Assembly (NCBI GenBank): GCA_964057225.1
Contig: OZ059898.1
Span: 5,332,001-5,396,000 of the forward strand
Length of the DNA: 64,000 bases
Direction: 5' to 3'
Origin: Auanema rhodensis
Lineage: Eukaryota; Animalia; Nematoda
The notes under the pieces are model-generated. The model worked only from the letters and a program-made list of their open reading frames with translations. It was not told the DNA's origin and ran no database searches. Shown piece after piece: positions 1 through 64,000 of this stretch. Numbering within the stretch: position 1 is the stretch's first letter; every line of letters begins with the position of its first letter. Position numbers and translations under genes: made by a program.

Positions 1-204
1 CTTGAATCACTCCGGTAGGTGTAACTTCTGTTTCAAAAGCATCTGTTACAGTATCGCAGAACATACAGGACATAAAGTTGTTAGTAGTCTGAGTAGCACA
101 AGAACTGAGCTCTAAGAATAAAAAAAATATTGTTGAAAATACAGTTTAAGTATACCTGCTCCAATAACAACAAGAGCTAAAATTGTGAACAAGACTTGAT
201 TCAT
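1..204 (-). CDS. Secreted saposin-like (spp-family-like) protein, 5' part; runs off the window
   Basis: ATG 204 gives a signal peptide MNQVLFTILALVVIGA. After a GTATAC..TTCTTAG intron it reads ELSSCATQTTNNFMSCMFCDTVTDAFETEV. A CxxC after the signal peptide resembles the start of a saposin-B domain. TATATAA lies about 45 bp upstream. Confidence 0.5.
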
Positions 205-1005
205 ATTGGTAATGTTTGAAATAAGAAATGACTCGTCTTTCGCGGCATTATATAAAAGCTGACCTCCTAGCTTCTCAAATTCCCTCATCGACTTCCTCGA
301 ATGAATAATAAAGCAACACTTCCGATTAGGTTCCTTTTGCGTCATCCTCTAGCAAAGAAATAATACCTTATTGTCATTTCCTTACATTAACATGACTTAT
401 AAAACAAAAACCTATGAACCACAATTAGAAACCTATGAACCACTCCTTCGCGCTTGGATTAATAATCAGTTGGAATAGAAGTCAGTACTAAGTTTGACTA
501 TTCAAATTCCTCGAGATAGTAAGGAGAACTATTCCAGTCTACTCTTATGAAAAATAGTATTCTCAGTGTATAGTTCTGTATTAAGTCCTAAGAGGGTTTT
601 TTCATTTTCTATATTTAACAATATTCTCTATACATAACCAAGTTGAAAAACCGGAAATTTAGTTCAGTAATATTGTAGGCGTGGAACACGATCCTTGTCA
701 TCCTCAACGTTTTTAATATTTACTATATCATGGTTCTGAATTTGCAATTTCAGAAGCTGGATCATCATGACGTATACAGGAAATGTGGTTCAATAATCTC
801 TGAACAATGCCTTTAAAAATTGACATACGTGAATATATTTTTATTCCAACGCCAGATTTCAAAAAAAGGACGTTTATATTTATTTAAGAAGGAATCAGGA
901 TTATGTACTATCAAACGTCTTCTAATGTTTCATTTTGAAATAAAATTATGGAATGATTGCAGAAGCATCTAACGAATATGGAAAACATATACTTATGAAG
1001 TTCAC

Positions 1006-4000
1006 ATGATGTCTAACTCAAAATATGATTCGCTGCGAATTAAATTGCCTCAAGCATCGAAATCTAGTAATTGGCTCTTGAATGACAAGTAAGAAAAGAA
1101 CTCTTTAAAAATTATGACAACGATTCAGGCTATCATCTGTTTTAAGTAAAAAGTCCATATTTGTAATCTTTCTATTTTTCGCATACTCATTTCTTTTGCT
1201 TTATGTTAGCGGGAGTTATGCCTTAGAATGCGGAACTCGTTATCCTCGTTCAGGAAAGGTATCTTACAAGTAAGACTATTAGATATTAAAAATAGCTTAT
1301 TACATTGAATGCACTCAGATACATGAATGATTATGATTCTGATTGTAATGGACATTCGTTCCAATCAAGAATTATAGAACAAAAGAGGTAGACAAATACT
1401 TTACGTCTCCACACGATAATATACTTTTTAGGATATTAGCATCTGTTCGACGAGAATTACTAGATTCATCGAAGAAGTTAGAAGAAGTAAATCAAATTAT
1501 TGATGATCTGAATAGGAAAATTCCTGAGAAACGTTAGCTCACACCTATTTTTGAAAACTATGAATTTTATAGAGCAAGAATTGGACCTGTTGCATGAAGC
1601 AAAAGAGAGCGCTCAAAGAGCACTTCAAGATCTTAAAGATCGAAGAAATGTTAGGGTTTTTTTACCACATACCCCACTCTACAATAAACTGTTTGTTTCT
1701 GTATTATTCATGAGCTTCTAATTTTCTAAAGTATTATAGACAAGAAGAAGCTTCTTATTTAAAAAGCACTACTCCAAAAGAATCTGATCTTTTCGACTTT
1801 AGGTTTATGCTTCCGTGTATGCTATATTGAGATTATATATTTTCAGCCGTTGTTCCATTACTTCATTCCTTCCGATATATATTGAAAATCAGCTTGGAGA
1901 TTCTTCATTCCAGAAAGAATTGGAAACATATGGAAATATTGTTAAAAATAGGGTACAAGCATGTATCACTGTAAGTCTTGGTATTGGAAAAAAAAAGTTT
2001 CTATCTTTAGATTTTACTTGTTAATTCTACTGTGAAGTCAACCACTCTTGCTAATGGTGGGCTTAACACTGTAATCGTAAATTTAGGAAAGTATATTGCT
2101 CATACGGGGTATGAAATTTTAGTTCAATCATCTGAAAAGAAAAGGTTTCCCTCATAGCTTATTTTATTTTAAATGATTTTCTCTTAGATTTTTTGATGAA
2201 TCATTATATTTGGAAATACCTTCCTATAATATTAATCGTTGGAAATCACTTCCAAATATTTTGCCATATACAAGAGAAGTATAGTATCTTTACTATGAAA
2301 AACTAATAATTATGTTAAGTTCTTGTTTTCCTGGATTGTTTTTGATGAAAACATAATGGATAAAACTAACTTGGATAAAGATATAACTAGATTATATTCC
2401 TCTTCTAAAAATTCGAGTGATTCTATTTCAATAATTAGATGTAAGCTGAAGGGCTCTTCATCAGTATGTTCTAACTCTTATCTTCAAGGTGAGCAACATA
2501 TTCTACAAGTCATATTTTTAATTTTACATACAGATGAATTGTACAAAAAATCAATTTTTTGCTTCATTGCTCCTGACTCTGATTTTCATAGAACTTTTTG
2601 GAAAGCATTGTCTTCAGGATGTGTGCCAATTGTTCTTTCTCAAACAGTACCTTTACCTTTTGAAGGTATTCTATAGTATTAAAACAGAAAGTCATTCTAA
2701 TAAATAATTCAGATTTGGTTGATTGGAGATTAGCTTCCTATCGGATGTCCTTATCCCGCTTACCCGAAGTTCATTTCATCATTCGATCCTTTGAAATGGC
2801 TGATGTTCTTGAAATGAAACGAATGGGACGAATATTTTTCGAAAAATATCTTATGGATCAGAGAGGTTTTCCTAATATGAATATATATCGATTGTCTAAA
2901 GATTAAGTATCATTTCCAGTTGTAGCAAAAACTTTAGTGTCTTCTTTAGCTTATAAGATTGGTGTACCATTAAAACCAATTTCTCACTTTAAGGTTCGTT
3001 GAATTTTAATTTTCCATTTATTCTGAGTTTTAGGCTGTTCCCCTTTTCGATGATTCCTTTGTCGCTCCCGTCTTAGTTCCCGTAAATTTACAGCCTTTCG
3101 ACGATGAATATTTAGGTATTTCCATATAAATTATATAATTGCTTTCAAAATTATTTTAGGCCCCTTGGAAGCACCTCATGAATCTTCTCGTTTTCTACAT
3201 AATTTTACTAGTTTGCAAATGGTATGTTTGATTTCTTTTTACTTAGATGCGATCTAATTTATAGTACTCAGCAAAAATATGGAATGATTTTGCCGGGTCT
3301 GATGTCGGGATGGAGCATTTACCTTTTTCTGTTGATCCTCCGACTGAAACTGAGTTTTACCCCGATTCTAACGCAGGTTTAAAAAAAAGTTTACCGTAAG
3401 GAGTAATACTTTTTAGGCTTTCGGTCTATTGATCCCGGCTCAGGTTTAGAGTTTAGCAAGAATTTAGGCGGAAATAGGGCCAGAGAACAATTCACAGGTT
3501 GTTGAAAAAAATGTAATATAAGTATGTTTTGTAATTCAGTTGTTATGCTGACTTATAATCGGGATGCTGTACTTGCATCGGCTTTGGAGCGATTGCATCG
3601 ATTGCCATATTTACAAAAGGTTAGACTGAATGAAGCTTGTTCAATTGTTTTGAAATGTCATATTCAGGTTATTGTTATTTGGCACAATCTTCATCGAAGT
3701 CCTACAGGTGCATGGCCCCGATTACATGTGCCAGTTGAGTACGTTTTCAATTCTAAATAAACATCTTATTTACGCCATGTGTTTAGATTTTTAAAAGTTT
3801 CTAAAAACAGCTTGAACAATAGATTTATCCCTTGGGATAGGATAGAAACTGAAGCTGTATTATCTCTTGATGACGACATAGATTTGAAGCACTATGAAAT
3901 AATTTTTGCTTTCAGGTATTACATGTTTCCTTTTGCTCTTTCCTAATTTCCGATTTAGAGTTTGGCGAGAGAACAGAGATCGTATCGTCGGATTTCCGGC

Positions 4001-4719
4001 AAGGTTTCATGCTCGCTTTGGGGACAACATTTTTTATAATAGTAATCACACTTGTCAATTAAGCATGATTTTAACAGGAGCATCTTTTATTCACAAAGTA
4101 AGTTTAGAATGTTGTATATATAAACATTTCTTACACGTTTCGTATTTTAAGTCTTTCTTACACTCCTATACGAACGGCATGCCGGAAGCCATCAAAGAGC
4201 ACATTGATAATGTCATGAATTGTGAAGATATTGCAATGAATTTCCTTGTAAGCCATCTGACTCGAAAGCCACCTATTAAAACTACTAGCAAATGGACTCT
4301 TAGGTGAATTATTACCGTTCTCTTGTGAATTAAACATACCTTTTCAGATGTGCACAATGTACTGAAGCTCTATCACAAGATAATGACCATTTTGAAAAAA
4401 GACACGAATGTATACGATTTTTCACTAAAATTTATGGATATAATCCATTGAAGTGAGTTTTTATTAACTATATTTGCTATAATTAAGTTTGAAAGAAATA
4501 ATAAAAAGCTTTCCAACATAGTCATACAGTTGTAGTCGTATGGTTTTACGACTGTTTAATCTACAAGTGGAGAGCAGAAAAAATGTCTTTAATAATAGTA
4601 AAAGAGACTTTGTTCAATTAAACTTATTTGTGTTCAGATTCTCGCAGTTCAGAGCTGATTCTGTTTTATTCAAAACTAGGTTACCAGCTGACAAGCAGAA
4701 GTGTTTCAAGTACGTATAA
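1006..4719 (+). CDS. rib-2: Exostosin-like glycosyltransferase (EXTL3 orthologue, heparan sulfate synthesis), multi-exon
   Basis: N-terminal TM and coiled coil, exostosin domain ([16 protein letters not shown]), GT64 domain ([66 protein letters not shown]). Ends [22 protein letters not shown]. The start codon is approximate. Confidence 0.93.
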
Positions 4720-7700
4720 ACTGAGATACTCGACAATTAACTGTATCATTTTATATTCAATAATTGTTCTTCCACGGGTATTCGAGGCTCCATCATTCTT
4801 ATAATTTGTTCACGTGTAATTGTAATGATAAACCGGTTTTATATTTTCTTGTGTGAAAATTATTTTCAATGAAATATCTTTATGTTAAAAGAACAAGCCG
4901 AGTATGAGTTTCTACTAGAGACAAGATTACTCTTGCTCCAACCACAAAACTTTAAAAGTCGGGTCATCGCAATTTATTTCATTTTTTCTTTAGCTGCAAG
5001 TTCATGGTCGAATCAGTTTAAATTTATTTGCAATTGACGAATTCTACAATTACAATGTTGAGTTTCCCAAGCGGAAAAGAAATATTTATAGAGCTATAAG
5101 AATATAGTTGAAGAGGATTTAGTTATTCGTTTTTTCTTGTAGTTCTAGTAATTTCACCATGATCTGTTCATCTAGCATATTGATAAATTGAATTAGGAAC
5201 TCAAGTGATCTGAGTTCTTAAGTTAGTAGATTTTGAGCTAAGGATTTGCACATTGTATGAAGAGATAGGGCAGCTTTTCTAGAAGAAATGTTTCCGAAAA
5301 TTTCTCTTATCGTTTATCAAAAACATGAACCAGAATAAGAGTAATCTTAGTTTGAGTCATCCTAGAAGAGCAATGATATTTCTTCAATATTTTAATTTCA
5401 TAAAATGTATATTAGTTTTTGAATTTCAAAAAATATTTTAAAATAAAATAAAATAAAATATTTCTTTTATAATATTTCAGCTGTGTGTCCCATCTCAAAA
5501 AATAATTTCTGATATAGAAACGGTTACTTAAAAATGAAGACACGATGTATTGTATGACAAGTATACATAGGTTGTCGTCCTTCGATGATGTTCTCTTCTC
5601 CTTCACCTTGTAAGGGAAGTGAATGTTGAGAGGTGTAATTGCAGCGCAAACAAGTCAGTTATCGGCCTCGCTCACTTCAGTTGCCTGTAGAAACTCACAA
5701 GGCTTCATATTCTTACCACCTCACAACTCTCTCGTTTCTATTGATCCTTCTATCCCACCTTCTGTCCATCTATCCATACACGTCCTCTGTTCGTCGATCA
5801 TTCTTTTCTCCTCACTATACACACATACACGGCCATATAGGGCAACAATAGGCGCCGACCCTCATCTCATTCCTCTTCGTTCTTTTCTTCCTCCTTCTCT
5901 TTTTACATCGTCCTGTATGCTCTTGCAAACATCTTTCTGGCTGTCATCATCTTCCGTCTTCTTCACTCATTGGATTTCCATATCCAGAGTCTTCTTCATT
6001 TCAATGTCTTTCTACTCGTCTACATCAATTTCTTCTGCGAAATGGTTCGGCATTGTCTAGAAAAGTTGGATTCTTCCTCAACTATTTCTCGCGAACCACA
6101 TATTTATAATAAATCGATTATTGCTTTTGTAATATTCACCCAATTATTAAATTTTTCATTTTTTCAGATATATATTTTGAACCTTTGAATAATTCTTTGA
6201 TTTTGCTGAAAATAGTAAAATTAACTAGGCATTTTAGTTTTTCGGATTGAGTAAAATTTACTAAAAGGAATGCAGCCAAAACTATAGCAATGCGTATTTC
6301 AGAAAATGTTATATATGTGTATCGAAGACTAGAATACGATAAATAACTTGTTTGTTAAATCTGAATCTGAATATGCTGCTCACATTCCGAGTTAGTGAAC
6401 CACAATTGCCTTGATTATTTCATCGCTTCGAAGGATTAATGCTCATTTTTCTCTTTAATATGCGAAGAATTCATTTACGTTTCTCAAATTTATTGCAATC
6501 TTTTATGTAGTTTCTGAAGATACTTTGATCATAGTGAGACATAAATATCTATAAATGTCATATATAAAATGCAGGATGTAACTTTGGAGATTTTGAACGG
6601 GAAGCACTTAACAATTGTGAGCATTGTATGTGTTAAAAAGCATATTCAGATGAGATCATTCAAGAAAGAGGAGACAGACACACAAGAGGCACAGAGAGTC
6701 ACACCATCATCTATCTTTCTCTTTCTTCTGCCTTCCTCTTATGTGACCACACTAACTCCACATGTTCCATCTCTATGTCTCCTTTGTCTAGTTTTCTTGT
6801 TCATGTATGGTCAAACCTAAACGACATCCCAAGCAATGGCGAGGTCGGAACATATTTGACGGCGTCCTTGTGCTCGTTTTGATGTCATATTCACTGCCGT
6901 GTTTCATCAGAATGTCAGACTACAGACCTCAGTCGTAACTCTTACTTCGATTTTTCACAATTATATTGAAATTTCCTCCGCTGTGTTGAAATACATGATT
7001 GAGGCTAACAAGCAATATGAAAAATTATATTATAACAACCTTATTGCAAGAATAAAATCACCAATTAGTTTGTTACTAAAGTAATTTTTACTCTAAATAT
7101 AAGGTCCGTTATTTTAAAGGATTCATGAGAGACTAAGACAATAGTTCTTGGCTCTTTCAGCTTTTATGATACATCCAAATCCTCTTCATGTAATTTATTT
7201 TCTCTATATTTTCTTCTTCTTCCCTTTTTCCTTCTTGTCAACCATATTTCCTTTCTTATCCAGCATAGCCTTGATGCTTCACATGCTGGTATAGATGAAT
7301 GTTAGTTGGCCACGGGCCGTCTGCAGAGAGCCAGAGAAGGAAGGACAAAAGGGCGGAGAGAGCAATTACGCCCAGTCAGTCGACCACAGACAGCTATCCA
7401 GCCAAGAGTCTCTCTTTTACTCCGTGCCTTTCCTCAACAAGCTTTTCGTGGTCCGTATTCTCCGTCAATTCGCGTAATTCAATATCTGACTTTCGGTTTA
7501 GTTCTAAACTCGAATTCTTGAGTCTCAGTGTACAGCTTCTCGGCCTTATATGGTTCAATGCGCGCTTAACAGAATTCAGACCAACAACTAAATAGTTTAC
7601 AATAAGTACTGTACAACAAATATTTTATTGATAGTAACGCTAAAATTTACTTTTTAATCGAAATTCAAGAATAAAACTCTATTATTGAATGTTCAAGAAA

Positions 7701-8939
7701 TTGCAATTTTTTTTCGTTTTTTCCAGTTTAGTTTTGGTGCTTTGTTCAAACTGCGTGGAAATGCAAAAGGCCCGTTATTAAATATATGTCTCGTGCTACT
7801 CACAAAGAACTAAGCTTTCAGTTTCTCTCTTCTACTTTTATATTAGTATCCTTCGAGCATTTAAGGTTTTCTCTCTCTCGGACCCTCTTCGTCTCTTTTG
7901 ATCTTGTTTTACGAAACAAAGTCGTGAAAAATTGAAGAACGAGCGTTACTATTGCTCAGCTTTTGAAGCCCAGCAGCCGTCAACAAATCGACTAGCTTAG
8001 TTATGGTCTTCCGCCATCTTGAATAACCGCATGTAGTACGTTCTTGAAGGTTTAGTTCCTTCTTCTGTTGTAGTTTTTCTTCACAATTAATTCATTGAAA
8101 CTGAAATCATCACCAAACAACATAAGCAGCCGTTTTTGATGATTGGATAAAAAAATTCTATGACTAAGTCATGATTCATCTCCCGTAGTCAAGTTATTTT
8201 TCATTGCTTCTCGCTTTCAACATTTTGTTTTTCCTTCGACACCAATTGGCGCTACTTATATTTCTACTGTACATAAATTGAGAAGTATTAATTTTAAAGC
8301 ACTCAAGGTTTACCTAATATGCTTAATTAATACACGAAACAGCAGAACGTCATTAAATTGAAATGCTTCAGATCCCAGTGCCCATTTATGGTTCGAATGA
8401 CATTGATTGCTGCCCGGACGGCAGCTTACAAATAACAACGGCAGCGTCTGTCTCTCTCGGAGCTATCATATGCCGTTCCCTCTCTATTCACAAGGCTCTT
8501 TCTCCATTCCTTTTCTGTCATACAATCTAACAACTAGTTCATTGACTTGCAGATTCAGCATTTCTTATTAGTTATACGAGATGGCGAAGGTTAAGCATAA
8601 CGAAGTCGATCGTCCTCGTTACTACTTCATATGTCGACGTTTGACATTTAGTTGCCTATCTATCTTCTGCTCTCGTGAGCCATCGTCGACTTCTAATTAA
8701 GGGAGAATGAAGAGAAATAGAAGACTGAGTTGAAGATAAAGGAAATAAGAAAAAGAGAGAGAGAGAGCATGGAAGTTGAGAAAAGCAGAAAAGCCTCTAG
8801 AATGTAATTTAAGAGAATCAATTGTGAGACAAGTATTTTATAAGAGTATCTTCTTGAAAATCATACTTCCTTTCAATCTTCTAGCTTCGAATGAATTTCA
8901 TACAAAAAAGTAAGAGGATCAATTCATAATTGGTCCAGC

Positions 8940-9263
8940 AAGAGTCTCTGCTATCTCTCTTCCTCTCTTTCTCTTCTCGTGCCCCGCCTTTCATTCATTC
9001 AGCCCCTCCCCACTCTTTTCTTATATGGACATACATCAGGCTAAGCTGACTCAGGCCCCTCCCTCCCCACCGGCGAGCCCGGCAGCAGCTGCGGCAGCAG
9101 CGCCGGCACAGGAGCAACGGCTCAATAACTGCTTCGTCTCTACACCCTCGAAACCTGCTATTCTCTTAGGCCTTGTTCTACATACATTTTCGATTATTCA
9201 ATACAATTCGAACAATTCAAAAATTGAAACAAAATCAATTACTCATCAAAAAACAACAACGAG
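8940..9263 (+). promoter_or_regulatory. GC-rich promoter / first non-coding exon of the putative pri-miR-87 host transcript
   Basis: CT-rich and GC-box (GCCCCGCC) blocks and a GC island, then a donor GAG|GTTAGT at 9263/9264. A TTTCAG acceptor ending at 9473 brackets the hairpin. Confidence 0.45.
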
Positions 9264-9307
9264 GTTAGTTTAATCAAACCAAATAATGCAACCTTGGTTC
9301 CCATCTA

Positions 9308-9391
9308 TTCTCACCCTTCCACGCCTGGCACTTGACTCAAACCTTAGAAAAGGACAGGTGAGCAAGGGGTCAGGTGTAGAAGATATGAGAA
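9308..9391 (+). ncRNA. mir-87: miR-87-family pre-miRNA hairpin; predicted mature 3p arm GUGAGCAAGGGGUCAGGUGUAG at 9358-9379
   Basis: The 3p arm has the miR-87 5' end GTGAGCAA and 3' block TCAGGTGT (canonical, from recall: GTGAGCAAAGTTTCAGGTGTGC). The 5p arm ACGCCTGGCACTTGACTCAAACCT pairs with it and resembles miR-87-5p. A basal stem TTCTCA/TGAGAA extends the hairpin. Confidence 0.85.
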
Positions 9392-9820
9392 CTGACTAAC
9401 CACCAAATTCAAAAACTATAATTGATTTATAGATAGGATTAAGAACATTTTAAACGTAAAGGACATCTTTCAGTTTTAAACGGATCTGCTTGAAGTGCAC
9501 ATTTATCAATACTTGATACCACTGCGAAGTACTCGACGACACGAAAAATACCAACCAGATAGTAATGATAAAAATTTCGATGCAATGATACTAGAGTATT
9601 ACTGTGGCAAAAATTCACAGAAAAGAAACCAAACGATCTCCATTCATCTTTTTGATGGATCCGTGTATTTAATTTTATACATATTCAACATAGAAACATG
9701 AAATCACTACAAGAGTTTATCAGCATGATAATACACGTTAAGTTCACAAAGTGTTAAATTAAAAACAATCGACCACGATACATCAAAACATTGCTACAAA
9801 TATAAGAGCACGGGGAAAAT

Positions 9821-11152
<1,332 letters not shown>

Positions 11153-12863
11153 ATGGGGAAGAAGGACAAGAAAAAATCAAAAGAAGATATTGCGGTTTGT
11201 TGCCAATAATAAAAAAAATATATATTCTAATTTTAGGAGGTTCAAAGCTCTGAAAGCTTTCAATTACCATCATCCAAGGAAGCACCCCAACTCGATGCTT
11301 CTGAATGGCCTCTTTTGCTTAAGGTATTAGTGTAGTTTGGGTCATTTTTACTTTAGTTACTTTTAGAACTATGATAAACTTAATGTTCGTACTAACCATT
11401 TCACACCATTGGTTGAGGGATGCTCTCCTTTAAAAAGAGAAATCCGTAACTATATATCTTCTGGTTTTTTTAATTTGGACAAACCATCTAACCCTTCATC
11501 CCATGAAGTCGTCGCTTGGATTAAAAGAATATTAAGGGTAGAGAAAACTGGCCACAGTGGAACTTTAGATCCTAAGGTTTGTTAACTCATTAAATTTGTA
11601 TAATCGTAGTCTCCTAGGTATCGGGATGTCTTATAGTGTGCATCGATAGAACAACTCGTTTGGCCAAATCTCAACAAGGTGCTGGTAAAGAATACGTTTG
11701 CATTTTTAAGCTTCACAATGCTGTTGATAGCGTAAAGAAAGTTAAGCAAGGTCTTGAAAAGGTTTAGAGTTATAAAGAAGCATAGTTATACATATTACCG
11801 TTTTAGCTTACCGGAGCTCTATTCCAACGTCCTCCTCTTATTTCTGCAGTTAAGCGTCAATTGAGAATTAGAACTGTTTATGAGAATAAATTAATCGAGT
11901 ATGATCCCGAAAAACAGATGGGTATTTTCTGGTAAGTCATAAAAATTACAAAGTGGGATTTATTATTTTTTTTTGAAAATTTTTAGGGTGAAATGTGAAT
12001 CAGGTACTTATGTGCGTACAATTTGCGTTCATTTGGGTATTCTTCTCGGAGTAGGAGGACAAATGCAAGAACTTCGTCGTAATAGGTATTTATATTTTCC
12101 CCTTTTTCTTAAAATTCACTCTTTTGTAGATCTGGAATTACTGATGAACATGACCAGCTTGTTACAATGCATGATATTCTAGATGCCCAATACTTATTGG
12201 ATCATCAAAAGGTGTGAAAAATATAATCAAATCTGTACTGTATAGATTTGTTTAGGATGAAACATACATGAGACGTATTGTTAGACCACTGGAGGCTCTT
12301 CTTGTGCAACACAAGAGAGTTATCATCAAAGACAGTGCTGTAAGCTGAATATACCTAAAAAAACAGTTCAATGATTGCTTTTTAGATCAATGCCGTATGC
12401 TATGGAGCCAAGATTCTCATTCCAGGAGTTCTTAGATTCGATGACGGAATTGAGGTTGGCCAGGAGATTGTTATTGTAACGACCAAAGGAGAAGCCGTTT
12501 GCATTGGTAAGATTTGGATTCAATTAGTTGTTTTGAAATTTGAATTTAGCTATTGCTCAAATGACAACTGCTACAATTGCTTCTGTTGATCACGGTACCG
12601 TTGCTAAGTCTAAGAGAGTCATTATGGAGAGAGATGTATACCCACGCAAGTGGGGACTTGGACCTGTTTCATCAAAAAAGAAGCAAGACACCAAGGCATA
12701 TATTTAGCTTTTTTCCAGTGATTTATTCATAGCAATTTAGACATCCTTGTCTACCAAATTTGAGAAGAAGGATGAGGAAATGCACGAGGATTTATCTGCT
12801 AGCAAGCCCAAGAAGGTCAAAAAAGAAGTAAAAGCGGAAAGTAGTAGTTCCGATAGTGAATAG
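11153..12863 (+). CDS. DKC1: Dyskerin / Cbf5 H/ACA pseudouridine synthase
   Basis: [51 protein letters not shown] (catalytic Asp), [12 protein letters not shown] domain [17 protein letters not shown], and a Lys/acidic tail. Confidence 0.97.
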
Positions 12864-13358
12864 TATTGTACATTTTCATTTGTTTCCTTGTTAACCACTA
12901 AAGTTCTTTAACACTTTACTGTTGTTTTATATGTTGCTATTGTTATTTCTAGAAATATTTTTTGTTGAACCTGTCGTTGTTGGTCTATGAACGTTGTTGA
13001 CTCTTTGAGATGTTATATTTCATTCTTCGCATAAAACACCTCGACAAGAATTGTCTTCTCTCTCATTCATCTCTGAGAATAATCGTTGAGATTTATTTGA
13101 ATCAAGTGAACTTTATATGAAAAAGTGAGATTAGATAAGTGATTAGATCCATTTATATAACTGGTAAGTTACGTCATAACGAAAGCGAGCGGTTGCGAGG
13201 CGGCTCCGCCTCCTTGGTACCGCCCTGGAGGCATTCTTCAGAACTGGTCGTCTGTGGTCTCGGTGGATAACTATTGTGTATATTGGATGTTGGGAAGCCT
13301 TGACTCGAGCCTGATTTGAGACAGCCTCATTTCTTGATACTTTGTTAATTCCTGAGTT

Positions 13359-16300
13359 ATGTACACTCCGACTAAGACTGAGGATGAGCAGTACGCCGAA
13401 TATGAACTTTCGGATATTGAGATCCAGCAGTTGAAGGTACGTTCTCTTTAAGTGTGAATATGTATTTTTTCGAATTCATTTGGCCAAGAAAAGGATTAAA
13501 AGTTACAAATCATTGAGATACATTCCGAAACTTTCTGTTATCAGAACTTCCTTTATCTTTCTAGGTTCTTCCTGGAGCTATGAAACAAATTTGAATGAAA
13601 TAAGAGCTTAAATGTGAAAATCTCAATTTTTTGATAATTTCTTGTTAAAAGTATGGAGCACTTTTTTCAATTATTTATTACGCTTAGTTTACTCTGACTA
13701 GATATGTTATTTAGTTCAGTTCCGATTTTTGTATAGTTTAAAAATGAAATTTTAAAATTGAAAAACGAGGAAGACCTAACTACTCATGAGTGCGAAGTTT
13801 CAAATACTTAGCTTAGTTTATCTATGAGCACTACATGTTTCTGCTACATGTTATTTCGAGTTTCATTGAGAATCTTTTCCGATGGTCATGTGTTTTTGTT
13901 TTTGATTAGAGTAGAATGATGAAATGTACACAGATTCAAGGATATGCTCTCTAAATCTAAATTTTTTGAAAGTTATGGAAATGGAGGGATCTGAACAAAA
14001 TTGGAAACATAAGTTATTTTCCCAATTATACGAGGATTTTTGTTGTTTTTCTTGTATATTCTTCCACTTTTTGTGAAATTCAAGCAGTGAAATTTTAAGT
14101 TTCATGTGAAGACACTTTGAGAGCATAATTTGAAGTTGTTCAAAAAAGCCATAAATTAGTACTCCTCTTACCTATGCTTAAAATGATATTATGGTGAATG
14201 TATCTGAAAACAAGTTGAGATGAAATCCCCAGAGAAACAACAGTCTCGTTGTCGTAGATAATTGGAAATATTAGGTTTACTCTCTCACTGCTTCTTTAGA
14301 TTCATGATTTAACGAGTTCCATGTAAGAAATTCATTGCTTTTAACAAAAACAAAATACCAACAACCTTGGATTCTTTGGATGTCCTATAGTTAGTTTGCA
14401 AAAATATGAAGAGATTTTTTGTTATATATTCTTCACTTAATTTTGTTACCAATCACAATGAATTCAGATTAGCTGTCTTTAAAATTAATTCCTGAAATTG
14501 AGCACCTGTTGTGGCTTCCCTGTCATGAAAATCATGGGAATATTTTGAAGCAAGCATAAAATCAAGTCTTTAGTATGATGTATTGATACGTGAATGTGAA
14601 GACATCTTGACAGGTTTACTTGTAATAGTTGTCAGGGTAATGTCGTTTGTCGTAAGTTTTCGGAAGTATTATTAAGCTTCTTGTTGTTTGGATTCTTCTC
14701 TTTTATTTATTTCTCATATTCGCTGTTTTAAAACATCATACTAGCAAAATGACAAAAAACTTTTCCCGCTAACCAGCTAATTCTCGAAGATTTTTTCTTT
14801 CCCTATCATCCTCCTTTATTATTTACAAAAATGAGCTTGAGTACAGCAGGTTAAGCACTGAACCATGAAGAGGATTGAAAAGAAGAATAAGCTGCTTGCA
14901 AATATTAAAATATTAACTAATTCTTTCCGTCAAAAAATGAAATCTGGAATACATTTATAATCATGTGTGACTTTCAGTATTAATACATTAGCAAATAAAT
15001 CAAATATTCTTTTCAGGAGCACAATCAAAAACGAGTTAAGCGTGTAGTGGCGATTGTTGCAATCTTACTAACTATCATATCTCTGGGCTTAGTAGCATTT
15101 TCGCTGGCACTAGGCAAAAAAATCGACTTGATGGGTAAGTATTTAGGTTTTTGATTCATTATTCTAGTAATGAGTATATAGAGGAAATCGTTATTTTTAT
15201 AAAAACCAAGATTATTAATAGAGAGTACAGATAACTGCTCTTGAATACACATTTAATATGTACTAGTACTTTCGACACATCCCCAAAAACTTTTAAAAGA
15301 GAGGAGAAAACAAATAGTGTTATTACTAATGCCATGGAAATGTTAAGCTATTTCTTCTTTCCTCTTGAAGTTCTAACAAATGAAAGTGTATATGTAAATG
15401 CCAAAATCGGAGCAATGTTATTTTGGCGTATCTACATCGATTGTGGAACAAAATAGAGAAGCGGGAACGGGCTGGTGATACATCAGACTTTCGACAGCAC
15501 TTCATATTCAAATGCTGCTGACACAAGGTATTTCGAAAAATGCAGAAGTGTTAAGATTCAAAAAATGATAGCAGTCTCTTGTGGACATTTCATAATTCTT
15601 AATATGAAGAATACTGCAATAACTTTAAAATATGAGGTTGCCTGATTGATTGTACGATTACATATTACAATAATTTCCAATATTCTATTTCATGTGTTAC
15701 ACGTTCATAATATACATATCGCTCTTTTGTGTCGATTATATATATCTATATATTGTGCTCGTTTAAATGTTAATATAAAGAAATATTAATAATATTACAT
15801 CTAAATTTACATTTTTTTCATTATTTAAGCAGCGAATAAGGAAATCGCCACTCTTTGTCATTAGAGTCTGCTAGCTAAAGCTTTGAATAAATGTTTCTCA
15901 GTCATCATAGTTGAGGGACTTCCAATAGATTTTATATCTTTCTTGCCATACTTCATAAGCTTTTCTTTGATCGCTATGAATGTATATGTATGTATTGTTT
16001 TTGGAAAACCTTACATACATATGTATGTATATGTATATCGATATCAATATCTAATCTTAAAAAATGAGGCAGAAAACTCAATGCTGCTATATACAATGAT
16101 AAGCTCTGTAATAACATTCAGTTATTGCATTTTCATATTAGCAATACCTTTATAATAAAATGTGGAAAGTTGTTTCTCACATTTTGAAGAAAACCTTTAA
16201 TGATGATCTCGTGTTATTTAAGAATCAAGCTTACTGGCTTTTCAAATTCATGTAGCATAAGTTTTTCTATGACGGAAGAAAAATTAATGTAAATTTTTTG

Positions 16301-17984
16301 TTTCAAAATTAGTTCTCTAATAAGATTATTTGGGTTTTTTTATCATTGAAAAAAACATTATAACTCGCATGTGATCAGTCATTGAAATGGGAAATCATTA
16401 TACATATTTGGCTTAATATAATAATCTCATCATCAATTTTTTTTCATTCATATGCATCTTCAATTGCTTAATGAGTAATAGAGATATGAGGTGTATTGAG
16501 AGTAACATCTACATTTTTTGACAAGAATGCCAAAAACTTAGCTTAGCCCGAGCCATTAATTTTATTATAATCTAAGGCTTTTAATTTTCAAGCTATATTG
16601 AATAATTTACTTTCTAGGCATAAATATTCACATAATTTATATTAAGATTTTAAAAAATAGAATGATCTTAAGCAATTTACAAAATCTGATCACGCGATTG
16701 GTATTTCAACATTTAGCTATTATATATTCCATAACGTTTAATTTGCTTCCTCTTTGTAGCATTGCATACTTTTTCTAATATGAAAAAATTACAAAATAAT
16801 ATTTGTTGTAGTAAATTATGAGATTATAAGTAGAATATATAGTTTTGAATCTCTGCCAATTCTTTTTGAGCTTGTGGGAAAAATAATAAAAAAAATGTTA
16901 TCTTTCAAAACTGTTATCAGTTTTCTCATAATAGAAAAAAAACAAGAAAAAGATAGAAAGACCATGAGAAAATGTTCATATTTTTGATAGGCTTCCAGTT
17001 AATGCCGTCATAGGCATATAGATAACTAGGAAAGGCTGTCAGAAATCAAGTCGCACGCGATGTAAGAAAGGGGATAGGTCTTACATTCTACAGATCTTTC
17101 TTTATGCAATATTACATGCAAATCTAAAGTCAACATGATAGCATTCAGTATAGGCATTTAAGGTTGGCAATAAATCATTTTTGAATGAATAAGTACATTT
17201 TCTTAATAATATTATTACATTTCGATGTTGTTATGGAACCGATTAAATAGTTTTAAATGATTTGATATGAAAGTTAGTTTTTAGTTAATCACTTTTCTAT
17301 ATTAATCAAATGTACTTTGATCGGTTAGTTTAATGATCTTGGGTGATTTGCAATTTTTCTCCTATAATTTTTGTTTTTCTTGAATATTATTTCACGACAC
17401 ATATCAGTTCGTTCAACATCTAATGAATGACATAACACAACTTTAAATTCAGGTCTCAACAAATAGAAAACCCGGTGAAGTTTCTAATAATAGAACCATG
17501 AATAACTTATCAAACTCTATTTTATATTCTATTGAGCCTAGTTCTTTCGGGTTTTCGCCATTTTCATTATTGCTTTTTCAACAGTCATTTCCGGAATCTT
17601 CAAGACGGAAGTAGCACCTCTTACTTTACGAACTTTAAATTTTTTTATTCAAAAATGTTTAGACTAACAGAAAGAATCAGAGGGGTGAATGAAAATGAAT
17701 TCGAAAAATATTGAAAAAATTTCACCTAATTTATATATGAGCTATTACATAAAGTAATATATCGTTTTTATACTAAGTTAATAATGAAAATAAAAAGTGA
17801 TGTAAATTAGAAACAACTTAAATAGATCAAGTTTTAAAGTTTAGTCAAGTGATAACTCTTCAATTTATTTAGCTTTTGAAATTGTTTTTACTTCTCACTA
17901 TTTTCAGTGGAGGAATCTATGCGTAGGAATGCTGAAGAAGAATATAGGAGAACGGGAATCAACATAACGGAAAATCACAGATAA
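13359..17984 (+). CDS. Small (90 aa) single-pass membrane protein; exons 13359-13436, 15017-15134, 17908-17984
   Basis: Phase-compatible exons with consensus sites (AAG|GTACGT, TTTTCAG, G|GTAAGT, TTTTCAG) give MYTPTKTEDEQYAEYELSDIEIQQLKEHNQKRVKRVVAIVAILLTIISLGLVAFSLALGKKIDLMVEESMRRNAEEEYRRTGINITENHR*. Confidence 0.72.
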
Positions 17985-19220
17985 AATCTGCCTAAAGCGA
18001 TCGCACATAAAACGATACAATACAGTTCGGGTACCTTCAATAATGAAAATGTTGCTCAAGTCGTTCCTATGAACATCAACTTATTTTAAATAATTTTTAC
18101 GTGAAATTAAATACATTAATAATAAAATAATTTTTTATTTACATATAATATTAAAACAAACTCCAAATGAGCAATATAATCCAGGTATACTCGACATTTT
18201 TCTCGTACTAATGCATCCTAGTAGCATTTTAAATAGATACACATTGAATGTACATTCAAAAGTAAAAAAAAGTTCTGAACACAACGATCTACCTCTTTGG
18301 ATGAACAAACCACAAGGGAGAGAAGACCAATTTGCAACCATACAAAAAATAATATCGGAAAAGTTGTTAGTTGCTACGACATTAATATTTCGCAGGCGTT
18401 TCAAAATTTTAAACTTTTCTTTTCTCGAACATTCTACAAGTGCTGCAACTAAACAACATAAAAGCGTCTATGCTACAACTAACCCCGTAAGACATTATTA
18501 AAGATATAGCTAAAAATTGGCATGAAATGAAAAATGACATGTCGACACGGGACGGGTAACGAGAAGACGGATCACAGACAGGGAGGCAAAAGTGAAGAGA
18601 ATAGAAACATAGCACTAAGGAGCAAGATCTCAGAATATGTCTATACGTCTGAAAAGACACCGGTGGATGCGACGCAACCCGCTGAAGTCCGGGAGAGGGG
18701 AGAGATTAAAAGGGGAAGGGGTGAGATGTACAAATAATATTCTAGGGACGAGGCTAGAGAAACCGTTTTAATTAGTTAATTTAGTATACTAAACACAACT
18801 ATAATAAACTATATACAGGACGGTTTGATCAATATAGATTATGAGTGAAAGATTTGTAGACACGACTTAAAAGCTAAATTATTAACCCAACCTCGATTAT
18901 CAAATGAGGACATCGACGAAACACTTTTTGTCAACAACCAAGAAATAGCTGAGCGGAAAGAATTTTGGAAAATTGATTTACATTTAAAATAGGTATATTT
19001 CAAAATAAAGACTGTTAAGAGAATAAAATAAAGGTGGAAGTACGTCCTTGGGGACGGCAAATATTAATTTCGGAAGCCACTTACAACACCGAGTACACAG
19101 GCCTGGTGCCCACTCCGGAACCAGCCGGATCGCTACCGAGAAGCCTAATATAGAGGAAAGGGTAATCCCGGACCAAGAGGGTATAAAGCTGATATGCAAA
19201 CGCCTTCAAGAAGGATATTC

Positions 19221-22200
19221 TCAACCTTTTACAGCCGGCGTGGTGGTTAAACCATTTCGGAAGCCATTGATAATAGTATCGGATCGATGGCGGCCCTCCG
19301 CCGAATTCGAAGATGACGTAGTGCCAGTAGAGTTAGTAGTCCCATTAGATATGTTGCTAACAGAACAATTAGAAGCCTTGCTATTCGTAGCTGTACTGTC
19401 TGAGCTACTAGAAATTTCATCTACGAGTTGATCTGTCGATTCCTCTGTTCTCGTAGCCCTCTTCATTTCGGCGTAACAAGTTTTACATGCTCGTTGTTTA
19501 GAACCATTGCCGTCCTGAACTTTATGATATCGATGAGGAGAACATGATTCACAAACAGTCTTTCCACAGGATCTTAACAGTCAATAATGAATAAAATAGT
19601 TATGTTATTAATTTGTACCCGCAATGGTGTGCTCTAAGTTCAGAAATGTTATATCTTGAGAGTGCCTTCAGGCACAGCTCACAGCGATCAGTTTCCATTG
19701 AATAACTACTAGCTGGAGGTGGTGGGGCATCTGCAGCTTCAATCTAAATAAATACTTTATACTGTTGAAATAGTTTGTATCGTACTATTGAAATATCCGA
19801 ATGGGCATGAGACAGTCCATGATCTGATTCTTCACTAGTTGAATACTGAACAAGGCATAAATTACAGAGAAAATACTTTTTAGATCATACCACTCGACCA
19901 CAGCTCATCCTTTTGCTTTCTGCTCTTTCGGATGCACATCTCTGCCTGCTATTATATTCCGAAAAGGGACGTGAAGCAATCACATCTTTTAACTGTTGTT
20001 CCTGTGCATCACATTTCTTCTGAACTTCCATAATCTCAGCTTTGTGCTCTTTGTCCTTTTCTAGCACTCGTATTTGAATTTTATCAAAAAAACGAACAAG
20101 TCCATCGTGATCTATGATTTCTTTGATTTTATTGGGATCTTTTTCTCTCTGAGAACGATGACGTGATCCTTGTTGCCGAACTGGAACAGCGGACTCTGAC
20201 TGAAAAAGAAAGACATTCCAGATATCAAGAATAAAAACCAACAATAACGCTGCTGTCTAAAGCATGCTCTCCAATCCCATTCATAATACTGTTCGAATCA
20301 GCATGAAATCCTCCTACTCCACACCTATAAATATATATATATATATAAAAGTAATATTTTTCTTTTCGAAACATACATTGTATTTTGTTCCATGGAATTA
20401 ACACTTTCGGAACTTTTGCTCTTATGCATACTGATAGTATCTTTAGGTGATGATGATATTAAATCTTGTCGGGCTGGTGATACAATAGGAGTGTTTTCCG
20501 ATTGAGCATTAAAATCAGTATTACAATAACACGTTTTCCAGACTTTGATCCGATCAATTTGGAAATCCAAATCAAGAGGTGCATCCTGATCTTGCTTGTA
20601 TAAATGATTCACAACCTGTATCTATTATATTATACCTATATCATGATTACATGAACTTACGCTTTCATTATGTGGGCCTAAGAACTGCCAAATTGATACT
20701 GATTCCTTGTTCATATTACTGGAATCTTTAACCGAGTTGAAAAGGAAGTTACCGAATAGGCCCGAATAAGAATGTTGAGCTAATTTTAACTAAAATGGTG
20801 TTGTACGTTAAGTCAACTTTGAAACAACTACCAGAAAGTTTTCGTTAAATTCAAATGAAGTTGCATTGGCTGAAAACAACTGCCAAACTGCATCAATCCA
20901 TTGAAGAAAAATTGGGGATCTCTCGTTAGCATCATTTCCAGATACCCCATTTCTATCAGAAAATTTGTGTCCAAACTCTATCCACTCACGAGTAATTAAT
21001 TCGCAGAAACCCTGAATGTATCCAACAGTGGAAAGAAAAGGGAAACACTATATGATCAACAACACCAATAGCGGTAGATGCAGTTGCTTGGTCGATAACA
21101 TGCAGTCAACAACATTTCCCGGATAAGCATTGTGAGAAAAAAAGTTGGTGACAACACAAAGGACAGATACTACGACCAAGCATTGGAATACTGCTATCGC
21201 CAACACGTACTGATAAGAATAATGTTAACTACAAACCTTGATTGTTCTGTAATGGTCATCAACCATTAACTTAGCCAAAGAAACTATTTGACTTGTTCTA
21301 TCCCAACCATCAGAGCAATGAACAAGAACAGAGTTACCTTTTTTAAAAAAATGAATTATAGTTTCTCGATGATCCTTACCATTCTGTAAAACATCAGCGC
21401 ACTGGCGGGCTGCTAAAAGCAGTGCCCTTGTATACTGAAGCCAGTTGGTAGTTTGGAGATTCTGAAAAAGCTACGTGAGACCCATGAGATGACGGTTTGC
21501 GAAAACAACGGGGTAAAACTCGTTTAGAGTGAGGAAGAGGACAAGCCGGCTCTATCATAGAATTGAGTGAAACGGACAAAAAGGGTAAAATAGTCATAAA
21601 TTCGTAAGCGGAAAAAACTTTATATAACAAAAAAGGTTAACGCACCTGGTAATAGTTACTGGGATCTGAACTACCAGGAGTCGAGTACAGGTTTCGTAAC
21701 TGAACAAAAGCATATCGAACATGATGAATATTAGGTAATCCTAGGAAAATAGTTTCTGTCCCGGAATAATAGTCTAAAAAGCAGAGAATGAAAAAAAAGA
21801 AAACGAAAAGTGAACCATTTATTTCGTAACCTCCACCCTTAGCCCTGTTGGCAAAGGCAGCGGCATATGAACGGGCATCCATAATGACTGTGTGAGGAGC
21901 TCTATCGCTGTCTGAAAATTTTAAAATTACTCGATAAACAAAAAAAAAACATACGATAGTTTGCCATATACTCATTAATTAGTTTAAGATATTTCTCATC
22001 TTTGTTATTACGCCATGAAAGAATTCCTGCTCGTGGTTGACTACTACGTAATAATACAGCTTTCTATAATGAAATGAAAGTAAATACAAAAAATATGAAG
22101 TAAAAATTACAGTTTCCTTGCTCTTCCACACAACAACTGGAAACCGCCTTAAGAAACGGAAATCAGCAGCGCTTTTGATTTCTTCTTCATTTATGTTTTT

Positions 22201-23975
22201 GAGGAGAATCAATCGTCTTGGATAAGTCTCGGCCAATCTAAAAATTTATAAATTATTAGTGCACAAACAATGAACATTTTTACTCGAAATTCTTGTTAAT
22301 ATCACTGATCACGAAATGATCTGGGTCATAATCGAGCCTATTCCATTCTGATTGACACAGATCTGCATCTATGCCATCTTCCTCCACCAACCAATCGTAC
22401 TTTTGACTTTTGCACTGAAACCATTAGAATGATTATTATTATTATAGTAAAATTATAATTACAGCTGCTGCAAATGACCAGGCAAACGCATCATCGGTTT
22501 TCGAACGATTTGAACACTTCAATAATTTACGGTGCCATGTGACAGCCAACTCATAACTAGGAGCAGTAACTCTAAATATTCACAACAAAACCAATAATAA
22601 CAGTTCGGCTTAATTTAGCTAACCTATAAACTCTTCCATCTTTGCAAACGATAATAATGTTCGTTAAATCTCTCAAATCCAAACATTCAATATCCATCAG
22701 TGGAATTACAGCAACTGATTGTTCAGCTTTAGAAAAAATGCAGAGCTAAAATATAAACTTGAAAATGATCAGAAAGAAAAAAACATACACGATAATTAGT
22801 CTGAACCAGTTGACATCCTACAAATGCTGCAACATCTTGTAGGGATTCACCAGGAAGCCAACCAATTGGAGGAGGTGGTTCATTATTGACTGATGATGCA
22901 TCAGTTTCATTTATAATGCTATTCTCAGACTAAAAAAAATATTTTAAAAAACTATCAGGTATTATGAAATGAAATGAATTGCAATAGAAACTGGATTTTC
23001 AACTATCATGGGATGGTTACAAACAAAATAACAAAAAATTAAAGCCAATAAAAATAAGAACATTAATATAATCCTCTTGAATGGAAGAATACGAAATCAA
23101 AGAGAAATGAGTTACGTCTCGAAGAAGTGTCTTCGCTATAGGCTGGCAATATTAAAGCAAACAAAAGCTTTTTCACTTTGCAGAAGCTACAGCCACTCGA
23201 ACGAAAGCATGCCGGTAGTCAATCATGCCAGAAATTTTAAATAACGCTAATAAAAACGATCAAGCTCAGCTAGAATTAGGATTTGTAAGTTTTTTTTTCA
23301 ATATTTTATGAAATATACTTAAAATCCCGAGTGGAAAGTGGGGGGGGGGGCAAAATTCAAGAGCTTAATAACAAAACCCTTCAATAAGAGTGGTGCATTC
23401 GCTATCAAACAGAATACAATAGAAAAATAAAATTGAAATTCCTTATCATGCCCGGAAATGATATATTTTAAAAAATAGAGCATATGATTGGCAAGCAATC
23501 AAAAGAATATACAATAGAACGAAATAAGAACATATGATAACCATTAGCTATTATTATTTAACGAAATTAATTACTTTTCGTGACTTTTCGAATTTTGAAT
23601 AACAATAAAAAAAAGAGATAGAAAATAAAAGTTGTGAACGAAAAGACAAAATGTTGTCAACATCGCGTAAATATGAACATTGAAAGTTAGTCAGGCTGGC
23701 ACAAAGCCATGACTCAAACTATAGAAAAAATAGCTTAAGATTAAGCAAAATAAAACAAAAATGAATATGCATAGAAAAATAAAAACAAAAAAAACATACT
23801 TTTCCTTGAATATCCATTGGATTCTTCTCTATTTCTACAAATGAATTTTGGAAAGGGGAACCTTAAAATATTCCTCAGTATTACAATATAACCCAGTTAA
23901 CATACCAGGGAAATCATCTAAACTAGAGTTCGGACCACCGCAAATATCCATTGCCTGCGAGGTGACTCTCGCCAT
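19221..23975 (-). CDS. mtm-3: Myotubularin-related phosphoinositide 3-phosphatase with C-terminal FYVE domain (MTMR3/4-like)
   Basis: PH-GRAM start WLPGE..TNYR, DARSYAAAFANRAKGGGYE, catalytic HCSDGWDRTSQ, EWIEFGHKF, SPIFLQWIDAVWQL, FYVE motif RAHHCG..CGKTVCESC. Alternative 3' exons may extend to 18641 (see findings). Confidence 0.92.
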
Positions 23976-26558
23976 CTGAAAAAAAAAAACTCTACGAAGG
24001 AAGCAATAGAAAAAACATAATGTTTACAGGGAAAAAATAGAAATCTATAAATTGCAAAACCTTGATAATTATGGAATAGAGTGGAAATTAATTTGAAATA
24101 TAAAATTTTTAAAATTTGGGAAAAAATAAATAAAACATACGCTAACACAGCTAAGGTGGCTTGAAGAGCCAAACTTTGATAATTCAAACGACTGTTATTG
24201 TAGTATTCAATTAATCCAAGTCAGCTGGAGTTCACCAATTGCCAAGGACAAATACCGGAGTTTGAGAGGAAAAAAAAGAAGCAATATAAAGCTTAGAACT
24301 CGACTTCTTGATCAATCTAAATTAATGCAATCAAAATAGTAAAAAAGCTACATTACATAATATAATAAATCGATATAATAAACGAAAAAATATATAAGCA
24401 GGAAAATATTAATAAAATAGGAAGTACTACTAAGAAAACAGAATAATTCGCGCCAGGCTTGGACTGAACTACAATATAAAGAGACGTATTTCGCGGCTAA
24501 AAGTATCAAGACCCGCTGATATGTTCTTACATGTTTACAATTATTTCTAGGAAGGGCTAGAACCCAGATAATGACAGTATCTGATTAAATATATAAAACC
24601 ATAAACAAAATAGTTACGTAATGGGTAAATCAGCTGGTGCGAGCGGTTGCGAAGCGCAACGAAGCTCCACCTACTGGTCTGAATCAATACCGCGTCCTAG
24701 AGGGAATGTCTGCGTCTCTCACCAGCTGTTTCTCTACCGCATAGAGAAAGAGAAAGGGAAGACAACGACCCCCACTAATTCTCCATCACAACACATGGAC
24801 ACTACACACATACACACAGACAAAAGTCTAACTAGCACCAAAAGACAGACGCTAAGAGATTGAATAAGAACTGACTAACCACATCGTTTAAACAAAGAGA
24901 AAGCAAGGCTTATACACAGGAAAATATTAGAAAAACATAGTTACGAAAAAGAGGCAAGTGAAATACTGTGACCATATTCAATTCCTAGAAACAATCCAAT
25001 CAGCATAATGAAAGCTATATTCAATACATCTACCAAAAAGCAGAAGCGAAAGGTCGTAAGAGAAATTCTTTGCAGTCACGTGGTTTTCAAGTTGCGATAA
25101 CGAAATGAAGTTAAAAAATCGGTTCGTTAAACATAACCGCAAATTATATATATAATTATAGTATAGCTATAAACTACTAGAGTCGCCATAATTCAATTTT
25201 TAAATTGCATAACCATTGCTCTCTTCGACTGAATATAAAGCGTGCAATTAATGAACAAAAAAACAGCTGTTTTCACAAAACTTATACAAAAACATGTGAC
25301 AGAAACATCAAAATGTTAGCGCTTTTTCTGAAAATTGTTTAGAACTTAATGAGACTTGTAGAGTTACTTTAGTAGTAAACATTACTTCGTTTTAAACATA
25401 ACAACAAAGAATGTATTTTTAAAGTCAAGTCCGGCTGGTGTGGTCTCATTTTTTTGGGCGGCACATAAATATTTCCGGTTCAAGGTAAGCATCATCATTA
25501 TAATCGAATAGTGACCGCAAATTCCTAAGACATAAATAGAAAGCGGGTGAAGTGCTGTGCGCCAGGGATATGTAGAAACGTTTATCATTGAAGCAGTGCA
25601 CGAAAAAATAATAGTTGAAGGTTGAGAAAACATGAACGTCGAAGTGAAGTGTGCAACAAAAAACAACCATGTTAACCAACTTCCTGAACTAACTGAATTC
25701 AAAGCAGCAGTAGGAAAATGCGCGAAAACTACGGAAATAAAAACTAAGTTTAGATCATCTGATATTTTTTCGATTTCATTATAAACTCCTTCATAAAAGT
25801 TTCATGGTCACTTTGAAACAATAGAACAAGGTAAAATAAAAAGACCGACTAAGCAAGGTTGGTGTAATGAATTTTTTGAAATTATAAGCCTATCAAAAAC
25901 AATGAATGTATTACTAGGTCTTCATTATATTAAAAATTAAATATATGATCAGTAAACGATACAATTGTAGTTAAATCTGGCAAAACTATTACAAATATTA
26001 CTTTTCGTAATAATAGAAATAATGAAGTTCTTCTCAGCTCAATGTATCGCGTTGATAACCGAATTTTGGTTTGATAATAATTTGATTTTTATCTATAATA
26101 CTCTACAGTAGTTAAATTCTTCACCGCGTTGGAGAAGAACGTCAGAAATATTAGAATCGTACTAAAATTATTCACAAACTTAATAAAAATATCGGTCATC
26201 GATTGAGAAACATTGAGTTCCGAGAAATTTTATCATAATGGTGTTTTTCACTAAATTTATGCGCATATTAACTAAACTAAAATCAATCGCAATATAAATC
26301 TAAAATAACGCTAATTCGATATTAAAAAAAAATAAGTTAAAGCTGTCCCATCATGACGTTTTAATTTATGTAAACGCACATGAATAGTAGGTAATATCAT
26401 GTTCAAATTCAAAAATTGTACGGTGCAAACTCTGCGCCACTATTGCAATATAAGCTCCGCCTCTATTTTAAAATTTGAGCAATTTTTGTGAACTTCTATT
26501 GATTTTCTCATAAATTCCGCATCGAATATCTTTCATTTCAGGAAATTAGAAAGCCATT

Positions 26559-27961
26559 ATGACCCGAAATTTGAGCTCCTTCACAAATGATAGCACGATG
26601 GATGAAAAAAAGTAAATAAGCAGTTAATATTTCTAATTTTGTTTTTCTTAAGATTAACTTTAACAACTCCAATTGCTCGAATAGGACAAAAAAGACCTTC
26701 ATTCAGTGGTATAAGATTCGCATATATGTTTTATGAATTTTTTGATATCAGACGTGGATTATTCATATTTTGTTAAATGTGAAAGGAGGCGTTTATTAGC
26801 AGCGGATCCTACTTTAGAACCATCTACTCTTGCTGTTAGAATAGCTCGCAGATACAAACTATTATGTGATCAAAAAAATAGATCTTCTTTCACTGTAAGT
26901 AAATTTATTTTACTTTCCGTTCACTTTTTTTTTCAGAACTATCGTATTGGTAAAGCTGAGGTTGGTGTAAAACGATGTTTCGATGAAAACATGAATAGTT
27001 CATATGGTAGTTGATCTGATCTATTTATATTAACTATTTATAAGTTTAGGCAGTTTCGGTTCTCCTGATAATTCCGGTAAATGTTTATATTTTGTATATT
27101 GTATTTAATTCTTAAATAATAATTTGATTTTTTTCTTTTATGTCATAGATTGGAAAAAACGTTAATCTAATTTTTAAAATTTATTATTTATGTTTATAAA
27201 TTAATGCTTATTAGTTTTAAATCTGTTACCTCTTACTTTAGTCAAGTTATTTCATTTAGAAAATTCTGAGAACTCCAAACGTAGAGTTTCTCAACAAGAT
27301 TATTCTAAGTCAGGTATGAGATTATTACCAATATATCATTACAATATTATATTTAAGATACAGTATCTGCCAATATTGCTGCTGCTTTAGGAATATCTAT
27401 GCTAGATTGTACGGCAAATACAGTAAAGGAGCCCCGAATTCTTCATAACTCATCTAGTAATCCTCGCATTGAATCTTTAGGGAATGTAAGCTATATTAAT
27501 TCTAAATTTTATATACATTACGATCTTGTAGTGCAAGTTATCGCGGGGCTTTATTTCTAAAGTAACGAACCCCTCTTCTATTCAAGTATCAAAGAATGCA
27601 GTGAGTTAAAAGTGCAACTATTATAAAATAGTTTAATTTGTTTTTAGATTGAACCTCCAAAAGTTGATTCTTTGCCAGTTTCTAACAAATCCAATATATC
27701 ACCTGTTCAATCTTCTCATTTAGTACAAAATGTTCCTGCTACTGTAGTTAATACCATAAGCAGGAAAGATAATCTTCGAATGTTTTACTTGGCTTGCTGT
27801 GAGCCAGCTTTTCCTCCTACCTGTGAGATTTTAATGTTATTTTTTTCTGAAGTTTCAAACTTTTTTCAGGTGATGTTCCTGATATTACTCCGTACTCTGC
27901 TAATCACTACTATGATAATTATACCGGAGTTCGAGCCAAAGTCGTTCAATCGCTACTGTAA
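26559..27961 (+). CDS. Divergent HMG-box-like protein with a Ser/Asn-rich low-complexity tail, multi-exon
   Basis: Spliced exons give KRPSFSDVDYSYFVKCERRRLLAADPTLEPSTLAVRIARRYKLL, which fits the HMG-box pattern (KRP..Y..F..E.R..L...P.L....A..Y/W..L). TTTCAG acceptor just upstream of the ATG. Ends AKVVQSLL*. Confidence 0.62.
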
Positions 27962-28439
27962 GCTAATTCGATATTGCTCGTTTTGTTAATTTTCTGCTGA
28001 TTTGTTGAGTTTTGTGCTTGTTTAATTAAAGCTGAACAATTTATCTTTTGAAATTCAGTAAAAATGCTTGTAGCGAAAAAAACCTACTTACCATTCTATA
28101 CATTCTAGTTCTTTAAATTGTTAATTGCTTGTTTTGTTCATTGTTGTTATCTTATGTTGTTTGATTATAGATCGTGATATAGTATTTGATAGTTTTTTTA
28201 ACTTAGTATACTGTGCGTTCAATATTACTCACTTAATCCAATCGTTTTGTTAGTTTGGAAAAAATACTTAGAGACTTTTATCTATTCTGATGTTGTTACT
28301 TTTTTATATTTCTTCGTTTTATATTCTTGGATTGTCAAGTTGTATATTTTTGTTACATGAACTATCAGTAGATTTATTTTGAGATCCAAACATAACCGCC
28401 TAATAATAAGACCCGTGTTTTAATAGAGGGAATCTTTAG

Positions 28440-31400
28440 TCATAGAATGACTCCATTTAATTCTATAACGGTCTCTGCTTTTGATGATTTTTCTGCTGAT
28501 GTTTCTTCTTTCATCCAAGAATGGACCATTCCCATATGTGCTGACATAGCCTAAGAAAAAATATAAATGCTACGTAAAGTAATATATTGGGTACCTGTAG
28601 AGCTCCTTGTCGTATAGTTAAAAATTGCTTTTTTTTGCTATCTATTATATTCGAGTGAGCTCTTCGAATTGATTTGTTCATCGCTGTTAATATAATAGGA
28701 TATGCTGTGCATGATACATAAGGCAAAAGATGCGTGAACGTTGAAATTACCACAATCCATCTAAATGATACATATGATTATAAATAATTTATAAACGATT
28801 CACAAACCTATTTACAATATTGACAAAAGATAAAAACCAGAATAGTGTCCAGTATGGAGTCCAGCAAGCGAGGTAGACAACCACAAAAGCAGTTACAGTT
28901 CGGCGAACTCTAGTCAACGAGTGATCATTTAAACGGTTACTAGCTGAAAGTTAATATAAATTATAATTTGATTTTATGACTTTTTAATCAGATTTTTAAA
29001 AATTGTGAAGATATAAATTCACATTATTAGATTATTGAGATCAGATTGAAAATGTTCCAAGAAATCTCAAAGTTCTAGATGACTATATGATTTGTACTAG
29101 GATGGATCAAAGAACTATTTAAGGCTTATGAATGAAAAATGTAATAAGAAATGTAGTAATAATATTAATTGTTATTGCTTTTTATTTCTAAAGATTCTGT
29201 GGACACATCAGATCTTTAAACGTTTAAAAGTCATGATCAATGGATATAAGTGTAAACGTTTCTTTTTGTTTACAACTTTTCTTATATCAAAGAAGAAATT
29301 TCACAAGTTTAGTATGCCAAATTAGAAAAAAACAATAGAAAGAAGAGTCATCTATCACGTGCATGTGTGGCAATCAAACCAAAAGTCAAGCCAACCAATG
29401 TATTTTTAGAACATTTTGGCTAAATTTTAAAATGAATCACTAGTAATAAGAATGAAGAAAAAACAATTTGCACTTAACAACATTTAAATTTTAAGATTAG
29501 ATTCAAATTAAAGTAAAAAATTTCAAAAATGAAAAGTTTTATAAATTTTTTAAAATTTTTTTATTTGAGAATAAACTTTAATATTTTATTTAACCTAGTT
29601 AAAAAAAAAAAGAAAAAAGTGCAGGCAATACTTTAGGCCAAGGTTATACTTCATTGATTCAAAAAAAATCTTTGTGGTTTTGTTAAATAAAAATTAAAAA
29701 CGAATGTATAAAAAGATTATTATGTTAGTAAACGGCAAACCTTGATTACTTTGAATAGTGGAATAACGTCTTCGTAATATTATTGGAACATTTAAATAGA
29801 AATATACATAAGAAGCACTGGTCATAATATAACCAACCACAAAAGCCAACAAATTAAATACAGCTTCTATAAAAGATAATTATATCATGTTTATTCCAGG
29901 TTCTCCTCACGATAATACATTGGCGGATTAAAGTTGCAAACAGTTATATGCATTATAGATCCTTTTCTACTCAGTTTATATGTATTAATTTCAGCAAAGA
30001 AAGCAACAAAAACCTTCAAATAAATAATGCAAAGTGTATTAGTTTTCAATTCAAGACTTACCATAAGAACGCCAATTGACACAAACGCAATAATACAAGC
30101 AAATCTATGATAACAATCCATTAAATTTTTTGTGGAACTATGCAATAAAACTGCTCTGAAATACTTTATTTATGTAAAAAAGTAATATTTCTTGATATAC
30201 CTGTATGATACTCGACTAATTTGTACAAGTCCAAGTGGAATAACGAACTTATTGATAACTTCAATTCCGTAAAATATCTGAAAAAGTTTATTGGCATATT
30301 AGTGGTTCAAAATTTTTTATCAACATTACCTTACAAACTGAGCTTCCAAAAAGCCATTGATCCATTAATCGGAAATGAACAAGCAATATCAAATCGACAA
30401 GGACTAATAAATCTGCCACACAAATGAATAAGATGCAGTACATAATTTGTCTTGGAACAGTATATGTTCGGTCGAACAATAACACAATCCCTACCTTAAA
30501 AATATTTTTTATACAAAATCAAAATAGCTTTTGATATAAATATAGAAATTTTTGTATTTGATAAGTATGTTTTAAAGTTTCTATATTAGTTACTAACAAA
30601 TTCATACTTTTCGGATATAAAGTTTACAAGAAAATGCTTAGATGTTGTTATCCCGACAGAGCTGTGACATGTGCTTATTACACGTTTTCAATCTAGTTTA
30701 TAATATTTAAATTCCGTAAAATTGATATCTCTGATTGTAACACATAATTAAAATTTCATACTATAAATATTATTTCATGGAACAAGCGTTTTAGGAGTAA
30801 ACACTTGACTTCTCTGAAAATAAAAGCATGTGAATGAGAGACGAGATGCATATAATATATCTCAGCCTTTAACTTTCACACTTGTTCTTCCTTTGCTTTC
30901 ATCTATTGAGACTTCGCTTTTATTACATTTGATTTCTTTTTGATTCTCAGAAGAATACATCTAATTGCAATTCACTGAAGAATCTTAAAGACGAGTATTC
31001 ATACTTTTCTTTATTTTTGTTATCAAATTTACTAAAAACAAATACTAGGTTTAACTGAAATATACAACATTCACCCAACATTCATTGTTACAATTTCATC
31101 TACTTATTTTAAAAACTTACTTTCCATGCGACCCATAGATTACCACAAACTCCAACAATAATTGTTATTATATAAGCAGATGTATTAAATAGTTGTAAGT
31201 CATCTATAAGGTTCCTCGAGACATGTGTCACATTGGACATGCCTAAACGTGGAAAATTTAAAAAAAGTCAAGAAAATGTAAAATTAGAATAGGAAGGATT
31301 TATGGAATGAAAAACAGGTAAAGAGTGTACAATTAGGAATGTCAATTACTAAAAATAATCCGATTAAAGAGTGAAAATAATAAATTTCAATGTTCAACCT

Positions 31401-32321
31401 ATCCATGAATGTTGAAAAGAAAGGAATATAATAGCGATGAATTCTAAGTGTTTATGTGGTGTGGATATGACAACCAACTGTTTCAAAATTGCACTATTAT
31501 ACCAGTACATAGAAAATTTAAATCATGGAAAGATGTACTATTTACAATAAATATTAATATTTATATATTATTCTTAACTATATATACGTATATATTATAT
31601 AATAAATTGCGTAAAAAAAAAGAATTTAAATTTAAATCTCATATATACATATCTGCTCATAGCATCGGCATGTATATATGTACATATATATGCATTATGT
31701 ATTGAATATATCCAGGGTGTCTAGATGTAAAATATTGTTTTGGCCAAATAAAAATATTATTCTTAGTTTAACAATAAAATATAACGAGATATCACATACA
31801 TAGATGTATATGTATATGCTAAAAAATCGGCAAAAAGTACTGTTATCAATTACATTGCAGTAATTTTTATTAATAGAATTGATAGTTCAAGTAAAAAAAA
31901 AATAAGAATGTATTTTGTTGTGAGCGGATAGGAAAATTGAAATGAAACAACAAATATATAAATATAGATAATATATAGTTAATAGGAATATAGAGAAGAA
32001 AAATTATTGGGAAAAGTTGAAAAGTAATCAAGGACATATTATTAAGACTCGCACATAATAGTAAACAAAAATATTTTATTTTACACCTAATTAAATAAAA
32101 ACTGTTTTTTTAAATTTTATAATGAAGCATTCATATCTTTGACTAAGGATTAAGCAAAAAAATAAATACGGGAGAGAAGGAAGCAAATTTTAAAATAACG
32201 CAATATTATAGGGAAGATGTACAAGTAATGAAGTTAGAATGCATTTTTTCAATCATATACATAAATCCGTTTTGTTCTGAATAAGTTTAGTTTTATAAGA
32301 AGTATACTAAAGTTTCAAATG

Positions 32322-32359
<38 letters not shown>

Positions 32360-33250
32360 GTAAAGTGGTCATGCTCAATGTTTCAAAAATGTGAAACTAA
32401 TGATTTCGTTGAATTTACTTTTCCTTGTATTATTATTATGAACAATTGGCCATTTCCGAAAAATGGAGAAACTTTCCATTGCTTCTACTCCATTTTTCTT
32501 AGCACAATTATGAATCTTTTTTGTTCTAAAAAATGTAATAAATCAAAGAAAATGAGAAAAAGCTGCTCATATAACCGAATTTGATAGGTCAACAATGCAA
32601 AAGATGTCTGGTTTTCACTTTTTAAGCAATTCAAGCAATAAGTAGAGCGTTTAAATTGACATATTTACATCATTAAGTAACTTAGCAAAATTTCTAGTTG
32701 ATTGACTCAAGTTTAGATGATACGTTTCTCATTTTGTTAGTTTTAGCTGTTTGATGCTTTTAGCATGCTATTATTACAATTCAGCTTAAGATATGGGGGT
32801 AAGAAAAAATAAATTTAGGTAGACAACTTTATAAACGACGTTGTGAAAAAGAAAATATCTATAAGTGTAACACAAAAAAATGGTCCAAATTCTGAAAGAG
32901 AGTTTGTTTTATCAAGGATTGAAAAAAAAAACGAAAACAGAGCTGTTTTAGATGATTTTGGCAACATTCTGATGGTATTAGAGAGAAAAAAGAAGATAAA
33001 TAGAGGTGCAGAAAAAGAAAAACACTTGGTTTTGCCATAACAAGATTTAGTTGTGATATAGATAGTGAGATAGTAATAATTTGTTTAAACTACTATTTTC
33101 TAATTGTGTTCAACATTCATAATCATTTTACAAGAGGAAACACTAAACACTAAATAAGAAAGATGAAAAATAGCTATACATCTGCTGTATTGAAAATAAA
33201 CCTATTAAGAATTTCAAACCTGTTGCCAACAGATAGATATCTTCTAACAT
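28440..33250 (-). CDS. Class A (rhodopsin-like) peptide-receptor-like GPCR, multi-exon
   Basis: TM1 VGVCGNLWV, TM2 ICVADLL, ECL1 WLFGSSVCK, TM5 GYIMTSASY, TM6 YLACWTPYW, TM7 LPYVSCTAYPII. The first exon MLEDIYLLATG is phase-compatible but tentative. Confidence 0.85.
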
Positions 33251-36200
33251 GAAAATGTGCCTGGCGTTCACGTTCGTACTTCAATAAATCGCCTCCAGGC
33301 TCTGAGGACGACGCTTAGGAGGCGGATATACGGCTGACTGCGCTCTGGGCCTACCAGCTATGATAAAGAGTCCCGGACACAATGCATACACTTCAAAAAG
33401 AATCTTGAAGTTCTGCATTATAAGGAAGTTCAGAAAACCATAGAAGACGATTCTAATGAATATAAGTTGAGAATAGAAACATTAAATGTCAAGACTATGA
33501 TTTAGCTTTCCATTTTTACATTCCTTCCTCAACCAAATTTAGAACTTGAGTTTCTGTTTAAAGCAAATTTCTTTTTCTTAGAGTTTGTAAGTTTTAAAAA
33601 AATCATCTTTCAATAAAAAAAACTACAAATTTATATATGCTTTTTGAAACCTGATAACTCGAAAGGCTTTAGACAAAACATAGTGAGTCAAGCTTTTGGC
33701 TAATTTAAGGCGATTACAGCATACGACAAGTTGAACGTACTTATAAAAAGCCAAATAAGCTAGATAAATTGAGAATCAGTTCAGAAATAGCTTGGAACGG
33801 ATAAATAAAATTAAAGTTATGATGTACATACATATTTAGGTATTTGAGTATAAATAAAGTGTTCATTTTAAGTTACTAAATTATATGAAAGACAACAATA
33901 GAAGTTATAATTGTGAATTCGAATGAAATAAAACTTAAACAAGTAATACACAGTATTGAGAAGATTCTTTCCTAGGAAGAAATGTCCATTATTTTAGAAG
34001 ATATCAAATGAAGAAGCAATATCTCATATAACACTAAATTGATGGATTGAAAAGAGCTATCGTTGCTCAGAAAAAAATAAACACTTTTGGAAGATGAGAA
34101 GAGGTATAAGAACATAAATATTCACAGAAACAAATAGTTGGAAAGCATTTGCATGGCTTTTGCGCAGGTAAGATCAGCATTTGGAAGCCGTGAGGGAAGG
34201 ATGTGCTTCATAGTAAAAAGGAAATGAGGGGTGAGTAACCGGAGGTACAGAGAACAATGGATTCAGTAGTCAGAAGTTGCATATAGACCAACTTTAAATG
34301 ACGTATGACTTTTGACTTGTTCATGCGATGTTTCTTTTCTATGGAGCAAAAAAAGACGGCATGCATATGGGCTGATCATAATTTCAACAACAAGGTTCAT
34401 CTTCAGCAACATGAGAAAAAACAGAAATTTGTTACCGATTTAGTATTATTGTATACAAAAATAAGAAAATAATTTAAAATTTCTCATGTTATATGACATT
34501 CCATGAACGTACACATACATATTACATACATATGTATATGTACATATGCTATCAGAGATCAAGTATCAAACGAGTGTTCTTGTTAAGGGAAATGATGAAT
34601 CTTGTTCGGTTTAATATGCCGTTGTTTAGCAGACAACATATAGATGGAGGACTCGAAATGAAATCAGAAAAGCAAACTATGTATGGTCTCTTTGGTTTGT
34701 AATCAAGTACGGCAGACGAACTCACAAGTAATGGAGCATATTTGTATTTTCACATACTGCATAGATTTAAAAGCTTAATTCGATTATATAATTCGTATGA
34801 TACGCCTCAAAATTTTAAATAATTTCTTGTTCACTCTCTATTTTCATTGAATTATAAATATAATAGAGGGATTGAGAGCGTCTGCTCCCTCTTTCACTCT
34901 CATGCTTCTTATCCTTTTCTTTAAATCGGATACGTTCCCTCCCCTCTTTTTTTTGAAGTATACATATCACTCACTTGAACACAACTCTTCCATTGAAAAC
35001 AACTAATAATACAACTTATTTTCATCTAAGTCATATTGAATTCATTTCAAATAATGAATTTGAATTTTTTTCAAAATAGCTTTAACTGCAAAACTCGACA
35101 AGTTCATAGTGAGTTCGAGCTTAACCCATAACCTGAATTTCAATAAGGTCATTTATGACGAATGAATATTTATATGTATGTTATAATTAAGTTCCTATTC
35201 TTTAACTTTATTTTGAAAGGTTTATCAGCATACATTTAGACAAACAACATAGGAATCCGATTAGCTTAAGGAATTCGACATCCTTTTCTAATCCCTAAAA
35301 ACAGTTGGATTTGAAAGCATAAACATCGGTTATCAGCTTATTTTTGCTTTAAATTTCCTGAATTCTATTTTTCTGCATAGAAGGTTTTTATATACATATA
35401 TTTATCATATTTAAGAAAAAAGTTTCAATCCTTATCAGATTTATAAAAACGCCAACTTTGATATGAGTTTTGGATTTGAAACTTGAAACGCATCAAATCT
35501 TCGAGAATGAAATTGTTACACTTTTGCATTGATATTGATGCTGATATGATATTGATAAGAGCAAGATTTAAGACCAAATTTTGAGCTAACGTATTATAGT
35601 TATGATGTACAATATCTGCGAAAATGGTAGAGATACCATTATTCAATTTATATTGATATAATATAGTATAACATGTTTGAAAATGAATCAAATTCAACAA
35701 ATACATACATATAAATCTTAGCAAAATATAAAAGTAAAATGTAAAAATGTGTTTTTTTCAATTTCTTCAGCCATAACCAACTATGATTAAAGCTGTGGGG
35801 AGCATAAGGAAATCAAACGAAGATGAAGATGAAAAAATAACGTGATGTTGAGGTGGTGAAAAAAAAAACATAGTGAGCTGATAAAATAAAAAGTAAAAAT
35901 CAAGACATGGACCAAATAGAAAACTCCTACTTCCCAATTCCTTGGAAGAATGTCGACAATCAGTGTTTTTCACAATGAGGATCAGACAAGCGACAAATCG
36001 AAAATCCTCCTTTCTACTTAAGAATACATAGTTTGATTATATTGTTTTTTTCAAATATCTTTGTCAGTTGACGTGAGAAATTACAAAATAAATACAAATT
36101 TTATAACAATAATTTCCATATTAGCTGTTATAAAATGAAGAATTTTCCTGAAACAATGTAAATATACATATAAGCCATTTTGTAAATCTAAGTTTCGGAT

Positions 36201-37311
36201 CAAGAAAACAAATTTATGCAAATCTGAAATATAAAGACTGTTTCTTAAGTTATTCACAAGATATTCATGAGGATCGGTTTCACACTGTGCGGCAAACATG
36301 AATTGAATCCTCTCTACGTATTGTTATGTTTATAAGAAACTAGATAAAGTCCAGATAACTAAAAATTTTGCCTATCAATCACAGTTTCCATCAATTGCTA
36401 AAAAGCAAAATGTCATTCACAATAAAGAACATCGTTTTCGTACAAGCGCTTGATTCGGCAAGAATGAGCAAATGAGAAAATTGTGAAATTATTTGAAAAA
36501 TTAGGAATGACGTGATGAAGCAATGTGTCAACTATATTACATCTAATAATATGGTTTGACTTGAAGTTTAGTTGAACATTTCGTTAAGTAAAATGTAATA
36601 TTTGGTTTCTTCTTGTTACGTATCTTATTAGTAAAAAGATATAATTATAAGATATTCATTTACAAGATAAAACGCATATTAAAAATAAGAAAATTAGCCC
36701 CCATACTTGTGGGGGAGGAGGGTGTGGGTAATTGAAATGAAATATTAATCTTTTAAATTCATCAAAATACACATTAGACGCATATTGTTAGAATTGATAC
36801 TAGAACACGAAATAAATATATTTATTTAGACTTTATAACATATGTATATATATATATATCAATATTATACTTTCAATATTTCAATTATGTTAATAGATGT
36901 TTATATATATTAAAGACAAGATTTCAATAAATAAATACATGAAAATTAAAATGTACTAAGAGTACTGTAAATTTTGTTGAGCAGAAAATAAATTCAAATA
37001 TGACACATAAACACAACAATAATTCAGAACTGATTTTTGAACTTGTTTTTAAGTGTTCATAAGCTCTTTCAACAAAAAATATCTATATGAAAAGTGTATT
37101 GAAAAGGTTTTGTTCAAAAGGAAAGATGCGAAAATGTCTATTTCAAAGTTATTGACGGACGAAATCCTGACAGGCAATCTGTCAGATTTACTCTTTAGAT
37201 GCTTCTTAGTCCTATAATGATAAATGGAAAATGATAGAGATCCTGAGAAAAATGTTTTAAGTTTAATGGAATGTAATGATAACATACAGATAAGTAGTAT
37301 ATCAAAGGTTT

Positions 37312-37457
37312 ACGCGAGATGGTCATTTTGCCCAAATGAAGAAGAAGATATTTCGAGTTCAAACTGGAAAAGGAGCAAATTCAACAATTTTTCTTCATCT
37401 TACACATTGTCCTCCATCCATCATCGTTTTTATTGTTAGTTTTAATATCTTATCCAT
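37312..37457 (-). pseudogene. Truncated inverted copy of the 5' end of the Ubl/AN1 zinc-finger gene
   Basis: Mirror of exon 1, intron 1 and the start of exon 2: MDKILKLTIKTMMDGGQC|FELEISSSS, then junction-derived FGQNDHLA*. Confidence 0.7.
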
Positions 37458-39412
37458 TTCTCCAAACTAATATAGCTAAATTTTTAATTACTTCAAAGGT
37501 ATTATACAGAAAGCGAGTAAACCAATTAAGATAATAGGTAGAGTTGAAAATGAATATCACGCACGTGAAAGTAATAAAAGAGAATAGTTATTGAATATTA
37601 TTAATATTGAATAAGATAAATTGAACAATTTTCTTCTTTAGAACTAAAAAAAGAAGATTGAAAAGGTATACGATGGGCAAAATTTTAAAAAAACTAACGT
37701 AAACGAACGCAAGTGCATGTATTATATATGAATAATTAAATAACTTTTACGTGAGACTCACGTGTCAACCTCATTCGCTTTAGTATGCACACGATTCGTC
37801 TACCAAATACTAGTACAGTGATACTTGATAAGATCTATTATATTAAAATTTCATTTTAGTATTAAGATGTAAATGCAACTATTATATTGTAATTATCTTC
37901 ACAATAGCAACTATTGTTTTATTCAAATTGTACATTAGCAAGGGTTTAATATAATAAATTTTTTATAAATCTTTATAATATTGGGAATAGTTTCTTTTCT
38001 CTTTATTAACAAAAGGATTGATAGGCCATTTTCATATAATGTATCTATTCTTATTTAGTTGTTCCTTGAAATACATCATAAAGAGTTCGTATACCTGAGT
38101 AGTATATAAAAGGTTGAGGCGAGATGGTCATTTTGCCCAAATGACGCTTTTTACACTTTTTGATCATTTTCAGGCCTTATTTTTTTAAAAATGTGTTTAC
38201 ATTCAACAAAAATACGTCATTTGTGAAAAAAGTCATTTTTTGACCATATAGTCATTTGCCCATTTTGCCCATTTCATAATTATTGATCATTTCAAACAAT
38301 TTTAAGGTAATATATGAAATTTCATAGATCCAAAGAATCTGCTTCGCAAACTCCTTCAGGAGTGCCTGAGAATCTAAGATTCGATAAAAAGCTACCAAGT
38401 CTAACAAATATTGATCTTGAAGAACTTGTAAAAGTACTTGAAATCAAGAATTTTCATTTGGTACATTTATGCGAGACATGGGCAAAATGGGCAAATGACT
38501 ATATGGTCAAAAAATGACTTTTTTCACAAATGACGTATTTTTGTTGAATGTAAACACATTTTTAAAAAAATAAGGCCTGAAAATGATCAAAAAGTGTAAA
38601 AAGCGTCATTTGGGCAAAATGACCATCTCGCCTCAACCTTTTATATACTACTCAGGTATACGAACTCTTTATGATGTATTTCAAGGAACAACTAAATAAG
38701 AATAGATACATTATATGAAAATGGCCTATCAATCCTTTTGTTAATAAAGAGAAAAGAAACTATTCCCAATATTATAAAGATTTATAAAAAATTTATTATA
38801 TTAAACCCTTGCTAATGTACAATTTGAATAAAACAATAGTTGCTATTGTGAAGATAATTACAATATAATAGTTGCATTTACATCTTAATACTAAAATGAA
38901 ATTTTAATATAATAGATCTTATCAAGTATCACTGTACTAGTATTTGGTAGACGAATCGTGTGCATACTAAAGCGAATGAGGTTGACACGTGAGTCTCACG
39001 TAAAAGTTATTTAATTATTCATATATAATACATGCACTTGCGTTCGTTTACGTTAGTTTTTTTAAAATTTTGCCCATCGTATACCTTTTCAATCTTCTTT
39101 TTTTAGTTCTAAAGAAGAAAATTGTTCAATTTATCTTATTCAATATTAATAATATTCAATAACTATTCTCTTTTATTACTTTCACGTGCGTGATATTCAT
39201 TTTCAACTCTACCTATTATCTTAATTGGTTTACTCGCTTTCTGTATAATACCTTTGAAGTAATTAAAAATTTAGCTATATTAGTTTGGAGAAATGGATAA
39301 GATATTAAAACTAACAATAAAAACGATGATGGATGGAGGACAATGTGTAAGATGAAGAAAAATTGTTGAATTTGCTCCTTTTCCAGTTTGAACTCGAAAT
39401 ATCTTCTTCTTC
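37338..39412. repeat. Large inverted repeat: arms 37338-38272 and 38478-39412 (935 bp), spacer 205 bp
   Basis: The arms are reverse complements at both ends and at internal spot checks. The coordinate sum is constant (76750), so there is no net indel. Confidence 0.95.
38098..38652. mobile_element. Putative non-autonomous foldback/MITE-like element (about 175-bp terminal inverted repeats, 205-bp core) at the centre of the palindrome
   Basis: The inner arms carry reiterated GTCATTT/CATTTTGCCC submotifs. A slightly diverged 47-bp copy of the terminus at 37293-37339 marks the likely original left end. No TSD or transposase is visible. Confidence 0.5.
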
Positions 39413-40645
39413 CACAATTAGGGATTTGAAAGCTGCTATCTTTCTTAAGACACATATATCACCATCAGAGCAAGTTCTGATTCATAGAAAAAGCCAGCTG
39501 AGGTTTATAGACATGCACTCATTGATACTTGAACATTATGCTTTGAAGATTGGATGATCAATCTTTTGAAAGCATTGGTATTAATGAAAATAGTGTGATT
39601 ACAATGAACACTGTTATATCAACAGGATTAACCAAGTATATTAAATATTATAATCTTTAAAGACATTTATTCACATTTTGTATTGTAGTTCTTCAAACAA
39701 AGTTTCGGATCAAGTTTTGGAGAATATTGCTCAACTCTTATCTACTGATGGCCGATCAACATTGGCCATAATGGATGCAAAAGCGTATAATTTGTTTCAA
39801 AATCCATCGTATTTAAAGCATTCATCCATATTGAAGATCGAGAAAAAAACAGAAGAAAAAGAAAAACAAGATAAGTGATGAACTTCAAGCTGAGAATCAA
39901 CTGATAAAGTCACGTATGATTGTAAGAATATTATACGTAGATTGAAGCAAAAAGGTGTTAAAACAGGATGTTCAAAACAGACGGAAACTGAATAAGCGAC
40001 ATCTAAATTCTCAAATACCAAGTACTAACTCTATTAGTCTGCCGTCTTCCTTATCCTCCTCTTCCTCGAAGTTAGTAATAGTTTTGCTTATAATAACTAC
40101 AACTCATTTCTTATTCAGCATATCCATTCGCTCTACTTCAATTAATTCTTCCGACATTTCATTGAATAGCGATTCCAATGCTAACGTATTATTAATTACA
40201 TTATTTATTTTGTTAAAGAACATTTGCAATGTAATTTGGTTTCAGTTTAATTCTTCCGATAATTCTAATTCTGCTAGCACTAGTAGTGTTCGTGAAGAAT
40301 GTAAAGATAGTTCAGCAGAAGGTTCAATTGAGCTTGAAAAATGGAAATGTCAGGTAATGTGATATCTCGGCAGCAATGACGTAATAATGTAAGCTATAGC
40401 TCAAGAATTGTGGTAGAAAGCTCTCGCTAACCGAACAATCCATGACGTGTCGATGTGAAAAGTCGTTTTGTTTTAAACATCGTGGACCGGAAACCCATTT
40501 ATGCCCTATTGACTACAAACAAATCGAAAGAGAAAAGCTTCGAAAGGTATAATTAAAGCTTGATCGTTCATGATTAATTGGTTGGAACCCCTAGGAAAAT
40601 CCAAAAGTCGATTCACGGACGTGTGGTAAGCATCTGAATTCCTGA
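39293..40645 (+). CDS. Ubiquitin-like domain + AN1-type zinc finger protein (ZFAND4/ANUBL1-like)
   Basis: N-terminal Ubl (LTIKTM..FELEISSSSTIRDLKAAI..ISPSEQVLI..LDDQSFESIGINENSVI), a Ser-rich linker, and an AN1 finger C..CGRKL....TCRCEKSFCFKHRGPETHLCPIDYK..RKENPKV. Confidence 0.88.
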
Positions 40646-41075
40646 GAAAAAATGTATAATATTAGATTTCATAATAAATTTCACATTTAAAACAAAAAGC
40701 AATGAAAGAGAAAACGATTTATGATAGCCTATGCAATTGATTTCTTTACATGGTTAGCAAGATTTCTTGCTTTCGTTATTTAAATCATATATATAAATAT
40801 ATTTACGAAGAGAGAAAATTATTATTTGAGATCAACACAGCAAAACAGAATGATGCGCAGAAGATTATTAAACCTCTAGACAGATATGCCCATAACTATC
40901 CGAAAATAATTTTTTTTTCTTTTTTTTTTAACCTGAACAGCTATACAAACATTATTTGGCTTCCACAAGCTTTTAACACTATGTGCTACGAAAAAAGAAA
41001 GAATCCGAAAATATATTGGCAAGTTGCCGAAAAAGTTCTGTTCATTGCAGGTTACTCTCCTTCGTTCGGACCAAA

Positions 41076-42885
41076 TCAATGCGAATCCTGAATTTAAAAT
41101 TTTTTTGTTTGAAATTTTTAATATAAATAGGCTTAAAACATCTTGAAACGCCTATTAAACTTACAATCATTTTTCGGCCTTTTGTTTCTATTGGCAACGA
41201 AATTGCTGCTACTAAAGCTAGCAACGCGGCTGTACCATATATAGAAATTGGTAATGATAATGAATATCCAGAAGAAACCTGTTGAATTATCAATTTGCTC
41301 TTGTTTTTTATTGAAATAATTCAGTTACCTGAGCAACGAACGGTGTCATAATTGCTCCTATTCGAGCCATTGCCGAAGAAGCTCCTAAGCCTACAGCTCT
41401 CAAGGTGGTGGGATATACTTCAGGTGTATAGACATAAGCACATTGGAATGCTCCAGAAATAAAGGCTCGAGAGATGAAAATGAAACAAGTAACAGTAAAT
41501 CTAAATAATTAAATTATATAATTGTATTTACATAAGCTCATATACCTATCTAAACAGAAATAAAGTAAGAAAGTGAAGAAAGAGAAAGTAGCAAATTCAA
41601 ATGCCATCGTACGTTTTCGGCCCAACCATTCAATGACAAAAACGGTAATTAGTAAACCTAAACAATAGCAGTTTAAATTTTGTTTAAATGAGAAAAGCTA
41701 ACCAGGGAATTCAGCTAATGTGGTCTTAAGAAGATCAAAATAATCTGATCGTGTTAATGGATGACATTCTTCCAAGGATGTGCCGTTGGAAAATAGCCCA
41801 CCATGGCATTCATCATGCGATTGGAACAGAACTGTCGTGTATAATACAATTCCATAGTACGAAAATGCATTCATAGACCTGAATTTGTGAGAAAAACATG
41901 AAAATCCTTTCATAAGCTATTTTCCGAACCAAATAAACCAGAGAAGCAACGTAGTTTTTTTAAGATCCGGGTTTAAAAGAGCTGAAAATCCACCGCGACC
42001 TTCAGTCTGAATAATAACAAGATAAAATAGTTTCTAATATCTCCATTTACTTACATTTTTCACAGTTGCAACTAATTTTCCTCGAGGTAACTGAACACAA
42101 TTGTTTCTTGCAGCTTTTTGAAGCATTTCTAAAGCCTTTTCTTCTTTTCCGCATGCAATCAGGTACCGAGGTGATTCTGGGAGCCACTGAAACAGCATAT
42201 CTATGATATTGCATACACTTTTTCAATTTCAGCTATATATATATATATATACAAATTTTTAGCTTTTCAGTTTCTTTATGTTTAGCATACAAGTATCGTA
42301 TAACTATGGTGGATGTTTTTCCTCAACAGACTTGTATGGTGTATATGTCGGTTAGGAAGTGTGTTTGATTGAAAGCAAAATCACTTACGAAAGAAAGGAG
42401 AGAAAATGCTCCAAGAGGAAGCGATGAGAAGATGATTAGCCATCGCCAGCCCCAAGTGTTCATTATGAAGTATGCCAGCAAAGATTCGAAAACGGCTCCG
42501 ATAGCCCAGAATCCCTCAATTAGAACAACACACTTTGCACGTTGAGCCATCGGCAAAAATTCGGCATACAAGGTCACTCTTATATGTATTTTTTAAAATT
42601 CATCACGTTTATAATAAATCTTACGATTGTGGTACTCCCCCTATTCCAAATCCTGTTAATCCACGGAAGAGGAGCAGAACATAAAAATGAGGTGATAAGC
42701 CACTGAGAACACCCATTACAAATGCCATAAGAGTTGAGCATTGTAATCCCTAAATTAGAATCTTGATTTTGGTTTTTTCCTATTACTTATTATTTCTACA
42801 CACACTTATTATAAGCTTCTAATAATATTGTCAGAAGACGAGAAAGTAAACAAATATCTTCAGGGGCATGTAAACAAAATTATTT

Positions 42886-42932
<47 letters not shown>

Positions 42933-44282
42933 ATCATTATTTTCTTTGAATTCTTGATTCTTTCTCTTGTTTCAGTCCTATTCATATTTTTAACAAAAAA
43001 ATTGCCTTTCTGAAATTGACATATCCCTTGACAAAAAATAAAATATTATCAGGTTTAGAACCTATAATAGCTTTGCTCATACATATAACTCAAATTTTAC
43101 TTGAAGCTATATTTGATTCAATATGCTGCTTTTTGAATTTGAACGAGAAATGAATTCAACAAAACATTCTAATATGGAAGCATGCAGCGAAAGAAAGCGA
43201 AAGTTCAAGATTTTTTTCGAAGAAGAAATAGCCAGTGAAATAGATCTACAAACTTCAAGCTTCATATGAGTATTGACCCACTCTGCGTCTGTTCATAGCC
43301 GCATAACTTAATTATTTTAATGAATAGCTTTATATACATATATGCACAAAAATGGAGAAGAAAAGGAGAATACTGAATTCTATTTTGAAAATTTTGAACA
43401 GATACATACATATACTACCTACACATGTATGTATGTATGTATGTATATCCGGTATCTTAACAATATTATTTTTTCATATATACTCATAAAAGAAGATAAA
43501 TATATATGTAGATGTGGATATATTATGGTCATACACATATGCATATCTTGCTGCCATAGGTAAAGATAAACTACTTCTCCGTTCTTTACCATCAACATTA
43601 TGTAATACAGCAACTATTTTTAATCTTATTTATTCTTTACCTATAGTAAAATTAACTCACAACTCGTCGTCCGAATCGATCGCAAATCTTGCCCCATAGG
43701 GTAGATGACGTCATCATTCCTGTGAAGACGCACGTTGTTACAAGCGCTTGCTGCACTGAGCTAATACCCCATTCACATGCCAATGCGGGTGATAGCAAGG
43801 ATAAGAGCATCATCTCCATTGCATCTGCCATCTGAATGCGAATTTCAAACTCAGTAAATAGCATTTCAATATCACATAGAATGTTTGTTACTAACCCAAG
43901 CCATTCCGGTTAAGACGCTAAGGAAAAGTTGGAAACGGCCGAAACCCAATGCTTCTACTGCATCGTCAACAGTGAACGTTGGTTCTTCCCCTTCTTCTTT
44001 TGGGGGTTGATGATTTTGCGCATCTTCGGGGTCTCCAAGTTCTGTGCGATCATCAATACTTGAATATCGAACAGACAAATCTTCTCCAACATGGCGTAAT
44101 CTAAAACGAGCAATTTATAAAACATACAGACTTTTGGAAAAACTAATCTCGAAAAGTAAAATTTACATTATACATTTTAAAATTACTTACTCTCTAAGCA
44201 ATGTCTTGGGTGTCAGGTCAGCGTAAGTGGTGGTCAAGTTTGAGGCCTCAAGAACCTCACTTAATATGGCTTTATCACCCAT
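41076..44282 (-). CDS. svop-1: SV2-related MFS transporter (SVOP)
   Basis: [16 protein letters not shown].., [75 protein letters not shown]. Confidence 0.93.
42891..42928. repeat. (AT)n microsatellite in an svop-1 intron
   Basis: Perfect AT dinucleotide run. A similar run is at about 32324-32352. Confidence 0.9.
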
Positions 44283-46183
44283 TTTGCATCTATAATCAAG
44301 TATAAAAAATGCATCTGTACATATAACAAGAACATAAACATAGTGAAATTTCGTAATTAAAAAAGCCTCCTATATCTAGTAGTACACGTTTCAATTTTGT
44401 TATTCGAATAATGACTTCAATGCAAATCATAATATATACAACATGTTTGCATGAAGAGAAATGAGTATAAGGTAATCAATGAAATTCTATTGGAATTCTG
44501 CATTATTAATGAACATTTTTTGAGTTGAAACTGATGGCAAATCGTTAAAAAAACATTAAAAACTAGTCCGCCTATTTAAAACTACGTTTGTTGTATCCCA
44601 AAATCCAAAAAGACAAATATTTTATTTAAACGAGAAGTGGCTAGTAAATGAAACAAAAATCAAATTACTCCGAGTTGCTGATCTCAGTTCAAAGCAATTA
44701 ACGCAGAAGCGAATGTTGCAATGTTCATGCTTTTAGCTCTTGAAGAAGAGAGAAAGTTATTGGCAGACACCATAAAAAAGCTGTCGAAAAAAGATATCAT
44801 ATGTGAGCTGAAACGTTGTTTGTTTTGTAAAAATGCCAAATAGAGTCAAAGAAAGAGATCAATATTAGAAGTAAGAGAATGAGAGAGGGAGAGAAACACG
44901 AGAGAAAGAGGGTAAAAAGACAGAAAGAGGGAAAGAGATGAGAGGTGGGCGGGGGGGACAAATGAAAGCAGGGCTTGGGCCCTGAGGCGATGAAGCGGGA
45001 GGAGAAGGACCTAGACGCATTTGACTGACACTTCTATCTAATGACGTATTTCCCATTTATAATGGACATTTAGAGCTCTTCTGAAATACTCAAAACAAAC
45101 GTTTGGAAAAGAATGCTCATTTTCATTTTTTTAAAGTTTGAATTAAATCTTTTTTTGTCTTGTCTTCAACAAAGTATTAAAGATTTGTGCTTTCTCAACA
45201 AGCCCAAGGGGACTCACTCAAAACAGAAATACGATTAGCTGACGAGCCATTTTGAAAAATAGCTGAGCATACAGTAAAATAAAGTAATAAATATATTCAA
45301 AAAATGATTAATTTTAGGATATGTTTATACTAATAAATATAATATATATTATATTAAAAAGATACTGCTAGTTCCACTTTAAAAAATCATTAAGACAAAA
45401 AAATATATATCACGATTGAGATACAATGAAAGTAATTTAAATGCAATGTCATGAAAATACATATATGTATTTAATGTTTCCGCTATTTTAGCTATTATGA
45501 AACAACTATTGGATTTTTTCATATGCTTTTACACTCATTGTGTTTAACACGCTAGAATTTGTAGACTTGTGCTCTTTAAATCGGATATGAGAAGGCCCTG
45601 ATCAAGCTTATTTTCTTAGCCGACTTAGACCCAGTCATATGACCATATGCTCAATAAAAAAATAAGATAATTGGATAGAAAAGATTGAATACATTTTACA
45701 AAAGATTGCAGTTTATAATTATATTAGATTGAATACTATGAAAATTATTAAAAGTCCAATTAAAGAATAAAGATACATTTTAGATTTTAAATATAGAAAT
45801 AAAATGTAGTTCATCGATGCAGTCGAGACTCACATCTCATCGATCCGCCAGGCCCCGCCTCTCAATTCAACCGACCGCCTTTTTCCCCTTCGCCTTCTTC
45901 CATCGAACGGAAGCTTTTTTTTGTAATTTAATATGAATTTTAATCTTACTTAGTATGACTATTCCCTCCTATTGATCAGGAAGATCCTATAACATGTGTT
46001 GCAAAAAGAAAAATAGAAATAAAATAAGTTTTATTGTCAGACAATGCTGACTATAATCATCACAGATCGAAAGGTTTTGTACAAAATTATGCAACAGATA
46101 AAAGTTATAAAAATTATATGACTTATGAGACATGCTTTATGAAAGTGAATGTTTGAGATAAAGCAGATAATAAACTTGATCAA

Positions 46184-48233
46184 TCACAATGATATTTGTT
46201 TTACCGGTGAATTAAGCTGAGCCATTTTTTTGGCAACAGCATCTTTAAAGCTTTGATAACGAATTAGGTCGACTTCTGCTAACAAATTGGCAATAATCAT
46301 TTCATCATCCAAAGTCAGTTCTTCTTCCTACAAAAAGGCTTTGATTAATAGTTATGAATTATTGAAGCATATACCTTTAATGCGCTAAGAGAAGTATGCT
46401 TCGAATAATATACAAGCATACATAACCGAGAAAGTGCAGCTGTGAGAAACAGTTGAAGACAATGATCTGATGGGAATTTTCGTTTGCATCGTAAATCTAC
46501 AAAACTTTTAAAAAGCTTTGTCCAAAATTCACTAGAAACGTACCAGCTAGAAGTTTACCATGATAGGGAGCAAGATGCAAAATAGATGTGTTAGTATCAA
46601 GTAAAACACTGCCAGATTTAAGTAATAATTCTCGCTGTTTCTTTGTTGAGCAAACTCCTACAATTCCATGCGGAATTCTAAAAAACCAATAAATTTACTT
46701 CTAATCAAAAATGAGCTTTACTGAGTAAGATCTTCACACCAAAATTTGAGATCGTAATTTGTATGAGATTTAGGCTTCATCATATTCAGCTTATTTACAA
46801 GATCAACAACTGTTCTTTTCCTTTGATCAGAACCGCACACTATTATATCTTGTCCAGCAAGGATTGGGAAGAGAATCTATAAATTAAAAGATTAAAATTT
46901 TAAAAATAGCAATTCGAAACATTATCTAAATTTGGGCACAATTGCTTTAATGTTTCTTCATTTGCTGAATCGTCCTCATCTGAACTAAATGAGAAAACTA
47001 GCATCAAAACAGGAAAAAAAATTATTATTACGTTGAGACCCTCTTTTCTTTTATGGGAGACTCATACTTTGGAAAGCGAAGTATGGGGGATGATCCGGAA
47101 TATAAAATTCCTTTTCGCGGTAATGCATCACTAAAGTGAGTGAGTGCCGGCTTTAAAGAACTTATAAATTGATCGTAAGCCTTAACAGATTCGATAATAA
47201 AAAGTAATAATCTTGATATCCACAACGTACACAAGGCGCCAAATCTTTTATATGTCCTAAAGGAGCATTAGCACGAAAAGACAAAAAAGCTTGTTCAGCC
47301 AGTTCTCGCTCCGTTGTTCGATGTCCAGCACAGTCAGAACCAACTTAATTAAATTGAATGTAAAAGCAGAAAAACAAAAAGCAAATTACTTGAATTTGTA
47401 CAGCTTAGTTCATCATATAGCATCATCATCCTTGGTCTCAATTTTCTGGCCTATGCTAAAACGCTTAAAACTATTAAAAATAAAATCTAACCTGCTCTGC
47501 AGCATTCACAAACTTATGATTTTTCAGAATCGATACAACTTCATCGGGATTAAGATTATAATATCCCTGAACGGTATCATTTTCTAAACAAAAGAAAACG
47601 TATAAAATTTTTTCGAGCAGTTTACCAATTGAATCTGATAATGTAATTACATCATTAAGTTGACTAAGAAAAAGTTTTCTGTTACATGACACAAGCGGAG
47701 TCAACAACTATAAGTAATATTAAAAGCATGAAAAGGAAAATTATTGTTAATTAAGAACCTTTCGAACAGCTATAGTGAACTTGGTTATAAGTTCGCCGTT
47801 CGGCTTGTGAGACATCAAATACGCTATACATAGAGGTCTCTCAAATCAAAAAATAAAATAAGAAGCATCAGATAGCTTACCTGGAATCCTCTAGCTTTTA
47901 TATCGTATATAGTGAAATGATATGATAGTGCATGTACAGCCATTTGCTGATTATATAAACATAGTACAGTTCCAGTAGCAGTTTCTGAAGACATTAACCA
48001 TACGGAAAGTGAATCTATGTCAATAGAAACCCCTCCTAAAAAAATAAATATTGAATAGCATTAATAACGAATATATTACCTCCACTAAGTGAAACTGTGG
48101 CTAAAGGACGTGGTCCTTCTATTTGACAAAACTCTATAACAGTTAAAGTTGATTGTGCAACAGCTCCTAATCGGTTGAATGGATCAATCACACGATTAGA
48201 GCGAATGAGAAAGGATTCACTAGATGATACCAT
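46184..48233 (-). CDS. smcr-8: SMCR8-like longin/DENN protein (C9orf72 complex subunit)
   Basis: IEFCQIEGPRPL and HFTIYDIKARGFQRPLCIAYL match the SMCR8/folliculin uDENN signature (LYDLEARGFVRPFCMAY). Confidence 0.78.
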
Positions 48234-48772
48234 TTCTAAAAATGAAACATAAATAAAAAAAATAAATCTTAAACAGTAATATTGAAGTAGTCTGAAGATA
48301 ATAGCATAAGCGTGAGCGAGAAAATGTGTGGAACATTGAGTTCTTCCAATGTTAGAGCAGCACGTGATACAATGTAGGCTAACTTACACCTCAAAATATT
48401 AACGAATACAATTAAAATATCTGGGATAAGAAGAGATAATTCATCTATATGATGAACACACTATTTGAATTAAAGGAAAAACTGAGAAACATTGCTTTCA
48501 CCTTGAACGTTGCACAATATCGTACACTGAATAGCGTTAAATCATACTGGACACGATAAATAAATTGAAATTGTGTCGCATCTTTGTTACTTTCAAAAGT
48601 TAAATTTTCATTTCTGGGGTAAACATTGTTAGATAACGTGTTCAAAATATTGATAACAGAAATTGATATACAGAAAAATGGAACATCAAAAAGATCATGC
48701 AAGTAAAGAGTATTAGACTTGTTGATATCAGAGCATTCATTTTGATATGTAACAAAAGGTAAAACATTAATT

Positions 48773-49503
48773 CTAACAATTATCCAAAATGGCATCGAAT
48801 TCGCCGTTTTGGAAATCACTGTCGTCTTGATAATTGGTTGAATTGTTTTCAATTGCTTCCTATGATTTAAAACATATATATTTTAGAAAAAGATTAACTC
48901 AACCAAGCCCTGTTCTTCCCACTGCTGCAAAAGAGACTCAGTCTCGTTAACAGATATAAGAAGGCTATTGATTTGTTCAATCGTGAGATTTTCTAAATAA
49001 AATAGTTAGAAAAAATAGAAAAAAAGTTACAACTAGGCAATTTTTTCTTTTTTATTTCACTGCAATGTTCCGAAAATATTGACGAGCAGAGAGTTTTTTC
49101 TAAAAGAAAAAATTACGGAAAGCACAACTAATGATATTACTTTTAGTAAATGTGAATAAACGCGAGGAATTCTCATTGTTTCTTTCATTATCGACGTATG
49201 TCTATATTTATGAAAAATGGCCAAGAATACATAAAATCTGATTACCAGTGAATTGTAATGATTTGTTTGCGTTTTCTCGGATAATTCAAAAAGATTTGAC
49301 TGATCACTTTGAATTTTTCCACGTACTCGCTTTTGAACTTTGGGTTCTTTTGCAGATTTTTTAGAACTGAAGAGGTAAGTTAAAACATTCATAAAAATTA
49401 GTTCACCTCGTCTCTTTTTTTGTTTTGGACATCTTATTTTTAGAATTTTTTTTCTGGAACAAAAAAATTAAACTGAAAAAATATAATATCTTACTCGTCC
49501 CAT
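48773..49503 (-). CDS. Hypothetical protein of about 150 aa, 7 exons, basic N-terminus and acidic C-terminus
   Basis: Seven GT-AG-bounded exons join in frame: MGRKKNSKNKMSKTKKETSSKKSAKEPKVQKRVRGK...LLQQWEEQGLEAIENNSTNYQDDSDFQNGEFDAILDNC*. Confidence 0.62.
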
Positions 49504-50410
49504 TTTACCGAGTGACCTGAAATTAAGAATTCAAATCTCTAGTATAACAATTATTACATATTTTGCGAAATAATTACAGACGAATATTAAGAACAGACAG
49601 GTTGAAGAACTTCAAATTAAATAATTGCTCTACTTGCCCTTTGAAACCCTTCCAGTTTCTTACCCTTGAATCTATCACTTACATAGTGAAAGACCATCAT
49701 ACACTCTCTCGTTAAGCGAACGATTGATTGTCCGTCAAATAATCACCGATCTTCTGCAAACCATACACATCTAACTATCACTGTTCTTATTTTGAACAAC
49801 TTCTTATTCAATTATATAAAGCCTTCACTTTGAATCAAATTAATACACGCAAGTTCTGCTATTTCAACTAAAAAGAGCATATTTTATTGTTTACTCATAA
49901 TATTAATGAAAATTACGTGCCCATATTCGAATATTAATTTTAAACCAGCCTTTTGGCTTTAACATTGGCGCGCTTTACTTTGAATTCGCTTTGAAGCTCA
50001 TTATCGTATACTACTGTAGATCAACAATTTTTTTCTTTTAGAAGTAACTCCAGCATTGCAAAGTGTATAACAATTAACCTTCTAGTAGTATCGATCAAAC
50101 TTTGAAGACATTTACTTGATGACGTTAAAAAGCGCGACCTTCTCAGCTAATGGAAATTCAGTTTCTTTTTCCAATAAGTCACAAATATCAAAGGTTATCA
50201 GCGTGAATAAAGAAGTCGAACCACATTATGGGCGAATAGAGATAGAATGCGCTGAATGCTATCTCTTCTAACAGAACACAATTAATTTGTATAACATACA
50301 TCCTGTATACCGCGGCCTTCATTTCCTGATTGTTTCAATTAATATTTTATTTTCACCATTGCACACTTCCATTTTATGTACAATACTAATACATAAATTA
50401 TGAATTATAG

Positions 50411-51339
50411 ATGAACGCTTTTATTTTTCAACTTATCTTCTTTTCATTTCTTACTTACTGCTCAGCTGATGCCTTGAGGAAACGAAAACCATGTATAAAT
50501 GGAGATCAGGATGGTTAGACCTCAATTATAGACAAAGAGTTTGCTCGTAATACTTCCTTTGAAACTTGAGAAAGAAAATAATTTCGTTTTGATTTGTTTC
50601 ACATTCTTACACTTTTGAAACATAAAAGTGAATTGAAAGAATATTTTCAGTTTATAAAAAAATCAGATTCAATTTATTAAATGATTATTACAATGCCCTT
50701 TCGGATCTTAAACCCGAACATTTTCATATATTTCTTTAACAGGTGATAAATGTTACTGCTTTGATGGGTGGACAGGAGCTCTTTGTCATAGAAAAATGCA
50801 TTGTGAAGGATTCGAACGCTTAAATAATGGATCGTGAGTTCTCAAAATGCAGTTCAGTACATAGCAGTTTTAGTTGTGTGCAATGTGAAAAGGGATGGCA
50901 AGGATCAGATTGTGATGCTATATTATGCTACAATGATGGTAGAGCTAATTATGACGAAACAGCTTGCGAATGTAATAAGCCTTATTCTGGTAAAAAAGCA
51001 AAAAGTTCAACGTTACAGAATATGTTTCAGGATTATTCTGTGCAACTGCTCAAACTGAAGATATATATTCATACTACAATAACTTTGCCAGCAGAACAGG
51101 AGCTTTGGGAGTATTATGCATCATTCCATTATTTATAATGTACATGAGTAAGATTGTTTTGAAAAAAAACTCAAATATAACTGTCACTACTAGCATGTGA
51201 ACATTGCGCAAGGCGACGTCAGCTGGAACGAGTCGGATTGCACCTGTCGGGAACCGTTCTGAAGCATCAAGACAAGGCTGTTAACCCAAAAGCAGTATCT
51301 CTTCTTATTGCTGAAGACCAACGTAGTAATAATGATTAA
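50411..51339 (+). CDS. Small type I membrane protein with EGF-like repeats
   Basis: Signal peptide, then CING..CYCFDGWTGALC, CVQCEKGWQGSDC, CYNDG..CECNKPYSGLFC, a TM segment ALGVLCIIPLFIMYM, and a short cytoplasmic tail. Confidence 0.82.
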
Positions 51340-51505
51340 AAGCATCACATTTTTAGAATAATGGCTTGGAACTATTAATAATATATTTTAAATAAATCTT
51401 TATATGCATAAAAACTATAGTAATAGGCTAAACCTAAAACCAGTAGAAATTTCCCATAAGCTAAATATGTCCTAACAGTAAATAAATAAGTTAATACCGA
51501 GTTGA

Positions 51506-52346
51506 TTATTGAGCTGAAAGGTTTTTATAAACAGTGGGTACGTAGTCATCATACTCAGCCTATAATGCAATAGGTTATAAATTCACTAGGGAAGTTAAAA
51601 TTTAGAAACCTGGAAAAAGTTGGCAGCAACAGGAGTTCCCAAATTGTGTTTCTCAACAAATTTATTTATATCCCAGTTATTTCTTTTATCAGCACTATAC
51701 TTCCACCTAGAAACAGGATCATCAAAACAATAACAAAATTAAAGAAAGAACAGTAAGAAACGTACTTTCCATGCTCAGCATCGACAAGCTTTCCTTTTTG
51801 CTTATAAATGAGGAAGATGTAACGGTGGTAACCTAATCAAAAGTATTAAATTATAATCAATACAAATGCAATACCTGTTCCTTCTGGAGGAGCAGATCCA
51901 ATGTATTCAGAAAGAACCTCTCCCTTGCTGACATCATTTCCCGGAATATTTGCAACAAGCCAATGATGCCAAGGACCGAATTTTGGATTTTCTCTAGATG
52001 GTGCATCTGGGTCTAAAAATACAGCTGGTTTTCTTATTGCTACTTTAAGACATACCGACTAGCATTAAAGTGTAAAGAGCATTAGAATCAGCCGTCCATT
52101 TAATATTGACAGGAATGTCTTTAACCAAAGTTGGTGTAAGATGATTCCCCAGAGTAATCTAAATTTAAAAAAAGAGAAACTTAGATTATATAAGGCTGAT
52201 AACTGTAAGATCACCAGCGTAACTTATTTGAGCGACTTCTGGGGGTGTTTGCTTGATGACCTGAAAAGCACAAAAATGATGGTTAATACACATAAAATAC
52301 TTACATCAGGAATAACTCCGTGTTTTGAAAACAGACTTGAATCCAT
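51506..52346 (-). CDS. Phosphatidylethanolamine-binding protein (PEBP/RKIP, OV-16-like)
   Basis: [74 protein letters not shown]. Confidence 0.93.
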
Positions 52347-52893
52347 CGTTGCAAATTCTCTGTAAATAAGAATATGGAGGTAAATTAGTGTTTGACACTA
52401 TGAAAGGCATGCTATAGTGGAGGAAAATACCGATATTTGAAAATACGGCTTTGTCTTGAAGAAAAAAGCACTCTGTTGCCAGAATTAAACAAGTTTATCG
52501 CGCTCTTCAAAGCAAAAGTTGCAGATCTCATCTAAGAAATTATATTTATCAAAGTTTCTAATTAGATTTATCAAATAAAAATAAAACTAATCATATTATA
52601 ATTTCACTGCATGTGCCAAAATACAAAAAACGAACACAACTTCGCTCAATCTACGTATAAGATTAAATTGCGACCAATACTTTTTCAACACTGAAAATTT
52701 ATTAAAAATTTGAATATTTTTTCTTTGTTTTCTTCTGCCATTATATGTTGAAATTGCTTACTCATGATTCTGATGCTTAACTGATTTAATTTATCAATCA
52801 ATATTGCATAAATCAAGAAAACTATTAATTTTCACTATCTATATTTCTTCAATATTTATTATATTTCAGGTATATTAACTCAAAACTGTAGCT

Positions 52894-55320
52894 ATGGGAA
52901 AAGAGAAGAAAAAACAAAGGAAAGAAAATCAAAAACTTAACGATGATGTAGACGAGGAGGAAAAGGAAGCAAGTGTTGGAACAGAGCTCGAAAATTCCAA
53001 TACCCAATGTGATCAGAATGACACAACGGAATATGAGGAAATGGATTTGGATGAAGCGTACGTGAATAATTTTGTCAACGAAAATGTACATTTTTTTTCA
53101 GTATTCCGGAATGGGAAAATTCAGATAATGAAGGAACAAACAAAATAGAGGATACACCTGCACCTGAAGAGCCTACCGGCTACACTATTTTAGGAGAGCC
53201 AGAATTCATAAAAGTGCAAAAAATAGCGTAACTGTTTCGATGATTATTTATTTTAATATATTTGTATAACAGAGTAACAAGCTCTTGGATTGAAAATGCT
53301 ACTATATTTCCTGCCGAACTAGCCGAAAAAAATTACTGCAAGATTACTGCTGTAAAAGGATTGCCATCATCAATGGTCGATAAGCTGCAAGAACGTATAA
53401 AATCATGGTTTCCTGTACAGGTTTGGTTTTTCTTAGAATGATGACTTCACTTTCGAACTTTAGAAATCGGTCTTACCCATTCTTCTACAAGATATTGAAC
53501 ATCCTCCTATTCTAAGACCCAGAGATATCACAATTTCCGCACCTACAGGTTTTTACTTCTTTTCCTATTACATTTATATATGTACTCTGTGTTAAGGATC
53601 AGGAAAAACTTTGTGTTATATTATTCCTGCTATAGCGACTGCTGGAGAGTGTCCTCCTGGAAGACTTAGTTCATTGATCGTTGTTCCTAATCAAGCCTTA
53701 GTTCGTCAGATTGAAGCTGTGAGAAATATTTGATAGAAGTAGAGCAACATAATTTTTTAATTTCAGGAATTTCAAAGGTTCAACGTGTTTGAATGTAAAG
53801 TAGTTAGTCTGATTTCGAATACTGTTGAAAAAGATTTCATTAGATTAATTAATTTAGAAGTAATTATTTTGTTAAACTTACGTTGATTATTAATCCATTT
53901 TCAGAATAATCTATTCAATACAGATATAATAATAACTACACCTGCTAAATTAGTTGAATGCTTAACGCATCCTGACAATATTATACGGTTCACTCACTTG
54001 AAGTATTATTATACACATATTTGTAAGCGCATAATTTGTTATTTAAAGATACTTGATTGTTGATGAAGCCGATCGCATGGGTAACAAAACGAGATTAGAA
54101 TGGCTGGATCTTGTAGAAAGTCGATCGTCAGGTATGATTCAAATGTAGTTATCATTTTGTTTTTATTTTTTTCAGGATCTTTCCGTCCCACAAACATTAC
54201 CGATATTTTATCAACTAGATCAGCCCCAAGAAAAATTTTGTTGTCGGCCACAATTTCAAAGGATGTAGAGGAATTGCATATGTGGAAGTTGTTCCGTCCT
54301 TGCTTGTTTAGAGCAAATGCAACATCAAGTGAACAAGTTGTTGCTCCTGTGCTTGATCACATTACGGGCAGATTAGCTTTACCTGCCACTATAAAACATA
54401 AAATCATAATGGCAGAAAAACGTATCCATCCTTTGGTATTATATAACGTTATAGAGAAATCTGAATTCAAGAAAATTTTAGTTTTTACTAATGAAAAGTG
54501 GGATCCGATTTTCTCAAATATGTACTCGCATTTTCATTTTTTAGAACTTCTGCAGTTCGCTTATGTCGATTACTCCAGCACATGGTGGAGAACCGCTATT
54601 CTGTTGAAAACATAACTTCTAATCTTCATTCAGCCAAAAGAGCGAAACTTCTTTCAAAGTTCATAAAGAATGATGTAAGTAAATTCATCAGTACTGATTT
54701 AATTGTTTTATTATTATATAGATACGAATACTTATTTGTTCTGATATGTTAGCCCGTGGTGTTGATGTTCCAAACATTGACTGTGTAGTTAACTATGATC
54801 TCCCTCCAGACGATAGATTATTTGTTCATAGGTAATATTTTTCTCTATTCTTTTCCTTATATAATTTTTAAGGGCGGGAAGAACTGGAAGAGCTGGTCTG
54901 GACGGAACAGTTCTTAGTATTGCTGATAAAGATCAGGTATATATATTACGTTGAAGGCAAGAGATAAGTTGGTTTTATAGAGACGGAGATTTATTAAAAT
55001 GCTTACTAAAACATCATTAATTGATGGAGCTTCACAAGAAGAAGTAACTGAAACAGAATATGGACCGTTGATGGAAACGTATCAAACTGGGCTTTTGAAA
55101 TTACAAGGGGATTTGGTTGTTAAAGGAGGCAATAGTCCATTGAATATATGTGTTCTCATTTTAAATTATTCTAGGTAAAGATGTTGGTAATAGCACAGTG
55201 AGTGGTTTTGAGTATCGACGTAACCGGAAATGGAACCCTGCACTTCGAGAAGAAAGAGAGGCTGAACGTGCTAAATTAAGAGCAAAATGGAAAGGAAAAA
55301 ATAAAACTAAAACTAATTAA
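52894..55320 (+). CDS. DDX51: DEAD-box RNA helicase, DDX51/Dbp6-like
   Basis: WFPVQ Q-motif, [42 protein letters not shown]. The WFPVQ..PRD context is typical of DDX51. Confidence 0.85.
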
Positions 55321-55520
55321 TGCCCTTTGTGCTAATTGTTGAATTTGTTTAGCCATTTTTTATCAATGGAATTCTTATTGTTATTGCTGTTGTTGTTGTT
55401 TTTATAGTCTACTCTAAATTTTAAAGATTTATGTTTTCACTTTTTTCTACTTTACGGTTTTTTCCGTTAATATCAAAAATATCTAAGAAGGATAGATGAC
55501 GCTTTAACTTACTTTCTAAG

Positions 55521-56474
55521 ATGGCAAAGACAGGTTTGATAACCGACTTGGTGAATGAGTTATCTTTAACAGCTGGAACAGAATGGGAGGATGTGTCTCT
55601 TTTCACACCTTATTTGAGTCAGTAGTCTTATTCTTTTATTTTGAAACGTTTATCGTTTTAGCTGAGCAGGCTCTTCTATACGAATATGCTGATTGTTTAG
55701 CAACTCAAACGTTTCTTCGAATGGCGCAGTTACCTTATAGGGTAATACAGAGGCCAAATGCCGAATTCATTTCTCCGACAGGTTATAGGACTTTTTGAAA
55801 ATATGTCATTAAAACATTTTAGGCCAAATCCCATTTCTTAAAATTCAGAAAAAACTTGTATCAGAATTCAGTAATATTGTGGAATTTGTTTCAAGAAAAG
55901 GTGTTTCCTTGTCTTCGCATTTGCCAGAAAACCAAATTGCTGACATGAGAGCTCAAATGGCTGTGATTGATCATCTTCTTCGCAATGTCGAAGTAATTTT
56001 TCATTTTTCTCATTTCGCGGCATTCTTGTTTTTTAAGATTTATATTGTTTGGAAGCACGAGGAAACGTACACCAATGTAACAAAATCACGATTCGGTTCA
56101 GTATATCATTGGCCATTGAGCTCTATTTTACCATTTCTCAAAAAGAAGGAGATGCTAACAAAACTACAGGATTGTGATTGGCTCAATAAGGTTATTCATT
56201 GACATATTTGTGCTACGTTTAAAATGAAATTCAGACCATGGAAGAAGTTGTTGAGCAAGCTGACAAGGCCTTTCGTTCTCTCTCTTTTCAACTAGGAAAT
56301 GAAAAGTTCTTATTCGGTAATCAACCCACCGAAGCTGATGCATTAATGTTTGGACACTTGTTTACTATTTTAACACTACGTTTACCTGCCATGGATATCG
56401 CAAATTGTCTGAAAAAATATTTCAATCTCACAGAATTTGTTCAGAGATGCAATGTAGAATACTTCAAAAAGTAA
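55521..56474 (+). CDS. mtx-2: Metaxin-2
   Basis: QALLYEYADCLATQTFLRM, RPNAEFISPTGQIPFL, RFGSVYHWPL, LGNEKFLFGNQPTEADALMFGHL. Confidence 0.92.
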
Positions 56475-56590
56475 TGCTAGAAGTATAGGTTTTAGATGTG
56501 AAAAATATACTGAATCAAATAAATATACAAATTTTTATTTAAATGAAAATATCTTAAGCATAGTACATTTCAACGGAAGACTAGGAATGT

Positions 56591-59180
56591 TTACAATTTA
56601 CTGTAGCCGGCAAAGTTTTCGAAAACAATGTCTCTGTCTTTGCTAATTTTCTCATTGGTTATCCAGTCGTCTTTTAATACAACAAGCGGCTGTTCGCAGC
56701 AGAAGCTGAATAGGAAGTACATGTGGAACTTTCTTACATAAACTTACCGGTATGCTACTTCAATATCCGATTTCGATGCTCCAGAATCAGAAGCGAAGTT
56801 CACCAAAAGTGAACCTATATGAAAGGTTTGAATTTTAGTTCTTCGCTTTAACACTTACCGGCCCATAATCTGGCAATGGCAAAGGAAACATCTCTAGCAA
56901 CTGCATCGATTCTGGTAGAATCACGAAGAGCAGCATCACCAGCCTTTAACATGAGCTTTTCCAACGTTTGGAACGAAGTTAATATATTCTCTTTGCATTC
57001 GTTTAATCTTTTTTCACCTGAATACCACAATTAGGACATTTCCAACGAAAAAAAGTTTACCTTCATTAGTTTCTTTTAACAGAATATTCAAATATTTTTT
57101 AAGAGCCAATAAAACATTCTCTTTTCCAGAAAATACACGAAGCACATCAAGTGAGAGAACATTAGTAGTTCCTTCCCAGATAGGAGTTACTTGAGCATCT
57201 CGGAGAATAGAAGGGAGTCCAGTGTCTTCCATATATCCTTGCCCTCCAAAGCATTCAATACCTTCGGAAATGAGAGGAACACACTAAATATAAAAGGTGT
57301 CTTCAAAATTCTGATATTACCAAAAATACCATTTTTCCAGCATATAATTTTAAAACTGGGGTTATTAATCTTAGCATTATCGATTGTGTACCATCTGCCT
57401 TATTAGATTCCTAGAAAAGTAATTAAAAAAAGAAAGAAATCAAAAGACAGACCTGTAGTCCTAAAAGTTTAGCAGCTTCAAACAAAAGCATCACACATCC
57501 CCGAGTTTCAACTTCCATTTTAGACAATGTTGCTGTATGTAATGGCCATTTGCTTTGATGTTGTCCAAAAACACTTCGCCGAGTGGAATAATCACGAGCC
57601 AACGATATAATTCTAGAACAAAAGTGGTGTGCTTGAAAGAGGGAATTATTGAATTACCTCCTCATACCCGATATTGAAGCAACAGCATTATGAATTCTAG
57701 TAATATTTAACATATAAGCTATTCCTGGGATTCCTCGACCTGGTTCACCTATACGTTCAGCTTTACAACCGTCAAGAATTAGTTCTGCTGTGGGGAGCTT
57801 GAAAAGAACTTTCATGTTGATACAAATCAAAATAGTTTACCTGACGAGTGCCAAGTTTGTCTTTTAATCGAACCATTTGAATACCATTGAGGGAGCCGTC
57901 TTCATTTCGGATTCTGAGCAAAAACAGTGATAACCCTTTAGATCCCTGATAGTAGGATAAGTTCATTTAACTAAAATAAAGTTCAACGTTACCTGGGTAG
58001 CATTACCATCTTTATCAACTACACGTGCTAAAGTTAATGCAACATCTGCATCAATGGCGGAACTAAACCACTTATAGCCATGTAGACGATACTGATATAT
58101 TCAAAACACTCAACAAACAAAACAATATATAAGCCTACATTATCTCCTTCTTCTTGTACAGCGTATGTATCACATCCTCCACCAACATCACTTCCTCCTT
58201 TTTTTTCAGTCATCCATTGTCCACTGGTCCAAGCTTTATCACCGTCTCGGGAAAGAAGTCTGTCTATAGCTTCAGTTGCCGATTTATGAGTTCCATGAAG
58301 ATTCAAAGACTACAAAACGTACTGAAGCAATAAATACAAACTATTTACTTGTAGTGTTTTCACTGCGCCATCAGTCATAGCCATAGGACAAGTTGATAAA
58401 CCGGCAGATGGGGAATACAGATAAAGCTTTGCAATCTTAACAAAATATTCACATATAAAATCATATAATTTAATGAACCTGATGTAATCGTCTAATGTAA
58501 GGATCTTTAGATTTATCATATCCAATGGCTAAAACAAAGGTATAAAATTATTTCGCAAATTTGATTATACCAATTATTCCTTCCTCTGCGCAAATTTTCT
58601 TCAGTTTATACCATTCTGGAGCAACTTTTAGCTGATCCACCTAACATAATCAAATAAAATAACGATATTAGATGTAGTTCCAACCCGCTTTCCCCATGCG
58701 TCTTGTTGTTCAAGTCGAGGTTCATTCAACTCTGCTTCTCTGCCCAAAGCATTAATTTCGGAGACAACTCTTTCACCAAATCTATCCAAATCTTGAGCTA
58801 CCTAATAAAGAATATATTGTATGTTGCTTAAGCTTATTAATGGATTTTTTGAATACTAAGAATTTCAACTTCACGCACTCTGTCATACTCTTGCTGAGGA
58901 AGCATGCGACGAAGCAATCGTTCTAATAAAGGATCATCTTTAAACGGATTGTGCAAAGTAGGTCCCACCTAAATGAATACTTCTATTTTTCTTCCGTAAT
59001 CGAAGTATATAATTAAAATATAAAATGCAATAGAAAATTCTATTAAAAAACTATTTGACCTGAGTAAAATCTCCAGTTTGGGCATGCTTATACTTTGAAG
59101 CAATGGACGACATTCTAGAAAGTAAAACGTGACCAAATAAAATACTTAAACCTTATCAACCTAAGAGACGACCGGATCAT
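56591..59180 (-). CDS. acdh-11: Acyl-CoA dehydrogenase, AidB/ACDH-11 type
   Basis: [82 protein letters not shown]. Ends FAGYSKL*. Confidence 0.92.
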
Positions 59181-59845
59181 GATTGTCACACAAGTTCTTT
59201 TAACACACCTAATGAAGAGTCACTGCTGTACCCCTGGAGTACAAAGTACATTAGCTAGTACGAAGTACATTGTTTAACACATAATTTAACCAATAATATG
59301 CCCTAAAGTGATAAAGCCAGCTTTCTTTTCGATAAGATAATAATCTATATGAAAATAAAATTTCCCTTTTCTAAAAAATTTAGGTCATTGCGCAATTCGA
59401 CGCCCTCCTAATTCTCTAACTACTGGCAACGGTATTGATTATATGACAACAGAGGATAGAGAACTAGGAACAATACCGAAGTGAACAACAGAAAACATGT
59501 CATTACGATAAACTTCATAAAAACAAGAAATAAAAGAAAGCAAGTGTATGAGGAATACATCCCCTATAGAAATCTGAGCAAATCTTGATAAAAGATAAGC
59601 CACAAACATATCACAATATGTATAATATGTAACAAGGTCAAGAATGCAAGCAAACCTCCCAAATAAGTTAAGACTAGTAAGTAAGACACCAATACCCACA
59701 GGTTAATCTATACATAATGTACAATCTGGAAAAATAAATAAGTATAATATTATGTTTAGTGATCATGAGGAAGCATATTCGGCAAAGATTGGGGATAAAT
59801 ACTATAGAGAATGACAAGAAAGTGACAGAGTTCTTAACAATTATG

Positions 59846-60788
<943 letters not shown>

Positions 60789-61993
60789 TCAATGATCAAT
60801 TTAATAAAAAACTGTGAGGTAAAATACTCTGAATAAGGTAACCCTGAAAAAAATCATATTAAACAAATTCAACATTATATGAAAGAAATAAAAATATAAA
60901 AAATAGCAAGTAATTCGGAAAACAGAAAGCACGTAGGAAATTTTAACCATTCAGCTTCCCGTGTGAATATCGAAGAGAAATAAAAACTTCAAAAACACTT
61001 TAAAACTTGTTGAGAATTTTTGGACACACTACGAACACACCATCACATAATTTGCGCCAGCTAGGTATATGAGGTGTTGACGTGCTTCTGACATAGTATA
61101 GTTCAATGAATTGTGTGAAGAGATGGGCTGATGTCAGAGAGCTTAATATTGTTTTAGTTTTTCATAGTTAGTCTTTTAGGTTAAAATAATTCCCTTAATA
61201 TATTTTTCAAATCTCATTTATTTAATTATTATGAATGAATAAATATTTATAAAAATATACTTAATATGTAGGAATAGTTGACAAGAATATGACTTTCAAT
61301 TTGAGATAGAATAAGTGAACAACTGAGATTGTAAGAGATAACGGAGTGGATTTGAAGTGAAAGAATAGATGGACACAATTGCACCCAACCACATCGTATG
61401 ACAAGCCGTCAAGCAAAGCCAATGAGATTATTTGTTCAATTGGTGCATATTTCATCTAGAGCTTCAAAGCGAAAGCAGCAGTTTGACACTGAATTATTGT
61501 TGAGTTTCATTTTTAGAATGCGCATAAGTCGATGAGTACTCCCAGTTTCATGTTTCGTTCCCAGGGCATGGGATGCTTATGATATAAAAAACTGACAATA
61601 AGATGCCTTAAAAATGTTCTTCAAGTAATGAACAAGCAATATGGGAAATATAGAAATTTTATTGGTTCACTGTTTGATTTTCAGCTGGGTTTGTTAATGT
61701 TTGTTTTTTGTAAATATATATCTTTTTTTTTCTGGAATTCTAATGTTTCACACCGTATTTTTAATTTTTACTTTTTATGATTGAAAAAGGTTCTGTTCGA
61801 TGCGTCCACTTTACTTATCAAGGTTTACCATCTAGCTTTCTTATGCTGTTTTGCTTTTTATGGATATATCTAGACCCAATTTTATATATAATTTCAATTT
61901 TCTATGTCTTTTCTGATTTGAACAGGTAACTGAACAGATAAATATTCATTGCACTGACCAAAAAGGATTGCTTCGGCCTTTTGAACAAATAGT

Positions 61994-63143
61994 TTAATGA
62001 CGTCTGTATCCTCCAGCTTGAACGTTGGCGTTGGCATTGCGCTGTGGACATGGACAATATTCGGCATCCTTTCCTGGTTCTCCTTCCTCTCCAGCTTCTC
62101 CTGAAGCTCCTGGGGCACCATCGTCTCCCTTGGCTCCTTGTGGCCCGCGTTCTCCTGGTGGTCCAGCTTGTCCTGGGGCTCCAGTATCTCCCTATACATA
62201 TTCCATTACAAATGTTCCAATAATATTCTGTACCTGTGATCCATCGTCTCCTCTATCTCCGAGAAGTCCTGGAGTTCCCTTGGCTCCTGGAAGACCAATC
62301 TGGTGTTCGACATCCTCTCCTGGCTCTCCTTGGGGTCCTTCCTCTCCGATTGGTCCTGGGGCTCCGATTCCTCCGATGGTTCCTGGGAATCCTGGTTGTC
62401 CGTCTCTTCCTGGCATAGCGGCTTGTCCACGAGCTCCGCGCATACCACGTGGTCCTGGCTTTCCTGAGGGTCCTGAACATACATAATATATAATAAGTTA
62501 GAAAAATATAATAACCTGCTGGTCCAGCTGGTCCTTGTGGGCAGTTGAAGCATCCAGCGTATTGTTGTGTTTGAGCTTGAGCGTCATCAGCATCTTGTCC
62601 ATCATGTCCTGGAACTCCTGGGAGTCCGTCTGGTCCATCGTGTCCTTGTTCTCCCTTTGGTCCTGCGGGTCCGGCGGGACAAGTGTTATCGGCTTTGCAG
62701 TTGCAGCTACCGCTTGGTCCGGCTTAAAGATATAATAATGGTAATGATATAATTCGTAGTGACTTACATGATGGTCCGTCATTGAAGGCAGTGTTGCTAA
62801 TGGAAGGTGGGACTCCAATAGTTCCGGGAAGGTTGGCTCCAGAAGGATGTGGGCTTCCTCCTGATTCTCCTCCTGGATATGGTTGATCTCCGAAACCTCC
62901 TTGTGGTCCTGGGAATCCAGAGCGTGGTGGTGGAGCAGCATAACCATAAGCTTGACGACGAACACGACCGTACTTATTCATATCTCTCCATAAGGAGTCG
63001 GACTCAGCCTTCCAGGAATCCATCTCGGTGTCAAGTTCATTACGAATCTCACTAATCTCTTGAATAACCATTGGGAATGAAACCAAACAGGCCATAAGAG
63101 CAATGGCACCTAGGCCAATGGCTGCGCAGCCAGCCTCGTACAT
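61994..63143 (-). CDS. Nematode cuticle collagen
   Basis: N-terminal TM/cuticle-collagen N domain, RVRR furin-type site, Cys clusters, Gly-X-Y blocks, C-terminal YCPCPQR. Confidence 0.95.
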
Positions 63144-63254
63144 CTTAAAAGAAGAACTATGAATAAAGAAAAAAATTGATTCTAGTTTTAAAGTAATAAT
63201 ATCATATTGAGAAAACCTCAAGATGCAAATGAAGAAGAATGCGATTATTTCTTC

Positions 63255-63261
63255 TTTTATA
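63255..63261 (-). promoter_or_regulatory. TATA box of the collagen gene
   Basis: GTATAAAAG on the minus strand, upstream of a short non-coding exon whose intron ends right before the ATG. Confidence 0.6.
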
Positions 63262-63683
63262 CTGGCAGATCCAGAGGATGACCCACTTATGGAAATATGA
63301 CAAAGGCGGGACAGGTTTGATTATAGATAAGAGGATATTGCAAGGACATATGATTGCAATCAGGCAGGATCTCGGCAATAATATTGCTGATAGACGACAA
63401 TAAGATCTACTATATAGATCCTATCAAACCGAGAATAGAGAAAAGTGTATGGCAAGAATATTTATTCAATTTAAAATAATAAATATACAAATTTGATCAA
63501 ACTGTTTAGTCAAACTTCGAGCATTATTAGTTTATTATAAAAAGAGGTAAGACGGATGTAAAATTATTGTGCTCTGCACCAGCATATTAGTTATTTAATA
63601 TAAAGGAATATTTAATACATATAAAGTAGGAAGATAAGTAAACGAAATATATATATATATATACATGACTGGATTAACCATGC

Positions 63684-64000
63684 TTAACCGTAATATTCAG
63701 TATATTCATAATAAGCAGCATCTTGTGCAGCTTGCATCGAGTATAAGAAAGCAATAACGGAATCCCTTATACTAGTAGAACTTGTAGGAAAATGTCCTTC
63801 AATTTCCGGCATCACCTGCAATTTTCCAATATTTACAACATAAATAGGGAAAATAAACCTCAGATCTTGTGGCATCTTCAGGAACAGGTATACCGAAGAA
63901 ACGGCAATAACGACGAAGTGTAGAAAGAGGAAGAGAAGATAATACACTCTTAAGTTGTGGATACAAAAAAAGAAGATTTGCAAAAACTATTACCTTATAA
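63684..64000 (-). CDS. 3' end of an unidentified membrane-protein gene (partial)
   Basis: Open frame with a hydrophobic segment VYYLLFLFLHFVVIAVSSVYLFL after a plausible short intron. It continues beyond the window. Confidence 0.4.

Follow-up and report, generated by a model that had tools for sequence, protein, structure and literature searches.

The closest described relatives of the locus reported here are the mir-87 genes of Haemonchus contortus and Brugia pahangi, whose precursors Winter et al. 2012 give in their supplement (PMC3282659). In Haemonchus, the star strand of hco-miR-87a is CCGCCTGAACCTTTCGTCTCAACCT and that of hco-miR-87b is CCGCCTGACACTTGACTCAAACCT, and the species also carries a mir-87c (PMC3282659). 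The published trio of hco-mir-87a, b and c agrees with the preliminary description of this DNA, which held that there are several mir-87 genes in some clade V nematodes. The mir-87b guide is well conserved. The guides of hco-miR-87b and bpa-miR-87b agree at 20 of 22 positions across clade V and clade III (Winter et al., PMC3282659), and Brugia (clade III) shares with Haemonchus (clade V) the duplication that separates mir-87a from mir-87b. Winter et al. 2012 (PMC3282659) class mir-87b as intergenic in the two genera. Expression of hco-miR-87b in Haemonchus is abundant, and it is among the most abundant miRNAs of the adult. Mutants of mir-87 in C. elegans show increased sensitivity to paraquat (PMC11003958).

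A 180-Mb germline genome has been described in the A. rhodense preprint, in which non-coding RNA is annotated with Infernal/Rfam (10.64898/2026.08.27.747507). The window analysed here is a stretch of 64,000 nucleotides of Auanema rhodensis contig OZ059898.1, and it contains a hairpin that belongs to the mir-87 family. We put at roughly 0.85 the probability that this hairpin is a mir-87b gene, transcribed by RNA polymerase II from the plus strand and giving a 3p guide with the seed of miR-87a.

A mir-87-family hairpin beside ran-1

The hairpin, its arms and the neighbouring end of ran-1 are as follows.

9308-9391 (+): pri-/pre-miRNA hairpin of the mir-87b orthologue, from the minimum free energy fold and the match to Rfam RF00726
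9321-9344 (+): 5p arm, predicted star strand, pairing with the 3p arm at a 2-nt offset
9358-9379 (+): 3p arm GTGAGCAAGGGGTCAGGTGTAG, predicted 22-nt guide GUGAGCAAGGGGUCAGGUGUAG, with the family seed and 3' block
9821-9913 (-): last coding exon of ran-1 with its stop codon (9821-9823), from translation

The 84-nt hairpin folds at -35.6 kcal/mol, compared with -20.2 +/- 3.1 kcal/mol for dinucleotide shuffles of the same sequence (z -4.95, with 0 of 200 shuffles as good). For a version of 111 nt, in which the basal stem is longer, the value is -41.4 kcal/mol (z -4.05). Pairing between the arms extends over approximately 35 bp, including a basal stem of approximately 10 bp below the predicted Drosha cut. 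The 3p arm pairs with 9321-9344, the exceptions being single bulges and one 1x2 internal loop. The preliminary description had placed the hairpin and its 3p arm at these positions, and had held that a failure of the two arms to pair would speak against it. The sequence is as it claimed, the arms do pair in the predicted fold, and the stability is far above that of the shuffles.

The mir-87 model of Rfam (RF00726) matches the hairpin over its full length (model positions 1-79) at 9314-9385 on the plus strand, with a score of 48.4 bits. The E value of this match is 8.9e-10 in a scan of 301 nt and 1.3e-7 over the whole 181-Mb genome, and RF00726 is the sole meaningful Rfam match in E-value mode. 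The gathering score of the model is 49 bits. The hairpin is 0.6 bits below this threshold, and in gathering mode Rfam returned no match anywhere in the window. A routine Infernal/Rfam pass thus misses the mir-87b locus by 0.6 bits, which is a practical blind spot. The seed block GTGAGCAA at 9358-9365 aligns to the GGUgAGCaA block of the model, and the 3p arm carries the family seed GUGAGCAA together with the 3' block UCAGGUGU. The hairpin had been described as a miR-87-family precursor that keeps the seed and the 3' block and has an altered centre, and the full-length Rfam match and the seed read at 9358-9365 bear this out. Both the guide sequence and the 5p arm occur once in the 181-Mb genome.

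Two mir-87 genes in Auanema

The assembly that was scanned comprises 180.9 Mb in 112 contigs. Exactly two loci in 181 Mb fit the pattern GTGAGCAA-N5-CAGGTG in an exact scan. When the genome was scanned with the 5p motif and the seed, and the extra matches were folded, there were likewise just two genomic hairpins. One of them is the hairpin in the window, and the other is the canonical member of the family.

Contig C1:8716855-8716926 (+): canonical mir-87a gene, Rfam score 66.7 bits

The C1 copy has the canonical GTGAGCAAAGTTTCAGGTG, and its guide is GTGAGCAAAGTTTCAGGTGTGC. The window copy is like the mir-87a and cel-mir-87 type (Rfam RF00726) in its seed, its 3' block and its single-copy hairpin, but differs from it in the 5p arm and the centre, with 48.4 bits compared with 66.7 for the C1 copy. 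The two Auanema loci are alike within the hairpin only, and the likeness ends at its borders, as expected from an old duplication. A mir-233-type relative was not found in the genome within 3 mismatches.

The star arms identify the two copies. In the window, 9322-9344 (CGCCTGGCACTTGACTCAAACCT) matches the star of hco-miR-87b at 22 of 23 positions, with one A-to-G change. It has no match to the star of hco-miR-87a within 3 mismatches, whereas the 5p arm of the C1 copy is identical to that star at 24 of 25 positions. On these matches, the window locus is the one-to-one orthologue of mir-87b, and the C1 copy that of mir-87a. The window hairpin is also like hco-mir-87b and bpa-mir-87b in its layout, its 3p guide and its seed, and the 3' block is identical to that of hco-miR-87b; the hco-mir-87b precursor was compared by short-pattern searches and by eye only. 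It is the star arm and the one-to-one count that support the orthology; the guide differs at four positions. Such orthology implies that the locus has been under purifying selection since its lineage parted from the strongylids.

Two other readings of the hairpin were rejected. A chance hairpin is ruled out by the z score, by the Rfam E value of 1e-7 and by the match of the star arm to hco-miR-87b. A new, lineage-specific paralogue was dropped in favour of mir-87b orthology, as the star arms of the window and C1 copies match different hco-mir-87 genes. The preliminary description had proposed an unannotated paralogue. A second family member beside the canonical mir-87, missed at the Rfam gathering score, does exist; it is not novel, however, as its star arm is that of mir-87b. 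The window mir-87b is likely unannotated, which would hold for any miRNA of this genome. A full-text literature search with the guide sequence returned no miRNA paper, and the matches to GUGAGCAAGG(G) in that search are presumably the start of the GFP coding sequence.

The locus adds one miRNA gene to a genome for whose genus, Auanema, a full-text search found no published miRNA catalogue. It also provides a clean case in which mir-87a and mir-87b orthology can be read from the star arm despite a drifted guide centre. The finding contains nothing surprising to specialists.

Predicted transcript and the putative host intron

We infer expression of mir-87b in Auanema, and with it the processing, the choice of the 3p arm and the overlap of targets that are set out here. 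An RNA polymerase II transcript of the plus strand, convergent with ran-1, would fold into the stem of approximately 35 bp. A cut by Drosha/Pasha approximately 11 bp up from the basal junction would be followed by Dicer cleavage, which would free a duplex of approximately 22 nt. Under the rules of strand selection, the strand with the weaker-paired 5' end is favoured as the guide. The 5' end of the 3p strand is the A/U-rich, loop-proximal end of the duplex, and because this is the weaker end, the 3p strand GUGAGCAAGGGGUCAGGUGUAG would be the one taken up by a miRNA Argonaute. The other members of the mir-87 family also have their guide on the 3p arm. The window guide has the same seed as miR-87a, which contig C1 encodes. 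The two are therefore predicted to repress a common set of seed-matched 3'UTR sites, with transcription of the window gene controlled separately. Given the paraquat phenotype in C. elegans and the abundance of hco-miR-87b, a second, separately controlled member that shares the seed is relevant to studies of mir-87 in Auanema.

The sequence around the hairpin contains motifs that resemble splice sites, as well as a candidate region for the start of the transcript.

9264-9269 (+): donor-like motif GAG/GTTAGT, putative 5' splice site, by motif only
9467-9473 (+): acceptor-like motif CTTTCAG/, putative 3' splice site, by motif only
8900-9263 (+): C-rich and GC-rich island (8900-9130) with an A-rich tail, candidate promoter and first exon of a host RNA or of the pri-miRNA itself

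The splice-like motifs had been noted in the preliminary description, which inferred a host transcript from them, and can be read in the sequence at the same sites, with the G of GAG/GTTAGT at 9264 and CTTTCAG ending at 9473. They are 210 nt apart, and the hairpin is 44 nt from the putative donor and 82 nt from the putative acceptor. The window hairpin thereby resembles intronic miRNAs in non-coding hosts in that it lies between a consensus-like donor and a nematode-type acceptor. It may differ in this respect from hco-mir-87b and bpa-mir-87b, which are intergenic. A mirtron was rejected, as the ends of the hairpin do not coincide with the putative splice sites. At these distances from them, Drosha cleavage would be needed.

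The mir-87b precursor may be carried in a spliced intron of 210 nt (9264-9473) of a non-coding host or in an unspliced pri-miRNA, and the odds between the two are about even. The donor at 9264 is one of two AGGT[AT]AGT sites on the plus strand of the 64-kb window. In the interval 8300-9900, the TTTCAG of the acceptor is the only one on the plus strand, and the 9264 donor and 9473 acceptor are the only strong motifs in the right order. The frequency of chance bracketing was estimated for random 84-nt segments. With GT[AT]AGT and TTTCAG at the motif densities of the window, 0.13% of segments are bracketed at the observed reach and 1.1% at a reach of 150 nt. With loose motif definitions and a reach of 150 nt, the proportion rises to 6.5%. 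Once the post-hoc choice of motifs is allowed for, the bracketing gives moderate support to a putative host intron.

The strongest competitor keeps the same miRNA gene and places it in a stand-alone, unspliced intergenic pri-miRNA, so that the splice-like motifs are chance and there is no host RNA; we give it slightly less than an even chance. It has in its favour the intergenic position of mir-87b in both Haemonchus and Brugia and the 6.5% of random segments that are bracketed under loose definitions. Occurrences of GT[AT]AGT in the window, 35 and 33 on the two strands, are at or below the approximately 44 expected from base composition (hand calculation, 33% GC). In addition, a second exon beginning at 9474 would run antisense towards the ran-1 3'UTR. 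The low frequencies for the actual motifs, 0.13% to 1.1%, argue against such a transcript, as does the correctly ordered strong donor and acceptor pair, which has no second instance on the plus strand of 8300-9900.

Upstream of the putative donor, the island at 8900-9130 has a GC content of 52-55%, compared with 33% for the window, and includes a CAGCAGCTGCGGCAGCAGC repeat-like stretch. Together with its tail, to 9263, it may serve as promoter and first exon. The island was also considered as the site of a second miRNA or structured element, at 9045-9125, and this was rejected because the minus-strand stem is no better than shuffles (z +1.1). There is a donor-like AAG/GTAAGA at 8910, and by eye a pyrimidine tract ending in CAG at approximately 9002. 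The two could mark an intron of 93 nt upstream of a putative exon at 9003-9263. Initiator-like TCATTC motifs at 8991 and 8995 allow an alternative reading as a transcription start. A search near the locus found no Inr+DPE promoter module. A coding host was rejected, since the flanking open frames have no Pfam match; exact products of the flanking ORFs are not on record. Elsewhere in the window, the stretch at 5600-6100 (+) is pyrimidine-rich, with GC skew to -0.58 and AT skew of -0.35, and all three plus-strand frames stay open in it for 70-145 codons. Pfam gives no match, and the stretch looks non-coding.

The guide centre and the ran-1 neighbourhood

The guide in the window departs from that of hco-miR-87b (GTGAGCAAAGTCTCAGGTGTGG) by more than 3 mismatches: G replaces A at position 9, U at 11 and C at 12, and A replaces G at 21. 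No change is seen in the seed or at positions 13-20. The guide of the mir-87b group, GUGAGCAAAGUCUCAGGUGU, is thus not conserved in the window, where 4 of its 22 positions differ. The lineage-specific part of Auanema mir-87b is the guide centre alone. When the Haemonchus precursor is paired by hand, position 9 is bulged and position 12 is in a C.C mismatch. In the window hairpin, both of these positions form C-G pairs and a 1x2 loop takes up 10-11, and by the same hand pairing the number of pairs in the two stems is equal. The changes in the guide therefore appear to rearrange the central pairing and not to destroy it.

Other mir-87 hairpins bear on how unusual such a centre is. A metagenome scan with GTGAGCAA-N5-CAGGTG returned mostly bacterial chance matches and three real mir-87 hairpins from other animals.

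L062:672-744 (+): metagenome mir-87-type hairpin, guide centre AAAGATT
L119:618-690 (-): metagenome mir-87-type hairpin, guide centre AAAATCT
L121:1034-1106 (-): metagenome mir-87-type hairpin, guide centre AAATCCT

None of the three has a G-rich centre. In them too the centre, positions 9-13, is the variable part of the family, which makes the changed centre in Auanema less surprising. Alignment with mir-87a-type hairpins gives two pairs in which both sides have changed. Compensatory double substitutions were rejected as proof of selection. The two pairs weigh little because the comparison is between paralogues, and mir-87a is the wrong comparator. Compared with mir-87b, the changes on the 3p arm re-pair the centre differently and are uncompensated.

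The G changes at positions 9, 11 and 12 could mark a functional shift in a gene that has moved beside ran-1 and now depends on a spliced non-coding host for its expression from an intron, which we regard as unlikely. Such a shift might involve, for example, new targets, a different use of the arms or a change in how the centre pairs.

A further reading takes the locus as a decaying remnant of mir-87b that is no longer processed, with the G-rich guide as a sign of lost constraint. The guide, which as a rule is conserved, has four substitutions with a cluster of three at positions 9, 11 and 12; this would fit such a remnant, as would an Rfam score just under the gathering score. We consider it very unlikely, as the seed, the 3' block and 22 of the 23 positions of the star arm are intact, and the stem has as many pairs as the hand-paired Haemonchus precursor and a z score of -4.95. 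Random decay would have hit the star arm and the basal stem as well. Change per arm, at 4 of 22 positions in the guide and 1 of 23 in the star, is suggestive but not statistically significant by a rough hand estimate, and this too counts against decay.

A functional minus strand, as an antisense miRNA or as structure in a long ran-1 3'UTR or read-through transcript, can be dismissed as extremely improbable: ran-1 is transcribed from that strand, which folds at -33.9 kcal/mol (z -4.11) and has a weak match to RF00726 (25.6 bits, as expected for the mirror image of a good hairpin), but a good hairpin folds whichever strand is read, only the plus strand carries the family seed and matches both published arms, and the hairpin is at least 430 nt past the ran-1 stop and beyond the poly(A)-signal variants.

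The mir-87b gene in the window would thus be read from the plus strand towards ran-1. The preliminary description had the hairpin pointing towards the 3' end of ran-1, and this is correct, with the ran-1 stop on the minus strand approximately 430 nt away. Several poly(A)-signal variants are present at 9721-9673, between that stop and the hairpin. A mir-87-like hairpin downstream of ran-1 was found neither in Ancylostoma ceylanicum (10 kb) nor in Cooperia oncophora (6.5 kb), and in Teladorsagia the contig consists mostly of N. The hookworm and Cooperia thus do not share the position of the window hairpin beside the ran-1 3' end.

The 360 proteins returned by the protein searches include no Auanema-like Ran or RIB-2, and the nearest Ran and RIB-2 proteins found are strongylid. 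The C-terminus of the window ran-1 matched none of the 360. In ran-1 (window 9821-10720, minus strand), an intron directly follows ...MPAIAPPEV that is absent from the ORF-level Ran matches of other nematodes. In the window, ran-1 and dkc-1 are arranged head to head, as they are in Ancylostoma ceylanicum.
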